From Tolypothrix carrinoi HA7290-LM1 (GTDB lineage Bacteria > Cyanobacteriota > Cyanobacteriia > Cyanobacteriales > Nostocaceae), in NCBI GenBank assembly GCA_019358935.1, contig JAHHIK010000013.1, positions 38,007-102,006 on the forward strand: a stretch of DNA of 64,000 nt, given 5' to 3'. The notes beneath the pieces are model-generated. The model searched no databases, was not told the DNA's origin, and was given only the letters and a program-made list of their open reading frames with translations. Position numbers and translations under genes: made by a program. Shown in pieces: positions 1-64,000 of this stretch (position 1 is the first letter of the stretch; each line of letters starts with the position of its first letter).

Positions 1-122
1 GGCAGCACATCAAAGGGGCTAACAAAATAAAGCATAGTTCCCAAAATAACCCACCAGCGGTATTTGGGGTTGCGAAGTAAATTACGATACCAACTGTAAA
101 CGGCTTGAATTGAGAAGTTCAT
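1..122 (-). CDS. YkvA/DUF1232-family membrane protein (5' part; runs off window)
   Basis: Manual translation from ATG at 122: MNFSIQAVYSWYRNLLRNPKYRWWVILGTMLYFVSPFDVLP; the Y-x-x-SP-x-D-x-x-P motif is typical of YkvA. Confidence 0.75.
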   Translation of the reverse strand, partial: MNFSIQAVYSWYRNLLRNPKYRWWVILGTMLYFVSPFDVL

Positions 123-339
123 GTTTTAGACCTCCAGTTAACTTTAATTTTGGCAAATTATGCCCTAAACTTCCTGTGGGAATAACCGCCCTAATTAGTG
201 AGTGAAGACGCTACTCTCAAGTTACGCAAAATTCTATCTTGTGATAGTTAACACAAGTCTTGGCTGTGGTGCATTAATCTCTAAAATTAAAATGCTTTGG
301 GATAGTTGCACGCAGAATAAATGGAGGAAACCGAAAATA

Positions 340-1128
340 GTGGATATTTTAGATTTGATAGAAAAGGGCGGACCGGCGATGTGGCCTTTGCTTGCCCTGT
401 CGATTTTGTCTTTGAGCGTGATTTTCGAGCGTTTGTGGTTTTGGTTAAGAATATTAACGCAAGAAAAGGAAATAGTTGATCGCGTGTTAGATGCAGCCTG
501 TGAAAATTGGGTAACGGCTAGGGATATTGCCAGACAAGCGACATCTCAGCCTATAGGACGCTTTCTTTTTGCGCCCTTAAACTTGCCCAAAACCGACACG
601 GAAACGTTTAGACTGGCGCTGGAAGCAAGCGCAGAAGATGAATTAGCGGGGATGCGTCGGGGGGAAAAACTTTTAGAAGCCGTGATTGCCCTCGCGCCAT
701 TATTAGGATTGTTGGGTACGGTTTTGGGTTTGATCCAGGCTTTGCGAGCTATTCGGATTGGCGATTTGGGAACCGCATCGACAGCTGGGGTGACTACTGG
801 TATCGGGGAATCTTTAATTAGTACGGCAGCAGGGCTAATTGTGGCGATCGTTAGTTTGGTATTTTATCGTTTATTTCAAAGTTTTCTCGTCAACCAAGTG
901 AAAGTATTTCGCAAGGCAGGGAATGATATGGAATTACTTTACCGGCAGTCACCGCCTGATTTTAGCAATAATCCATTAGAAAAAGCGCTGTTGCCCGCTC
1001 GAGAGCGAGATTCCTCACCCCAAAAGTTCTCTGCACCCCGCAAAAGAGGTAGAAACAAGTTTTCGCAAGTTCCTCCAGAATCTCCACCAACCGAATCTGA
1101 TTCACATTCATCAGATCCAGAGCAATAG
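340..1128 (+). CDS. exbB: MotA/TolQ/ExbB proton channel protein
   Basis: GGPAMWPL, APLLGLLGTVLGLI and LISTAAGLIVAI motifs; GTG at 340 preceded by GGAGG. Confidence 0.85.
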   Translation: MDILDLIEKGGPAMWPLLALSILSLSVIFERLWFWLRILTQEKEIVDRVLDAACENWVTARDIARQATSQPIGRFLFAPLNLPKTDTETFRLALEASAEDELAGMRRGEKLLEAVIALAPLLGLLGTVLGLIQALRAIRIGDLGTASTAGVTTGIGESLISTAAGLIVAIVSLVFYRLFQSFLVNQVKVFRKAGNDMELLYRQSPPDFSNNPLEKALLPARERDSSPQKFSAPRKRGRNKFSQVPPESPPTESDSHSSDPEQ

Positions 1129-1158
1129 TCAATTATTCAAGTAAGGCGTGAAAATAAG

Positions 1159-1860
1159 ATGATGAAAGTTAACCTGCATACTCCAGTTGAAGAAGTCCAA
1201 ATTCAAATCATTCCCTTAATTGATGTCGTTTTTTGTATCCTGACATTTTTTATTTTGGCGGCTTTGCAATTCACTCGACAAGAAGCGATTAATATTAATT
1301 TGCCGGAAGCTAAAACAGGTACACCACTACCTAATACTTCAAATGCACAACTACAGTCTCAAGGGCAGATATTAACTTTGGGTATCGATGCGATCGGTCA
1401 AACTTCCTTAGATGGACAACCGATAAAACGAGAGCAATTAGCAGAGAATTACAAAAATTATCTCAAGCAAAATCCTAATGGCATTTTGGCGTTGAAAGTT
1501 ACTAAGTCAACGGCTTATAACGATGTTATGGAGATGGTAGATTTATGGAGACAACAGGGGGGTACTCAAATCTCTTTTGTAGTTCAACCTACTTTCTCAT
1601 CACCACCCACATCATCACCACCTGTTATCCCCCCTTTCCCAGTTAATCCAGGCGCTGCACCTGTACCAAATACCGCGCCAGTTGCTCCCATTAATCCACA
1701 AAGCAACCCGAACTTCAATCTACCCCCAAATGCGCCTATTCAGCCTTTGCCTGGGCAAGGGTTCAATCCTGCCCCCGGTGGCGTTTTTCCTGTTTTCCCC
1801 CAAGTGCCAGCCCCCCAAGCGCCCGCAAAACAAGCAACTCCCACGCCTGCTAAAAGGTGA
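1159..1860 (+). CDS. exbD: ExbD/TolR biopolymer transporter with Pro-rich C-terminal tail
   Basis: IIPLIDVVFCILTFF TM motif, INLPEA; directly follows exbB. Confidence 0.85.
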   Translation: MMKVNLHTPVEEVQIQIIPLIDVVFCILTFFILAALQFTRQEAININLPEAKTGTPLPNTSNAQLQSQGQILTLGIDAIGQTSLDGQPIKREQLAENYKNYLKQNPNGILALKVTKSTAYNDVMEMVDLWRQQGGTQISFVVQPTFSSPPTSSPPVIPPFPVNPGAAPVPNTAPVAPINPQSNPNFNLPPNAPIQPLPGQGFNPAPGGVFPVFPQVPAPQAPAKQATPTPAKR

Positions 1861-2045
1861 GATGGGTTGTTGGAAGGGGACAAGGGGACAAGGGCGACGG
1901 GCGTGGGGAGTTTGTCTCCTCATCTCCTTCCATCTCCCCATTTCCCAAAACCTAAAGAGATACAGAATTAATCTTGCTTGGCAAAAAATTCCTGCTAACT
2001 TACAGATAACTACTTAAGATTCAAATATCTTTCTATTAGGGGTAT

Positions 2046-2164
2046 AAAGTTAAAAGTTAGGAGTTAAAAGTTAAGAATTAGGAGTTGGGAATTCTTAATA
2101 ACTCTTAACTCATAACTCATGACTCATAACTCATCACTTTTAACTCCTAACTCTTAACTCCTAA
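2046..2164. repeat. STRR heptamer array (TTAGGAG / TAACTCA) in inverted arrangement
   Basis: Tandem heptamers followed by their reverse complements between convergent exbD and psb29. Confidence 0.8.
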
Positions 2165-2872
2165 TTATTCGTTGATAGATGGAGGAGTAACTTTAGTTGT
2201 TGATTGCTGTAAACGTTGTTCGCGTTTTTTGCGATCGGCTGAAAGCATATCTGCCATAACTACTAGTGCTTGCGCCATTTTATCTAGATTAGAACGGTAT
2301 AGATCCAAATCTTTAGTGAGTTTGTCATCAGATAAATGTAAGCCACTAGCAACGCTTTTCAGTGCTTCAGTGCGCTGTTTTTCATCTTTGACTAATTCTG
2401 GATCTGACAGTTCTAATAAAGAAAATAAACCGATCGCAAACAAACGGCTATATTTAAAATTAGGATTGTTAGCGATCGCTAGGAGTTGTTCAGCTAAGTC
2501 AGCATCTCGATCCGTAGGAGTCGTTTGGCTTAACCACCCAATTAAATCTTTTGATGGTAAGCTTTGCGCTAAAGCCTGCAAACGGTGTGCATCTTGTTTA
2601 TAACGTTGCGGATCTTCCTCTATAGCCTGACACAGGGCATTAAAAATTGACTCTTTATCTTGTTCTGGCAGATAGCCTTGCATGAAGCGGTCGAATGTAG
2701 TGACGACGCCCAAGGCATAAATTGGATTGTAGCTAAAATCGGCATTCACTGACAGCAGATGCATTTCTACCATCAGTTCTTCCACCACTCGACGATAAAT
2801 AGTATTTATCGGGCGCGTGTGGCGGTTATAGAATGTTCGCTTTGTATCAGAGACAGTACGGACGTTATTCAC
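2165..2872 (-). CDS. psb29: Photosystem II biogenesis protein Psb29/THF1
   Basis: TVSDTKRTFY...IYRRVVEELMVEMHLL and YSRLFAIGLF signatures. Confidence 0.95.
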   Translation of the reverse strand: MNNVRTVSDTKRTFYNRHTRPINTIYRRVVEELMVEMHLLSVNADFSYNPIYALGVVTTFDRFMQGYLPEQDKESIFNALCQAIEEDPQRYKQDAHRLQALAQSLPSKDLIGWLSQTTPTDRDADLAEQLLAIANNPNFKYSRLFAIGLFSLLELSDPELVKDEKQRTEALKSVASGLHLSDDKLTKDLDLYRSNLDKMAQALVVMADMLSADRKKREQRLQQSTTKVTPPSINE

Positions 2873-3064
2873 AAAGAAAATCTTTTGGGCGACGTATCTT
2901 TATTCTCTCGCTTCACGGCAACTTTGCCAAGTTGAGGTTTACACAAGTATTGACTGCTTGATTTGCGTTTTGGACAATTATCTTTTAACACACCACAAGA
3001 GTTGGGAATCCTCAGCTGGACAAAACTATGCAAAAATTATGATACGTCATAATTGTGCATCAAT

Positions 3065-3655
3065 ATGAGCTTCTCGCCACAGTTAACTGCCTTAGCTGAA
3101 TATTTGGCTGGTGAATTTGATAATCGCGCTCAAGCTTTAGCCGATCCAGCTTGGTATGTTCACTTACGAATGTGGCAAAGACCTGTTGCTTTATTTTCAG
3201 AAGACAGTTTTACCCTGTTTGCTGAACAAGCCAATGTTCTTAAATTAGATCAGCCTTACCGTCAGCGAATTATGCGCTTACAGCAAAAAGGTGACGCTGA
3301 TGCTATCCAAGTCCAATATTATATGCCTAAAGATCCAGACGCCTTAAAATGCGCTGGTCAAAACCCCGCTTTACTTAATACCCTGACACCAGACCAATTA
3401 AATTTACTACCAGGCTGCATCCTTTCTGTTACGCAGCAAGAAATAAGTCCCAATTGCTACAAATTTACAGCGACTGCACCGCCAGACACTCGCTGTTGCT
3501 TTACTTATAGTGGCAATACCATCCAAGTATCCTTAGGGTTTGAAGCCACTAAAAACGAATTTTATAGCTACGACAAAGGAATTGATCCGGAAGGAAAAGC
3601 AACTTGGGGAGCGATTATGGGTCCTTATCGCTACACCAAACAAAATCAATTATGA
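3065..3655 (+). CDS. cpcT: CpcT/CpeT phycobiliprotein chromophore lyase
   Basis: LAGEFDNRAQA, PYRQR, SYDKGID...TWG motifs. Confidence 0.85.
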   Translation: MSFSPQLTALAEYLAGEFDNRAQALADPAWYVHLRMWQRPVALFSEDSFTLFAEQANVLKLDQPYRQRIMRLQQKGDADAIQVQYYMPKDPDALKCAGQNPALLNTLTPDQLNLLPGCILSVTQQEISPNCYKFTATAPPDTRCCFTYSGNTIQVSLGFEATKNEFYSYDKGIDPEGKATWGAIMGPYRYTKQNQL

Positions 3656-3790
3656 GTTAGGAGTTAGGAGTTAGGAGTTAGGAGTTATGAGTTAGGAGTT
3701 ATGAGTTAGGAGTTATGAGTTATTTAATTAACTCCTCACTCCTCACTTTTAACTCTTAACTTTTTTAAGATCACTCTTAACTTCTAACTT
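3652..3790. repeat. STRR heptamer array (GAGTTAG/GAGTTAT then TAACTC-like)
   Basis: Visible tandem heptamers between convergent genes. Confidence 0.8.
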
Positions 3791-3795
3791 CTTTT

Positions 3796-4164
3796 TTAGC
3801 TTGCGATGCTGCGAGGTACACCTTCTAAAGCTTCCTCTTCAGTTTCAAAGATTTCAAAGACTGTATCCATCATCGTCACTTCAAACACCAGTTTTGCTTC
3901 TGGATGTACATTACAGATGCGGAAACTACCTTTTACTTTATCAGCATCACGCATCCCCGCGACTAAAGATGTCAAACCAGAACTATCAATAAAATTCACT
4001 CCTCCGAGATTAACAACTACATGGCGACTCAGTTTGGAGATACATTCCTGTAACTTCAAGCGAAATTGCCAAGCTGTGGTAATATCTAGGCGACCGGATG
4101 GAGTTAAGACAATAACGATATTGCCATCTTGAGTTGTATAAGTTTTTTGATCTATATGAATCAC
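3796..4164 (-). CDS. STAS-domain anti-sigma factor antagonist
   Basis: SGRLD and VNFIDSSGL motif with the phosphorylatable Ser. Confidence 0.9.
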   Translation of the reverse strand: MIHIDQKTYTTQDGNIVIVLTPSGRLDITTAWQFRLKLQECISKLSRHVVVNLGGVNFIDSSGLTSLVAGMRDADKVKGSFRICNVHPEAKLVFEVTMMDTVFEIFETEEEALEGVPRSIAS

Positions 4165-4435
4165 GCTCGCCTCCCGTTGGCGCTGCTGTCAAATTGACAT
4201 CGGCTGTATTTAGCGTTGGACTAGTGAGCCAAAAGATTTTTTAAAAGTAATCTTTATCACTTTGCTACTGATACACAGTTTAGAAGCTGATAGTGAAATA
4301 GTTGGCTCACCAATTGAAAAAAAACGTCCAATGCTTATGCTTGAGATTAACAAGCAACAGCCAAAACTGTCACTTTTTTTTGCTAAGTGCTTTCTTTTAG
4401 TAGTTTAACTCACCAAAAGAGTGCTGAACGGAAAG

Positions 4436-4640
4436 TCGGGAGTGGGGAGTGGGGAGTGGGGAGTAGGGAATGGGGGGAGTGGGGGACAAAAAGACAAGGG
4501 GGACTCCTTGGAGACAAGGAGGACAAGGGGGATAAGGAGACAAGGAGATAATTAACTCCTAACAACTAACAACTAACAACTAACAACTAACTCCGTGCCT
4601 CCGTGCCTCCGTGCCTCCGTGCCTCCGTGCCTCCGTGCCT
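4436..4640. repeat. Compound tandem repeats (GGGGAGT, AACAACT heptamers; CTCCGTGC octamer x6 at 4591-4638)
   Basis: Directly visible. Confidence 0.85.
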
Positions 4641-4642
4641 CT

Positions 4643-5689
4643 CTACTCAGCACTGTGGTTTGGTGTCCAGTTTGCCCAATCTTGAGGTTTAAGAAAGGTT
4701 TCATATAACTCAGCTTCGGGGGAATTAGGTTCTGGCTGATAGCCGTATTCCCAGCGCACTAGGGGAGGTAAAGACATGAGAATAGATTCGGTGCGTCCGT
4801 TGGTTTGCAGACCAAAAATAGTGCCTCGGTCATAAACCAAGTTAAATTCTACATACCGACCCCGACGATAAAGTTGAAAATTCCGTTGGCGATCGCCATA
4901 TTCTGTATTATGTCGCCGTTCAACAATTGGCACGTAAGATGGTAAAAATGCATTACCACATTCTTGCACAAAAGTAAATAATTCTTCCCAACTGCGTGAT
5001 TCTGGCGCACCTAGCTGATTGCTGTAAATAGCCGCCTCACCATCTGGATGGGGACCGCGATATAATTCACCTTCACCATGTTGGTAATCAAAAAATAGAC
5101 CACCTACACCCCGCGTTTCTCCGCGATGCTTGAGGTAGAAATATTCATCACACCAGCGCTTAAACACTTGATAATATTCTGAGTGATGCTTATCACATGC
5201 TCCTTTGATAGTTTGATGAAAATGTGCTGCATCTTCAGCGAACGGGTAATAAGGAGTTAAATCCGCACCGCCACCAAACCACCACACCGGACCTGCTTCA
5301 AAATAACGATAATTGAGGTGAACAGTTGGCACGTAAGGGTTACGAGGATGTAACACCATTGAAGTACCCGTAGCATACCAGCGGTGTCCTTCTGCGTCTG
5401 GGCGTTGGGTTAAAATAGAGGGTGGTAGGTGTTCTCCCCAAACTTCAGAAAAACCGACACCAGCTTGTTCAAAGATTGCACCCTCACGCATAACACGCGA
5501 TCGCCCTCCACCTCCTTCTGGACGTTCCCAACTATCTTGTTGGAACTTACCCACACCATCCACGTCTTCCAGGGTTTGAGCAATTTTGTCCTGCAACTGT
5601 TTCATAAACTGACTCACCCTAGCCTTAGCGTCAGCTGGCGGTAAAGACTTAGATGATTCGGTTTGGCGATGAAGCGAGTTGGTCAACAT
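4643..5689 (-). CDS. hemF: Oxygen-dependent coproporphyrinogen III oxidase
   Basis: [44 protein letters not shown]. Confidence 0.95.
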
Positions 5690-6103
5690 AATAAATTCAG
5701 CAACCTAAATTACAATTTCTAAAAAGCAACAAATCTCTCAACTTAAACATTTGCAGGCAATACGCGCCAAAAAAACCGACTCAAATCGCCCAACTTAAGA
5801 GCGTTACAGTCAAGCATTCACCCACCAAACGTGGGCATAACTAAAGATATTGTCCCTCAAATGTGTATAGGCTTGTATATTGACTAAGTTTTTTATGCCT
5901 AATTTATGTGAACATTTAAGTGTGATACCAAGTTGCAATTAAAAGATATTACTTTGAGATTGCGTGTAGGGGCATAGGGCGTACAAAAAAATAAACATAT
6001 AAACGCGCATTGGGCATTGGGCATGGGGCATCGTCCAAGTGGGCATCGTCCAAGTGGGCATACAAAGAAATTTGGCTTTATTACCAATGCCCAATGCCCC
6101 ATG

Positions 6104-6247
6104 ACGGCAGATGCGTGACTGTCGGCACCGACGGCAGGTGCTACAACGTTCGTGACCTCCCTTCGGGTTCGCCACTACGAATAGACCCAAACCGACACCG
6201 CGCCCGTGGACTCACCGCAACGCACTGCCTCCCCAACGCACTGCCTC
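6104..6247 (-). mobile_element. Three-level nested small dispersed elements (45-nt GAG...CGT family) inside an STRR array
   Basis: Inner element 6131-6231 equals the reverse complement of the 45-mer at 27043 plus a ~56-nt insert; it sits inside another family member. Confidence 0.65.
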
Positions 6248-6321
6248 CCCCATGCCCATTGCCCCATGCCCATTGCGATAGGGCCCCAACCAGATGTGTA
6301 GCCAGGAAGAGGATTATAAAA

Positions 6322-6807
6322 ATGCAAGCTTGGTTGTCCAAATTTATCCACCGCAAACGGCGTCGGGTTTGTGCTTCTTTGGTGCGAACGTACCGAGAAA
6401 TTAGTTCTGCCTCACCAGACGAACTATGGCAAAAGGTAGTAGATTTAGCAGACGTTTCCTGGCATCCAATGCTGAAGAGTACCAATGTTCCCTACGGATT
6501 AGTACCCAAACCGGGATTGATTTATCAAGCGGTAACACGCTTGTCGCCGATTCCTATCCGTATTTTTGTCGAGCGCGTCAATCCCAGAGAACTTTTAACT
6601 GTACGCGTGCTAGCGATTCCTGGTGTAGAAGAACGAGTGACTTATCAACTAGAGTCCACAGTTTGTGGCACTTGTTTGTCTTATTCTGTAACCCTACGCG
6701 GTTGGTTATCGCCTTTGATTTGGTCGTTTTCTCGTCCTTATAGCGATCGCGTAGCCCGCGCTTTAGTTGATGCTGTAGAAAAGGCAGGATTGCCAGCAGG
6801 GAGTTAG
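6322..6807 (+). CDS. SRPBCC (polyketide cyclase/START-like) family protein
   Basis: SASPDELWQKVVDLADVSW motif; ATG 6322 with GAGGA upstream; the longer ORF N-terminus is repeat-derived. Confidence 0.75.
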   Translation: MQAWLSKFIHRKRRRVCASLVRTYREISSASPDELWQKVVDLADVSWHPMLKSTNVPYGLVPKPGLIYQAVTRLSPIPIRIFVERVNPRELLTVRVLAIPGVEERVTYQLESTVCGTCLSYSVTLRGWLSPLIWSFSRPYSDRVARALVDAVEKAGLPAGS

Positions 6808-7007
6808 TGGGGAATGGGGAATGGGTAATGGGAAATGGGTAATGGGGAATGGGTAGGGTTAAAACAACGCTCCAAATAACAACGCTCCACATAACAACGC
6901 TCCAACGCTCCAACCAACATTCAACAATACCTTCATAAAGTTAAGATGCAAGTAGATCGTAAAAACTATTTGCAAAGATTTATTACAGCGGCAAGGGTGA
7001 AAACACG

Positions 7008-8078
7008 ATGTATGATGTCCTCGATGCTCAGTCGGTTCTAAATGTGCTGCGACCGGTGGAAGATCCAGAACTTCGCAAAAGTCTGGTAGAACTCAACATG
7101 ATTCGCAACGTCAAAATTGACGGTGGCAAAGTTAGCTTCACTTTGGTATTAACAACACCCGCCTGTCCTCTACGTGAATTTATCGTTGATGATTGCCGCA
7201 GAGCGGTAAAAAAACTACCAAATGTTACAGATGTAGCTGTAGAAGTCACAGCAGAAACACCTCAGCAAAAAAGCTTACCCGATCGCACTGGCATTAGTGG
7301 TGTAAAAAACATTATCGCCGTTTCTAGCGGCAAAGGCGGTGTAGGTAAAAGTACGGTAGCTGTGAATGTGGCGGTAGCATTAGCACAAACCGGGGCAAAA
7401 GTTGGCTTACTCGATGCCGATATTTACGGTCCCAACGACCCCACCATGTTAGGGCTGAGTGATGCCCAAATTACTGTCCGTCCTGGCGAAAAAGGCGAAA
7501 TCCTGGAACCTGCTTTTAATCACGGTGTCAAGTTAGTCTCTATGGGCTTTTTAATTGACCGAGATCAGCCGGTGATTTGGCGCGGACCAATGCTGAATGG
7601 AGTGATTCGTCAATTTCTCTATCAAGTGCAATGGGGCGAACTCGATTATTTGATTGTGGATATGCCACCGGGTACGGGGGATGCACAGTTAACTTTGACA
7701 CAAGCCGTGCCAATGGCGGGGGCAGTAATTGTCACCACACCGCAAAACGTAGCTTTGTTAGATTCTCGTAAAGGCTTGCGGATGTTTCAGCAGATGAACG
7801 TGCCAGTTTTGGGGATAGTGGAAAATATGAGTTATTTTATACCCCCAGATATGCCAGATAAGCAATATGACATTTTTGGTTCTGGTGGTGGTGAGAAAAC
7901 TGCTGCGGAGTTGGGTGTACCGTTGCTGGGGTGCGTACCCTTAGAGATTTGTACCAGAGTTGGGGGTGATAGCGGTGTGCCGATTGTTGTTGGCGAACCA
8001 GATTCAGCTAGTGCAAAAGCATTGTATGCGATCGCCCTCACCATCGCTGGCAAAGTATCAGTTGCTGCCCTAACATAG
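7008..8078 (+). CDS. mrp: Mrp/NBP35 Fe-S cluster carrier ATPase with N-terminal DUF59
   Basis: DPEL...TTPACP, SGKGGVGKST, DMPPGTGD, VENMS. Confidence 0.93.
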   Translation: MYDVLDAQSVLNVLRPVEDPELRKSLVELNMIRNVKIDGGKVSFTLVLTTPACPLREFIVDDCRRAVKKLPNVTDVAVEVTAETPQQKSLPDRTGISGVKNIIAVSSGKGGVGKSTVAVNVAVALAQTGAKVGLLDADIYGPNDPTMLGLSDAQITVRPGEKGEILEPAFNHGVKLVSMGFLIDRDQPVIWRGPMLNGVIRQFLYQVQWGELDYLIVDMPPGTGDAQLTLTQAVPMAGAVIVTTPQNVALLDSRKGLRMFQQMNVPVLGIVENMSYFIPPDMPDKQYDIFGSGGGEKTAAELGVPLLGCVPLEICTRVGGDSGVPIVVGEPDSASAKALYAIALTIAGKVSVAALT

Positions 8079-8178
8079 AATTTTAATTTTTATCTGGTTC
8101 CCCATCCGCAACCGGGGAATACAGATTTAAAATGCTGACTAAATTTAAAATCTAAAACCTAAAGTCTAAAATCACACA

Positions 8179-9504
8179 ATGTTGTTAAAAAGGTCGTCCA
8201 AAAAGTCTGTACCAAAAATTCGCTGGCAGCAATGGGTTAAACCCTGGCAGCAAACAGACTGGCTGCTATTTAGCTTACCAATTGCCATCACTCTATTTGG
8301 TGGCATTATGATCAAAAGTACCGAATTGAACCAAGGACTCACTGACTGGTGGTGGCACTGGCTGATGGGTGGCATTGGTACCGTAATAGCCCTGATCCTT
8401 GCCCGCATCCGCTACGAAAATCTGATTCAGTGGCACTGGATAACTTATACAATAACCAATATCAGCTTGATCGCCGTCACGGTAGCTGGTCAGAGCGCCA
8501 AAGGAGCACAACGGTGGGTTAGTATCGCAGGGATTCCCATACAACCCTCGGAATTTGCCAAAATAGGATTAATTATCACCCTAGCGGCTTTGTTACACAA
8601 GCGCAGCGCTTCTCAAATAGATAATGTTTTCCGCGCTTTGGCAATTACCGCCATTCCTTGGGCATTAGTATTTATACAACCTGATTTGGCAACATCACTG
8701 GTATTTGGAGCGATCGTTTTAGGAATGTTGTACTGGGCAAATGCTAACCCAGGCTGGTTAATATTGATGATTTCTCCCATCGTCGCTGCAATTTTGTTTA
8801 GTACACCTTGGCCCCTTTCAGCGCCGATAGTTTTGTTTGACCAACTATCTTTGGGACCTTTAGGATTAATTTGGTCAGCCGCTATGGGTGTACTAGGCTT
8901 TTTGACTCTCCCCTGGCGTCGATTTGGTATCAGCGGCATCAGTGCATGGATTCTGAACATGCTAGGCGGCGAAATAGGTGTCTTTGTCTGGAACCATGTA
9001 TTGAAAGATTATCAAAAAGGTCGGATCACCTCATTTCTCAATCCCGATGCCGACCCTCTGGGAACAGGATATCACCTGATTCAATCTCGAATTGCCATTG
9101 GTGCTGGGGGAATTTGGGGATGGGGACTAAATAAGGGTCCGATGACTCAACTAAATTTCGTTCCCGAACAGCATACAGACTTTATATTCTCTGCTGTGGG
9201 CGAAGAATTCGGTTTGATTGGTTGTTTGCTATTGCTGGTTGTCTTCTGCTTTGTTTGTCTGCGATTATTACATATTGCTCAAACCGCTAAAGATAATTTT
9301 GGTTCGTTATTGGCTATTGGCGTTTTGTCGATGATCGTCTTTCAGCTAATTGTTAACGTTGGCATGACGGTTGGTTTAGCACCGGTGGCGGGGATTCCCC
9401 TACCTTGGATGAGTTACGGTCGTTCTGCCATGTTGAGCAACTTCATCGCCTTGGGACTAGTAGAATCAGTAGCGAATTTTCGTCAACAGAGGCAGAGATA
9501 TTAG
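8179..9504 (+). CDS. rodA: Rod shape-determining SEDS protein RodA
   Basis: QPSEFAK, QPDL, PEQHTDFIFS, GIPLPWMSYG. Confidence 0.93.
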   Translation: MLLKRSSKKSVPKIRWQQWVKPWQQTDWLLFSLPIAITLFGGIMIKSTELNQGLTDWWWHWLMGGIGTVIALILARIRYENLIQWHWITYTITNISLIAVTVAGQSAKGAQRWVSIAGIPIQPSEFAKIGLIITLAALLHKRSASQIDNVFRALAITAIPWALVFIQPDLATSLVFGAIVLGMLYWANANPGWLILMISPIVAAILFSTPWPLSAPIVLFDQLSLGPLGLIWSAAMGVLGFLTLPWRRFGISGISAWILNMLGGEIGVFVWNHVLKDYQKGRITSFLNPDADPLGTGYHLIQSRIAIGAGGIWGWGLNKGPMTQLNFVPEQHTDFIFSAVGEEFGLIGCLLLLVVFCFVCLRLLHIAQTAKDNFGSLLAIGVLSMIVFQLIVNVGMTVGLAPVAGIPLPWMSYGRSAMLSNFIALGLVESVANFRQQRQRY

Positions 9505-9670
9505 TTAGGAGGTTGGTGGTTAGTGGTTAGTGGTTAGTGGGAATTTGAAGAGGGGAAAAGGGGAAATGCCCAATGCCCAATGCCCAATGCCCAATGCCCA
9601 ATGCCCAATGCCCAATGCCCAATGCCCAATGCCCAATGCCCACTAACAACCATCCACCAACAACCAACAA
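9505..9670. repeat. STRR arrays (TGGTTAG; AATGCCC about 11 copies; CAAC-rich)
   Basis: Directly visible. Confidence 0.85.
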
Positions 9671-9709
9671 CTATTAAGCTATTAATAGGAAACAAGCGAG
9701 GTTAAAATC

Positions 9710-9907
9710 ATGATCCTGCCAGGAGCGACTGTTCGTGTTAAGAATCCCGCAGATACTTATTATCGCTTTGAGGGACTCGTGCAACGGGTGAGTGATGGCA
9801 AGGTAGCCGTACTGTTTGAAGGTGGTAACTGGGATAAGTTAATCACCTTTCGTCTCAGCGAATTGGATCTTGTAGAAACCACTGCCGGACGGAAAAAAGC
9901 GAAATAA
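9710..9907 (+). CDS. ndhS: NDH-1 subunit NdhS
   Basis: LPGATVRV...[26 protein letters not shown]. Confidence 0.93.
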
Positions 9908-9995
9908 ACGCACATTAGTTAGGAGTTAGGAGTGAGGAGTTAAGAGAACTCATAACTCATAACTCATAACTCATAACTCATAACTCATAACTCTT

Positions 9996-10652
9996 ATGCG
10001 CCTTCCTTTACCACAGTTTGTCACAGGCGATCGCCACCCCAACCACATTGCGGAGGTGATCGAAACTACTACTACCGAATTTTTGGCACAGTGTCTGGAA
10101 CCTGAAGATTTGAGCTTCCCGCCCATGCCACCATTCGGTAGCTGGGTTTGTTCTGTGGATGAAGAATCCGGCAATCAAGTTTACGCTTTGGTGTATTATG
10201 CGACAACAATGCCCATAGATTCCGTACACAGGGCAAGAGCTTTAGGGTTGTCGTTGCAGGATTTGCGAGAGGAACAACCCCAGATATTCGCCATGCTGAA
10301 AACAGAATTTCGGGCGGCGATCGTCGGATTTGAACAGCCATCTGGCAGCATAAGTTATAACAATCGGGTGTATCAATATCTACCACCGCGTCCGCCACAA
10401 ATTCATCAAGCTGTTTATCGATGCGAACCAGAAGCGATCGTTAAATTCACCGAAGAGCTAGATTTTTTGCGGACATTACTTTTTGTAAACGGTGCGCCAG
10501 TAGACTCATTAACCGCAGCGGCGATTAGAGAAGTGTACCAGTTACGCAAAGCCGATAGACAATGGTTAATCAAAGCCGGTAGAACCTTAAGTGTGCTGCT
10601 CAAAGACGATTACGATCGCTTGCGATTTATCCTCAGCCAAATCCACCCATAG
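9996..10652 (+). CDS. HAS-barrel domain protein
   Basis: EVIETTTTEFLAQC, PPFGSWV, YLPPRPPQIHQAV typical of cyanobacterial HAS-barrel proteins. Confidence 0.75.
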   Translation: MRLPLPQFVTGDRHPNHIAEVIETTTTEFLAQCLEPEDLSFPPMPPFGSWVCSVDEESGNQVYALVYYATTMPIDSVHRARALGLSLQDLREEQPQIFAMLKTEFRAAIVGFEQPSGSISYNNRVYQYLPPRPPQIHQAVYRCEPEAIVKFTEELDFLRTLLFVNGAPVDSLTAAAIREVYQLRKADRQWLIKAGRTLSVLLKDDYDRLRFILSQIHP

Positions 10653-10806
10653 GTAGGATCGCATATGCGATCGCCTCGATGATGTAAGTCAAATTTTCTC
10701 ACTTTTTCATTTTCTCCAGGGTGGATGATTGATTTATTTTCACAGCGAACAATTGCCTTGGGGCAATTGTCGCTTCACCAAGCTTGCGAACATACAAGTC
10801 CTACCT

Positions 10807-12960
10807 ATGGAACTCCAGTCCCTAGTTCTTGCTTTAGAACCAACAAACCAAGTTCTCGGCAACGAACCAATTGTTCCCTTTGCCATTTTATTAGTGGTTA
10901 TCTTAGTTGTGCCGATTCTATTTGAGCGGCTAAGACTACCCGGATTAGTAGGTTTAGTTTTTTCGGGGGTAGTACTTGGTCCATCAGGTTGGAATGTATT
11001 CCAGCCTGATTCGCCAACTATCAATTTGCTATCAGATATCGGGTTAGTCTACTTGATGTTTATAGCGGGGTTAGAAGTTGACTTAGAACAATTCCGCCGT
11101 CAGAAAAGTCGTTCTTTTGGATTTGCTAGCTTCACCTTTTTTATCCCCCTAGCCTTCGGAACCTTAATCGGGCAGATTTTTGGTTTTAGCGGCAATGCTT
11201 CTCTCTTAATTGGCTCAATGTTTGCTTCCTACACTTTGTTGGCATATCCGCTTATCAATCGCTTGGGAATAGTCAAAAATCAAGCTGTCAGCGTCACCAT
11301 TGGAGCCACTATTTTTACTAACATCGGCGCACTGGTGGTGTTATCTCTGTGTATAGCCGTTCATGCTAAACAATTCAGCTATTGGGGGCTAATAACTTTA
11401 TTTAATTCCTTAATTATTTACTTAATCCTTGTATTAGTCGGCTTTGATTGGGCGGGGAAAGAATTTTTTCGGCGATCTGGAGACGATGAGGGAAACCAAT
11501 TTTTATTTGTATTGCTTTGCATATTTCTTGCCGCTGTCGGTGCTCAATTAATCGGAGTAGAAAAAATCGTTGGAGCCTTTTTAGCAGGTTTGGCGGTAAA
11601 TGGTGTCCTCGCTTCTGGACCAGTCAAAGAAAAGGTAATGTTCGTTGGTAGCGTGCTGTTCATTCCTATTTTCTTTGTTCACCTTGGCTCATTAATTAAT
11701 TTGCCAGCTGCCAACAACTTTAGCACGCTGAAGCTAACCCTATTTATTGTAATTGGTTTATTGTTGTGCAAATTTATCGCCGCTTTTTTAGCGAAACTAG
11801 TTTACCGCTATAACTGGCAAGAAATGTTAATGATGTGGTCGCTGAGTCTACCCCAAGTGGGTGCGACATTAGCGGCAACATTAGTGGGATATCGGGCGGA
11901 GTTGTTACCGATATGGGTATTAAATAGTGTTGTTAGCTTAATGCTGGTGACATCAACCGTAGGACCGTTGATTACCAATCGCCTTGCTGCTGGTTTGGCT
12001 TCATCATCTGTTGAGCAGCACGCAACTACAACACCGCCGTATCAAAATAAAGAGAAAAAGGCCAGTAATTTTACTATAGTCGTACCTATTTACAATCCGC
12101 AAACTCAGCAATATTTGATTGAAATGGCGGCATTATTAGCACGTCAGGAAAATGGCAAAATTATACCATTAGCGATCGCTACTGCGGCGGCTCACATGGA
12201 TGCGCCGCAGTTAGAAGTTTCTCTGCAACGCAGTGAACGCTTACTTTCCAAAGCCACCGCTCAAAGTCAAGTATTGAGCGTAGAAGCAGAACCATTACTG
12301 CGAATTGATGATGCTTTTGGTCAAGGTATCAGCAGAGCTGCTCGCGAACAAAAAGCTAATTTAATTGTTATGGGTTGGGGCAAACGGACTGGGCTGAGAG
12401 CGCGTTTATTTGGTAATGTGATTGACAGCGTTCTCTGGGCATCTCATTGTCCGGTAGCGGTGACACGTTTAGTAGAATCACCTCGAAAAATTCAGCGAAT
12501 TTTAGTGCCCGTAGAAAACCTGATAACACCATCATTGCACCCCGTTCAATTTGCGATCGCCTTAGCACAAGCAAATCAAGCGCAAGTTACCGTCTTGAAT
12601 GTATGCGATCGCCGCACTAGTTCCAGTAAAATCGCTTCTAGGCGATCGCAACTTGGCTTATTAGTATCTAAATTAGCTTTGCCCAATCCCCCAGAAGTTC
12701 AAATCATTGCCCATGAAAACGTTGCCCAAGCAATTTTGCAGGCAGCGCGATTATATGATTTAGTAGTGTTACCTTTTATACGCAATCGCACAAGTCCCGG
12801 TGGATTAGCCATTAGTGATGTCACTACCCAGTTAGCCAGACAACTCACCTGCTCTATCGTCATGCTTGGCGAACCAGAACGCAATCCCACAGCAGCTTTG
12901 CCTACAGCAGTTTCCAATACTACAGCGGTAATTGGTAACGCGGTAATTGGTAATGGGTAA
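10807..12960 (+). CDS. Cation/H+ antiporter (CPA2) with C-terminal universal stress protein domains
   Basis: Multi-TM N-half (LMFIAGLEVDL, IVGAFLAGL); ANLIVMG...FGNVIDSVLWASHCPV USP motif. Confidence 0.85.
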   Translation: MELQSLVLALEPTNQVLGNEPIVPFAILLVVILVVPILFERLRLPGLVGLVFSGVVLGPSGWNVFQPDSPTINLLSDIGLVYLMFIAGLEVDLEQFRRQKSRSFGFASFTFFIPLAFGTLIGQIFGFSGNASLLIGSMFASYTLLAYPLINRLGIVKNQAVSVTIGATIFTNIGALVVLSLCIAVHAKQFSYWGLITLFNSLIIYLILVLVGFDWAGKEFFRRSGDDEGNQFLFVLLCIFLAAVGAQLIGVEKIVGAFLAGLAVNGVLASGPVKEKVMFVGSVLFIPIFFVHLGSLINLPAANNFSTLKLTLFIVIGLLLCKFIAAFLAKLVYRYNWQEMLMMWSLSLPQVGATLAATLVGYRAELLPIWVLNSVVSLMLVTSTVGPLITNRLAAGLASSSVEQHATTTPPYQNKEKKASNFTIVVPIYNPQTQQYLIEMAALLARQENGKIIPLAIATAAAHMDAPQLEVSLQRSERLLSKATAQSQVLSVEAEPLLRIDDAFGQGISRAAREQKANLIVMGWGKRTGLRARLFGNVIDSVLWASHCPVAVTRLVESPRKIQRILVPVENLITPSLHPVQFAIALAQANQAQVTVLNVCDRRTSSSKIASRRSQLGLLVSKLALPNPPEVQIIAHENVAQAILQAARLYDLVVLPFIRNRTSPGGLAISDVTTQLARQLTCSIVMLGEPERNPTAALPTAVSNTTAVIGNAVIGNG

Positions 12961-13297
12961 TTGGTAATTGGTAATTGGAGGAGCAAATTCCCCCTTGTTC
13001 CCCATTGCCCATTGCCCATTGCCCATTGCCCATTGCCCCATTCCCTGTTTCAAAACTTTATATTTTTAAAGATTTTGTAAAGTATTGCGGAAAAGCCCAG
13101 ATTACGCTATCAATGTTTGTTATTTTGCTAAGTGAATTGTGAAGTAATCAACTGCTTGATTGCATCTAGAAGTAAATCGCAAAAGAAAAATACCTTTTTA
13201 ATTACCCGTGGAAGTGCTCAATTTTTGTTATCAGGCTGGGTACTCTAAAAACAGGCGCGATTGCACTTTGCAAAAATATGTAAGTAACTGGTAAATT

Positions 13298-14254
13298 ATG
13301 AGAATTTTGGTGACAGGCGGTGCTGGGTTCCTTGGTTCCCATCTAATCGACAGACTAATGGCTGATGGGCATGAAGTTATCTGTTTGGATAACTTCTATA
13401 CAGGTAACAAAAATAACATCCTCCAATGGATGAATCATCCATACTTTGAACTCATCCGCCACGACATCACCGAACCAATTCGGTTAGAAGTGGATCAAAT
13501 TTATCATCTGGCTTGTCCTGCTTCCCCAGTACATTACCAGTACAATCCAGTCAAAACAGTCAAAACCAACGTTATCGGCACGTTGAATATGCTGGGGTTG
13601 GCTAAACGTGTCAAAGCACGATTTTTCTTAGCTTCAACAAGCGAAGTGTACGGAGATCCAGAAGTTCATCCGCAAACTGAAGAATATAGAGGTAGCGTCA
13701 ATCCCATCGGGCTGCGTTCATGTTACGACGAAGGCAAACGAATTGCGGAAACTTTGGCATTTGACTACTACAGACAAAATAAAGTTGATATTCGGGTTGT
13801 CCGTATTTTCAACACCTATGGTCCTCGGATGTTAGAAAATGATGGTCGGGTAGTAAGTAACTTTATCGTTCAAGCTTTACGGGGCGAACCTTTGACAATA
13901 TATGGGGATGGTTCGCAAACCCGTAGTTTCTGCTACGTTTCCGACTTGATCGAAGGATTTTTACGGTTGATGAAGAGTGACTACGTAGGTCCAGTAAATA
14001 TAGGCAATCCTGGTGAATATACTATCTTAGAATTAGCCCAAGCCGTGCAAACCCTGATAAATCCGGATGCAGAAATAAAATTTGAGCCTTTGCCTTCTGA
14101 CGATCCGCGTCGCCGGCGTCCCGATATTACCAAAGCAAAAACTTTGTTAAATTGGGAACCTACCGTTCCTCTTCAAGAGGGGTTAAAACTGACTGTAGAA
14201 GATTTCCGCGATCGCATCAAAGGTAACCAACAATCAATAGTCAACAGTCAATAG
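13298..14254 (+). CDS. UDP-glucuronate decarboxylase (UDP-xylose synthase family SDR)
   Basis: [37 protein letters not shown]. Confidence 0.9.
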
Positions 14255-14351
14255 TCAAAAAACTATTAATTATGGACTCTGGACTACAAACCTTTGACAG
14301 CTGAAAACTTCTCTTTGACGACTAACCCCAAAAAAGTAAGGAACTAACAAA

Positions 14352-15743
14352 ATGCGTGTTTGTGTAATTGGTACTGGCTACGTTGGTTTGGTGACAGGCG
14401 CTTGCTTGGCTCATATTGGACATAGTGTAATTTGTGTAGACAACAACGAAGAAAAAGTCAAGTTAATGAAGTCTGGACAGTCGCCAATTTTCGAGCCGGG
14501 ACTCTCGGAAATTATGCAGTCTGCCATTCAATCGGGTAATATTGAGTTCACAACTGACATCAGTGCAGGCGTTTCTCACGGGGAAATTTTGTTTATTGCT
14601 GTGGGAACACCACCCTTACCCACTGGTGAAAGTGATACCCGTTACGTTGAGGCTGTAGCCCGTGGTATTGGCGCAAATCTTGACGGTGGTTATAAGGTCA
14701 TTGTCAACAAATCTACAGTGCCTATTGGCTCAGGTGACTGGGTGCGGATGCTTGTTATGGATGGTATCGCTGAACGCCAAAAAACATTAGTTACCGCAGG
14801 TGGGGCTGCAATTGAAGAGAAATTGCCTGAGTATGCATCTCAGTTTGATGTAGTCAGCAATCCAGAGTTTTTGCGCGAAGGTTCGGCAGTGTACGACACC
14901 TTTAACCCCGATCGCATTGTCTTGGGTGGTAACTCTCCAAGAGCGATCGGCATGATGAAAGAATTGTATGCCCCAATTGTCGAGCGCAACTTTGCTGAGG
15001 ATAAATCTTTACCTCAAGTGCCAGTATTGGCTACAGATTTAAGCTCGGCAGAAATGATTAAATATGCTGCTAACGCTTTTCTGGCAACCAAGATTAGTTT
15101 TATTAACGAAGTTGCGAATATTTGCGATCGCGTTGGTGCTGATATTACCCAAGTAGCAAAAGGTATCGGTTTAGATTCTCGGATTGGTAACAAATTCTTG
15201 CAAGCTGGTATCGGCTGGGGTGGTTCTTGCTTCCCGAAAGATGTTTCTGCCCTGGTTCATACTGCTGATGACTACGGCTATGAAGCTCAACTGCTGAAAG
15301 CTGCCGTCAGCGTCAACGAACGTCAGCGCTTGATTGCTCTAGAAAAACTCCAACAAGCCCTGAAAATCCTCAAAGGCAAAACCGTCGGATTACTCGGTTT
15401 AACCTTTAAGCCCGATACCGACGATTTGCGCGACGCTCCCGCACTCAATTTGATTGAGCAGTTGAACCGACTCGGAGCCAAAGTTAAAGCATACGATCCA
15501 ATTATTTCTCAAACCGGAATGCGTCATGGTCTTTCTGGCGTGTTGGTCGAAACCGACGCGGAACGGCTTGCTGATGGTTGTGATGCTTTAGTATTGGTGA
15601 CTGAATGGCAACAATTCAGCAATCTCGACTACGCGAAAATGGCTAAGTTGATGTGCCACGCGGTAATGATTGACGGTCGTAACTTCCTCGATCCGGAAAA
15701 AATGGTACGGGCTGGGTTCCAATATATAGGCGTTGGACGCTAA
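14352..15743 (+). CDS. ugd: UDP-glucose 6-dehydrogenase
   Basis: GTGYVG, KSTVP, NPEFLREG, GGSCFPKD. Confidence 0.93.
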   Translation: MRVCVIGTGYVGLVTGACLAHIGHSVICVDNNEEKVKLMKSGQSPIFEPGLSEIMQSAIQSGNIEFTTDISAGVSHGEILFIAVGTPPLPTGESDTRYVEAVARGIGANLDGGYKVIVNKSTVPIGSGDWVRMLVMDGIAERQKTLVTAGGAAIEEKLPEYASQFDVVSNPEFLREGSAVYDTFNPDRIVLGGNSPRAIGMMKELYAPIVERNFAEDKSLPQVPVLATDLSSAEMIKYAANAFLATKISFINEVANICDRVGADITQVAKGIGLDSRIGNKFLQAGIGWGGSCFPKDVSALVHTADDYGYEAQLLKAAVSVNERQRLIALEKLQQALKILKGKTVGLLGLTFKPDTDDLRDAPALNLIEQLNRLGAKVKAYDPIISQTGMRHGLSGVLVETDAERLADGCDALVLVTEWQQFSNLDYAKMAKLMCHAVMIDGRNFLDPEKMVRAGFQYIGVGR

Positions 15744-15805
15744 ATCGATTTTAGCTAAATTCGGCATTCATCCATTTCTCCCTAGGCTGAATCTATTGTG
15801 AAGTT

Positions 15806-15836
15806 AATCCCCCGCTTAAAAAACGGGGGATTTTGT
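15806..15836 (+). terminator. Rho-independent terminator after ugd
   Basis: AATCCCCCG / CGGGGGATT stem followed by T run. Confidence 0.75.
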
Positions 15837-16291
15837 ATTGTTGGTTATCTTTAATACTTTTTATCTTAAGTCCGGCAAATCATACATATTGTAGAGACGT
15901 TTTGGACTGAACGTCTATGCGTGACGGTTGCGGCGTTTTGAAGGAGCGGAAATATTTAATACAAATATAAGAATATCTACTCCTATTTACATATATCTTC
16001 AGATTGATGAATATGTGAAAAACTTTAGTAACTTAGGTTACTAAATGTCTTTAACAAATCAAAATAATAATGCTGCTCGTTACAGAAGACAAAGAATACC
16101 CCTACAGCAAATCATGGGATCGAGTCTTTATTTGCACAGGTTACGCATTCGTAGCGAGAATTATCCGGCAAGTTGCAATTAAAGGCGAAAATCTTCTTTA
16201 TTTAAAATGCAGTGGTGTTTATTAACAGTTGCAAGTCCAAGAATTAGCAATAAATAATTTTTAACAACTAACTTATGAAAAATTGGTCTGT

Positions 16292-17230
16292 ATGAACTCT
16301 AAACCAACTGTACTCATTGCTGGTATCACGGGTATCCTTGGTAGCAAAATCGCTTTAACGATACTAGAAAAAGGCGTAATGAACGTTAAAGGATTGATTC
16401 GCTCTCATAATATCAGCGACAAAAAGCAACAGCAGTTAGATGACTTAAAGGCGAAAGGAGTTGTTTTTGTTGAAGGTGATTTATTTGACCAACAAAGTCT
16501 GACTGAAGCTTGCCGGGAAGTTGAAATAATTGTCTCCGCAATCAAAGGCAGTAGCAGCCACCAAACCAACTTGTATCGTGAAGATATCGTGCTTTCCGGG
16601 CAGTTAAATCTCTTGGAAGCTGCGATAAATAATAATGTGAAAAAATTTGTCCCTTCCGATTATTCAGTGGATTACTTCAAACTGGATTTGGGCGATAACT
16701 ACAATCTCGACTTTCGCATCAAATTTGCCGAGCTTTTGAAACAGTCAGGACTTGAATATACTTTTATTCTCAACGGTGCTTTTATCGAAGTTCAATTATC
16801 ACCCTTTGCCAAGTTATTTGATTTTGAGGTGGGTACGTTTAGCTACTGGGGTGATGGTGAGCAATTATGTGATTTTACTACATACGATGATACGGCGAAA
16901 TATATTGCCGAGGCGATCGCCGATCCGCAAATGGTCAATTCAGCGCTGAAAGTTGCGGGTGATGTCCTCACCATGAAACAATTACTCGCCACCTTTGAAG
17001 AAGTAAAAGGTAAAAAACTGGTTGAAAAACGCTTAGGTAGTGTGGACGATTTAAAAGCCTGGATTGCTAAAACAAAACAAAAAGCCTTCTGCCCACTTGA
17101 ATACATTCCCGAACAGTATCACTACACGATGGTATCGGGCAAAGGCAAACTCGATCAACTTGATAACCCTCGTTATCCCCACATCAAACCGACAACAGTC
17201 AAACAGTTTATTAGCCAAGGAAATTTTTAG
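16292..17230 (+). CDS. NmrA/isoflavone reductase-like NAD(P)-binding protein
   Basis: AGITGILG, KKFVPSDY, YWGDG...DFTTYDDTAK. Confidence 0.8.
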   Translation: MNSKPTVLIAGITGILGSKIALTILEKGVMNVKGLIRSHNISDKKQQQLDDLKAKGVVFVEGDLFDQQSLTEACREVEIIVSAIKGSSSHQTNLYREDIVLSGQLNLLEAAINNNVKKFVPSDYSVDYFKLDLGDNYNLDFRIKFAELLKQSGLEYTFILNGAFIEVQLSPFAKLFDFEVGTFSYWGDGEQLCDFTTYDDTAKYIAEAIADPQMVNSALKVAGDVLTMKQLLATFEEVKGKKLVEKRLGSVDDLKAWIAKTKQKAFCPLEYIPEQYHYTMVSGKGKLDQLDNPRYPHIKPTTVKQFISQGNF

Positions 17231-17232
17231 AT

Positions 17233-17967
17233 ATGACTTCTCTATCTGGTAAAGTCGCAATTGTCACAGGTTCATCACGCGGTATTGGACGTGCCATTGC
17301 GGAACGCTTGGGACGTGATGGTGCAAATGTGGTTGTTACCTACGCCGGCAACAAAGACAAAGCAGAAGAAGTGGTTTCCGCAATTAAGGCTAATCAAACG
17401 GATGCGATCGCTATCCAAGTTGACATGCGAAAAATTGAAGATGTCCGCAATCTCTTTCTTCATACACTTGACTATTTTGGCAAGCTGGATATTCTCGTCA
17501 ACAACGCCGCCGGCAAGAACATTTTTAAACCTACTGCCGAAATGACCGAAGACGAGTATAACTCGATGTTCGACATCAGCAGAGGAGTTTACTTTTCCCT
17601 GCAACAAGCAGCACACCACATGGCAGATAACGGCAGAATTGTCAACATTTCTTCCGCTGGTACATCACAAAGCATCGCCACAGGCGGTGCTTATGCTGGT
17701 TGCAAAGCTGCGATTGAGCAATTTAGTATGGGGCTGGCAAAAGAATTAGGGACACGCCAGATTACAGTTAATACCGTTGCCCCTGGAGTCACCGATACCG
17801 ATGGGTTGGTATTGGAACAAGAGCAAGTCAATCAAATGATTGCTCAAACGCCACTTGGTCGCCTCGGTCGTCCGGATGATATCGCCAGTGTTGTTTCTCT
17901 GCTGGTATCTGATGATGCCGGGTGGGTAACTGGTCAAAATATCCGCGCTACAGGCGGAATTGTCTAG
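17233..17967 (+). CDS. Short-chain dehydrogenase/reductase
   Basis: TGSSRGIG, NNAA, YAGCK catalytic motif. Confidence 0.9.
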   Translation: MTSLSGKVAIVTGSSRGIGRAIAERLGRDGANVVVTYAGNKDKAEEVVSAIKANQTDAIAIQVDMRKIEDVRNLFLHTLDYFGKLDILVNNAAGKNIFKPTAEMTEDEYNSMFDISRGVYFSLQQAAHHMADNGRIVNISSAGTSQSIATGGAYAGCKAAIEQFSMGLAKELGTRQITVNTVAPGVTDTDGLVLEQEQVNQMIAQTPLGRLGRPDDIASVVSLLVSDDAGWVTGQNIRATGGIV

Positions 17968-18099
17968 ACCAACAGTAGCAGCAATTACAAAAAACCTTGC
18001 TATTTCCTCCCAGCGGTAGAGAGTGTAAATCTACCTAAGACATACGCTAGAGGATGTTTGACGTTTTTTTGTCAATTTATCACAAATAGCATCAAAATT

Positions 18100-18513
18100 A
18101 TGCCTGATATTGTTGATACTGCCATGAGTGCGGGGACTTTCTCCACCTTAGTAGCGGCAGTTACGGCTGCTGGTCTTGCAGACACACTCAAGAGTCCTGG
18201 TCCATTCACTGTTTTCGCGCCAAATGATGACGCTTTTTCTAAGTTGCCATCAGGAACAGTCGAAGCGCTACTTCAAGATATCCTTACCCTGAGAAAAATT
18301 CTAGAATATCATGTGGTATCTGGCAAAGTCACGGCGGCTGATGTCGTTAAACTCAGTCAAGCGACGACGGTTGAAGGTTCAGATGTCAAAATTGATGCCT
18401 CTAATGGTGTCAAGGTGAATGATGCCACAGTCGTTCAGCCTGATATCGAAACTGAAAACGGAGTTATCCATGTAATTGACAGCGTACTCTTGCCTGCATC
18501 AGTCAGCCTTTAG
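18100..18513 (+). CDS. Fasciclin (FAS1) domain protein
   Basis: [31 protein letters not shown]. Confidence 0.92.
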
Positions 18514-18529
18514 AGTTTTTGTGAGGTTT

Positions 18530-18576
18530 GTAGTAAGCACTGAAGTGCTTTATTTAAGCGCTGAAGCGCTTACTAC
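18530..18576. repeat. GTAG-type REP-like double palindrome (near-copy at 44794-44842)
   Basis: GTAGTAAGCACT..AGTGCTT / AAGCGCT..AGCGCTTACTAC. Confidence 0.7.
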
Positions 18577-18601
18577 GTTCGTTTTTAAAGAAATTAATCA
18601 T

Positions 18602-20033
18602 CTAACACCCCCAGGAGACTCCCGCCACAACGAAGTTTGGCGGTGAGAGGAATGGGGATTCGCTGTGAGTTTCGCCCCTGAGCCAAATTGCCGCAAAGCG
18701 ACAACAGGCTCAGGGGCGGTTGACTCGTGAGTAATTAGACTTTGGTACATAGCGATATTTATGTGTTTCACAGATTTTGTGATAAAATGTGAAGCATGGA
18801 AAAAGCCTACCGCTACCGTTTTTACCCAACCACCGAGCAAGAACAAATATTGCGACGGACAATTGGTTGTGTGCGGTTGGTTTTTAACCGAGCATTGGCA
18901 GCAAGAACCGAGGCTTGGTACGAGAGGCAAGAACGAGTAGACTATGTTCAAACCTCTGCAATGTTGACGCAGTGGAAAAAGCTCGAAGACCTCCAGTTTT
19001 TGAATGAGGTTAGCTGTGTACCACTGCAACAAGGTTTGAGACATCTGCAAACTGCATTCACTAACTTCTTTGCGCTTAGAGCGAAATACCCTAACTTCAA
19101 GAAAAAGCGTAATGGTGGTAGTGCAGAGTTTACTAAGTCCGCATTCAGATGGAAAGACGGACAAGTATATCTGGCAAAGTGTTCTGAACCATTGAACGTT
19201 AAATGGTCGAGGCATCTGCCGAGGGGGTGTGTACCAACAACTATCACAGTTAAACTTGAACCGTCTGGACGCTGGTTTGTCAGCCTGCGGATTGATGATC
19301 CAAGTGACGAGAAACTCCAACCAGTTGACAAGTCTGTGGGGCTGGATGTTGGAATCACAAGTCTTGTTACCTTGAGTACAGGTGAGAAGATTGCTAACCC
19401 CAAAGGTTTTGATAAGCACTACCACAAACTTAGGAAAGCGCAAAAAACTCTTAGCCGTCGTCAAAAGGACTCTCGAAACCGAGACAAAGCAAGACTTAAA
19501 GTTGCTCGAATTCAAGCCAAAATTTCTGATTCTCGAAAAGACCATTTGCATAAGCTGACAACTCGACTGGTGCGTGAAAACCAAACGATAGTAGTTGAGG
19601 ACTTGGCGGTTAAAAACATGGTCAAAAATCCTAAACTTGCCCGTGCCATTAGCGATGCCAGTTGGGGTGAGTTCGTAAGGCAGTTGGAATACAAAACCAA
19701 GTGGTATGGTCGAACCCTGGTAAAAATTGACCGATGGTTTCCCAGTTCTAAGCGCTGTGGAAACTGTGGTCACATTCTTGAGCGCTTGCCGTTGAATATC
19801 AGGGAGTGGGATTGCCCCAATTGCGGAACGCACCATGACCGCGATATCAACGCGGCTAAAAACATTTTGGCGGTGGGACACACCGTTACAGTCTGTGGAG
19901 CGAACGTAAGACCTGATAGGCATAAGTCTAAAGGGCAGTTGCGAAAAACCCGTGAGGGAAAGAAACAGAAACCCAAATCGTGAGTTTTGGGAATCTCCCG
20001 CTACACCATCAGGTTAGCGGGAGAGGATGTCAA
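18602..20033 (+). mobile_element. IS200/IS605-family non-autonomous element (IS1341-type, tnpB only)
   Basis: Subterminal hairpins at 18619-18647 and 19995-20023; right end GAAT...TCAA; left target TCAT at 18598-18601; no tnpA. Confidence 0.8.
18796..19983 (+). CDS. tnpB: RNA-guided endonuclease TnpB
   Basis: AYRYRFYPT N-terminus; RuvC motifs GLDVG, VVEDL, DRDINAA; Zn finger CGNC/CPNC. Confidence 0.95.
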   Translation: MEKAYRYRFYPTTEQEQILRRTIGCVRLVFNRALAARTEAWYERQERVDYVQTSAMLTQWKKLEDLQFLNEVSCVPLQQGLRHLQTAFTNFFALRAKYPNFKKKRNGGSAEFTKSAFRWKDGQVYLAKCSEPLNVKWSRHLPRGCVPTTITVKLEPSGRWFVSLRIDDPSDEKLQPVDKSVGLDVGITSLVTLSTGEKIANPKGFDKHYHKLRKAQKTLSRRQKDSRNRDKARLKVARIQAKISDSRKDHLHKLTTRLVRENQTIVVEDLAVKNMVKNPKLARAISDASWGEFVRQLEYKTKWYGRTLVKIDRWFPSSKRCGNCGHILERLPLNIREWDCPNCGTHHDRDINAAKNILAVGHTVTVCGANVRPDRHKSKGQLRKTREGKKQKPKS

Positions 20034-20053
20034 TGGCAGTAATACTCGCCGAT
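19850..20053 (+). ncRNA. Putative TnpB omegaRNA (reRNA) with guide from the right flank; 5' boundary uncertain
   Basis: By analogy with characterised TnpB systems: scaffold overlaps the tnpB 3' end and right end; guide starts after TCAA (TGGCAGTAATACTCGCCGAT). Confidence 0.55.
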
Positions 20054-20259
20054 CGCGTTCAGAACATGAAACTTCGCGTTCAGAACATGAAACTTCGAGT
20101 TCTGAACCTGAAACTTGAGCTTCTGAACATGAAACTTCGAGTTCAGAACACCAAACTTGAGCTTCTGAACCTGAAACTTGAGCTTCTGAACATGAAACTT
20201 CGAGTTCCGAACCTGAAACTTCGAGTTCTGAACCTGAAACTTCGAGTTCTAATACTCGC
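20040..20259. repeat. 21-bp tandem repeat array (~9-10 units, GTTCWGAACMTGAAACTTSRR)
   Basis: Visible periodicity; TAATACTCGC at 20040 and at 20250. Confidence 0.9.
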
Positions 20260-20329
20260 GCAAGATACAAAAACACTCAACGATGAAGCAAACTTGGAGA
20301 AACAAAAGCAATTATTCGCCACTTAATCG

Positions 20330-23002
20330 ATGAACTGCAACGACAACCTTGATGCTGAAGAAATACGCCTTGGGGAAGATGCACGACGAGAGAAAAACTG
20401 GAAGCGCTGGGGACCGTATTTAGCAGAAAGACAGTGGGGAACTGTGCGCGAGGACTATTCGGAAGATGGTTCTAACTGGGATTACTTTCCCCACGAACAA
20501 GCACGCAGTCGCGCTTATCGTTGGGGGGAAGATGGACTTTTGGGAATATGCGATCGCGAAGGTCGTCTTTGTTTTGCGCTGGCTTTGTGGAATGGATGCG
20601 ACCCAATTCTCAAAGAACGCATTTTCGGGTTGACCAACAGTCAGGGAAATCACGGTGAAGATGTTAAAGAATATTACTTTTACCTCGACTCAACACCCAC
20701 CCATTCTTATTTCAAAGCTAATTATAAGTATCCCCAAAGCGAGTTTCCCTACACCCGCTTAATTGAAGAAAATCAGCAGCGCAGCGAATCAGAATCAGAA
20801 TTTGAACTTGTCGATACAAACATTTTTGCTGAAAATCGCTACTTTGACGTTTTTGCGGAATACGCTAAAGCCAGTCCCAACGATATCTTAATTAAAATCA
20901 CCGTTGCCAATCGCGCATCACAAGCGGCTACACTTGACATTTTACCCACAATCTGGTTTAAAAATACTTGGTCTTGGGGTCGCACGGGCGAGAGTTATTG
21001 GTCAAAACCCTGCATCGAGTATAAAAAAGACGGGGAACTTTTGCTTGATCAGGAAAGTTTGGGCAAATTTCATCTTGCAGTTGAACCGTTTTTAGGTAGC
21101 GAACCGCCGAAATTTTTGTTTACCGACAACGAGACAAACGCGGTAAAGCTGTTTAACGCGGCTGAAAATCCCAGTCCTTACGTCAAAGATGCTTTTCACG
21201 ATTATATTGTCGGCGGTATCAAAGATGCTGTCAATCCGGAAATGGTGGGCACGAAAGCAGCCGCACACTACCACCTAGAAATACCAGCAAAGGAAGAAGT
21301 TACAATCAGGTTGCGGCTATTTGCTTTAGACGAAGCACCACAACAGCCATTTGATGAAGACTTTGAGCGGATATTTCAACAACGCATCGACGAAGCAGAA
21401 GAATTTTATCAAAAGCGCGTTTCTTGCAACCTTAGCGAACACGAAAACCGAGTAGTCAGACAAGCTTATGCAGGGTTGCTGTGGTCAAAACAATTTTATC
21501 ATTACGGTGTGAAGCAGTGGTTAGAAGGCGATCCGGCACAACCAGCACCAAAAAGAGAAAAAAACGGACGTAATGTCGATTGGACTGAACTTTACAACCG
21601 TGATATTATTTCCATGCCCGACAAATGGGAGTATCCTTGGTATGCAAGTTGGGATTCAGCCTTTCAGATTGTCGCTTTTGCCAAAATCGATCCAGAGTTT
21701 GCCAAACAGCAGCTAATTTTGTTTCTGCGGGAATGGTATATGCATCCCAACGGACAAATACCAGCTTACGAATTTGACTTTTCGGCGACAAATCCGCCAG
21801 TATTGCCTTGGGCTTGTTGGCGTATTTATAAAATGACTGCTTGTAAGGGTAAGCGCGATCGCATTTTTTTAGCGCGTGTCTTCCAAAAATTTCTGGTTAA
21901 CTTTACTTGGTGGGTGAACCGCAAAGATTCTACCGGTAAAAATATCTTTTCCGGCGGCTTTTTGGGGATGGATAATATCGGAATTTTTGATCGTTCTAAA
22001 CCGCTTCCCACTGGAGGGAATCTTCAACAAGCAGACGGCACCGCTTGGATGGCATTTTACTGCTTAACCATGCTGGCAATGGCGCTGGAACTAGCTGATG
22101 AAGACCCCGCTTATGAAGATATTGCATCGAAGTTTTTTGAACATTTCATCGCCATATCCGATGCAATGAATCGACTCGGTGGGACTGGATTGTGGGACGA
22201 AGAAGACGGCTTTTATTACGATCAGCTTGAGGTGGATGATAAATGTATACCATTGAAAGTGCGATCGCTTGTCGGACTTGTGCTATTTTTTGCCGTTGAA
22301 ACTATCGATTTTCATTTAATCGAGCGTTTACCAGGATTTTCTAAACGAATGCAGTGGTTTATCAAAAATCGCAAAGACGTAACTCAGCACATTTCCTGCA
22401 TGAAAAAAGCGCAGAATCATGGACGCATGTTGTTAGCGATTCCATCTCAAGAACGTTTAGAAAGAGTGCTGCGCTACTTGCTAGATGAAACCGAATTTCT
22501 CTCTAAATATGGCATTCGCTCACTGTCTCGCTATCATTTAGATCATCCTTATATCTTAAAATTTGACCATCAAGAGTATTGTGTCAAGTACCTTCCAGGT
22601 GAATCTAACAGCAGCTTTTTCGGCGGCAATTCCAATTGGCGCGGACCAATTTGGTTTCCCTTAAATTACCTGCTTCTTGAAGCTTTAGAACGTTATTATC
22701 ACTTTTACGGCGACTCTTTAAAAGTTGAATGTCCCACAAATTCCGGACAAATGATGAACCTCTCCCAAGTAGCGGACGAACTGCAAAAGCGATTAACCCA
22801 GATATTTATTCCTGACGAACAAGGACGCTGCCCTTGGCAGGGTAATAATCAATACTTTGCAGACGATCCTCATTGGCGCGACTTAATTCTATTTAACGAG
22901 TACTTCTGTGGCGATTCTGGGCACGGTTTGGGAGCAAATCATCAAACCGGCTGGACAGCATTAATTGCCCGTTTATTAGAAGATATTGGCTGTAAAAGAT
23001 AA
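20330..23002 (+). CDS. Glycoside hydrolase family 63 (MGH1-like glucosidase)
   Basis: WGPYLAERQWGTVREDYS, MPDKWEYPWYASWD, NWRGPIW, HQTGWT. Confidence 0.88.
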   Translation: MNCNDNLDAEEIRLGEDARREKNWKRWGPYLAERQWGTVREDYSEDGSNWDYFPHEQARSRAYRWGEDGLLGICDREGRLCFALALWNGCDPILKERIFGLTNSQGNHGEDVKEYYFYLDSTPTHSYFKANYKYPQSEFPYTRLIEENQQRSESESEFELVDTNIFAENRYFDVFAEYAKASPNDILIKITVANRASQAATLDILPTIWFKNTWSWGRTGESYWSKPCIEYKKDGELLLDQESLGKFHLAVEPFLGSEPPKFLFTDNETNAVKLFNAAENPSPYVKDAFHDYIVGGIKDAVNPEMVGTKAAAHYHLEIPAKEEVTIRLRLFALDEAPQQPFDEDFERIFQQRIDEAEEFYQKRVSCNLSEHENRVVRQAYAGLLWSKQFYHYGVKQWLEGDPAQPAPKREKNGRNVDWTELYNRDIISMPDKWEYPWYASWDSAFQIVAFAKIDPEFAKQQLILFLREWYMHPNGQIPAYEFDFSATNPPVLPWACWRIYKMTACKGKRDRIFLARVFQKFLVNFTWWVNRKDSTGKNIFSGGFLGMDNIGIFDRSKPLPTGGNLQQADGTAWMAFYCLTMLAMALELADEDPAYEDIASKFFEHFIAISDAMNRLGGTGLWDEEDGFYYDQLEVDDKCIPLKVRSLVGLVLFFAVETIDFHLIERLPGFSKRMQWFIKNRKDVTQHISCMKKAQNHGRMLLAIPSQERLERVLRYLLDETEFLSKYGIRSLSRYHLDHPYILKFDHQEYCVKYLPGESNSSFFGGNSNWRGPIWFPLNYLLLEALERYYHFYGDSLKVECPTNSGQMMNLSQVADELQKRLTQIFIPDEQGRCPWQGNNQYFADDPHWRDLILFNEYFCGDSGHGLGANHQTGWTALIARLLEDIGCKR

Positions 23003-23007
23003 AACAT

Positions 23008-23345
23008 TTGGGCATGGGGCATTGGGCATGGGGCATGGGGCATGGGGCATTGGGCATTGGGCATGGGGCATTGGGCATGGGGCATGGGGCATGGGGCATG
23101 GGGCATGGGGCATGGGGCATGGGGCATTGGGCATGGGGCATTGGTAATAATTCTTTCCCCTTTTCCCTTTCACGGCGGATGCTCCACTTGGGGAGCCACC
23201 CCCGTGAAAGGGTTTCCCGACTTGAGGGGAGTGGCGTGAAACCCCAAGACCGCACCGCCTCCCCTTTTCCCCTCTTCAAAAAGCCCATTGCCCAATGCCC
23301 AATGCCCATTGCCCATTGCCCAATGCCCAATGCCCAATGCCCATT
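23008..23345. repeat. Inverted STRR arrays (GGGCAT[G/T] / ATGCCCA) with nested 45-nt elements at 23172-23261
   Basis: Directly visible between convergent genes. Confidence 0.85.
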
Positions 23346-23353
23346 CACCCTTA

Positions 23354-24289
23354 TTACCAAAACATTCGATTCAAAAAGTGACGTAATAACTTTGGTTCTT
23401 CTGGTTCATGATAATCTTTTGGCAACAAAGCAAGCAGCGCTGCTTGCAATTCATCCAAGACAGCTTGTATTTCTTTCGACTTTGGTCGATGAGATTCAGG
23501 AAAAATTAACGCTTCACCAAAACGCAGAGTTAATTCTTTTCTCAAATACAAATCTTGACAACCGATGAGCGCTACAGGTACAATCGGCACGCCAGAACGT
23601 AAAGCATAAATTGCCGCACCACGCTTGAGGGGTAGTTGCAATTCACCTTCAACGCTGCCAAGTCTCCCCTCTGGAAACAAAATAATTCCATCTCCACAAG
23701 CAAAAATGCCTTGGACGATGCGATCTAAGCGTCGCAGTGTCTCTATAGAATTGCCTTGAGGGACATATTGTTGAATATCATCTGCCAATTCAGCTAAATC
23801 TGAACGTCCTGCTTTTGCACCTGAAATCACTGCAATTTCTTCTTTCCAAATGCGTTCTAGGGGAATTACTCCTTTAGCTAAACGCATAATTAAACGTTTC
23901 CACCAATTGTTGTAAAGTGTGCGGGCGTCGCCCAAAATATGGTAATAGGGGTTTGCAGGCAACTCTGATAGTAGGAGAAATGGATCGATGTGGTTGAGAT
24001 GATTAGCGGCAATCAGCGCGGGTGTTTGAGGAATGCGTTCGGGAAATTCAACTTTAATTTGAAAAAGAGCGTGAATTATAGTTCGCAACAGTTTTCGTCG
24101 CACCTCACCGCTGATTTTCTCCTCTGCACCACCTTCTGCTGAGAGTAACGCTTCAGCGATCGCCTCATTAGCGCGATCGTTGCGTGCGTAAGCAACACCC
24201 TCTCTCGCTCGTTGAATTGTTGCTTTTGTCAGTGGTGGTAAAACAAGTTCTGGATGAGGAGTTGATTGATCTGGTGAGGTGGATTTCAT
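23354..24289 (-). CDS. Lysophospholipid acyltransferase (PlsC-like)
   Basis: ANHLNHIDP (NHxxxxD), FPEG, VPIVPV. Confidence 0.85.
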   Translation of the reverse strand: MKSTSPDQSTPHPELVLPPLTKATIQRAREGVAYARNDRANEAIAEALLSAEGGAEEKISGEVRRKLLRTIIHALFQIKVEFPERIPQTPALIAANHLNHIDPFLLLSELPANPYYHILGDARTLYNNWWKRLIMRLAKGVIPLERIWKEEIAVISGAKAGRSDLAELADDIQQYVPQGNSIETLRRLDRIVQGIFACGDGIILFPEGRLGSVEGELQLPLKRGAAIYALRSGVPIVPVALIGCQDLYLRKELTLRFGEALIFPESHRPKSKEIQAVLDELQAALLALLPKDYHEPEEPKLLRHFLNRMFW

Positions 24290-24478
24290 TTCTCTATTCT
24301 CAAATTAGAATTTAATGTGAGCTGTCGAGAGGAGACTGGTGAAAACTGATGTTTGGCGATTAAATTAATTTAACGAACCGCAGAGTACGCAGGGGACGCA
24401 GAGAGATAAGAGGAGCGTTCTTTGTTTTTGCGCTCATTCCTATAATTAATAGTTTACTTTGTTTGCGCCACAAAAAGA

Positions 24479-25213
24479 TTACAGCATTTTTTCGAGAAAT
24501 TGCTTTGCGCGATCGCACTGCGGATTTTGGAAAAATTCGCTTGGTGTGGTATCTTCTGCTATACTTCCTCGGTCGAGAAACATAATTCGACTGGCTACTT
24601 CTCTAGCGAATCCCATTTCATGAGTTACAATCGCCATCGTGATTTCTAATTGTGCCAAACCTTTCATCACGTCTAACACATCTTTGACCATTTCTGGATC
24701 TAAAGCTGAGGTTGGTTCATCAAACAAAATCATTTCCGGTTCCATCGCTAATGCACGAGCGATCGCAACTCGTTGTTTTTGTCCTCCAGATAATTTAGAT
24801 GGGTAAACATCGGCTTTTTCTGCCAAACCCACTTTGTCAAGTAACTCTAATCCTTTCTGTTTTGCTTGTTGCTTATCAACTTTTTTCACTTTAATCGGTG
24901 CATAAGTGACATTTTGCAACACCGTCATGTGAGGAAACAAATTGAAGTGTTGAAACACCATTACTAAAGAAGAGCGAACTTTGAGAATATTTGTCTTAGA
25001 GTTGGTAATTTCTTGTTCATTAAAGTAAACTCGTCCTTTCGTCGGACGTTCCAGCAAATTCATACATCGGAGAAAAGTAGACTTACCCGAACCCGAAGGA
25101 CCAAGAATAGCGACTACTTCACCTTGATAAATCTCCGTCGAAATATCTTTGAGAACATCGAGTTTCCCAAAAGATTTACATAAAAATTCCGTGCGAATTA
25201 CAACTTGATTCAT
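24479..25213 (-). CDS. Polar amino-acid ABC transporter ATP-binding protein
   Basis: [34 protein letters not shown]; start MNQVVIRTE (upstream ORF part is STRR). Confidence 0.92.
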
Positions 25214-25220
25214 ATTATTA

Positions 25221-25440
25221 GGGCATTGGGAATTGGGCATTGGGCATTGGGCATTGGGCATTGGGCATTGGGCATTGGGAATTGGGCATTGGGCATTGGG
25301 CAATGGGCAATGGGCAATGGGCATTGGGCAATGGGCAATGGGCAATGGGCTTTTCCCTTTCCCCTTTCCCCTTTCCCCTTTCCCCTTTCCCCCTTTTTAA
25401 AATCCCCATGCCCAATGCCCCATGCCCCATGCCCAATTAC
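25221..25440. repeat. STRR arrays (GGGCATT, TTTCCCC, ATGCCCC) inside the ABC operon spacer
   Basis: Directly visible. Confidence 0.85.
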
Positions 25441-25442
25441 CA

Positions 25443-26927
25443 TTACTCACTTCGCCTTAATCTTGTTTCTAAAGCAGAAGCACCAAAAGTCAAACCCATG
25501 ACTAAAACATAGTAAATCAATCCTGCAAACAACAACGGCTCAAAGTAGATATATTTATTTGCGCCGATAATTTGAGCGCTGCGTAAAATTTCCACCACAC
25601 CAATCGTTGACACCAATGCCGAATCTTTTAATAGTCCGATAGTTTCATTTACCAAAGCTGGTAAAATGTTCTTTAAAGCTTGGGGTAAAATTACATCCCA
25701 CATCATCAACCAGTAAGAAACACCCATTGACATCGCTGCTTCACTTTGTCCTTTATCTACTGCTTGAATTCCTCCGCGAATAGTTTCTGACATGTAGGCG
25801 CCAGAGTTGAGGGTAAAAGTTAGCACACCCGCTTGCAATGCGGAAATATCATAACCTGTAAGTTGAGGCGTTGCGTAGTAAACTAAAGTTAATTGTAAAA
25901 GCAGCGGAGTGCCTCGAAATACAGAGGTGTAGGCATTAGCAAATAAAGTCAGCGGCTTGATGTCGGCAATTTTGAATAAGGATAATACAGTCCCCCAAAT
26001 TAAACCTAAAAATACTGAGCAGAAAGTGAACAAAAGTGTTAACGGTATTCCCTGAAGAATAAAGGGAATGTCGGGAAGGATTCTGCTAAAGTCGAGATTC
26101 AGTCCGGTTTTGGGTGCGGGTGCTGATGAGGATGCGGCAGTGTTTTGAGAAAACCATTTGGTTGCTAATTGCTGTATTTCACCTTTATCCTTCATTTGCT
26201 GAAGAACTTTGTTGAAAGGTTCAACTAAAGCAGAGTTTTTCGGGAAAGCGATCGCCGATCCACTTCCCTCCTCTGAAGGAATGGTGTTAAATTCTAAATC
26301 TGGATTAGCTTGCGCGAATCCCTTGGCAACGGTATCCTCAACAATAGCCGCATCAATTCGCCGCGATTTAATTTCCTGAATTGCTTCCGGCACTTTGTTG
26401 AGTTGTTTTAACTGGACACCTGTAACTTTTTGGGCAATTTTCTTCGCATTTGTTTCTTGAATTGTCCCCAATTGTACGCCGACTGTTTTACCTGCTAGGT
26501 CTTGGGGTTGCTTCAGGTTGCTATTTTTCGGCGCGACAATCGTATCTTTGGCTTGGTAATAGATAATCGAGAAATCAGCGTTTTTCTTGCGTTCTGGAGT
26601 CGGAGTCATCCCAGCCATGACAAAATCAGCCCGATTTGCTTGCAGTGCGGGAATTAAACCGTTAAAATCCGACTCCATCACCTTGAGTTTAAATTTGAGT
26701 TCTTTGGCAATAGTATTCGCAATATCAACATCAAAGCCAACGATTTTCCGTTCTCCTCCCTGAGTGTCGTAATACTCGTAGGGAGGATAATCGGGTGAAG
26801 TAATCAACGTCAGCGTATCTTTCCCCACAGACGAAGCTTGTAGAGGATTGCTGTAACTCGTAACGATGCTAATTGCCAGCATTGCCGCAAACAGCACCGT
26901 AAATAGTAAAGCTTTGCGTTTCTTCAT
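25443..26927 (-). CDS. Fused amino-acid ABC substrate-binding and permease protein
   Basis: Signal-like N-terminus [50 protein letters not shown]. Confidence 0.9.
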
Positions 26928-27042
26928 TTTTTGTAGATGCACTTTTAGCCGACATAAGGGTAACTCTTTTTTGGTAGGAATGGGCAGTGGGGAATTGGGC
27001 CCTATCGCATGGGGCATAGGGCATAGGGCATGGGGCATGGGG

Positions 27043-27146
27043 GAGGCAGTGCGTTGCGGAGGTCACGAACGTTGTAGCACCTGCCGTCATGGGGCATGGG
27101 GGAGGCAGTGCGTTGCGGAGGTCACGAACGTTGTAGCACCTGCCGT
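27043..27146 (+). mobile_element. Two identical 45-nt small dispersed elements (27043-27087, 27102-27146)
   Basis: GAGGCAGTGCGTTGCGGAGGTCACGAACGTTGTAGCACCTGCCGT twice within GGGGCAT repeats. Confidence 0.7.
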
Positions 27147-27241
27147 CATTGGGCATGGAAATTCTGAAACTTATTTTTATTCCCCTTTCCCTTTTCCCCT
27201 TTCCCAATGCCCATTGCCCAATGCTCAATTCCCCTTTATAT

Positions 27242-27316
27242 AAAAAAAGCCCTCTTGCTAGTTACCCGACAAGAGAGCAGAAGTGTTCTGTGAGGAGCAA
27301 ACTGGACGTTTGCTTA
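27242..27316 (-). ncRNA. Candidate Yfr1-like small RNA, copy 1
   Basis: 5' hairpin AGCAAAC/GTTTGCT, linker CTCCTCACAGAACAC, terminator GCTCTCTTG/CAAGAGGGC plus T7; TAAACT -10-like box upstream. Confidence 0.55.
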
Positions 27317-27500
27317 ACATAAGTTTAGCGAAAGAATGAGATAGGCGAGCAATTATTTTGAGCGATCGCCTTGCCAACCTGAGAAAGCCTATGGTGGAAA
27401 TGCGATTCTTGAGGAATTCGTAGTAAGCGTTTCCCCAGTCCCTAATCCCCAGTCCCCAGTATCCTAACAGTTGTACATCTTCATCAAAGGAACCCAACAA

Positions 27501-28367
27501 ATGACAATGACGCTTATCCAGGGCAACTTTAGAATCGTAAAAACTGCACCTGATGGCGATTCTATCCGCTTTTATCCCCACAACCCCGAATTGTGGAAGA
27601 AATTGCAGACACCAGTCAGCACCAACCGCTCAGGAGGTGCCCAGCTGCGTTTGGATGCGATCGATGCTTTGGAAACACATTATCGCCCGAAAATGGGTAG
27701 TATAGGCATACAACACCAACCTGCGGAATTTGCTGATGCTGCTGCCGGCGAACTGTTAAAATTTTTGGGATTTCAAAATGTTACCCGTGGTTCCAATCAA
27801 GTAATTACTGCCGCAGAACCCGAAGAAATACCTGGTTTCATCCTCACCCGTTTTGCAGACACGTATGGCAGAGCTGTAGCTTTTGTTTTTAAAGGCAATT
27901 CCGAAGAAGAAGATGGCAGCAACATTCACTTTGACAAATCTTTACTAAAAAAGAGCGCAAATTCTCATCTCTTAGCTAAAGGGTTAGTTTACCCTACCTT
28001 TTACTCGAAGTTATATCCTGATATTCGCAAGCAATTAATTGCTGTCACCGAAAAAGCCCGTAGTGATAAAAAGGGTTTATGGGCATCAGATAAAACTAAT
28101 AAAGGTTTTCTCTTGGAAGAGTTAGAAACTATCACCGACAAAGTTGTTATTTTACCAAAACTGTTTCGCCGACTGCTTGATTATCTCGGTATTAATGATG
28201 GTAGTGTAGCTCTAGACGGATTTATCAGCTTTCTGGAATCTAAGAAAGATAAAGTGATAATTCTCCCAGATAGTCATGTTACCGGATTTGATTTTGTGGT
28301 GAAAGTCGATGGTCAAAATATCAAATTAACTGTTCAACCTGAAGATTTAGTTTTTATGGAGAAATAA
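27501..28367 (+). CDS. Thermonuclease (SNase-like) family protein
   Basis: PDGDSIRF, LRLDAIDALE, DTYGRAVAFV motifs. Confidence 0.75.
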   Translation: MTMTLIQGNFRIVKTAPDGDSIRFYPHNPELWKKLQTPVSTNRSGGAQLRLDAIDALETHYRPKMGSIGIQHQPAEFADAAAGELLKFLGFQNVTRGSNQVITAAEPEEIPGFILTRFADTYGRAVAFVFKGNSEEEDGSNIHFDKSLLKKSANSHLLAKGLVYPTFYSKLYPDIRKQLIAVTEKARSDKKGLWASDKTNKGFLLEELETITDKVVILPKLFRRLLDYLGINDGSVALDGFISFLESKKDKVIILPDSHVTGFDFVVKVDGQNIKLTVQPEDLVFMEK

Positions 28368-28407
28368 ATATAGCAATCCCCAAACCTGAGAAACCCGGTT
28401 TCTCAAA

Positions 28408-28923
28408 TTAATCAAAAGTATCAATAATACAGTGAGAGATATGGGCATCGAATCTACTTAAAGCATTCCATGTCCGATATCCAATGATGCCGTTGGGTTG
28501 TTGATAGCGCGATGCCTGAAAAGCTTGTATTGCTTCAGTTGTTTTCGCGCCAAAGATGCCATCGACTTCACCAGAATAATATTTACCATTTTTCAGTGCG
28601 TGCTGAACTGCTTTCACCAGGGAACCGCTACTTCCTTGACTTAATTCTGGCAGACTATTTGCACCTTCACACAAATATGCCCAGGTATTTTTTCCGACAA
28701 TACCATCTGTTTTGAGGAAGGCAAGACACTGAAAATATTTAACAGCATCTTGGGTTTGTTCTTCAAAGTGACTTGTGACAAGAACTTGTAGAGGATAATC
28801 TGATAAAGTATCCAGTTCTGCAAGCCGCTGGTTTAATGCTTTTTGCATTTCTTTGACAAATTGACTACTTGCACCTAATTGCAAGGTAGGTCGATTGGTA
28901 GGACATTTAATTGCAGTAGACAT
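28408..28923 (-). CDS. Peptidoglycan-binding domain protein (two PG_binding_1 repeats)
   Basis: VKEMQKAL...DGIVGKNTW and VDGIFGAKTTEAIQAFQ...NGIIGYRTW. Confidence 0.85.
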   Translation of the reverse strand: MSTAIKCPTNRPTLQLGASSQFVKEMQKALNQRLAELDTLSDYPLQVLVTSHFEEQTQDAVKYFQCLAFLKTDGIVGKNTWAYLCEGANSLPELSQGSSGSLVKAVQHALKNGKYYSGEVDGIFGAKTTEAIQAFQASRYQQPNGIIGYRTWNALSRFDAHISHCIIDTFD

Positions 28924-29113
28924 CCTCTGTAATTCTCTTTAAATATTTGTTGGTTACAGAATAAATTCAAACAATTCAACACGGATTACGGAATCCGATG
29001 AGTATTATTTTGAAAATAAGGAAAAAGCGAAAAATTAGGCGATATTTATGGTGATTAATTGCCATAAATATCTTTCCTTCTTTTTATACCAGTAATATAG
29101 TAACTTTGGACAC

Positions 29114-29188
29114 AAAAAAAACTCTCTTATTATTTACTTAACAAGAGAGCAACGGTATGGTGTGAGGACGAAACTAATGTTTTCGTTA
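29114..29188 (-). ncRNA. Candidate Yfr1-like small RNA, copy 2
   Basis: 5' hairpin ACGAAA/TTTCGT, linker TCCTCACACCATAC, terminator GCTCTCTTGTTA/TAATAAGAGAGT plus T run; colinear homology to copy 1. Confidence 0.55.
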
Positions 29189-29323
29189 ATACCAGCGTCC
29201 AGCAGGCGATATGTTCGCGTAGCGTCTCCGCAAGGAGAAGGTTGAGTGACAATCTTGTGACAATCCTGCGTAGAAGAGGAGGGGGGGAGTGGGGGATGGG
29301 GAGAGGGGGGACGCATAAAGGTA

Positions 29324-29462
29324 AGAAAAACGAGCAACCTTACTCAAACCGAGCGGGAAAAATGTATCAAACATTATACTGAATATCTCTATTCCCGCTC
29401 GGGAAGAAGTGCGAGATCCGCAGGCTGTAGCGTATATCTGTGAAAAGGTTGCTCGTTTTTCT
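29324..29462. other. Structured element: 18-bp perfect outer inverted repeat enclosing 11-bp and 4-bp hairpins
   Basis: AGAAAAACGAGCAACCTT / AAGGTTGCTCGTTTTTCT; CCGAGCGGGAA / TTCCCGCTCGG. Confidence 0.6.
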
Positions 29463-29488
29463 CTCTTTTTTTCCACGGGAGAGTTCTT

Positions 29489-29590
29489 GGGATGGGGAGA
29501 CAAGGAAGACAAGGGAGACAAGGAAGACGAAAAGACAAACTCCTCTGCCCCCTGCCCCCTGCAAGAGTGCCCCCTGCAAGAGTGCCCCCT
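29489..29590. repeat. GACAAGG-type repeat plus 15-bp CCCCCTGCAAGAGTG units; inverted copy at 33185-33285
   Basis: 55-nt perfect reverse-complement match between 29489-29543 and 33231-33285. Confidence 0.85.
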
Positions 29591-29604
29591 CTTAAAAAAG
29601 CCCA

Positions 29605-32370
29605 TTACCCATTGGGTCCAGCTGTGACAATCACCAGTTTGTCAGGATTAATTAGGTCTTTGATTGCTTGCTGCACTTGAGTCATCGTCACAGCTTGAAT
29701 GCGCTTGGGAAATTCTCGAATTTCTGTAGGTGAAAGCCCGTAAACGGAATTGTCTAAAATAATGGTGGCGACATCGCTGGGATTTGCCAAATCTACGGGA
29801 TAGCTGTTGGTAATTGAGCGTTTTGCTGTGTTTAATTCAGCTTCTGTGACTCCTTGTTCTCGGACTTGTTTGAGTAAAGCAACAGCGCTGGCGATCGCTT
29901 TATTCGCATCTTGCGGAGAGGTTTGCATCTGAATTAAGAATGGACCTGGATTAACTCCAGCAGCAAAAGCACTGTAAATACCGTAAGTTAAACCTTGGCG
30001 ATCGCGTACTTCTGTACCCAAGCGGCTAGACAAGGTATCACCACCTAAAATTTGATTTAGTACCGAAACAGCATAAAAACGAGGGTCTTTACGCGAGATG
30101 CCGTTGTAGCCTATATAAGTAACTGCCTCAGCCTTACCGGGAATTACTTTATTCAAACGTGTCTGACTTTGCGGTAACGGTACTGAGGTCAGATTCAAAA
30201 TCGGTGCTTTACCTTTTGCTTGCCATTTACCAAAAGCTTGATTTAATAAAGCTTTCACCTTCGCTGGTTCAAAGTCACCCACCATCGCTAACGTTGTTGT
30301 ATCCGGTCGATAATGTTCTTGATAAAAGCGAAGCAAATCATCGCGAGTAATATTCTTCAAACTTTCTTCTGTAGGAAAGCTGTAGAACGGATGATTTTCG
30401 GGATAAATTGCTTGCTGAAAAACTCTTCGTCCTAATCCACGCGGGTCATCTAGCTGTGCTTTCAAACCGATTAATGACCGTCGCCGGCTGAGTTCGAGTT
30501 GGTCTGCCGGGAAAGTAGCATTTTGTACTACATCTGCTAAAGTTTCTATCAATATCGGCAAATTCGCAGACAAACCTTGACCACCAATAGCGACACCTTC
30601 ACGGCTAGGACTAAAACCTAAACTGGCTCCTTTATCTTCTAAAGATTTCGCCAGCGTGAGAGCATTTTTGCTTTTCGTGCCATTCATTAAGTTACCAGCA
30701 GTCAAACTCGCTAGCCCAGCTTTTTGAATGTTGTCAAATTCAGCCCCAGCGTCAATTTGTCCGGTGAGGTTTATCGAGGGAAAACTGCGATCGCTTAACA
30801 AAAGAACCCGCATTCCATTTGCGAGGGTAAACTGTTCTGGTAGCGATTGTTTGCTAGCAGTGGTGGCTGATGTGGCAGGAGGAAGATATTTAGCCAGTTC
30901 TGCGGGGTCTACCGGCTTTCCTGGGCTGAAGTTCTCAGCTGTGCGACCAGAACCAGCATTAGAAGCTCCTGGTTTACCATCTGCTTGGGTAGGTTCAAAA
31001 AAGCCGATGGTTTGTTTAGCCGGATCGAGGTAGGTTTTCGCTGCTTTTTGGACATCAGCTGGTGTAACTTTGGCGATCGCTGCCAGATACCCCTCAATAA
31101 AACGATAATCTCCGGCGACGGTTTGATTATACCCCAGTTGATTTGCCTGACTGGTGATATCCTGATTATTCAGTATAAAAGAAGCTTGTAATTGCGTCTT
31201 TGCTCTATTCAATTCTTCATTGCTGACTGGCTGCTGTTGCAGTTTCGTCAACGATTGTTGCAATACCGAAGCAATGCGCGATAATTCTTGACCGGGTGCG
31301 GCTGTAGCATTAATTTCATACCAGCCCGGTTCAATTAATTCTGCTGCACTCGCACTAACTGAACTGGCTAATCCGGATTCTACCAAATCCTGGTAAAGTC
31401 GAGAACTGCGACCGCCTGTAAGAATACCATCCATCAAATCAATCGCCGCGACATCGGGATGCTTGACATCTGGTAAAGGATAAACAACTTGCAGCAGTGC
31501 AGCGCTTCCCGGTTGCTTCAGAACGATTGGCTCTTTTTTCGCAGGAGTATTAGAAGGTACAGATACAGTACCTTTTGGTGGAACCGTTTTGGCTCGTTTG
31601 GGAACCTTGCCGAAAGTGTCTTTGATAACTTTCAGCGTTGGTGCGGTAGTGAAATCGCCTGTAACTACTAATGTGGCATTATCTGGACTGTAGAAGGTTT
31701 GATAATAATTCCGCACCTGCGAGAGCGTGAATTTCTCGACATCGGCTTTTGTACCTCCTACAGGTAAGCCATAAGTTCGATTCGGGAAAGCAGCCCGCAA
31801 CACCGCTCGACCGAGACGGTAGCTAGGTGAATTTTCGTATCCTTGTAATTCAGAAATGACTACGCGCTTTTCGCTCGTCAGTTGGTCAGATCCAATTAAA
31901 GCACCTTCCATGCGATCGGCTTCTAAAGTTAGCAGTGCTTCGAGTTTGTCTCGCTGCACAGTACCATAGTAAGCAGTTTCGTCATAGCTGGTGAAAGCGT
32001 TAAATTGACTACCTAAAGCACTAAACAGCCGCCCAAACTGGACTGGACGGGTAGAAGTGCCTTTAAACATTAAATGTTCCAGTTGGTGGGAGATACCATT
32101 TTCCCCCGTTCCCTCATTGCGTGAACCAACTTTATACCAAACCTGCACGCTGACCACTGGTGCAGTATGGATTTCTTTGGTTAACACGGTTAAACCGTTG
32201 TCTAATACCGTCTTTGTCACCCCTTGGGTAAGTGCTGAACCCGATACAGGGGCAACTGTAGTTGGCGTTGCCGCGTTGGTAAAATTGTCTGAAAACAAAT
32301 CGAGACTGAGAAAAAGGCTGAGGAACAAGCCTATAAGAATGTATGGACGCAGTTTAGGAAAGAAAGACAT
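29605..32370 (-). CDS. M16 (pitrilysin/insulinase) zinc peptidase, exported
   Basis: HQLEH inverted zinc motif, NAFTSYD, two M16 halves, signal peptide. Confidence 0.92.
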   Translation of the reverse strand: MSFFPKLRPYILIGLFLSLFLSLDLFSDNFTNAATPTTVAPVSGSALTQGVTKTVLDNGLTVLTKEIHTAPVVSVQVWYKVGSRNEGTGENGISHQLEHLMFKGTSTRPVQFGRLFSALGSQFNAFTSYDETAYYGTVQRDKLEALLTLEADRMEGALIGSDQLTSEKRVVISELQGYENSPSYRLGRAVLRAAFPNRTYGLPVGGTKADVEKFTLSQVRNYYQTFYSPDNATLVVTGDFTTAPTLKVIKDTFGKVPKRAKTVPPKGTVSVPSNTPAKKEPIVLKQPGSAALLQVVYPLPDVKHPDVAAIDLMDGILTGGRSSRLYQDLVESGLASSVSASAAELIEPGWYEINATAAPGQELSRIASVLQQSLTKLQQQPVSNEELNRAKTQLQASFILNNQDITSQANQLGYNQTVAGDYRFIEGYLAAIAKVTPADVQKAAKTYLDPAKQTIGFFEPTQADGKPGASNAGSGRTAENFSPGKPVDPAELAKYLPPATSATTASKQSLPEQFTLANGMRVLLLSDRSFPSINLTGQIDAGAEFDNIQKAGLASLTAGNLMNGTKSKNALTLAKSLEDKGASLGFSPSREGVAIGGQGLSANLPILIETLADVVQNATFPADQLELSRRRSLIGLKAQLDDPRGLGRRVFQQAIYPENHPFYSFPTEESLKNITRDDLLRFYQEHYRPDTTTLAMVGDFEPAKVKALLNQAFGKWQAKGKAPILNLTSVPLPQSQTRLNKVIPGKAEAVTYIGYNGISRKDPRFYAVSVLNQILGGDTLSSRLGTEVRDRQGLTYGIYSAFAAGVNPGPFLIQMQTSPQDANKAIASAVALLKQVREQGVTEAELNTAKRSITNSYPVDLANPSDVATIILDNSVYGLSPTEIREFPKRIQAVTMTQVQQAIKDLINPDKLVIVTAGPNG

Positions 32371-32444
32371 TGTTAGCAATTGAAATTCAAAACTGAAAAT
32401 TCACGCATAGTATAAATCCATCTTGGCAAGTATTTTGCCATGTT

Positions 32445-32590
32445 GGGGCAATGGGGAATGGGTAATGGGGTATGGGGCATGGGTAATGGGTAATGGGGCA
32501 TGGGGGAGGCAGTGCGGTGAGACCGCCAAGACGGGGGCTGGTCTCACCGCACTGCCTCCCCCATGCCCAATGCCCCATGCCCAATTCCCC
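32445..32590. repeat. Long palindrome of STRRs around two head-to-head element halves (32506-32558)
   Basis: GAGGCAGTGCGGTGAGACC / GGTCTCACCGCACTGCCTC. Confidence 0.75.
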
Positions 32591-32683
32591 AACATGGCAA
32601 AAAAACTCTCGCTAGCGAGAACGATAAATTGCCCTAGCGATCTAAAATGACACTGTTAATAGACACACCAAAAAATTGAGTAT

Positions 32684-33148
32684 ATGGCGCGTCAACGCTC
32701 GATATTGTCATTGATTCTGGTAATTTTGGCAACATTCCTGATTAGTTGTGGCAGTCCTACTGTCGCTACTGCACCTCCAACCTATACTACGGCTCAGTTA
32801 GAGAAAATTCAGGAATATGTTCCTGATATTCTTTCTGTACGCGATCGCTCAGCTGAACTGCAAAAGCTGATCCGAAGAAATGATTGGATCGATGTGGGTA
32901 ATTTTATCCACGGTCCGATGACATCCGTCAAGCTGAACATGAGTTACATTACTTCCAACCTGCTACCTAAAGACCAACCCCAAGCACGTCAGATAACGCG
33001 AGATTTATTTAACCACCTGCTAAAAATAGATCAAGCCGCAGCCGATCGCAACTCTCAACTAGCTTTAAGCAACAACAAAGCCGCTTTTGCTGACATTGAC
33101 AATTTCTTACAATTGTTACCGCAAAGCAACAAGCCACAAGAAAGTTAG
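32684..33148 (+). CDS. psbQ: Photosystem II lipoprotein CyanoQ
   Basis: Lipobox LISC, PPTYT, DWIDVGNFIHGPM, LLPKDQ. Confidence 0.93.
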   Translation: MARQRSILSLILVILATFLISCGSPTVATAPPTYTTAQLEKIQEYVPDILSVRDRSAELQKLIRRNDWIDVGNFIHGPMTSVKLNMSYITSNLLPKDQPQARQITRDLFNHLLKIDQAAADRNSQLALSNNKAAFADIDNFLQLLPQSNKPQES

Positions 33149-33352
33149 GCTTAAGGAGGAGACAAGGGAGACAAGGGGGACAAGGGGGCACTCTTGCAGG
33201 GGGCACTCTTGCAGGGGGCACTCTTGCAGGGGAGTTTGTCTTTTCGTCTTCCTTGTCTCCCTTGTCTTCCTTGTCTCCCCATCCCCCCCTCTCAAGAACT
33301 CTCCCCATCCCCCCCTCTCCCCTACTCCCCACTCCTCACTTATCAAAAAGCA

Positions 33353-34444
33353 ATGAGTCATGCAGTCATTATCGGTTGTGGTGTTGTTGGGGCGGCGATC
33401 GCCTATGAACTCAGTCAAGTTCAAGACCTCAAAATCACTGTCATCGACTTTCAACCACCCGCGCAAGCCTCTACAGGGGCAGCATTAGGCGTTTTGATGG
33501 GTGCGATTAGCCATAAAATTAAGGGTAATGCTTGGCGAATGCGCTCATATAGCATTCAACGTTATGAAACTTTAATTCCGGAACTAGAAGCTATCACAAA
33601 TCGTAAAATCCCTTTTAATCGTCAAGGAATTCTTAGCCTTTGTTTGCAAGAAGATAATAAAGCCGCTTGGCAAAAACTAGCAGAAATTCGCTCTTCTCAA
33701 AACTGGAAATTAGAAGTTTGGGACGTAGCTAAATTAAAGTCAGTCTGTCCGCAAGTAAATAACGATAATATTACTGGTGCTGTTTATTCTCCCCAAGACC
33801 GCCAACTTGACCCAACAGCTTTAACTTTAGCTTTAGTTGATGCATCTCAACGCAACGGTGTTACTTTTAAATTTGGCGTTACTGTCAACGGAACTTTAAC
33901 TTCCGCGAATTCATGCAATCAACTTGAGACGACAGAGGGTAAAATTACTGCTGATTGGTTTATAATCGCTGCTGGATTGGGTTCGTCACTTTTGACAGCA
34001 CAATTAAACCAAATGATTGATATTCGCCCTGTGTTGGGACAAGCTTTGCAAGTAAGCTTAAAACATCCTTTAGGCGATCGCGACTTTCAACCAGTGATTA
34101 CAGGTGATGATGTTCACATTGTCCCTGTAGGTAACGGAGATTATTGGATAGGTGCGACGGTAGAATTTCCCAATGATACCCATGAAATACCACCTGACGA
34201 AGAACTATTGAAGCAAGTTTTAACTGGTGCGATCGCCTTCTGTCCAGAATTAGCACAAGCCACAATTAACCGCACCTGGTCGGGATTGCGTCCCCGTCCC
34301 GAAAAACGACCCGCACCAATTATAGGCAAACTACCAGGCTTTAATAACATTCTCCTCGCCACCGGACACTATCGCAACGGCGTTTTATTAGCACCCGCAA
34401 CAGCACACGCAATTCGTGAGATGATTATCTCCAACGATTCCTAA
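33353..34444 (+). CDS. FAD-dependent oxidoreductase (DAO/glycine oxidase-like)
   Basis: IIGCGVVG, WSGLRP, ATGHYRNGVLLAP. Confidence 0.88.
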   Translation: MSHAVIIGCGVVGAAIAYELSQVQDLKITVIDFQPPAQASTGAALGVLMGAISHKIKGNAWRMRSYSIQRYETLIPELEAITNRKIPFNRQGILSLCLQEDNKAAWQKLAEIRSSQNWKLEVWDVAKLKSVCPQVNNDNITGAVYSPQDRQLDPTALTLALVDASQRNGVTFKFGVTVNGTLTSANSCNQLETTEGKITADWFIIAAGLGSSLLTAQLNQMIDIRPVLGQALQVSLKHPLGDRDFQPVITGDDVHIVPVGNGDYWIGATVEFPNDTHEIPPDEELLKQVLTGAIAFCPELAQATINRTWSGLRPRPEKRPAPIIGKLPGFNNILLATGHYRNGVLLAPATAHAIREMIISNDS

Positions 34445-34492
34445 TCTTAATAAAACTCTGCGTCTTTGCGCCTTTGCGTGAGACTTTTTCTC

Positions 34493-35344
34493 ATGTCAAT
34501 ACAAGAACATAAAATAACCGTAAATTCCCTCGAATGGTTTTACCGCGAAGCACAACCAATCGGTCAAACAGACTTATTGCCTGTATTATTGCTACACGGC
34601 TTACCGTCACAAAGTTACAGTTGGCGTAACATCTTACCAGCTTTAGCGAAACAGGGTACAAGAGCGATCGCACCAGATTGGATTGGCTATGGTTTTTCAT
34701 CCAAACCTGAAAAAAGAGACTTTGCTTATACCCCAGATGCATTTATCACAGCTTTATCAGGATTTCTCCAAGCATTAGAACTACAACGTTTTTCTTTAGT
34801 TGTCCAAGGATTTTTAGGTTCTGTAGGCTTACAATATGCTTTGCGACATCCAGAACAAATTGCCAACATAGCTATCATCAACACCCCAATTACCAGCGCT
34901 GCCAAATTACCTTGGAAAATTCAACAACTCGGTTTACCTCTTGCAGGTGAAATGATGACCCAAGACCCTTTATTAGTTGATAGAACTTTAGAAGGTGGTT
35001 GTCGTTACGTCATCGAAGAGAAAGATTTAGATGTTTATCGAAAGCCATATTTGAAAAGTTCCTCTTCTGGACGAGGACTTTTATCAACTATCCGCAATTT
35101 ACAACTTCAACCCGCAATGACCGAAATCGAATCTGGCTTTAAAGAATGGCAAAAACCAATTTTAATTCAATGGGGAATGATTGACCCTTGGCTTTCTATA
35201 GATATGGCACAAAAGTTTGCCGATTCTGTACCGAATGCCGAAGTAATAAAACTTAATAACGTCGGGCATTATCCGCAAGAACATTATCATGAGACGATTT
35301 TAGAAGATTTATTACCTTTCTTACGGTGTTCGGGAAAATCTTGA
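34493..35344 (+). CDS. Alpha/beta hydrolase, haloalkane dehalogenase-like fold
   Basis: LLHGLPSQSYSWR, APDWIGYGFS, GHYPQE. Confidence 0.85.
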   Translation: MSIQEHKITVNSLEWFYREAQPIGQTDLLPVLLLHGLPSQSYSWRNILPALAKQGTRAIAPDWIGYGFSSKPEKRDFAYTPDAFITALSGFLQALELQRFSLVVQGFLGSVGLQYALRHPEQIANIAIINTPITSAAKLPWKIQQLGLPLAGEMMTQDPLLVDRTLEGGCRYVIEEKDLDVYRKPYLKSSSSGRGLLSTIRNLQLQPAMTEIESGFKEWQKPILIQWGMIDPWLSIDMAQKFADSVPNAEVIKLNNVGHYPQEHYHETILEDLLPFLRCSGKS

Positions 35345-35379
35345 TATATTTCAACAGAAATCTCTAGCGCTAGGGTTTT

Positions 35380-35853
35380 ATGTTGGTTGGTACAGTCAAA
35401 GCTGCTTCAATGCTTGGTATCTGCTGTCAGCGTTTGCGACAATTGCTGAAAGAACAACGAATTCAAGGAGCAAAAAAAGTTGGTCGTTTTTGGCAGATTC
35501 CCTTATTTGGGGGAATGCCAAAAGTAAAGGCAGGTAGCAGAGGACCGCAAGGAACTTGGAAAAAGCGATTAGGACAAGCTTCTACTCGCATCCATATCAA
35601 TAAGCGAAAACTGGAAAGCAATTGTAAGTACAACCAACGAGAACCAATTATTGCAATTAGAAATGGCGATCGCGTGAAATACTGCCACGAAGTAGAAATT
35701 ACCGGAGCCTGTCGTTTGGTTTATCGACCAGATAAGCCTTTGTCTTGTGGTGCAGTTTTGTGGATTGAAGTAGAAGCGAACGTTGAGGCGATCGCCAAAA
35801 CATTTAATTCGTTTGTTGCAGTACAAGCCAAGGATCATTTTAACGTAACCTAG
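35380..35853 (+). CDS. Excisionase-type HTH DNA-binding protein with uncharacterised C-terminal domain
   Basis: AASMLGICCQRLRQLL...AKKVGRFWQIP (MerR/Xis-like HTH); C-term RIHIN...KPLSCGAVLWIE. Confidence 0.65.
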   Translation: MLVGTVKAASMLGICCQRLRQLLKEQRIQGAKKVGRFWQIPLFGGMPKVKAGSRGPQGTWKKRLGQASTRIHINKRKLESNCKYNQREPIIAIRNGDRVKYCHEVEITGACRLVYRPDKPLSCGAVLWIEVEANVEAIAKTFNSFVAVQAKDHFNVT

Positions 35854-35926
35854 TATTTAGTACGACGAACGACCAACTCAAGCAATAAGAGCCTGAGCAG
35901 AGTTTTAAAAAGGCAGGTTACGATTC

Positions 35927-36511
35927 ATGGCTTATTCATGGTTTAAAGCGTTTCACATTATCGGCATTGTAGTCTGGTTTGCTGGATTATTTTATCTAGT
36001 ACGTCTTTTTATCTATCACGTCGAAGCCAACGAAGAACCAGAACCAGCACGCACGATACTGAAAAATCAGTATCAGATAATGGAAAAACGGCTTTACAGC
36101 ATCATCACGACTCCAGGAATGTTGTTAACAGTAGCAATGGCAATCGGTTTATTAACTACTGAACCAGAAGTTTTAAAACAGACTTGGTTGCATGTCAAAC
36201 TAGGATTTGTTGCTCTTTTACTCGGCTATCATCATTATTGCAAAAGGCTAATGAAGCAGTTAGCAGTTGATGAATGTCGCTGGAGTAGCAAACAGTTGCG
36301 TGCTTTGAATGAAGCACCCAGCTTGATGTTAGTCGTGATTGTCTTGCTAGCTATATTCAAAAATAATCTACCGACAGATATTACTGTTTGGGTAATTGTG
36401 GCAATGATTATTGCGATGGTAGCCACTATTCAACTTTACGCCAAAAAGCGCAGAGAAGATAAAGAAAAGGAATTGGCGGAAATTTCACAAGTTCCACAGC
36501 AACAGAGTTAG
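35927..36511 (+). CDS. hemJ: Protoporphyrinogen IX oxidase HemJ
   Basis: KAFHII...WFAGLFYLVRLFIYH, MEKRL, LRALNEAP. Confidence 0.93.
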   Translation: MAYSWFKAFHIIGIVVWFAGLFYLVRLFIYHVEANEEPEPARTILKNQYQIMEKRLYSIITTPGMLLTVAMAIGLLTTEPEVLKQTWLHVKLGFVALLLGYHHYCKRLMKQLAVDECRWSSKQLRALNEAPSLMLVVIVLLAIFKNNLPTDITVWVIVAMIIAMVATIQLYAKKRREDKEKELAEISQVPQQQS

Positions 36512-36677
36512 TGGATAGTGGATAGTGGATAGTGGATGGTGGGCATGGGGCATTGGGAATTGGGAATGGGTAATGGGTAATGGGGCATTGGGCATTTTTT
36601 CCCCTTGTCCTCCTTGTCCTCCTTGTCTCCTCAACAAAATTCCTACTATCCACTATCCACTAACAACTAACCAATCT

Positions 36678-36914
36678 TTGAAGAAGGCAGCTATGCTGAG
36701 GGCAGAGGGCAGAAGGAACAAGTCAGAAGGGGATGAAAAAAGGCGTGTCGCCGGACAGAACCTTCTGTCCGGCGAACCGCCGCCCCCTCCTGACTTGGAG
36801 CCACTGAACAAGAGTTCAGTGGGGGTCTTAAACCCTTGTTCCCTTCGGTCACACTTCTAGGGCAGGAGGCAGTATTCCTTCAGCATAGCTGCCTCCTGCC
36901 CTCTGCCTTTTTTG
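36678..36914 (-). mobile_element. Non-autonomous MITE/PATE-like element (same family as 63366-63561)
   Basis: Shared TTGAAGA(A)AGGCAG end; 34-nt exact reverse-complement match (36876-36909 vs 63373-63406); ATAA flank. Confidence 0.6.
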
Positions 36915-36928
36915 ATAAAACCCAGAAT

Positions 36929-39900
36929 ATGATGTCTGCGCTTCCTGGTTATACTCTCGGCACAATTCTTCACAATGGCGATCGCACGCTCGTTTATCGA
37001 AGCATTCAAGAGTGCGATCAAAAAACTGTCGTGATTAAAACACTCAAAGCGGAGTTTCCAACCGTCGAAGAAACCGCTCGACTCAAGCTTGAATATGAAA
37101 TCCTCAATAATTTGCCGCTAGAAGGTGTAATTAAACCTTATAAATTAGAACAATATCAAAAACGATTAGCACTAATTTTAGAAGATTTTGGCAGCGTTCT
37201 CAAGACATTTGTCGCCGAGAAAATCGCTTTAACAGATTGGCTAGCAATTGCGATTCAAATTGCATCTATATTAGGTGAAATTCATCAACATCAAATTATT
37301 CATAAAGATATTAAACCAAAAAATATTCTGATTAATTCGCATCAGCAAGTTAAAATTATTGACTTTAGTATCGCTTCGCGTCTTTCTAAAGAAAATCCGC
37401 TTTTAAGTCCCCCCAGTTTACTAGAAGGTAGCCTTCATTATCTTTCTCCAGAACAAACCGGAAGGATGAATCGAGCGATTGATTACCGCAGCGATTTGTA
37501 CGCTTTGGGAGTGACGTTTTATGAGTTGCTGACGCTGCGTTTGCCGTTTCAATCTGACGACCCCTTAGAATTAATTCACGCTCACATTGCCAAACAACCG
37601 ATTCCACCGCATCAAGTGCGGCAAGATATTCCGGTTGTGATTTCAAATATTATCATGAAGCTGTTGGCAAAGAACGCCGAAGACCGCTATCAAAGCGCTT
37701 TTGGAGTCAAGAAGGATTTAGAAACAGCTTTAACACAGTTAACTACAACCGGGGAAATTAAAGAATTTGCGATCGCTCAACACGATACTTCTGGACATTT
37801 ACTGATTCCCCAAAAGCTGTATGGACGCGAAACAGAAGTTGCCACGCTAATGCAAGCGTTTACTCGCATAGCAAAAATCGAGAAAATCGAACTGTTACTT
37901 GTCAGTGGCTATTCTGGCATTGGTAAATCTTCTTTAGTAAACGAAATTTACAAACCAATTCTGCAACAGCGGGGTTATTTTATTGCCGGTAAATTCGACC
38001 AATTTCAACGAGATATTCCTTATGCTTCATTGATTCAAGCATTTCGGATGTTGATGCAGCAATTGTTAGCTGAAAGTGCTGCCAGTCTGGAAGTTTGGAA
38101 AACGAAACTGCAACAAGCTTTAGGAGAAAACGCTCAAGTAATAATTGAAGTAATTCCGGAAGTAGAATTACTAATTCAAGCGCAACCACCTGTACCGACA
38201 CTAGGAGCGACAGAAACTCAAGCGAGATTTAATCGCGTCTTTCAAACTTTTATTAACGTCTTTGCTCAAAAAGAACATCCCCTAGTATTATTTTTAGATG
38301 ATTTGCAATGGGCAGATTCTGCGTCTTTAAAGTTCATTCAAGCCTTAATCAACGATGCCAATATCGGCTATTTATTACTATTAGGTGCGTATCGCGATAA
38401 TGAAGTGAGTGCGGCACATCCTCTAATTCAAACAATAGCCCAATTGCAAGAATGCACCACAGTCAATCAAATTGTCCTCAAACCGCTATCACTTGAGAGC
38501 GTTAAACAATTAGTCGCGGATACGTTACAAGAAACCTCAACCCAGTTAGCAACATTACTCTACAACAAAACAGACGGGAATCCCTTCTTTTTAACTCAAT
38601 TATTGCAATCTCTGGCGCAAATAAATCTAATTAAATTTGATTTTGCAACCGCTCGGTGGACGTGGGATTTAACTCAAATTCAAACTGTCGGGGTGACAGA
38701 TAATGTGATAGAGTTAATGGTTAATAAAATTTAAAAATTACCAAAAACTACACAAACACTTCTTAAATTTGCTGCTTGTATTGGTTATCGCTTTGATTTA
38801 GAAACGCTTGCGGTTATATCACAAAAAAGCGTATCCGAGACGGCTAAATAAATCTGGTCAGCGATGCAAGCCGGATTAATTTTACCTTTAAATAATGCTT
38901 ACAAAATTCCCTTGTTTGTCGGGGAAGAAACTGCAGCGATCGCTCTCGATGAGCATATTATTAACTACCAATTTTTGCACGACCGAGTTCAACAAGCCGC
39001 AGAAGCGCTAATTCCGGAAGCTGAACGTAAAGCAACTCATCTAAAAATCGGTCAACGACTTTTACAAAGTCAATCACCATCATCACAAAAAGAAAACATT
39101 TTTGAATTAGTTAATCACTTAAATTACGGCAAAGATTTAATTAGCTCAAAACAAAGAACTCAATTAGCAGCACTGAACTTAATCGCCGGTCAAAAAGCTT
39201 CATCAGCGATCGCTTACGAACCATCTGCCCGTTATTTTAATTTGGGATTAGAGCTTTTAGCAAATGACTGCTGGGAACAGCAGTATAATTTAACATTATC
39301 ACTGTATGAAGGGGCGATTGATGTTGAGTGTATTAACGCCAATTTTAGGCGATCGCAATCTCTGATTAATCTAGCATTGCCCCATACGAAAACACTTTTA
39401 GACCGCATCCGTATCTACAAACTACAAATTCAACTAGAAATTGCTCAAGGCAATTCCGCTGCCTCAATCGAAACCGCATTAAAAGCTTTATTACTATTAG
39501 ATATCCGCATTCCTACACAAGACGCAGAAATTGAAAGTTACATTGCCCAACTTCAACAGAAACTTGTGTTTCAACCAAATGATGTGGCAGCACTAGCTAA
39601 TCTACCTGTGATGAGCGATGCTAACAAACAAGCAGCAGTAGAAATACTCAACACCATGCCGGGTCCGGTTTACATTGCCAGACCGCAATTATTTATACCG
39701 ATGATGTTAACTATGACTCAGCTTTCCGTTGAGTATGGCAACTGGATACCATCATCGTTTGCTTACTGTCTGTTTGGGTTTCTTTGCGCGGCAGTATTTG
39801 ACAACATCGATACCGGATATGAATTTGGACAGTTATCTTTAAAGGTCTTAGAGCAATTTAACGATAAAACGCTTTATCCGCATGTGTTAAAGGTGTATGG

Positions 39901-42139
39901 TTCTCACGTTCACTTCATTAAAAACTCTCTGCGATCGACATTGAAATTCTTACAAGTCTCTGTAGAACGAGCGATGGAAGTAGGCAATCTGGAGTTTGTC
40001 GGTTATGGTACGAGCGAATACGTAATGTACCACTTCTTTAGTGGGGAGAACTTAGAAATTATCAATCAAAAAGCTCTACCTTACGTCGAACTTGTCGATC
40101 GCGCTAAACAAGAATTAGGCATTTACTACATCCGCATTGCCCGACAAGTCGTTTTAAACTTCATCGGTTTGGCTGACGATTTGCTGGTATTAACGGGTGA
40201 TAGTTTCAACGAAGCGACAATGCTACCAAGTGTGTCAGCAGGAAATTGGCAAACGTTATTGTGTTGCTTTTATCTGTTCAAATTGATGTTAGCGTATCGA
40301 TTTGGTGATTACGAACAAGCATCAATCCACGCAAAATCAACGGCAGCGCATTCACAAGCTGTTGTCGGGATGATGATGATGTATGAGTACATTTTCTATC
40401 ATTCGCTGACTTTACTGCAATGCGATCTGGAAAATAGCGAAGAAGTACTTCCACAAGTACAAGCAAACCAAGCGATTTTAAAACAAAAAGCAGATTACGC
40501 ACCGATGAATTTTCAGCATAAATATGAGTTAGTCGAAGCGGAAATTGCCAGAGTTACAGGACAAACGCTGCTGGCAATGAATGCCTACGATGCTAGCATT
40601 CAATCGGCGAAAAATCACGAATTTACTCAAGATGAAGCTTTAGCGAACGAATTAGCCGCCAAGTTTTATTTAGGAATTAACAAGCCGAAAATTGCCGCAG
40701 CGTATTTGAATGATGCGTATTTGGGTTATATCAGTTGGGGTTCGCAACCATTGGCAGAGAATTTATTAACTCGTTACCCGGACTTGTTGAAACAGCATAC
40801 TCGTGGAAGCACTTCTACCACATCATCAACTACTGCTGCCTGGTTAGACTTATCCACCGTAGTCAAAGCTTCTCAAGCGATCGCTAGCGAACTGAGAATC
40901 AAGAATTTATTAAATCGATTAATTGCGATCGTCATCGAAAATGCTGCCGCACAACGAGGATTTTTGATTGCCGAAAAAGCTGGGGAATTTACCATCATCG
41001 CTGCCGGCACAATTGACCATCAAATTATCTCACCTTCAAATCAAACACAACTTCCCTTGGCAATTCTTAATTATGTGGTTCGCACCAGAGAAAGTATTGT
41101 TCTCAATCATGCAACTCACGAAGGAATTTTTATTAACGATCCATATATTAGAGAATATCAGCCGAAGTCTGTTCTGTGTACTCCGATTATCCATCAGGGA
41201 CAACTGAAAAATTTACTCTATTTAGAAAATTATATAACCACGGGAGCCTTTACCGTTGAACGTTTAGAAATATTAAAATTGCTGTCTGCTCAAATTGCCG
41301 TTTCCTTAGAAAATTCCCAACTCTATGAAAATCTAGCACAAACAAATGCGGAATTAGCAGCTGCCAATAGCCAATTAGAACAGTATACTCAAACATTAGA
41401 AGCAACTGTAGCAGAACGCACTTTAGAATTACAACAGAAAAATACTCGTTTGGAGCAAACAACAACACAACTCACCTTAATTAACGGCGAACTGGAAAGC
41501 TTTTCTTCTTCAGTTTCTCATGACTTGCGATCGCCTCTGCGACGAATTGACTATTTTAGCCAAATGCTCGCAGAATCTCTTAACGATTCCTTAACTGCAA
41601 CTCGTCAAGATTACCTCAATCGCATTCAAAATTCAACTCAACACATGCGACAATTGATTGACGATTTGTTGCGATTATCGCAAATCAGCCGCTCTCAATT
41701 GCATCGCACTCAAGTAAACTTGAGTACAATGGTACAGGCGATCGCCCAAGACCTAGAAAAAGACCAACCAAGACAGGTAAAGTTCCAAATTACCCCAGAT
41801 TTAACCACTTCTGCCGATGCTAATTTATTGCGGGCAGCACTGGAAAACTTACTGGGCAATGCCTGGAAATACACGCGCAATCGTGAATATACGCAAATTG
41901 ATTTTGGTAAGCTTGATAATGATGTCTTCTTTATTCGCGATAACGGTGTCGGTTTCGATATGAATGATTCAGACAATCTATTTCAACCTTTTCAACGGCT
42001 GCATTCTGCCAAAGAATTTGAAGGAAATGGCATTGGTTTAGCCACAGTTGCCCGAATCATCCACCGTCATGGTGGGCGAATCTGGGCAGAGGGCAAGGTT
42101 GGGGAAGGAGCAACTTTTTATTTTACCTTAGAAGGATAA
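36929..42139 (+). pseudogene. Ser/Thr kinase-AAA-GAF-histidine kinase (HstK-type) interrupted by two in-frame TAA codons
   Basis: HKDIKPKN, DFS, GYSGIGKS, LDDLQW, GAF, SHDLRSP; TAA at 38732-34 and 38849-51 in one continuous frame. Confidence 0.8.
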
Positions 42140-42147
42140 ACAAAGGT

Positions 42148-44127
42148 ATGGGCAAACCACTACATGTCCTGATTGTCGAAGATTCAGAAGATGACATGCT
42201 GGTGCTGCTGCATATATTGGAGCAGAATAACTACGACGTAATTTATTTGCAGGTAGAAACATCTGCCGATATGAGTGCTGCTTTAGAGAGCCAACCTTGG
42301 GATGTAATTATTTGTGATTATGTTATTCCTGGATTTGGCGCTCCCAAAGCCTTGTCCCTGCTGAAAGAGAAAAAATTAGATATTCCCTTTATTATTGTTT
42401 CCGGCTCAATCACCGAAGAAACTGCCGTCACTTCTTTAAAAGCTGGAGCTTCTGATTTTGTCTTAAAAGAGCGGATGGTACGCTTAGTTCCGGCAATCGA
42501 GCGGGAAATTAAAGAAGCACGCATCCGGGAAAAACAACGCCAAACCGAAATCGCTCTGCAAGAAACCGAACAACAATTGAGGTTAGCGCTGAAAATGGCT
42601 AAACTCGGCTCTTGGGAATTGAATTTACAAACGAATATTTTGTCTACTTCAGTTCAGTGCAAAATTAATTTTGGTTTACCGCTGGACGCTGATTTTTCCC
42701 ATCAAATATTGATGAGTCGGATTCATCCTGACGATCGCATGCGGGTACAAAAAGCGATCGCCTCTTCGATAGCTTCTGATACAGATTACGATGTCGAGTA
42801 TCGCAACATCTGGGCAGATAACACTATCCACTGGGTATTGGTGCGAGGTCGTTGTATTTACGACTCGGTAGGAAATCCTTTGCGAATGGTAGGCATGTCA
42901 ATGGATATTACCGAGCGCAAACTTGCCGAAGTTGAGCGAGAAGAATTGCTCAAGCGATCGCTTGCAGCACAAGAGCAAGCGGAAACTGCGAACCGCATCA
43001 AAGATGAGTTTCTTGCCGTTTTATCTCATGAATTGCGTACCCCACTCAATCCGATTCTCGGTTGGACAACCCTTTTACGCACTAAAAAATTTGACCCAGT
43101 AACAATCGAACGCGCTTTAGAAACAATTGAGCGTAACGCTAAGTTGCAGACTCAACTAATTAACGATTTGCTTGACATTTCCCGAATTCTGCGCGGCAAA
43201 CTGAGCTTAACTGTAATGCCCGTCAATCTGGAGACTATTATATCATCTGCCCTGGAAACCGTGCAATTATCCGCTCAAGCCAAATCGCTGCAAATCCAGA
43301 TGGCGATGGCTCCTTTTATTGGCGCAGTCAAAGGCGATGAAGCGCGTTTGCAGCAAGTAATATGGAATCTATTATCCAACGCGATCAAGTTCACAGAATC
43401 AGGTGGAATTATTCAGGTGAGCTTGACAAAAGTCGGAAAATATGCACAAATTCAGGTAAAAGATTCCGGAAAAGGAATTAACACCAGCTTTCTGCCTTAC
43501 GTGTTTGAACATTTCCGGCAAGAAGATAGTGCAACGACGCGCAAATTTGGCGGATTGGGATTGGGACTGGCGATCGCCAATCAAATCGTCGAACTGCACG
43601 GGGGTACGTTGAGTGCAGATAGTCCAGGTGTCGGAGGGGGAGCTACATTTACAGTCCAAATTCCTTTATTGCAAACATATGATGAGATGCCGTCTGCAAA
43701 GATATCATCAGAATTAAAAGTTGATTTAAACGGGATTAAAATTTTAGTAGTCGATGACGATGCGGACTCGCGGGAGTTTATTAACTTTGTCTTAAAGCAA
43801 GAAAAGGCGATCGTCACAACCGCAGCATCAGGATTTGATGCATTGCAAGTAGTTGAGCGCTCAATTTTTGATATTGTCGTCAGTGATGTGGGGATGCCCG
43901 GTATGGATGGATATATGCTGATGCGGCAACTACGCAGGCTGACTGCTCAACAAACCAAAGACATAAAAGCGATCGCGCTTACCGCTTATGCGGGAGAATT
44001 AGATCGACAGCAAGCAAAAGAGGCAGGCTTTCACCAACATTTAGCTAAACCGGTTGAAATTAATGAATTAGTTCAGGCGATCGCTACATTAATGCAGAGA
44101 AACACCAATTCATATTTGATATTGTAG
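42148..44127 (+). CDS. Hybrid histidine kinase (REC-PAS-HisKA-HATPase-REC)
   Basis: IVEDSEDD, IHPDD, SHELRTPL, GLGLGL, SDVGMP. Confidence 0.92.
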   Translation: MGKPLHVLIVEDSEDDMLVLLHILEQNNYDVIYLQVETSADMSAALESQPWDVIICDYVIPGFGAPKALSLLKEKKLDIPFIIVSGSITEETAVTSLKAGASDFVLKERMVRLVPAIEREIKEARIREKQRQTEIALQETEQQLRLALKMAKLGSWELNLQTNILSTSVQCKINFGLPLDADFSHQILMSRIHPDDRMRVQKAIASSIASDTDYDVEYRNIWADNTIHWVLVRGRCIYDSVGNPLRMVGMSMDITERKLAEVEREELLKRSLAAQEQAETANRIKDEFLAVLSHELRTPLNPILGWTTLLRTKKFDPVTIERALETIERNAKLQTQLINDLLDISRILRGKLSLTVMPVNLETIISSALETVQLSAQAKSLQIQMAMAPFIGAVKGDEARLQQVIWNLLSNAIKFTESGGIIQVSLTKVGKYAQIQVKDSGKGINTSFLPYVFEHFRQEDSATTRKFGGLGLGLAIANQIVELHGGTLSADSPGVGGGATFTVQIPLLQTYDEMPSAKISSELKVDLNGIKILVVDDDADSREFINFVLKQEKAIVTTAASGFDALQVVERSIFDIVVSDVGMPGMDGYMLMRQLRRLTAQQTKDIKAIALTAYAGELDRQQAKEAGFHQHLAKPVEINELVQAIATLMQRNTNSYLIL

Positions 44128-44152
44128 AGACGTTCCGGCGGAACGTCTCTAC
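44124..44152. repeat. GTAG-type REP palindrome
   Basis: GTAGAGACGTTCC-GGC-GGAACGTCTCTAC; degenerate copy near 15891. Confidence 0.75.
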
Positions 44153-44255
44153 GGCGGTGCGTCTATGGTATATAGTAATCCGAGGAGGAATCGCCAAAAA
44201 CAAGAACCCCGATTAAAGAAGTCAGGGTTCTGAAAATAGTCAATTTTCACAAAAT

Positions 44256-44738
44256 ATGTCAGATAAACCTTTAGGTAAACCCCGTCCATTATCGCGAGTA
44301 CTTTTCTTATCTGTTATCAGCGGTATGCTATATTACGGCTGGTACAAGTGGATTATTCAAGAAGAACTCCGCCATTATAACGGCTTTGGTTGGTCAGGTA
44401 CGCTATCTTTAGCGCCTTTTTTATTGGGAATAGCAGTTCCCCAAGCATTGCGGATATTCGATCCAGATGTTCCCGGTTGGTTTGGTTGGTTTTCGCTCTT
44501 AGGTATTGTCTGGATTTATATAGTTCAATTTAAGTTATATAAAACCGTAAACCAACTATACAGTCAAGGGGGAATGAAAGAACCGCTTGTAGTTTGGTGG
44601 CTGTTTATACCAGGTTTAAATTTAATTGTAGGCTTGAGACAAATTCACTTTTTGAGTCAATTTTGGGCAAAAGAACAAGGAATAATTGTTAAAGATTCTT
44701 TAACAGAAAATATTCAATTGTTCTCAAAAAATGCATAA
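44256..44738 (+). CDS. Small membrane protein (DUF4234-like)
   Basis: Several TM segments, LYYGWYKW pattern. Confidence 0.6.
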   Translation: MSDKPLGKPRPLSRVLFLSVISGMLYYGWYKWIIQEELRHYNGFGWSGTLSLAPFLLGIAVPQALRIFDPDVPGWFGWFSLLGIVWIYIVQFKLYKTVNQLYSQGGMKEPLVVWWLFIPGLNLIVGLRQIHFLSQFWAKEQGIIVKDSLTENIQLFSKNA

Positions 44739-44874
44739 ATAAATATTGTTATGGCTAATTTCAGCAGTCACGCATAGAACATAAATTTAGGTTCGTAGTA
44801 AGCACTTCAGTGCTTAAAATAAGCGCTTAAGCGCTTACTACGCGCATTCTCTAATTAATATTTAACCAGCAAAC

Positions 44875-45972
44875 ATGATGAATTCCCCTACCAATCTTTT
44901 CACACCCATCGAACTTGGTGACTACACCCTCCCCAACCGGATGATTATGGCACCAATGACACGTTTGCGGGCAATTGAAAGCATCCCCAACTCCTTAATG
45001 GCAACTTACTACACCCAACGGGTAAGCGCTGGATTAATTGTCACCGAATGCACAATGGTTTCACCCCTCAGTCTGGGATACATGAACTGTCCGGGTATCT
45101 ACACAGAGGAACAAGTTGCCGGATGGCGGTTGGTAACAGATGCAGTGCATGAAAAAGGGGGACGAATTTTCTTGCAACTTTGGCATTGTGGGCGAGTTTC
45201 GCACCCCAGTTTACTTGATGGACAATTGCCAGTTGCGCCGAGTGCGATCGCTGGAGTTGGCGAACTCCACACCCCGGTCGGCAAAGTATCTTTAGAAACA
45301 CCCCGCGTCTTATCAACTGATGAAATACCGGAAATAGTCGCACAATTTCGCCTCGGTGCAGAAAACGCAAAAGCTGCTGGTTTTGATGGGGTGGAACTTC
45401 ACGGTGCTTTTGGCTATTTGATAGATGAATTTTTGCAAGATGGTTCCAACCAACGCACAGATGAGTATGGCGGGTCAATCGAGAAGCGATCGCGATTTAT
45501 GTTAGAAGTAGTTGAAGCCGTCGTTAGCGTCTGGGGTGCAAACCGTGTCGGCATTAAACTTTCACCCAGCAACACCTTCTACGGAATGTATGATTCCAAC
45601 TCAAAAGAGACATTTACTTACGCGATAAATGCGCTTAACTCCTTCAAACTCGCTTACCTTCACCTCATGGAACCGAATGAAGTCGATTTGAAAACCCGCG
45701 ACGTCATGAACCCCGTCACACCTTACTATCGCCAAATATATCAAGGTACATTAATCACCAACGGTGGCTACGATAACTTAAAAGGCGATCGTATCTTAGC
45801 TAAAGGCGATGCAGATTTAGTATCTTTTGGCAAATTATTTATCGCCAATCCTGACTTACCAAAACGCTTTCAAGAAAACGCCCAATTAAACACACCAGAT
45901 CCAAAAACATTTTACGCCCCAGATGCCAAAGGATACACTGATTACCCATTCCTAGAACTTCAAAATACTTGA
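44875..45972 (+). CDS. Old yellow enzyme family alkene reductase (NemA-like)
   Basis: MAPMTR, QLWHCGRVSH, GFDGVELHG, NQRTDEYGGS, GYTDYP. Confidence 0.92.
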   Translation: MMNSPTNLFTPIELGDYTLPNRMIMAPMTRLRAIESIPNSLMATYYTQRVSAGLIVTECTMVSPLSLGYMNCPGIYTEEQVAGWRLVTDAVHEKGGRIFLQLWHCGRVSHPSLLDGQLPVAPSAIAGVGELHTPVGKVSLETPRVLSTDEIPEIVAQFRLGAENAKAAGFDGVELHGAFGYLIDEFLQDGSNQRTDEYGGSIEKRSRFMLEVVEAVVSVWGANRVGIKLSPSNTFYGMYDSNSKETFTYAINALNSFKLAYLHLMEPNEVDLKTRDVMNPVTPYYRQIYQGTLITNGGYDNLKGDRILAKGDADLVSFGKLFIANPDLPKRFQENAQLNTPDPKTFYAPDAKGYTDYPFLELQNT

Positions 45973-46353
45973 ACCAATCACAACTTATCCAATTAATCAA
46001 GCATCCCAACTAACAAACCGTAAAATCTTTTCCGCCTTATAATTATTCACAGAACAGCTAACAAAACGGATGACTGAAATATAAGAAATACTTTCCCAAA
46101 TATTTCTTAACATATCGAGACTTACGCAAAAATCCTCTCTCATCCTTCTTTCTCCGCGTCCTCCGCGCCTCTGCGGTTCGTCTCATTACTTTACGTAAGT
46201 CCCGTATAGCCGTTTTCAAGACTGTTCCCATCAACTATAGCGGCTCTCTTATTGAATAAACTACATAGATTCTCCAGTTTATACTTACTAGGAATCTGTA
46301 ATTCATCCAACAGCGACTCGCTATAAACATTACCTTCAAAGGTGACAAAAAAT

Positions 46354-47067
46354 ATGGATCTGTCAAACTTTAGCACTCACCAAAACTTAGAAGCTGCCTT
46401 TGGTGGTGAATCGATGGCGAATCGCAAATATTTGTTTTTTGCTGACGTGGCACGTAAACTAGGGTTTGCAGACTTAGCGAAACTTTTTAGAGAAACAGCA
46501 GAACAAGAAACACAACATGCTTTCGCACATTTTGTTTTGCTACATCCAGAACTTGTTGTAGAAGATCCAACAGCTTTAACTGAAGAACAAAAGCGAGAAA
46601 TTATGTCTCGCTGTCTATCTTTGGCAGTTGAAGGTGAAACCTATGAATACACTACAATGTATCCAGAATTTGCCGCAGCTGCTCAAAAAGATAGAGACAA
46701 TCCGGCTACAGAAGAATTTCTCAAACAAGCTAAAGAATCAGCCGATCATGCTAATATATTTCGCGAAGCCGCGCATCGTTTTGGCTTGCTGAAATTCGTA
46801 GAAAATTACCACGCCGATCGCTACGCAGAAGCTTTAGAAGTATTGAATGGAGGAAATGCAGCACCCAAAGCAGCAGGTGACGATGCAAAAACTCGCAAAT
46901 GGATTTGCAAAGTATGCAGCATGATTTACGATCCGATTGCCGGCGATCCTGATTCAGGAATTGCACCGGGTACACCTTTTGAAGAAATTCCCGATGATTG
47001 GCATTGTCCCATATGCGGTGCTAGTAAAAAAAGTTTTACACCGCTTGAGGAGAAAATTGCTGCTTGA
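46354..47067 (+). CDS. Rubrerythrin with C-terminal rubredoxin domain
   Basis: [33 protein letters not shown]...WHCPICG. Confidence 0.92.
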
Positions 47068-47160
47068 TATAGCAATAAATTAGGTATTTTATTAAGCACC
47101 TTGGCGTGGTATCTCTAGAGATGCCTCGCCAATTTGCCTATTCGCCTACAAAATAATATC

Positions 47161-48351
47161 ATGAATTCAGAAGAAAATCAACAATTTGAACGCCAAAAAC
47201 CACTTTATAAAGATGCCAATTTTCAGATAATTTGTGCAGTTTCTCTAATGGCAGTTCTCGGAGTAGCCAGCGTAGGTCCAGCTTTTCCCTATTTAGCTGA
47301 AGCCTTGAAAGTTAATCCGAAAAATAACGGTTTATTGGTTACAGTATTCACCCTTCCGGCTGTAGTTTTAGGTCCTGTTATTGGTGTCCTTGCCGATAGA
47401 TTGGGCAGAAAGAAAATTATCGTTCCCTCACTGTTTTTATTTGGAATCGCTGGTACGGCTTGCGCTTTTGCCCGTGACTTTAACCTTTTATTATTGTTGC
47501 GTTTCTTGCAAGGAATTGGTGCTGCTTCTTTGCCTTCTTTAAGCGTCACCTTACTTGGCGATTTATATGCAGCAGACAAACGCACTACTGCAATGGGTTA
47601 CAACGCCAGTGTCAGCAGTATCGGCACAGCAAGTTATCCCGCAATTGGTGGGGCATTAGCAACACTTGGCTGGTTTTATCCCTTTATGCTGCCCATAATA
47701 GCGATTCCTATCGGCTTTTTGGTGTTATTTAAATTAAAAAATCCGGAACCGAAAGGAAACCGAAACCTGAAAGAATATTTGAGAAATGCTGGCAAAGTTT
47801 TGAAAAATCGCCAACTTTTTGGACTTTTCATTGCTAGCGCTGCTAACTTCTTTCTCCTCTACGGTGCTTATGTAATTTATTTACCACAATTAATTAAAAA
47901 TACATTCAAACAACCGCCTTGGACAATTGGATTGATACTCTCAAGTGTTTCTGTGGCGCTTGCTATCACAGCTTTACAGTTAGGAAAAATATCCAGAAAA
48001 TTTTCCGCAACAACTTTAATTAGAGCATCTTTTGTTTTGTATGCGTTAGCTCTATTCATTGTTCCCTTCCTACCCAATATCTGGTTATTATTAATCCCAA
48101 CCACAATTTTTGGCGTAGGTTTGGGTATTGGTTTGCCCAGTACCCAAACACTTTTAGCAGAGTTAGCACCAAGAGAATATCTGGCTACAATTCTATCAGT
48201 AAATGGTACATTTTTCGGTTTAGGGCAAACCCTCGGACCGCTGCTGATGGGAATAGTTTTTGGTATTGGCGGAATTAATAGCGTGTTTTTTACAGGTGTA
48301 GGTTTTGCAATTCTTACCCTGATTGTGTTTAGATATTGCACTTGCTTGTAA
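47161..48351 (+). CDS. MFS transporter
   Basis: GVLADRLGRK motif A, about 12 TM segments. Confidence 0.9.
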   Translation: MNSEENQQFERQKPLYKDANFQIICAVSLMAVLGVASVGPAFPYLAEALKVNPKNNGLLVTVFTLPAVVLGPVIGVLADRLGRKKIIVPSLFLFGIAGTACAFARDFNLLLLLRFLQGIGAASLPSLSVTLLGDLYAADKRTTAMGYNASVSSIGTASYPAIGGALATLGWFYPFMLPIIAIPIGFLVLFKLKNPEPKGNRNLKEYLRNAGKVLKNRQLFGLFIASAANFFLLYGAYVIYLPQLIKNTFKQPPWTIGLILSSVSVALAITALQLGKISRKFSATTLIRASFVLYALALFIVPFLPNIWLLLIPTTIFGVGLGIGLPSTQTLLAELAPREYLATILSVNGTFFGLGQTLGPLLMGIVFGIGGINSVFFTGVGFAILTLIVFRYCTCL

Positions 48352-48452
48352 TCTGCAACCCCCTGGTTTATACCGCAAGCAAGATGTGTAATATCAACTT
48401 TGCGTAAATACTGTTTTTATCTGTTTTGCGTAATAGGGAATGGGGCATGGGG

Positions 48453-48497
48453 GAGGCAGTGCGTTGGACGGGTTCCCCGGCTTGAAGCATCTGCCGT
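48453..48497 (+). mobile_element. 45-nt small dispersed element
   Basis: Same length and termini as the 27043 copy with a different 19-nt core. Confidence 0.65.
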
Positions 48498-48657
48498 CAT
48501 GGGGCATGGGGCATGGAAAGAATCCTAATTAGAACGCGCATCAAAAATCGAGCATCTTTAATTCCCAATGCCCAATGCCCAATGCCCCATTCCCTAGTCC
48601 CAGACTACACTGCTAGGAAAAAGTCAACTGAACTTAATATTATTTAATGAATTAGCG

Positions 48658-49053
48658 ATGAAAGTAGGATCTGCATACACAAGACTCTTAGTCTCTGACT
48701 TGAAAACTTCCTTTGATTTCTACAGAGATGTTATGGGATTTGAAGTAAAAAACGAAAATCTAGAAGATGGATACGCTGAATTTAAAGTTGGAGACATGAA
48801 ACTGAGTTTATTCCGGCGACAAGAAATGGCACAGATGATTGCCAATACTGCCAAGCCACCTCATGCCGAATGTCAAGATAATGTAGCCTTAATTTTTACA
48901 GTGCATGATGTAGAAGAAGAGTATGAGAAATTAACCCATCAAGGTGTTAAGTTTACCACCGCTCCAATGAACAATCCCTACTACGGAATTAAAACAGCTT
49001 ATCTACGAGATCCAGACGGAACTTTAATTGGACTATTTGAACTGTTAGTCTAA
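48658..49053 (+). CDS. VOC/glyoxalase family protein
   Basis: FYRDVMGF, AYLRDPDGTLI. Confidence 0.85.
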   Translation: MKVGSAYTRLLVSDLKTSFDFYRDVMGFEVKNENLEDGYAEFKVGDMKLSLFRRQEMAQMIANTAKPPHAECQDNVALIFTVHDVEEEYEKLTHQGVKFTTAPMNNPYYGIKTAYLRDPDGTLIGLFELLV

Positions 49054-49248
49054 CTGTTAGTTGTTGGTAGTTAGTTGTTAGTAGTTAGTTGTTGGTTGAT
49101 AGTTGTTGGTTGTTGGTTGACGGTTGATGGTTAACAGTCAACAGTTATCGACTAACCACTATCCACTATCCACCAACCACTATCCACTATCCACTATCAA
49201 CTATCCACTCCCCACTCCCCACTCCCCATTCCCCATTATTGAAACGCT

Positions 49249-50913
49249 ATGGCTAAACCTGTGATTCTAACGGTTGATGACGATCCAGAAGTTTTGCAAG
49301 CTGTGGCGCGGGATTTGCGTCAGGAATATGGCGATCGCTTCCGCATCTTGCGTGCTGATTCAGGTGCTAGTGCCTTAGAAGCATTGGAACAAATAAAACT
49401 CCGCAACCAGCCTGTGGCACTGTTCCTCGTCGATCAGCGGATGCCGCAAATGTCTGGTGTCGAGTTTTTAGAACAAGCGCTATCCATGTTCCCAGACGCA
49501 AAACGCGCACTACTTACCGCTTATGCAGACACCGATGCCGCTATTCGTGCCATCAACACCACGAAAATCGATTACTACTTAATGAAGCCGTGGGACCCCC
49601 CACAAGAACGCTTGTATCCCGTGCTGAACGATTTGCTTGATGACTGGCAAGCCACATTCCACCCACCATTTGAAGGCATTCGCGTCATAGGCAACCGCTG
49701 GTCTCCCCAATCCCATCAAGCCAAAGACTTTCTCGCCCGAAATCAAATCCCCTATCAGTGGATGGACATCGAATTATCACCAGAAGCGCAGCAGCTCGTT
49801 GAATACGCTGATTGTGATAATTTACACCTACCCCTTGTTCTCTTCGCCGACGGTTCCAGCTTGATGCAGCCAAGCAACGTGCAAATTGCCGAGAAAATTG
49901 GCTTGCAAACTCAAGCAGAAAAACCCTTTTATGACTTAATTATCATTGGTGGCGGTCCCGGTGGTTTAGCCGCTGCTGTATATGGCGCATCAGAAGGGCT
50001 ACGCACCGTCATGATAGAACGCGAGGCTCCAGGCGGACAAGCCGGCACCAGTTCCCGCATCGAAAATTACCTCGGCTTTCCCGTGGGTTTGAGTGGTGGC
50101 GATTTGGCGCGGCGTGCCGTGACTCAAGCAAGACGCTTCGGCGTGGAGATTCTCACACCGCAAGAAGTTACGGGAATTCGCGTAGAAGACCCGTATCGTT
50201 TTGTGCAGTTGTCAGACGGTAGCGAAATCAGTTGCCACGCCATCATTTTGGCGCTGGGCGTAGCTTGGCGGCGGTTGAACGTACCCGGACTCGAAAAACT
50301 AACTGGCGCAGGCGTGTACTACGGTGCAGCGCAAACAGAAGCGATGAGTTGCCAAGGGGAAGAAGTGTACATCATTGGTGGCGCAAACTCTGCCGGACAA
50401 GCTGCGATGTACTTTTCTAAATACGCCTCGCATGTAACGATGTTGGTACGTGGCGACTCTTTAACTAAGAGCATGTCTCAATACCTAATAGACCAAATCG
50501 GTGAAACACCGAACATCACAGTAAAGACACATACTAGCGTGATTGAGGCAAAAGGTGAGACTTCTTTAGAAGCGCTGACAATTGTGAATGCGCTGACAGG
50601 GGAAACGCAAACGGTGCCGGCGACATCACTATTTATCTTTATTGGTGCCCAACCGCGCACCGACTGGTTAAATGGTGTGGTGGAAAAAGGCGATCGCGGC
50701 TTTATTTTAACAGGTCCCGATTTACAACTTAATCAACGCCGCCCGAAAGGATGGACACTCGAACGCGATCCTTATCTATTAGAAACCAACATCCCCGGTG
50801 TTTTTGCAGTCGGTGACGTGCGTCAAGGTTCAGTCAAGCGAGTTGCTTCCAGCGTCGGTGAAGGGTCAATTTGCGTTCAATTTGTGCATCAATATCTCAG
50901 CAACGTAGTGTGA
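49249..50913 (+). CDS. Response-regulator-fused thioredoxin-reductase-like flavoprotein (REC / Grx-like / FAD-NAD(P))
   Basis: VDDD..LVDQRMP..KPW; GGGPGG; IENYLGFP; GGANSAG; FAVGDV; no CxxC. Confidence 0.88.
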   Translation: MAKPVILTVDDDPEVLQAVARDLRQEYGDRFRILRADSGASALEALEQIKLRNQPVALFLVDQRMPQMSGVEFLEQALSMFPDAKRALLTAYADTDAAIRAINTTKIDYYLMKPWDPPQERLYPVLNDLLDDWQATFHPPFEGIRVIGNRWSPQSHQAKDFLARNQIPYQWMDIELSPEAQQLVEYADCDNLHLPLVLFADGSSLMQPSNVQIAEKIGLQTQAEKPFYDLIIIGGGPGGLAAAVYGASEGLRTVMIEREAPGGQAGTSSRIENYLGFPVGLSGGDLARRAVTQARRFGVEILTPQEVTGIRVEDPYRFVQLSDGSEISCHAIILALGVAWRRLNVPGLEKLTGAGVYYGAAQTEAMSCQGEEVYIIGGANSAGQAAMYFSKYASHVTMLVRGDSLTKSMSQYLIDQIGETPNITVKTHTSVIEAKGETSLEALTIVNALTGETQTVPATSLFIFIGAQPRTDWLNGVVEKGDRGFILTGPDLQLNQRRPKGWTLERDPYLLETNIPGVFAVGDVRQGSVKRVASSVGEGSICVQFVHQYLSNVV

Positions 50914-51060
50914 AACCTCTCCCCCAGCCCCTCCCCTACTAGGGGAGGGGAGTAATTTTCCCCCTTCCCTATTCCGGGAAGGGGGTTAGGGGGTTAGGTT
51001 TCTACATAAAACAATGAATTTTTGATGTCACAATGAAATAAAAATAGAGAGGTAAAATCC

Positions 51061-51285
51061 ATGCAACAAATAACTCTCGCTGAAGCATCTGAAAATTTGC
51101 CCGAATTAATTGAAGCCGCAATTAATGGTGAAGAAATCGTGATTACAAAAGACGAGCAGCCAGTTGTGAAACTCACTCCTGTATCGCCAGTGAAACGTCG
51201 CCCTTTATTTGGAAGTGCTAAAGACTTGATTACGATATCTGATGATTTTGACGAGTCTTTAGAAGACTTTAAGGATTATATGTAA
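51061..51285 (+). CDS. Phd/YefM-type antitoxin, copy 1
   Basis: LPELIEAAINGEEIVITK, ISDDFDESLEDF. Confidence 0.85.
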   Translation: MQQITLAEASENLPELIEAAINGEEIVITKDEQPVVKLTPVSPVKRRPLFGSAKDLITISDDFDESLEDFKDYM

Positions 51286-51350
51286 TGAGGCTACTGCTGG
51301 ATACTCATACATTCATTTGGTTCGTCATTGATAGCCCTCGAAGTGTCTAG
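51285..51350 (+). pseudogene. Truncated VapC (PIN) toxin remnant
   Basis: MRLLLDTHTFIWFVIDSPRSV* then junction to the duplicated upstream region. Confidence 0.8.
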
Positions 51351-51406
51351 GTTTCTTCATCAAACAATTAATTTTTCACACCACTAAAAATAGAGAGGTA
51401 AAGTCC

Positions 51407-51622
51407 ATGCAACAAATAACTCTCGCCGAAGCATCTCAACATTTGTCCGAATTAATTGAAGCCGCAATTAATGGTGAAGAAATCGTCATTGTTAAAGATG
51501 ACCAGCCTATTGCCAAACTCGTGCCTTTTAAGCGTGGTCGCCGTGCTGGTAGTGCTAAAGGCTTGATAACAATATCAGATGATTTTGACGAGCCTTTAGA
51601 AGACTTCAAGGATTATATGTAA
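51407..51622 (+). CDS. Phd/YefM-type antitoxin, copy 2
   Basis: Paralog of 51061-51285; TAATG coupling to the toxin. Confidence 0.85.
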   Translation: MQQITLAEASQHLSELIEAAINGEEIVIVKDDQPIAKLVPFKRGRRAGSAKGLITISDDFDEPLEDFKDYM

Positions 51623-52008
51623 TGAGGCTGCTGCTGGATACGCATATCTTTATTTGGTACATATTGGACATCCAAAGGCTGACTGCTAGAGTACGAGCGT
51701 TAATCGACGATGAGGATAATGAAATTCTACTCAGTACAGCCAGTGCTTGGGAAATGGCGATAAAACAAAGCACTGGCAAACTGAGTTTTGGGATGCCATT
51801 TGAGATGTTTATCACGCAGCAACTCAGCCTGAATAAATTTAATTTGCTGGAGATTAAAATAGAACATCTCACTGTCGTTTCGACCTTACCTCTTCATCAT
51901 CGGGACCCATTTGACCGACTTTTAATTGCACAAGCAATCGTCGAGCAAATACCGATTTTAAGTGCTGATTCTGCTTTTGATGCTTATCCAATTCAGCGGT
52001 TGTGGTAA
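51622..52008 (+). CDS. vapC: VapC PIN-domain toxin
   Basis: LLLDTH, SAWEMAIK, HRDPFDRLLIAQA, SAD. Confidence 0.9.
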   Translation: MRLLLDTHIFIWYILDIQRLTARVRALIDDEDNEILLSTASAWEMAIKQSTGKLSFGMPFEMFITQQLSLNKFNLLEIKIEHLTVVSTLPLHHRDPFDRLLIAQAIVEQIPILSADSAFDAYPIQRLW

Positions 52009-52075
52009 GTAGCAAAAAAGAAGAAGTTTTGCGCGATCGCCTCACACAGTTTATCAATATTGATACGGAGTTGTT

Positions 52076-53467
52076 ATGCTGCACGATCCCAACCAGAACA
52101 CACTGTTCCCGAAACTGCCTGATGAAGCATTACAGGAGATGCAGCAATTTGGCAAAGAAATTAAGCTCAACAAAGGCGATATCCTATTTAATGAAGGCGA
52201 ATCAAACTATAACTTTCATGTTGTTTTATCAGGCGAAATTGAGATTACCAAACACGTTGGTGATGAAACAAGACTGTTAGCAGTACATCGTCGAGGTGAA
52301 TTTATGGGTGAATTGTCGATGTTGACTGGTTCCGCATCAATTGCTAATGCTAAAGCCTTATTACCCAGTCGCGTCTTGCAAGTTGATATTGATACTTTTA
52401 GACATATTATGGCGGAATGTTCGCCTTTAGCTGATGTTATTCTAACCGCAATGGCGGGGCGAACCAAAGACGTAGAAGCACAACTTAGGCAACAAGAAAA
52501 GCTAGCAGCGCTAGGTAAAATGTCAGCCGGACTAGCACACGAGTTAAATAATCCTGCCGCAGCAGGAAGACGCGCAGCAGGGCAACTGCGCGAGAATTTT
52601 CAAAACTTACAAAATCTCGCTTTGCAGTTAAATTCACTCAATAAAGAACAACTAAATTTTATTATCAATTTTCAACTGCAAGCGACACAACACACAACTA
52701 AATTCGACACACTTACCCAAAGCGATAAAGAAGATGAAGTCACAGACTGGCTAGAAGACCATGATGTTAGTAATGCTTGGAAACTTGCCTCTACATTAGT
52801 TAGCGCCGGCATTGATGCCCAAAAGTTAGATACTCTCGCCGACAACATACCCGAAGACTGTCTCAGCAACGTTTTAACTTGGCTAGAAGCAGCACTTGCT
52901 TCTCATGGACTAATCAACGACATTGAACAAAGTACCAGCCGAATCTCTGAATTAGTGAAAGCAATTAAAGGCTATTCCTACATGGATCAAGCTGCATTGC
53001 AAGAGATAGATTTGCATGATGGCATTGAAAATACTTTGCTTATTCTCAATCATCGTTTGAAAAAAGGAGTCATCGTCAAGCGCGAATATGATAAGACTCT
53101 GCCACGGATTTGCGCTTATGCTAGCGAACTCAATCAAGTCTGGACAAATTTGATTGATAATGCCATTGATGCGATGGATGGAAAAGGCGATTTGACGATA
53201 CGCACATACAGAGAAAATAGCTGCCTTGTAGTCGAAATCGCCGATACCGGAATGGGTATCCCGCCAGCGATTCAAACTCGAATTTTTGAGCCATTTTTTA
53301 CTACAAAAGGCGTGGGGAAAGGCACAGGGTTAGGTTTAGAAATAGCCTATAGAATTATTGTTAAAAGACATAAAGGTGATATTCACTTTGAATCAAAACC
53401 TGGTAATACTCGTTTTCGAGTAAGTTTGCCTATCGAATCAACTAGTGACTCATGCAAAAAACAGTGA
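52076..53467 (+). CDS. cNMP-binding-domain histidine kinase 1 (soluble)
   Basis: GDILFNEG..GEFMGELS; LAHELNNPA; NLIDNA; PFFTTK..GTGLGL. Confidence 0.9.
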   Translation: MLHDPNQNTLFPKLPDEALQEMQQFGKEIKLNKGDILFNEGESNYNFHVVLSGEIEITKHVGDETRLLAVHRRGEFMGELSMLTGSASIANAKALLPSRVLQVDIDTFRHIMAECSPLADVILTAMAGRTKDVEAQLRQQEKLAALGKMSAGLAHELNNPAAAGRRAAGQLRENFQNLQNLALQLNSLNKEQLNFIINFQLQATQHTTKFDTLTQSDKEDEVTDWLEDHDVSNAWKLASTLVSAGIDAQKLDTLADNIPEDCLSNVLTWLEAALASHGLINDIEQSTSRISELVKAIKGYSYMDQAALQEIDLHDGIENTLLILNHRLKKGVIVKREYDKTLPRICAYASELNQVWTNLIDNAIDAMDGKGDLTIRTYRENSCLVVEIADTGMGIPPAIQTRIFEPFFTTKGVGKGTGLGLEIAYRIIVKRHKGDIHFESKPGNTRFRVSLPIESTSDSCKKQ

Positions 53468-53560
53468 TAAATTATGACTTGAATAACTTCTCATTCAAAA
53501 CTCCGCGTAATGCGCTAAACTCCGCTACGAGCGTGCGTTTAAATTAAAACCTTCAATTTT

Positions 53561-54958
53561 ATGCTTGATATCAACACTTTACGCCAAGTACCACTTTTCA
53601 CAAAGTTACCGGAACAACGTTTGCAATGGCTACTTGAACAAATTACAGAAATATGGTTAGAACCTGGTGAAATTCATCGTCAAGAAGGAGATCCAGCAAA
53701 TCATGTTTTTGTACTGTTAGAAGGGGAAATTAGAATTACGCAAAAAGAAGGCAATCAAGAGATTTTATTAGTAACATTCAAACCAAAAACATTATTTGGT
53801 GAATTACCTGTTTTAATGGGTGAGAAAAACTTCTGGGTAACTGGAAAAGCAGTAACTCGCAGCCATATTTTAGAATTGCCAAACGAAGCCTTTTGGGAAC
53901 TGCTTTCGAGTTGTACTTGTGTGATGATAGATATTTTGCAAAATATGGCAAAACGTCTGCAAACAGTGCAATCAATATCACAACATCGAGAAAAATTAGT
54001 ATCATTAGGCACTTTAGCCGCAGGTTTAGCACACGAGTTGAATAATCCTGCCTCAGCCGGTCGCAGAGCCGCTGGACAATTGCGCCAAACTGTGCAGGTG
54101 TTGCAACCACTAACAATTAAATTGAATCAACAGCAGATGAACGGTGCCCAAAAAGCCTTTTTATCTGAGTTGCAAGAAGATGCAATACAACGGGCAAAAA
54201 CAGCAGCGAAACTCGATCCGCTGACTCAAAGCGATCGCGAAGATGAAATCACACAATGGCTAGAAGATCGTAACATCAACAATGCTTGGAAACTCGCTCC
54301 CAACCTCGTTACAGCCGGGATTGACATCGACTGGCTTTTGAATGTTCAACAAAAAGTAGGTGATTTGTTGCTAGGTGATGTCCTCACTTGGATAGAAGTA
54401 ACTTTGCAAGAACTAGATTTGTTAGAAGAAATCGAGCATAGCACTGACCGTATTTCTACTTTAGTACAGGCAGTCAAAGATTACTCGTACATGGATCAAG
54501 CACCCTTACAAGAAATAGATATTCATGAAGGGTTAGAAAGTACGATTACAATCTTGAATCACAAGCTAAAACAAGGTGTAGTAGTCAAGCGTGAATATGA
54601 CTGTCATACCCCGCGTATCAGCGCTTATGGCAGCGAATTAAATCAAGTGTGGACTAACTTAATTGATAATGCCATTGATGCCATGAACGGGCAAGGTGAA
54701 ATTCAAATTCGCACCGTCTGCGAAAACGATTTCTTACTAGTAGAAATTGGTGACAATGGTCCAGGAATTCCCCCAGAAATTCAATCGCACATTTTCGAGC
54801 CATTTTTCACCACCAAAGGTGTAGGACAAGGAACCGGCTTAGGTTTGCACACCGTTTATCGCGTCGTTGTCGGGCAACATTTAGGTGATATCCGCCTATT
54901 TTCTCAACCAGGAAAAACAAAATTTCAGATTCGCTTGCCAATGAATTTATCTTCGTAG
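53561..54958 (+). CDS. cNMP-binding-domain histidine kinase 2 (soluble)
   Basis: Paralog of 52076-53467 with the same H, N and G boxes. Confidence 0.9.
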   Translation: MLDINTLRQVPLFTKLPEQRLQWLLEQITEIWLEPGEIHRQEGDPANHVFVLLEGEIRITQKEGNQEILLVTFKPKTLFGELPVLMGEKNFWVTGKAVTRSHILELPNEAFWELLSSCTCVMIDILQNMAKRLQTVQSISQHREKLVSLGTLAAGLAHELNNPASAGRRAAGQLRQTVQVLQPLTIKLNQQQMNGAQKAFLSELQEDAIQRAKTAAKLDPLTQSDREDEITQWLEDRNINNAWKLAPNLVTAGIDIDWLLNVQQKVGDLLLGDVLTWIEVTLQELDLLEEIEHSTDRISTLVQAVKDYSYMDQAPLQEIDIHEGLESTITILNHKLKQGVVVKREYDCHTPRISAYGSELNQVWTNLIDNAIDAMNGQGEIQIRTVCENDFLLVEIGDNGPGIPPEIQSHIFEPFFTTKGVGQGTGLGLHTVYRVVVGQHLGDIRLFSQPGKTKFQIRLPMNLSS

Positions 54959-54970
54959 TAAGCACTCTTG

Positions 54971-55061
54971 GTAGGGTGCGTTATGCGCTCTTTGCTAACG
55001 CACCGCGACTCCTTAAACAGATTAGATCAAGAAGGTGCGTTAACGAAGTAACGCACCCTAC
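54971..55061. repeat. REPIN-like pair GTAGGGTGCGTTA...TAACGCACCCTAC
   Basis: Inverted GTAG-REP copies with internal hairpins. Confidence 0.7.
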
Positions 55062-55090
55062 AAATTACTACTTACTATCAGGAGAATTCC

Positions 55091-55345
55091 ATGAGTACAT
55101 GCACGCATCTCAATCAAATTCAAGAAGTTACGGCTAGCGCTAACGGTTGTGAAGAATGTTTAATTAGGGGGGACAGATGGGTGCATTTGCGCCAATGTCT
55201 TCTTTGCGGACACATCGGTTGCTGCGACTCTTCAAAAAACAAACACGCTACCAAACACTTTAACGCAACTAATCATCCGATTGTCAAATCGTTTGAACCG
55301 GGTGAAGAATGGCGTTGGTGTTATATCGATAAAACTTTCGTGTAG
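55091..55345 (+). CDS. Stand-alone UBP-type zinc finger protein
   Basis: CTH..CEEC..WVHLRQCLLCGHIGCCDSS..HATKH..WCYID. Confidence 0.9.
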   Translation: MSTCTHLNQIQEVTASANGCEECLIRGDRWVHLRQCLLCGHIGCCDSSKNKHATKHFNATNHPIVKSFEPGEEWRWCYIDKTFV

Positions 55346-55534
55346 AAAATAAATTCTTAGCTGCTGCGACTAAAAAACACAGCAGCTATAACAATTAAAC
55401 TCAAAAGCGCCAAAGGTACCCAAAGATTAGGGATATCTGATAGACTCATAATTTCAAATTAATCAGCATAAGAGCGATAATTACTTTTACATATAGCAGC
55501 TTAGATTTATTAATGCGTGAATGCGTGAATTTAT

Positions 55535-58105
55535 ATGACATCAAAAGAAACAGTGACATGGCTACAAGAACGCACAGCTTTAGGAACTCTTGAAGCTGAA
55601 GTGTTAAATGCGATCGCCCAACAAATCGAAGAACAAATCATCCCACCTAAAACCAACTTAGTTGTAGAAAACACTACCCCAGAAGCACTTTACATTCTTG
55701 TCGAAGGTCAACTCGAAAGCGATAGCAGCAATCAAGCCAACCCAGCGTTAGCGATTGGCTTTCTTCCCGGTGCCGTGATTCACCTGCAAGAATTGCTGTT
55801 AGACCAGCCGACGCAACGCACCATCACCACTGTTACAGAATGCCATGTTTGGGTTGTGCCTGCCGAAAAATTTCGCGCTTTAGTCGGTGAATATCCGGAA
55901 ATTTTTCAAGCTGTTTCCCGTCAATTGGCGCAAGAATTGGCGAATTTAACATCAGCCTTTACCTACGAACAAGAACGAGCGATCGCCTTGCGTCCGTATT
56001 TAGTCACCAAAGCCAAACGGGGAATTGTTGGTACAAGTCGCTATGCGGTGCGTTTGCGCGAGGAAATTCGCGAAGCTGCAAGCGATGCCTACGGCGGGCA
56101 GAGCCAACGCAAATCTGTCTTGATTTTCGGCGAACCAGGCTTAGAAAAAGACAATATAGCCGCTTTAATTCACTTTGGTTCCAAACAGCGACGCGAACCG
56201 ATTATCAAAGTTAACTGTGGTATCCTGCAAACCAGCGGTGCAGATTTATTTGGGCGTGCTGGTGGCAAACCAGGACTGCTGGAATGGTTGGGAGAAGGTA
56301 CTCTCGTCCTCAACAACATTCAAGAAACTCCGCCAGAGTTGCTGCCACAAATAGTAGATTTAGTCAAAACATCTACGTACAATCCCGTAAATCGTTCGGA
56401 AGAAGCAGCCGCACCCCGCACTTCTCGCGCTCGGATTATGATTGTTTCCGAAAAAAATCAGCCGCAAATCGAACGCTGTATTGGTCATAACATCAAAGTG
56501 CCACCGCTGCGAGTGCGGAAAGCTGATATCAAGGCTCAAGTAGATTATTACATCAGTCTTTACACTCAGGCTAGGGGTATTCATAAACAAAAATTAGCAC
56601 CAGAAGCATTGCGCCGTTTACAATCTTATGATTTTCCTGGCAACTTGAAAGAATTGCAAAGTTTGGTAGAAAGAGCGATCGTCCAAGCTGGGTCAGCGCG
56701 GGAGTTAACAGAAGAAATTTTCTGGTCAGCGGATACGAAGAAAAAGCGATTTCGGGTGAATTTGTTGAATGTTTATCCAGATTTGCGGAAATTTCTCCGC
56801 AGTGCGTGGTGGCCCGATCGCATTAATTATGGCTTTACTGCCACTGCTTTTGCGTTGATTGTGGCAGTGTTATTTATTGGACCGCAAACACGCGATCGTA
56901 ATTTCGCTCTCAATCTATTTTGGGCTTGGTGGTGGGCTTTTTTCCTATTTCTCTTTCCGTTTCTCGGTCGCGTGTGGTGCGCTGTTTGTCCCTTCATGAT
57001 TTACGGAGAAATTACCCAAAAACTCTCTTTATGGTTGTTTCCTCGACAACTCAAACGCTGGAATCGACAGCTAGCTGAAAAATGGGGTGGATGGTTTCTT
57101 TTTGGACTATTTACCCTAATTTTTCTGTGGGAAGAACTTTGGGACTTAGAAAATACAGCTTACCTTTCTGCTTGTTTGCTGCTGTTAATTACCGCCGGCG
57201 CGATGATTTTCTCTGCCATTTTTGAACGGCGTTTTTGGTGTCGATATCTTTGTCCCATCGGCGGAATGAACGGTTTATTTGCTAAACTTTCAATGACCGA
57301 ACTTCGAGCGCAACAAGGTATTTGTTCCGCCACTTGCACTACTTATCAATGTTACAAAGGTGGACCGGAAAAAGGCGAAGGAATGGAAACTAACGGATGT
57401 CCATTGTATTCGCACCCAGCGCAATTAGAAGATAATAAAGACTGCGTGTTGTGCATGACTTGTCTGAAAGCTTGTCCTCATCGTTCAGTTGAGTTTAATT
57501 TGCGTCCCCCTGGAATTGAATTGTGGACGACTCATGTAGCCCACACTTATGAAGTAGCGCTGTTGTTTTTACTATTAGGTGGAGTGTATCTGCATCGCTT
57601 ACCGGAATTACAATCTTGGTTAGGGTTAGATTTCGATTTAACGCAATTTTGGCAACATTTAGGATTATCGCTACTAGCTTTAATTATCCCTGTAGCTGTT
57701 CCCTTAGCGGCATATGGCTTGACGAAAATAATAAATTTTGGACGTAAGCCGAAAGCATTTATAGAACTTGCTTATGGCTATCTACCATTAGTACTGGGAG
57801 GTAACTTAGCGCACTATCTGCGTTTGAGCCTAGAAGAAGGCGGACGCATTATCCCAGTAACTTTTGCCACTTTTGGTCTAAATGGCGAACAGTTGCCTGT
57901 ATTGGTCGCTCACCCAGCGGTGGTTGACTTTTTGCAGGGTGTTACCTTGATTTTTTCAGTTTTGTTAACGATAGTGTTAACCCAAAAAATTGCTCGTCAA
58001 CCGATGCGTACACCGAAGGGGTTGGCGCAGCCATCGCTCTTTTGGCAACACTTAGCAGCTATTACACTAGGCGCTAGTATGTGGGCGATTATAGTGTCTA
58101 ATTAA
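55535..58105 (+). CDS. cNMP / degenerate sigma54-activator AAA+ / membrane 4Fe-4S (NapH/CcoG-like) fusion protein
   Basis: GEPGLEKD, VPPLR, FPGNLKEL; WCAVCP, WCRYLCP, CVLCMTCLKACP. Confidence 0.8.
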   Translation: MTSKETVTWLQERTALGTLEAEVLNAIAQQIEEQIIPPKTNLVVENTTPEALYILVEGQLESDSSNQANPALAIGFLPGAVIHLQELLLDQPTQRTITTVTECHVWVVPAEKFRALVGEYPEIFQAVSRQLAQELANLTSAFTYEQERAIALRPYLVTKAKRGIVGTSRYAVRLREEIREAASDAYGGQSQRKSVLIFGEPGLEKDNIAALIHFGSKQRREPIIKVNCGILQTSGADLFGRAGGKPGLLEWLGEGTLVLNNIQETPPELLPQIVDLVKTSTYNPVNRSEEAAAPRTSRARIMIVSEKNQPQIERCIGHNIKVPPLRVRKADIKAQVDYYISLYTQARGIHKQKLAPEALRRLQSYDFPGNLKELQSLVERAIVQAGSARELTEEIFWSADTKKKRFRVNLLNVYPDLRKFLRSAWWPDRINYGFTATAFALIVAVLFIGPQTRDRNFALNLFWAWWWAFFLFLFPFLGRVWCAVCPFMIYGEITQKLSLWLFPRQLKRWNRQLAEKWGGWFLFGLFTLIFLWEELWDLENTAYLSACLLLLITAGAMIFSAIFERRFWCRYLCPIGGMNGLFAKLSMTELRAQQGICSATCTTYQCYKGGPEKGEGMETNGCPLYSHPAQLEDNKDCVLCMTCLKACPHRSVEFNLRPPGIELWTTHVAHTYEVALLFLLLGGVYLHRLPELQSWLGLDFDLTQFWQHLGLSLLALIIPVAVPLAAYGLTKIINFGRKPKAFIELAYGYLPLVLGGNLAHYLRLSLEEGGRIIPVTFATFGLNGEQLPVLVAHPAVVDFLQGVTLIFSVLLTIVLTQKIARQPMRTPKGLAQPSLFWQHLAAITLGASMWAIIVSN
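56082..56110 (+). mobile_element. 21-nt in-frame insertion in a HIP1 site (SDR5-like)
   Basis: GCGAT[GCCTACGGCGGGCAGAGCCAA]CGC. Confidence 0.7.
58006..58037 (-). mobile_element. 24-nt in-frame insertion in a HIP1 site
   Basis: GCG[TACACCGAAGGGGTTGGCGCAGCC]ATCGC. Confidence 0.65.
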
Positions 58106-58370
58106 AAGTTAGGAGTTGGGAGGAGCGGAGTTAAGAGTTAGTGGTTAGTGGTTAGTAGTTAGTGGTTAGTAGTTAGTGGAAAAATAACAACCAACACCCA
58201 ACAACTAACACCCAACAACTAACACCCAACAACCAACACCCAACAACTAACACCCAACAACTAACACCCAACAACTAACACCCAACAACCAACACCCAAC
58301 AACCAACACCCACACCCAACAACCAACACCCAACAACCAACAACGCTCCAACTAACAACTAACACCAAAC
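58106..58370. repeat. STRR arrays, including 14-bp CAACAAC[T/C]AACACC units
   Basis: Directly visible. Confidence 0.85.
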
Positions 58371-58373
58371 AAT

Positions 58374-59555
58374 ATGGCAAATTTTCTACAACCCCCAAGA
58401 TTACGCATTGGGGAAGAAACCGAAGAAGAACGTCGCGCTACTTGGCTGGAACTTTTTTATGATTTGGTATTTGTAGTTGCAGTTTCTCAACTGGCACACA
58501 ATCTCCATGATGATGTCACTTTATCTGGATTTTTTGGCTTTGTTGCTTTGTTTATACCGATTTGGTGGTCATGGATTGGCAGTACAATGTACGCTAACCG
58601 TTTTGATAACGATGATGTGGGACATCGGCTGCTGACTGGTTTACAGATGCTGGCGGCAGCGGCATTAGCTATCAATATACACCACGGTTTAAGTGATAGT
58701 TCGGCTGGTTTTGCTGTTTGTTACGCTCTCGGTCGTGCTGTACTTGTCGCCGAATATATCCGTGCGGGAATGCATATCCCGACAGCGCGGATTTTGACAA
58801 ATTCTTATGCTACAGGTTTTGCTGTTGCTGCTTTGTGTTGGCTCGTATCCGCATTTCTACCGATTCCTTGGCGGTTTGGATTTTGGGCTTTGGGACTAAT
58901 TATTGATTTTGCTACACCGCTGATATGCACCAAGTTACAAATACAATTACCCCCTCACCCCTCGCACTTACCGGAGCGTTTCGGGCTTTTTACGATGATT
59001 GTTTTGGGTGAGGCTATTATCGCCGTAGTTGATGGAGTTTCCGAGCAGAAATGGGATGTTTTGAGTGCGATCGCAGCTTTCTTCGGTTTAGGTATTGCTT
59101 TTGGTTTGTGGTGGGTTTATTTTGATAATCTAGGTGGTACACCGATTCAAAAAGCGCGGACAGAAGGTAAAGTCGGTCCGATGACTATCTGGCTCTACAC
59201 TCACCTACCGCTAGTGATTGGCATTGCTGCAACAGGAGTTGGTGTAGAAAAAGTATTATTGAGCGAGCAGCAAATAGCTTTACCCGATGCAGTCCGCTGG
59301 TTAATTTGTGGCTCGGTAGCTTTGTGCTGGCTAACATTAGGTATTCTCCACCGTTTGGGAGTAATTCGCTATTGCAAAATCCGTGCCAAATATCGAATTG
59401 CAGCGGTACCTTTTGTGCTGGCGATCGCAATTTTTGGCAAAGGTTTGTTACCCATTGCCGTCATAGGACTGCTAGCTATAGTTTGTCTTGTACAAGTTGT
59501 TCAAGACTTCTCCCAAAGTCGTCCCACCACTCGCTTAAGCGAACCAGAGATTTAA
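58374..59555 (+). CDS. Low temperature requirement protein A (LtrA) family membrane protein
   Basis: ATWLELFYDLVFV, HLPERFGLFTMIVLGE. Confidence 0.88.
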   Translation: MANFLQPPRLRIGEETEEERRATWLELFYDLVFVVAVSQLAHNLHDDVTLSGFFGFVALFIPIWWSWIGSTMYANRFDNDDVGHRLLTGLQMLAAAALAINIHHGLSDSSAGFAVCYALGRAVLVAEYIRAGMHIPTARILTNSYATGFAVAALCWLVSAFLPIPWRFGFWALGLIIDFATPLICTKLQIQLPPHPSHLPERFGLFTMIVLGEAIIAVVDGVSEQKWDVLSAIAAFFGLGIAFGLWWVYFDNLGGTPIQKARTEGKVGPMTIWLYTHLPLVIGIAATGVGVEKVLLSEQQIALPDAVRWLICGSVALCWLTLGILHRLGVIRYCKIRAKYRIAAVPFVLAIAIFGKGLLPIAVIGLLAIVCLVQVVQDFSQSRPTTRLSEPEI

Positions 59556-60086
59556 CTTAGGTTAGGACACGTAAGTGTCCTACCCTTGTCAGTCTCTACA
59601 ACTAAATGTAACTTGATATCCGCATCACTATCAGCGCAACCTAATTATTATCTTTATATTGTTGATTATTTATTCACGAAAGATTAATATCTTAAATATA
59701 AGATTTATGTAATTATATGGGCAGAGAATAAAAATATCATAATTGAAAGAGACGGTAACAATGTAATTTCTGTTGACACGTACAAATGTGATTATTCTAC
59801 AGTGTTGGATATCTTCCCTTCAAAACTCATTAGCTAGCTTGCGTTCAGTGTCTTTCTTTAATAAGCGAGTTTCCATCACTACCTGTAGAATACTAATTTC
59901 TCACTTTTCTAAGTAACTTTTTCTTATAGCATTTCCCGTTTGGATACAACACTTAGTAGCGGCTTGAGATTTTTTCAACCCTACAAAGAAAGAATTTGTA
60001 TCCAATAAATTTCTAATTGCTATGATATTTGGTATTTTTCATAACTGAGCGAACAGCAGTTTTACTGTTGTTATAAAAGTTTTGGG

Positions 60087-60272
60087 ATGAGCAAAATCAA
60101 ACAATTGCACGAAGTAATTACCTGTTATGAATACTTAAACAAATATCTTAAATTTAAATATAACAAAATTATTAAATTTGAAAAAGCTTATAAATATCAA
60201 GATTTAGCATTAGCTTATAAAGACAACGGTGATTTAGATAATGCTAAAAAATATGCAATAAAATGCCGGTAA
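60087..60272 (+). pseudogene. Short AT-rich ORF ending in a TPR-like remnant
   Basis: YQDLALAYKDNGDLDNAKKY resembles one TPR. Confidence 0.35.
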
Positions 60273-60397
60273 CTTTTATTGTCAGAACTTTTTTTGATAA
60301 TAATAGCAATTATCAAATTGTTGGAAAGGATATATATCAGCAAAATAACTGCTTTTAAGTTACACCTTAACAAGACATAAAGTAATATTTTTAATCT

Positions 60398-61522
60398 ATG
60401 AATTTGCAAGTAATTGATTGGCAAAATCCATTATGGATGCAAACGCTACAAAAACTGCGCCATGATGTTTATCATTTGCCTGAATATTTATATTTAGAAG
60501 CAAAAAAAACCAAAACTATTCCGGAAGCTTTTTTGATAGTTGATGGTGATAAAATATTCTTTGTGCCTTATTTACTACGCCGATGTGATGACATAAGTCA
60601 AGAATCAAAAACAAAACATATTTTCGATGTTCTCTCACCTTACGGTTATTCTGGTATTTTGTTAAGTGAAGCAGCAGCTAATTCCCCAGGCTTTGCTAAT
60701 TTCGCGATTAATCAATTAAAGTATCTGTTAAGAGAAAAAGGCGTAGGTTCAGCTTTTTTTAGACTGCATCCTATACTTAGTCATAACTTTCATACACTTT
60801 TCAGTCCTGCCACTTTCACAGAAATTGGTACAACAGTATCTATAAATTTAAAACTTTCTGATTCTCAAATATGGGCACATACCCGAAGAGGACATCAAAG
60901 TACAATTAATAAGTGTAAGCGACTTGGTTTTACTGCCAGAATGGTAGAGAGTGGGCTATATATAAATGAGTTTACGGAAATTTATGACGAAACAATGAAT
61001 CGTGTCCAAGCGCACAACTCGTATTATTTTAATCACGAATACTTTGCAGACTTGTTAAAATTAGGTAAAAATTTACATTTATGTATTGTGGAATTGAAAG
61101 ATGAAATAGCTGCCGCTTGTTTGTTTTTTGAATCTTGTGGAATAGTTCAAGCGCATTTGGGGGGAACGAAAACCAAGTTTTTACATCAATCTCCTTTTAA
61201 TTTATTGCTAGATTATGTTAGATACTGGGCTAAAGAACGTGGAAATGAATTTTTGCATTTAGGAAGCGGTGTAGGAGGAGTTAAAGATAGTCTCTACAAT
61301 TTCAAAGCTGGCTTTTCTCGACAAAGACACAACTGGCTAAAATTAGGAATTATTACAGACGAAGAGAAATATAACTATTTGGTTGAATTACGGGCAAAGT
61401 CTTTGAGAATTGAAGTTGAGAAACTACTGCAAACTAGTTTTTTCCCGCTTATCGCCTTCCGTATTAAGATAAAGTATATTGACTTGCACAGATTGATCAA
61501 CTTGCGATCGCACTTGAAATAA
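60398..61522 (+). CDS. GNAT/FemAB-like acyltransferase, probable 1-nt frameshift near the C-terminus
   Basis: DVYHLPEY, SPYGYSG, FFRLHP, HLGSGVG..DSLYNFKAGF; PAYR lies in another frame at ~61444. Confidence 0.8.
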   Translation: MNLQVIDWQNPLWMQTLQKLRHDVYHLPEYLYLEAKKTKTIPEAFLIVDGDKIFFVPYLLRRCDDISQESKTKHIFDVLSPYGYSGILLSEAAANSPGFANFAINQLKYLLREKGVGSAFFRLHPILSHNFHTLFSPATFTEIGTTVSINLKLSDSQIWAHTRRGHQSTINKCKRLGFTARMVESGLYINEFTEIYDETMNRVQAHNSYYFNHEYFADLLKLGKNLHLCIVELKDEIAAACLFFESCGIVQAHLGGTKTKFLHQSPFNLLLDYVRYWAKERGNEFLHLGSGVGGVKDSLYNFKAGFSRQRHNWLKLGIITDEEKYNYLVELRAKSLRIEVEKLLQTSFFPLIAFRIKIKYIDLHRLINLRSHLK

Positions 61523-61539
61523 TACCCAGTATCAATACC

Positions 61540-61900
61540 TCAAACATGCGGAAAATACCAAAATGAATGCGTGAACTACTGAAATGAGAAAGCATTCAAG
61601 CATTTTGAGAAAGCAATATGCCATTTTGCTTGCGGAAAACACCAAAATGAGAAAGCATTCAAGCATTTTGAGAAAGTAATATGCCATTTTGCTTGCGGAA
61701 AACACCAAAATGAGAAAGCATTCAAGCATTTTGAGAAAGTAATATGCCATTTTGCTTGCGGAAAACACCAAAATGAGAAAGCATTCAAGCATTTTGAAAA
61801 AGCAATATGCCTTTTTGCTTGCGGAAAACACCAAAATGAATAAGTGAATTACTCAAATGAGAAAGCATTCAAGCATATTGAGATGATCGCAAACCGTTGA
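61540..61900. repeat. 63-bp tandem repeat (4 near-identical copies from 61582) built of 21-bp subunits
   Basis: AAATGAGAAAGCATTCAAGCA-TTTTGAGAAAGYAATATGCCA-TTTTGCTTGCGGAAAACACCA at 61582, 61645, 61708, 61771. Confidence 0.9.
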
Positions 61901-61925
61901 GATGAAAAAAACTGCGAATATCGTA

Positions 61926-62801
61926 TTAACTAAATAAACGCCCCCAAAAACCCTTGTTCTTATTCCTAATAGTCTCTAAGTTTTCACGAAACAGCGTACT
62001 ACTAGGATCGAGACGAACAGCTATTTCCAGTTCGGCGATCGCTTCATCTAGTTTGCCTTGATCGTCCAGCGCAATCCCCAGGTTATTGTGAGCATCTGCA
62101 TCGTTTGGGTCGATTTGCAAGGCTTTTTGGTAAGAGGCGATCGCTTCATCTAGTTTGACTTGATCGGACAGCGCATTCCCCAGGTTATAGTGAGCGAGTA
62201 CAGAGTTCGGGTCAAGACTGAGGACTGCTTTGTATTTGAGGACTGCTTCTGAGAAGTTTTTATCTTCGCGTAAGCGATCTGCTTCGTTGATCAAGCTTGT
62301 GACTTGATATTGGCGCTCGTCTAGTTCTTGTCGAGTTTGTTTAGGGGGTGAGTAATTCGAGTTAGCAACTAATCGCTTAACCTCCTCCCGAATTCCCTTA
62401 ACAACTTCTAAAAATGCCTCATCTCGGTCATTCCAGCTTTTTATCGGTTTGCGATTACTAGGCAGGGGTGACAATTTATTAATGGGAGGAGTTTCCCAAT
62501 CCGCATAACGCAGTAACACCGGGATAACACTAGCCTTTCCTGCTGCATTCTGCTCTAATGCTCGTGTAATTTCAACTGTCCAATGATAATCTGAAGCAAT
62601 GAAATCTGGACTCACCAACAACAGAATTAGCCCAGCTTGGTTGAGAGACTTATTAATTTCACCTTTGAATTCTTGCCCTGCAACGATTTGGCGATCGCTC
62701 CAACTTGCAATAGTTTTTTCCCACTTCAAAGAAGCTAGATGCTTCTCTAACTCTTTGCGTAAGTCCTCATCCTTCTGGTGGTAAGAAATAAAAACTCTGC
62801 G
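61926..62801 (-). CDS. TIR-domain plus TPR protein; original start codon apparently lost
   Basis: Frame reads VFISYHQKDE..WSDRQI..LLVSPDFIASDY..VEI..VIPVLLR then TPRs; in-frame TGA at 62802-62804. Confidence 0.75.
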   Translation of the reverse strand, partial: RRVFISYHQKDEDLRKELEKHLASLKWEKTIASWSDRQIVAGQEFKGEINKSLNQAGLILLLVSPDFIASDYHWTVEITRALEQNAAGKASVIPVLLRYADWETPPINKLSPLPSNRKPIKSWNDRDEAFLEVVKGIREEVKRLVANSNYSPPKQTRQELDERQYQVTSLINEADRLREDKNFSEAVLKYKAVLSLDPNSVLAHYNLGNALSDQVKLDEAIASYQKALQIDPNDADAHNNLGIALDDQGKLDEAIAELEIAVRLDPSSTLFRENLETIRNKNKGFWGRLFS

Positions 62802-63075
62802 TCACTCTGCGCTTACCTCCGTGCTCCTCTGCGTTTAAAAACATGTTCATATTAATGAAATGCTGTACTTAGTACAGTGTTGTGTAAAATTGTAGCGTTT
62901 TTAAATGCACAAGCAATGCATCGGGATGCATAAGCAATACCCACAGAAAAATCAAAGTTCCACCAAACTCATAATTATCGTGTTTTCAGCTACAGTTAAC
63001 TGCTAAGAAAATAAGCAACAATAAAAATCAAAACTTGAGACGTGCAGCTTTGTCTGTAAATCATGCTGCTGTTTA

Positions 63076-63857
63076 ATGAAACCCCGAATCATTGTTTGTA
63101 ACTTAGGACGTACCGGATATAAAGTCTTTCGCTTGCTCAGACAGCAGGGAGCGTTAGTTGTTGGTATTCATCACCAACTTATCCCTGGCGAAGCAGCAGG
63201 AGATATAATTATTGGCGAATTACATGCTGCTAGTACCCTGACAGCAGCGGGAATTCAGCAAGCACACACGAAGAGTGATAGCTGGTTCTGACGATGCTGT
63301 GAATTTATCAATTATGATGCAAGCGCGGGTGTTAAATCCGCGTATTCGGATTATCAACCGCTTTTTTGAAGAAAGGCAGAGGGCAGGAGGCAGCTATGCT
63401 GAAGGAGCAGTCGGATGGGGATTCAAACCCCAACCGATTGAATCCACCGTGTAGACGGTGGGGTTTTATACCCAGTTGGCTCCAGCCAGAAGGCTGAATC
63501 AAAGACATAATTTATACCTTCTGCCCTCTGCCCTCTGCCTTCTGCCTTCCGCCGAAGGCGGATAATACAAACTTAGGCGATCGCCTAGATCAAGCTTTGC
63601 CAAATCATGTGAGTATGAGTGTTGTCAAATTAGCAGCACCAGTATTCACGTTTGCAGCACTAGGAAATCAAGCGATCGGACAAATTAAATTATTTCAGCA
63701 AACTTGGCTGATCCGTGAAGAATATATTGATGAAAATCACCCTTTGGAGGGATGTAAGTTAAGTGATTTGTGGGAAGACTTATCACGAATGCTGATTTAT
63801 TACCAGCCAGTCGAAGGTGAGAGAAATTTGGTATCTGCGGTAGTTTCTGGACAAGAA
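63076..63857 (+). pseudogene. TrkA/RCK-domain potassium channel family gene, disrupted
   Basis: IIVCNLGRTG, AAGIQQA; frameshift near 63271; 196-bp insertion at 63366-63561; truncated by IS sequence. Confidence 0.8.
63366..63561 (-). mobile_element. 196-bp MITE/PATE-like insertion
   Basis: Its removal restores ...NRFYNTNLGDRLD...; same family as 36678-36914. Confidence 0.7.
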
Positions 63858-63874
63858 GTGACATCTCCTACACT

Positions 63875-64000
63875 AGACCTCTTGCAAAAGTCCCAAATAC
63901 GTGGGACAAATTAGGTGAGAGTTGGGTAGTATTGATGACCTACGAACAAGTAAAGAGCTTAAAGCCAGAAGACTTTAAACGCTTGTGTGGTGTACGTCTG
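63875..64000 (+). mobile_element. IS5-family-like (IS702/ISL2-type) element: left end and transposase start (ATG 63935), runs off window
   Basis: AGACCTCTTGCAAAAGT end; MTYEQVKSLKPEDFKRLCGVR N-terminus. Confidence 0.7.

Follow-up and report, generated by a model that had tools for sequence, protein, structure and literature searches.

Two related units, predicted sRNAs, at the locus

The window analyzed here is a 64,000-nt stretch of contig JAHHIK010000013.1 from Tolypothrix carrinoi HA7290-LM1. Within it, two short units on the minus strand, copies A and B, bracket a pair of protein-coding genes (Table 1). The domain matches agree with the initial annotation that the enclosed pair encodes an SNase-like nuclease and a peptidoglycan (PG)-binding protein; the nuclease has no match in PADLOC or NCBIfam. 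Upstream of the bracket lies an M16 peptidase gene, and downstream of it are an amino-acid ABC binding/permease gene, the gene for its ATPase and an acyltransferase gene. Short tandem repeats and a unit of ~60 bp repeated twice occupy window positions 27000–27240, 27430–27460 and 29490–29600, where many spurious ORFs are found.

Table 1. Features of the bracketed region (window positions, strand in parentheses)
Feature	Position	Description
Copy B, predicted 73-nt sRNA	27242..27314 (-)	7-bp 5′ hairpin, 17-nt linker, intrinsic terminator
-10 box of B	27322..27327 (-)	TAAACT, 7 nt before the predicted start; identical in all 11 genus B copies
SNase-domain protein, 288 aa	27501..28367 (+)	PF00565, E 1.5e-6; transcribed away from B
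Protein with two PG_binding_1 domains, 171 aa	28408..28923 (-)	PF01471, E 2e-27
Extended -10-like box behind the A terminator	29082..29091 (-)	present in all 9 genus loci listed (one with a base change)
Copy A	29114..29186 (-)	layout as B; two pairs swapped in the 5′ stem; seed CCUCACACCAUAC of ancestral type
Promoter region of A	29194..29263 (-)	GACGCT at the -10 position instead of TAA(A/G)CT

Both units are 73 nt long when placed by homology to the transcription start site (TSS) row for Nostoc sp. PCC 7120, so that the 5′ end of each falls 2 nt inside the limit given in the initial annotation. Its description of the units is otherwise borne out: they share a two-hairpin layout, their stems differ with pairing kept, and their seed flanks differ. 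The 5′ stem is ACGAAA/TTTCGT in A and AGCAAAC/GTTTGCT in B, the swap amounting to two G-C/C-G pair exchanges. A linker with TCCTCACA is common to both, that of B carrying the altered seed CCUCACAGAACAC, and the terminator stem reads GCTCTCTTG...AAGAG(A/G)G followed by a T run. The predicted fold of both comprises a hairpin of 6–7 bp, an unpaired linker and a terminator stem followed by a U run, with z-scores of -4.42 (A) and -4.88 (B), and none of 200 shuffles folds as well as either unit. A and B are 68% identical, and in a BLAST search of the genome each is the only notable match of the other (74% over 62 nt, E 2e-4); they are therefore not the dispersed repeat that would have spoken against the proposal of the initial annotation. 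The GA change in B permits a marginal mini-hairpin in the linker (window 27289–27278, centroid fold), which is weakened or broken in four relatives.

A sigma-70 consensus scan gave no signal above chance, and that scan also missed the terminator of B. Two RNA runs, X1 and X2, are uninformative: their contig-level cover is thin and comes from related DNA (shares 0.08 and 0.06), with none over the bin that holds B.

Relation to Yfr1 and to an RNA listed for PCC 7120

A and B are diverged copies of a conserved two-hairpin family of heterocyst-forming cyanobacteria, that of PCC 7120 TSS 2515196r, and are not Yfr1. The initial annotation had called them Yfr1 paralogs. The part of this claim that stands is the presence of structured, paralogous sRNA-like genes that carry the Yfr1 core motif and are separate from the canonical gene; assignment to Yfr1 itself does not, as an Rfam scan of the window returned nothing relevant and the Yfr1 model (RF01116, membership threshold 38 bits) matched neither unit at the gathering score or at E<=10. 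A genome search with the same model, in which 150 of 642 candidates were scored, located a single copy over the cut-off, on contig C18 at 61.8 bits. This is neither A nor B but the canonical yfr1, lying between the IMPDH (guaB) and thioredoxin (trxA) genes, the position described in PMC2190773.

Yfr1 is defined there by two stem-loops with 16–20 unpaired nt between them (PMC2190773). A and B resemble it in this layout, with 17 nt of linker in the consensus structure around a UCCUCACA core, and in their predicted pairing with envelope-gene leaders and with Yfr2. The invariant Yfr1 11-mer ACUCCUCACAC, in contrast, is matched at only 9 of 11 positions by A and at 9 of 11 by B, and its four exact genomic copies are on other contigs. 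The stem sequences are unrelated, and the Yfr2-pairing extension is folded into the 5′ stem in the family to which A and B belong. This family also lies away from guaB–trxA, is restricted in range and coexists with a true yfr1. Descent of A and B from Yfr1 is plausible.

Although the initial annotation regarded the arrangement as undescribed, the family has already been published: a predicted sRNA of 63 nt, at TSS 2515196r, is an entry in Table S3 of PMC4734099, with 159 dRNA-seq reads (10 and 6 in the wild type, 96 and 47 in a hetR mutant, which hint at hetR dependence) and 19 homologs, 18 of them in heterocystous strains; the entry is a TSS-plus-terminator prediction, and its table row notes no validation. 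By a count of the table columns, Scyton_2349 is among the homologs; a B-type copy (L184) is found in its named record. The same RNA is named among Yfr1-motif-bearing RNAs and grouped with Yfr10-like RNAs in PMC6778093, which is the only place where a literature search found the label '2515196r'; within the scope of that search, which stops at subscription journals and image supplements, no functional study appeared. The family is without an Rfam model.

Compared by eye, the first 34 nt of the 2515196r RNA are the same as in the L057 copy; of these positions, B shares 26 and A shares 25. A and B share with this RNA the 5′ hairpin, the core, the linker length and the terminator layout. They differ in that the present genome has two copies, of which one shows a seed change restricted to the genus and the other has stem pairs swapped. 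The hairpin AG(C/U)AAAC/GUUUGCU followed by CCUCACA is exact in B and carries two compensatory swaps in A. The CCAYAC seed extension is present in A, and B has GA at its first two positions. B has both its own -10 box and an intrinsic terminator; A has the terminator, and its -10 box is mutated here. NsrR1, considered as a match, belongs to a different TSS (2050703f).

Further RNAs with the Yfr1 motif are Yfr10, Yfr12 and Yfr18 of Prochlorococcus and SyR5 of Synechocystis, the motif of Yfr12 being mutated; Yfr10 is bound by Yfr2, and its targets are described as partly different (PMC2518516, PMC6778093). By description, A and B are likewise additional RNAs with this motif, although the Yfr10 motif sits in a loop and Yfr10 adjoins yfr2 genes. 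A further Yfr1-motif unit with a terminator is found in this genome on the minus strand of contig C61 near 33489 (L172), upstream of a zinc-dehydrogenase gene. It resembles units in L120 and L133–L135 and the RNA at PCC 7120 TSS 3750139f.

Distribution and covariation

An exact pattern matches 77 of 151 family-sample genomes, with 6 control matches; L039 and L054, where the inspected loci are without a terminator, were dropped. The starting pattern demanded the stem arm and the core, so that conservation at those positions is partly built in. A covariance search beyond Yfr1, proposed in the initial annotation, bears out a widespread family: a model built from 41 copies matches 11 of 11 genus genomes and, when 33 candidates are scored in each genome, 99 of the 150 genomes of the family sample at E<=1e-3 (weak matches including a related motif family) and 92 of the 150 at E<=1e-6. 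In the phylum sample 8 of 150 genomes are matched, all from the same family or from two others of the order (three matches in those two). Model R1 scores A at 75 bits and B at 83 bits, R1 itself having been built using copy B.

Covariation, whose absence would have spoken against the initial annotation, is found. In the 41-row alignment 94% of cells are paired, compared with 41–54% in slid controls, and the model-fitted alignment of 87 rows gives 93%. Nine of 18 pairs changed on both sides in the smaller alignment, and 0 of 500 shuffles came out as high, with the caveat that related sequences can beat pair shuffles without structure. In this alignment the double changes in the 5′ stem come from the A lineage alone.

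For the neighborhood and promoter comparisons, 55 copies outside the genus were taken from the 87 model matches after dropping 21–22 genus rows and 10–11 non-genus rows. The latter comprise the related motif family (L120, L133, two rows each of L134 and L135) and weak or G051 rows (L101, two of L115, L116 and one L114 row). Local expansions are seen in G005, with three copies (L126), in G051, with six model matches (L114–L117), and in G080, where a tandem pair lies 233 nt apart (L121).

Promoters and the state of each copy

The motif TAnnnT stands 6–8 nt upstream of all 55 outside copies, against a background of 14% at other offsets, and weaker repeats ~11–12 nt apart occur further upstream. 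We take this spacing to resemble that of response-regulator direct repeats. TTGTCAC-like direct repeats ~11 nt apart precede A and many family copies and are absent before B, a difference that suggests different regulation of the two.

The seed change in B from CC to GA is found in 11 of 11 genus genomes, at positions that hold C in 36 of 40 and 40 of 40 of the outside copies counted. Among the species genomes scanned, the B-type seed occurs in only nine records, from Tolypothrix, Hassallia, Spirirestis, Plectonema radiosum, [Scytonema hofmanni] UTEX 2349 and uncultured material. Seven of the 11 genus genomes have a full-length copy A, five of them with an intact -10 box; A is cut to its 3′ part in G002, G004 and G006 and was not found in one genus genome that is 54% complete. 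In the present genome, a repeat-derived insert of ~25 bp (29238–29214) parts the -10 position of A from two TTGTCAC boxes (29263–29246). Judged by its sequence, the promoter of A is likely damaged here, and A is likely a decaying copy in this genome.

Should both units be decaying sRNA genes of which only the terminators still matter? The three truncated A copies, the damaged promoter and the alteration of B at an otherwise invariant seed base point in that direction. Against it, all 11 genus genomes share one and the same -10 box, 5′ stem and 20-nt stem-arm-plus-seed block in B, between flanks that vary. B also has no other transcript to terminate, its upstream gene being directed away from it. 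The terminator of A also stands behind the upstream M16 peptidase gene. We regard decay of both units as improbable.

The enclosed genes and downstream neighbors

The initial annotation proposed two roles for the bracket, an sRNA-bounded module and a pair of leader attenuators for the PG-binding gene and the ABC operon. A mobile or co-regulated nuclease/PG-binding cassette with A and B as its ends is suggested by the order A-PG-nuclease-B, which is conserved in most of the genus, and by a copy that adjoins the nuclease in G023, a genome of another genus. Synteny argues against it. Within 1.5 kb of the 55 outside copies, M16 is found 14 times, the acyltransferase 10 times, ABC genes 3 times, the nuclease once and the PG gene never. 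An unrelated 5-kb block (two-component system, membrane proteins) lies inside the bracket in G001 and an unrelated 14-kb block (glycosyltransferase cluster) in G006, and in G011 the nuclease adjoins M16 without any unit. Moreover, the copies are only 68% identical, viral contigs gave 0 matches, and PADLOC found no defense-family match. The cassette is thus highly improbable and the reading already largely refuted. The neighbor counts imply that the family moves and duplicates around the M16/ABC/acyltransferase neighborhood, and the enclosed nuclease and PG genes are likely incidental, neighbors left by local duplication and insertion.

The second proposal, in which each unit, as a promoter with a terminator, controls how much transcription continues into what lies behind it (the PG gene for A, the amino-acid ABC operon for B), would fit the fact that both units face a downstream gene. 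Other arrangements are also in keeping with it: in G005 the binding-protein gene begins ~70 nt behind the B terminator, and the next gene is on the same strand for 30 of the 55 outside copies. The next gene is convergent, however, for 22 of the 55 (it was not seen for the other 3), and B is unaltered where its downstream neighbor has been replaced (L010, L014). The terminators show no competing fold, with a predicted pairing probability of 0.98 for A and of 0.87–0.88 for B (folded one base short) that does not depend on added upstream sequence. Neither an alternative anti-terminator fold nor a fixed same-strand downstream gene, the two marks of an attenuator, is found for A or B. The PG gene, finally, has an extended -10-like box behind A, which is kept in two genus loci whose A has lost its 5′ part and is likely the gene's own promoter. 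Attenuation by A and B is accordingly quite improbable. An AT-rich palindrome of 32 nt (window 29072–29041), partly kept in the genus, lies between this box and the PG start.

Copies that may have taken such a route are found elsewhere. About a dozen genomes of other genera (L102–L113 and L119; for example, L104:3385-3458 + and L109:3155-3228 -) have copies with a degenerate seed, intact hairpins and a -10 box. They precede the M16 peptidase gene, mostly 40–50 nt ahead of its start codon, a placement in keeping with the attenuator reading. Their predicted pairing to leaders and to Yfr2 is weak, and they may have turned into a promoter or leader.

Predicted mRNA targets

The complement of the core occurs in 27 leaders compared with 5 coding windows among 6055 ORFs, and many of these leaders belong to secreted or outer-membrane proteins; the enrichment partly reflects the likeness of the sequence to a Shine-Dalgarno sequence. 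Target scores, computed with RNAduplex and RNAcofold from roughly assigned ORF starts, are noisy. For A, pairing at -15 to -22 kcal/mol is predicted with the leaders of MurC, two OprB porins and TonB receptors. Porins, MurC and TonB receptors are target classes validated for Yfr1 in PMC6974561.

Mean predicted binding over eight leaders (MurC, two porins, Omp85, two TonB receptors, a secretin and a TolC-type protein) is -16.2 kcal/mol for A, -14.9 for the ancestral copy of G005, -18.2 for Yfr1 and -10.0 for B, these leaders having been picked from top lists, which biases the comparison against B. When 40 leaders are selected only for the shared core, the means lie close together, at -10.3 (A), -9.5 (ancestral), -10.8 (Yfr1) and -8.8 (B). 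Pattern searches of leaders in the genome and the genus found no conserved B-specific target. Among single candidates, an 11-nt match in a C85 leader did not recur in the same form when the genus was searched with the pattern, and two C80 matches (12–13 nt) lie on the non-coding strand of a TPR gene, with only three scattered extra matches in five relatives. The neighbors were rejected as targets, the PG, nuclease, M16 and binding-protein leaders ranking 1920–5622 of 6598. A class D beta-lactamase-like gene elsewhere in this genome (G000:C23, L166:737-1591 -; NF012161, 281 bits) has a leader with a complement of the Yfr1 core.

Predicted pairing with Yfr2 and proposed function

The Yfr2 of this genome, on contig C64, has a free 5′ tail of 14 nt that is complementary without mismatch (one G-U) to B and to ancestral copies, and pairing with this tail is predicted to open their 5′ stem. 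Yfr1 pairs with the tail with one mismatch and A with two. Yfr2-type 5′ ends are present in 150 of 151 family-sample genomes.

The reading that we favor, with moderate confidence, is that A and B are paralogous copies of a Nostocaceae-centered two-hairpin family, independently transcribed as trans-acting sRNAs of ~73 nt that damp envelope mRNAs and are neutralized by Yfr2, with B expressed, A weak and the neighboring genes incidental. The UCCUCAC core, predicted to be kept unpaired by the two hairpins, would pair with GUGAGGA-type ribosome-binding regions of mRNAs for porins, TonB receptors, a secretin and MurC. Such pairing would damp their translation, as with Yfr1. Binding of Yfr2 to this core, with invasion of the 5′ stem, would neutralize the RNAs. 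B is likely the copy expressed here, with part of the mRNA-pairing extension lost; A is likely weak or silent and partly kept as a terminator behind the M16 gene. The mode of action of A and B is likely similar to that of Yfr1 or Yfr10. With its CCUC core Yfr1 represses envelope mRNAs; it is bound by Yfr2 in gel shifts and is constitutive in Nostoc, and Yfr2 has been proposed as a modulator of the Yfr1 cell-wall regulon (PMC6974561).

A second widespread family with the Yfr1 motif, often duplicated and equipped with a repeat-box promoter of its own and natural variants of the seed, provides a means of varying the Yfr1 network from lineage to lineage. The ready-made variants (A, B, ancestral and M16-linked) suit tests of how seed flanks relate to targets and to Yfr2 sensitivity. 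The gene pair between A and B contributes nothing to this significance.

A further possibility, which we consider rather unlikely, is a division of labor: B would serve as a decoy, sequestering Yfr2 and so releasing Yfr1, and repression of mRNAs would remain with A, which Yfr2 would reach only in part. In B the 14-nt block complementary to Yfr2 is retained and the two bases that directly follow it are altered, one of which is the same in all 40 outside copies counted. Its predicted binding to the murC leader is -9.0 kcal/mol, compared with -22.0 for A and -22.8 for the ancestral copy, and strong pairings (below -14) over the 40 core-chosen leaders number 2–3 for six B copies, 4–6 for 16 ancestral copies, 3–10 for five A copies and 10 for Yfr1. 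The mean energies over those leaders are, however, close for B, ancestral copies and A, as given above.

The decoy reading depends on where Yfr2 begins. With a U start, the predicted binding is -16.6 for B and -13.4 for A, in favor of a decoy. If Yfr2 starts at G, one base earlier, which promoter spacing makes likely, A (-16.4) and B (-16.6) tie, and both fall below the ancestral copies (-20.4) and Yfr1 (-21.2). In addition, three of the 11 genus genomes have a truncated A, in the 54%-complete fourth no A was found, and in two more its -10 box is missing; a Yfr2 with the matching C also exists in lineages where the family was not found. A clean split of labor between A and B is therefore not robust.

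In its extended form, which we hold to be rather unlikely, this proposal makes the family a Nostocales-evolved partner of Yfr2, with the core as toehold and Yfr2 unzipping the 5′ stem over 14 nt. After duplication in the genus, B would have become an anti-sponge that titrates Yfr2 and so tunes the Yfr1 cell-wall regulon, and A would have kept mRNA repression. If true, this would be a third tier of sRNA–sRNA control in heterocyst-forming cyanobacteria, reached by seed divergence.

Two observations concern Yfr2 itself. The relatives G001, G003, G005, G006 and G009 have 2–5 tandem Yfr2 copies besides the single conserved one, and the present assembly holds only the latter; its tandem array is either lost or unassembled. 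On contig C32 near 20109 (L174), the intergenic sequence TGTGTGAGGAGC resembles the 5′ end of Yfr2 without the Yfr2 loop and, on the other strand, stands just upstream of a 422-aa gene without a Pfam match.
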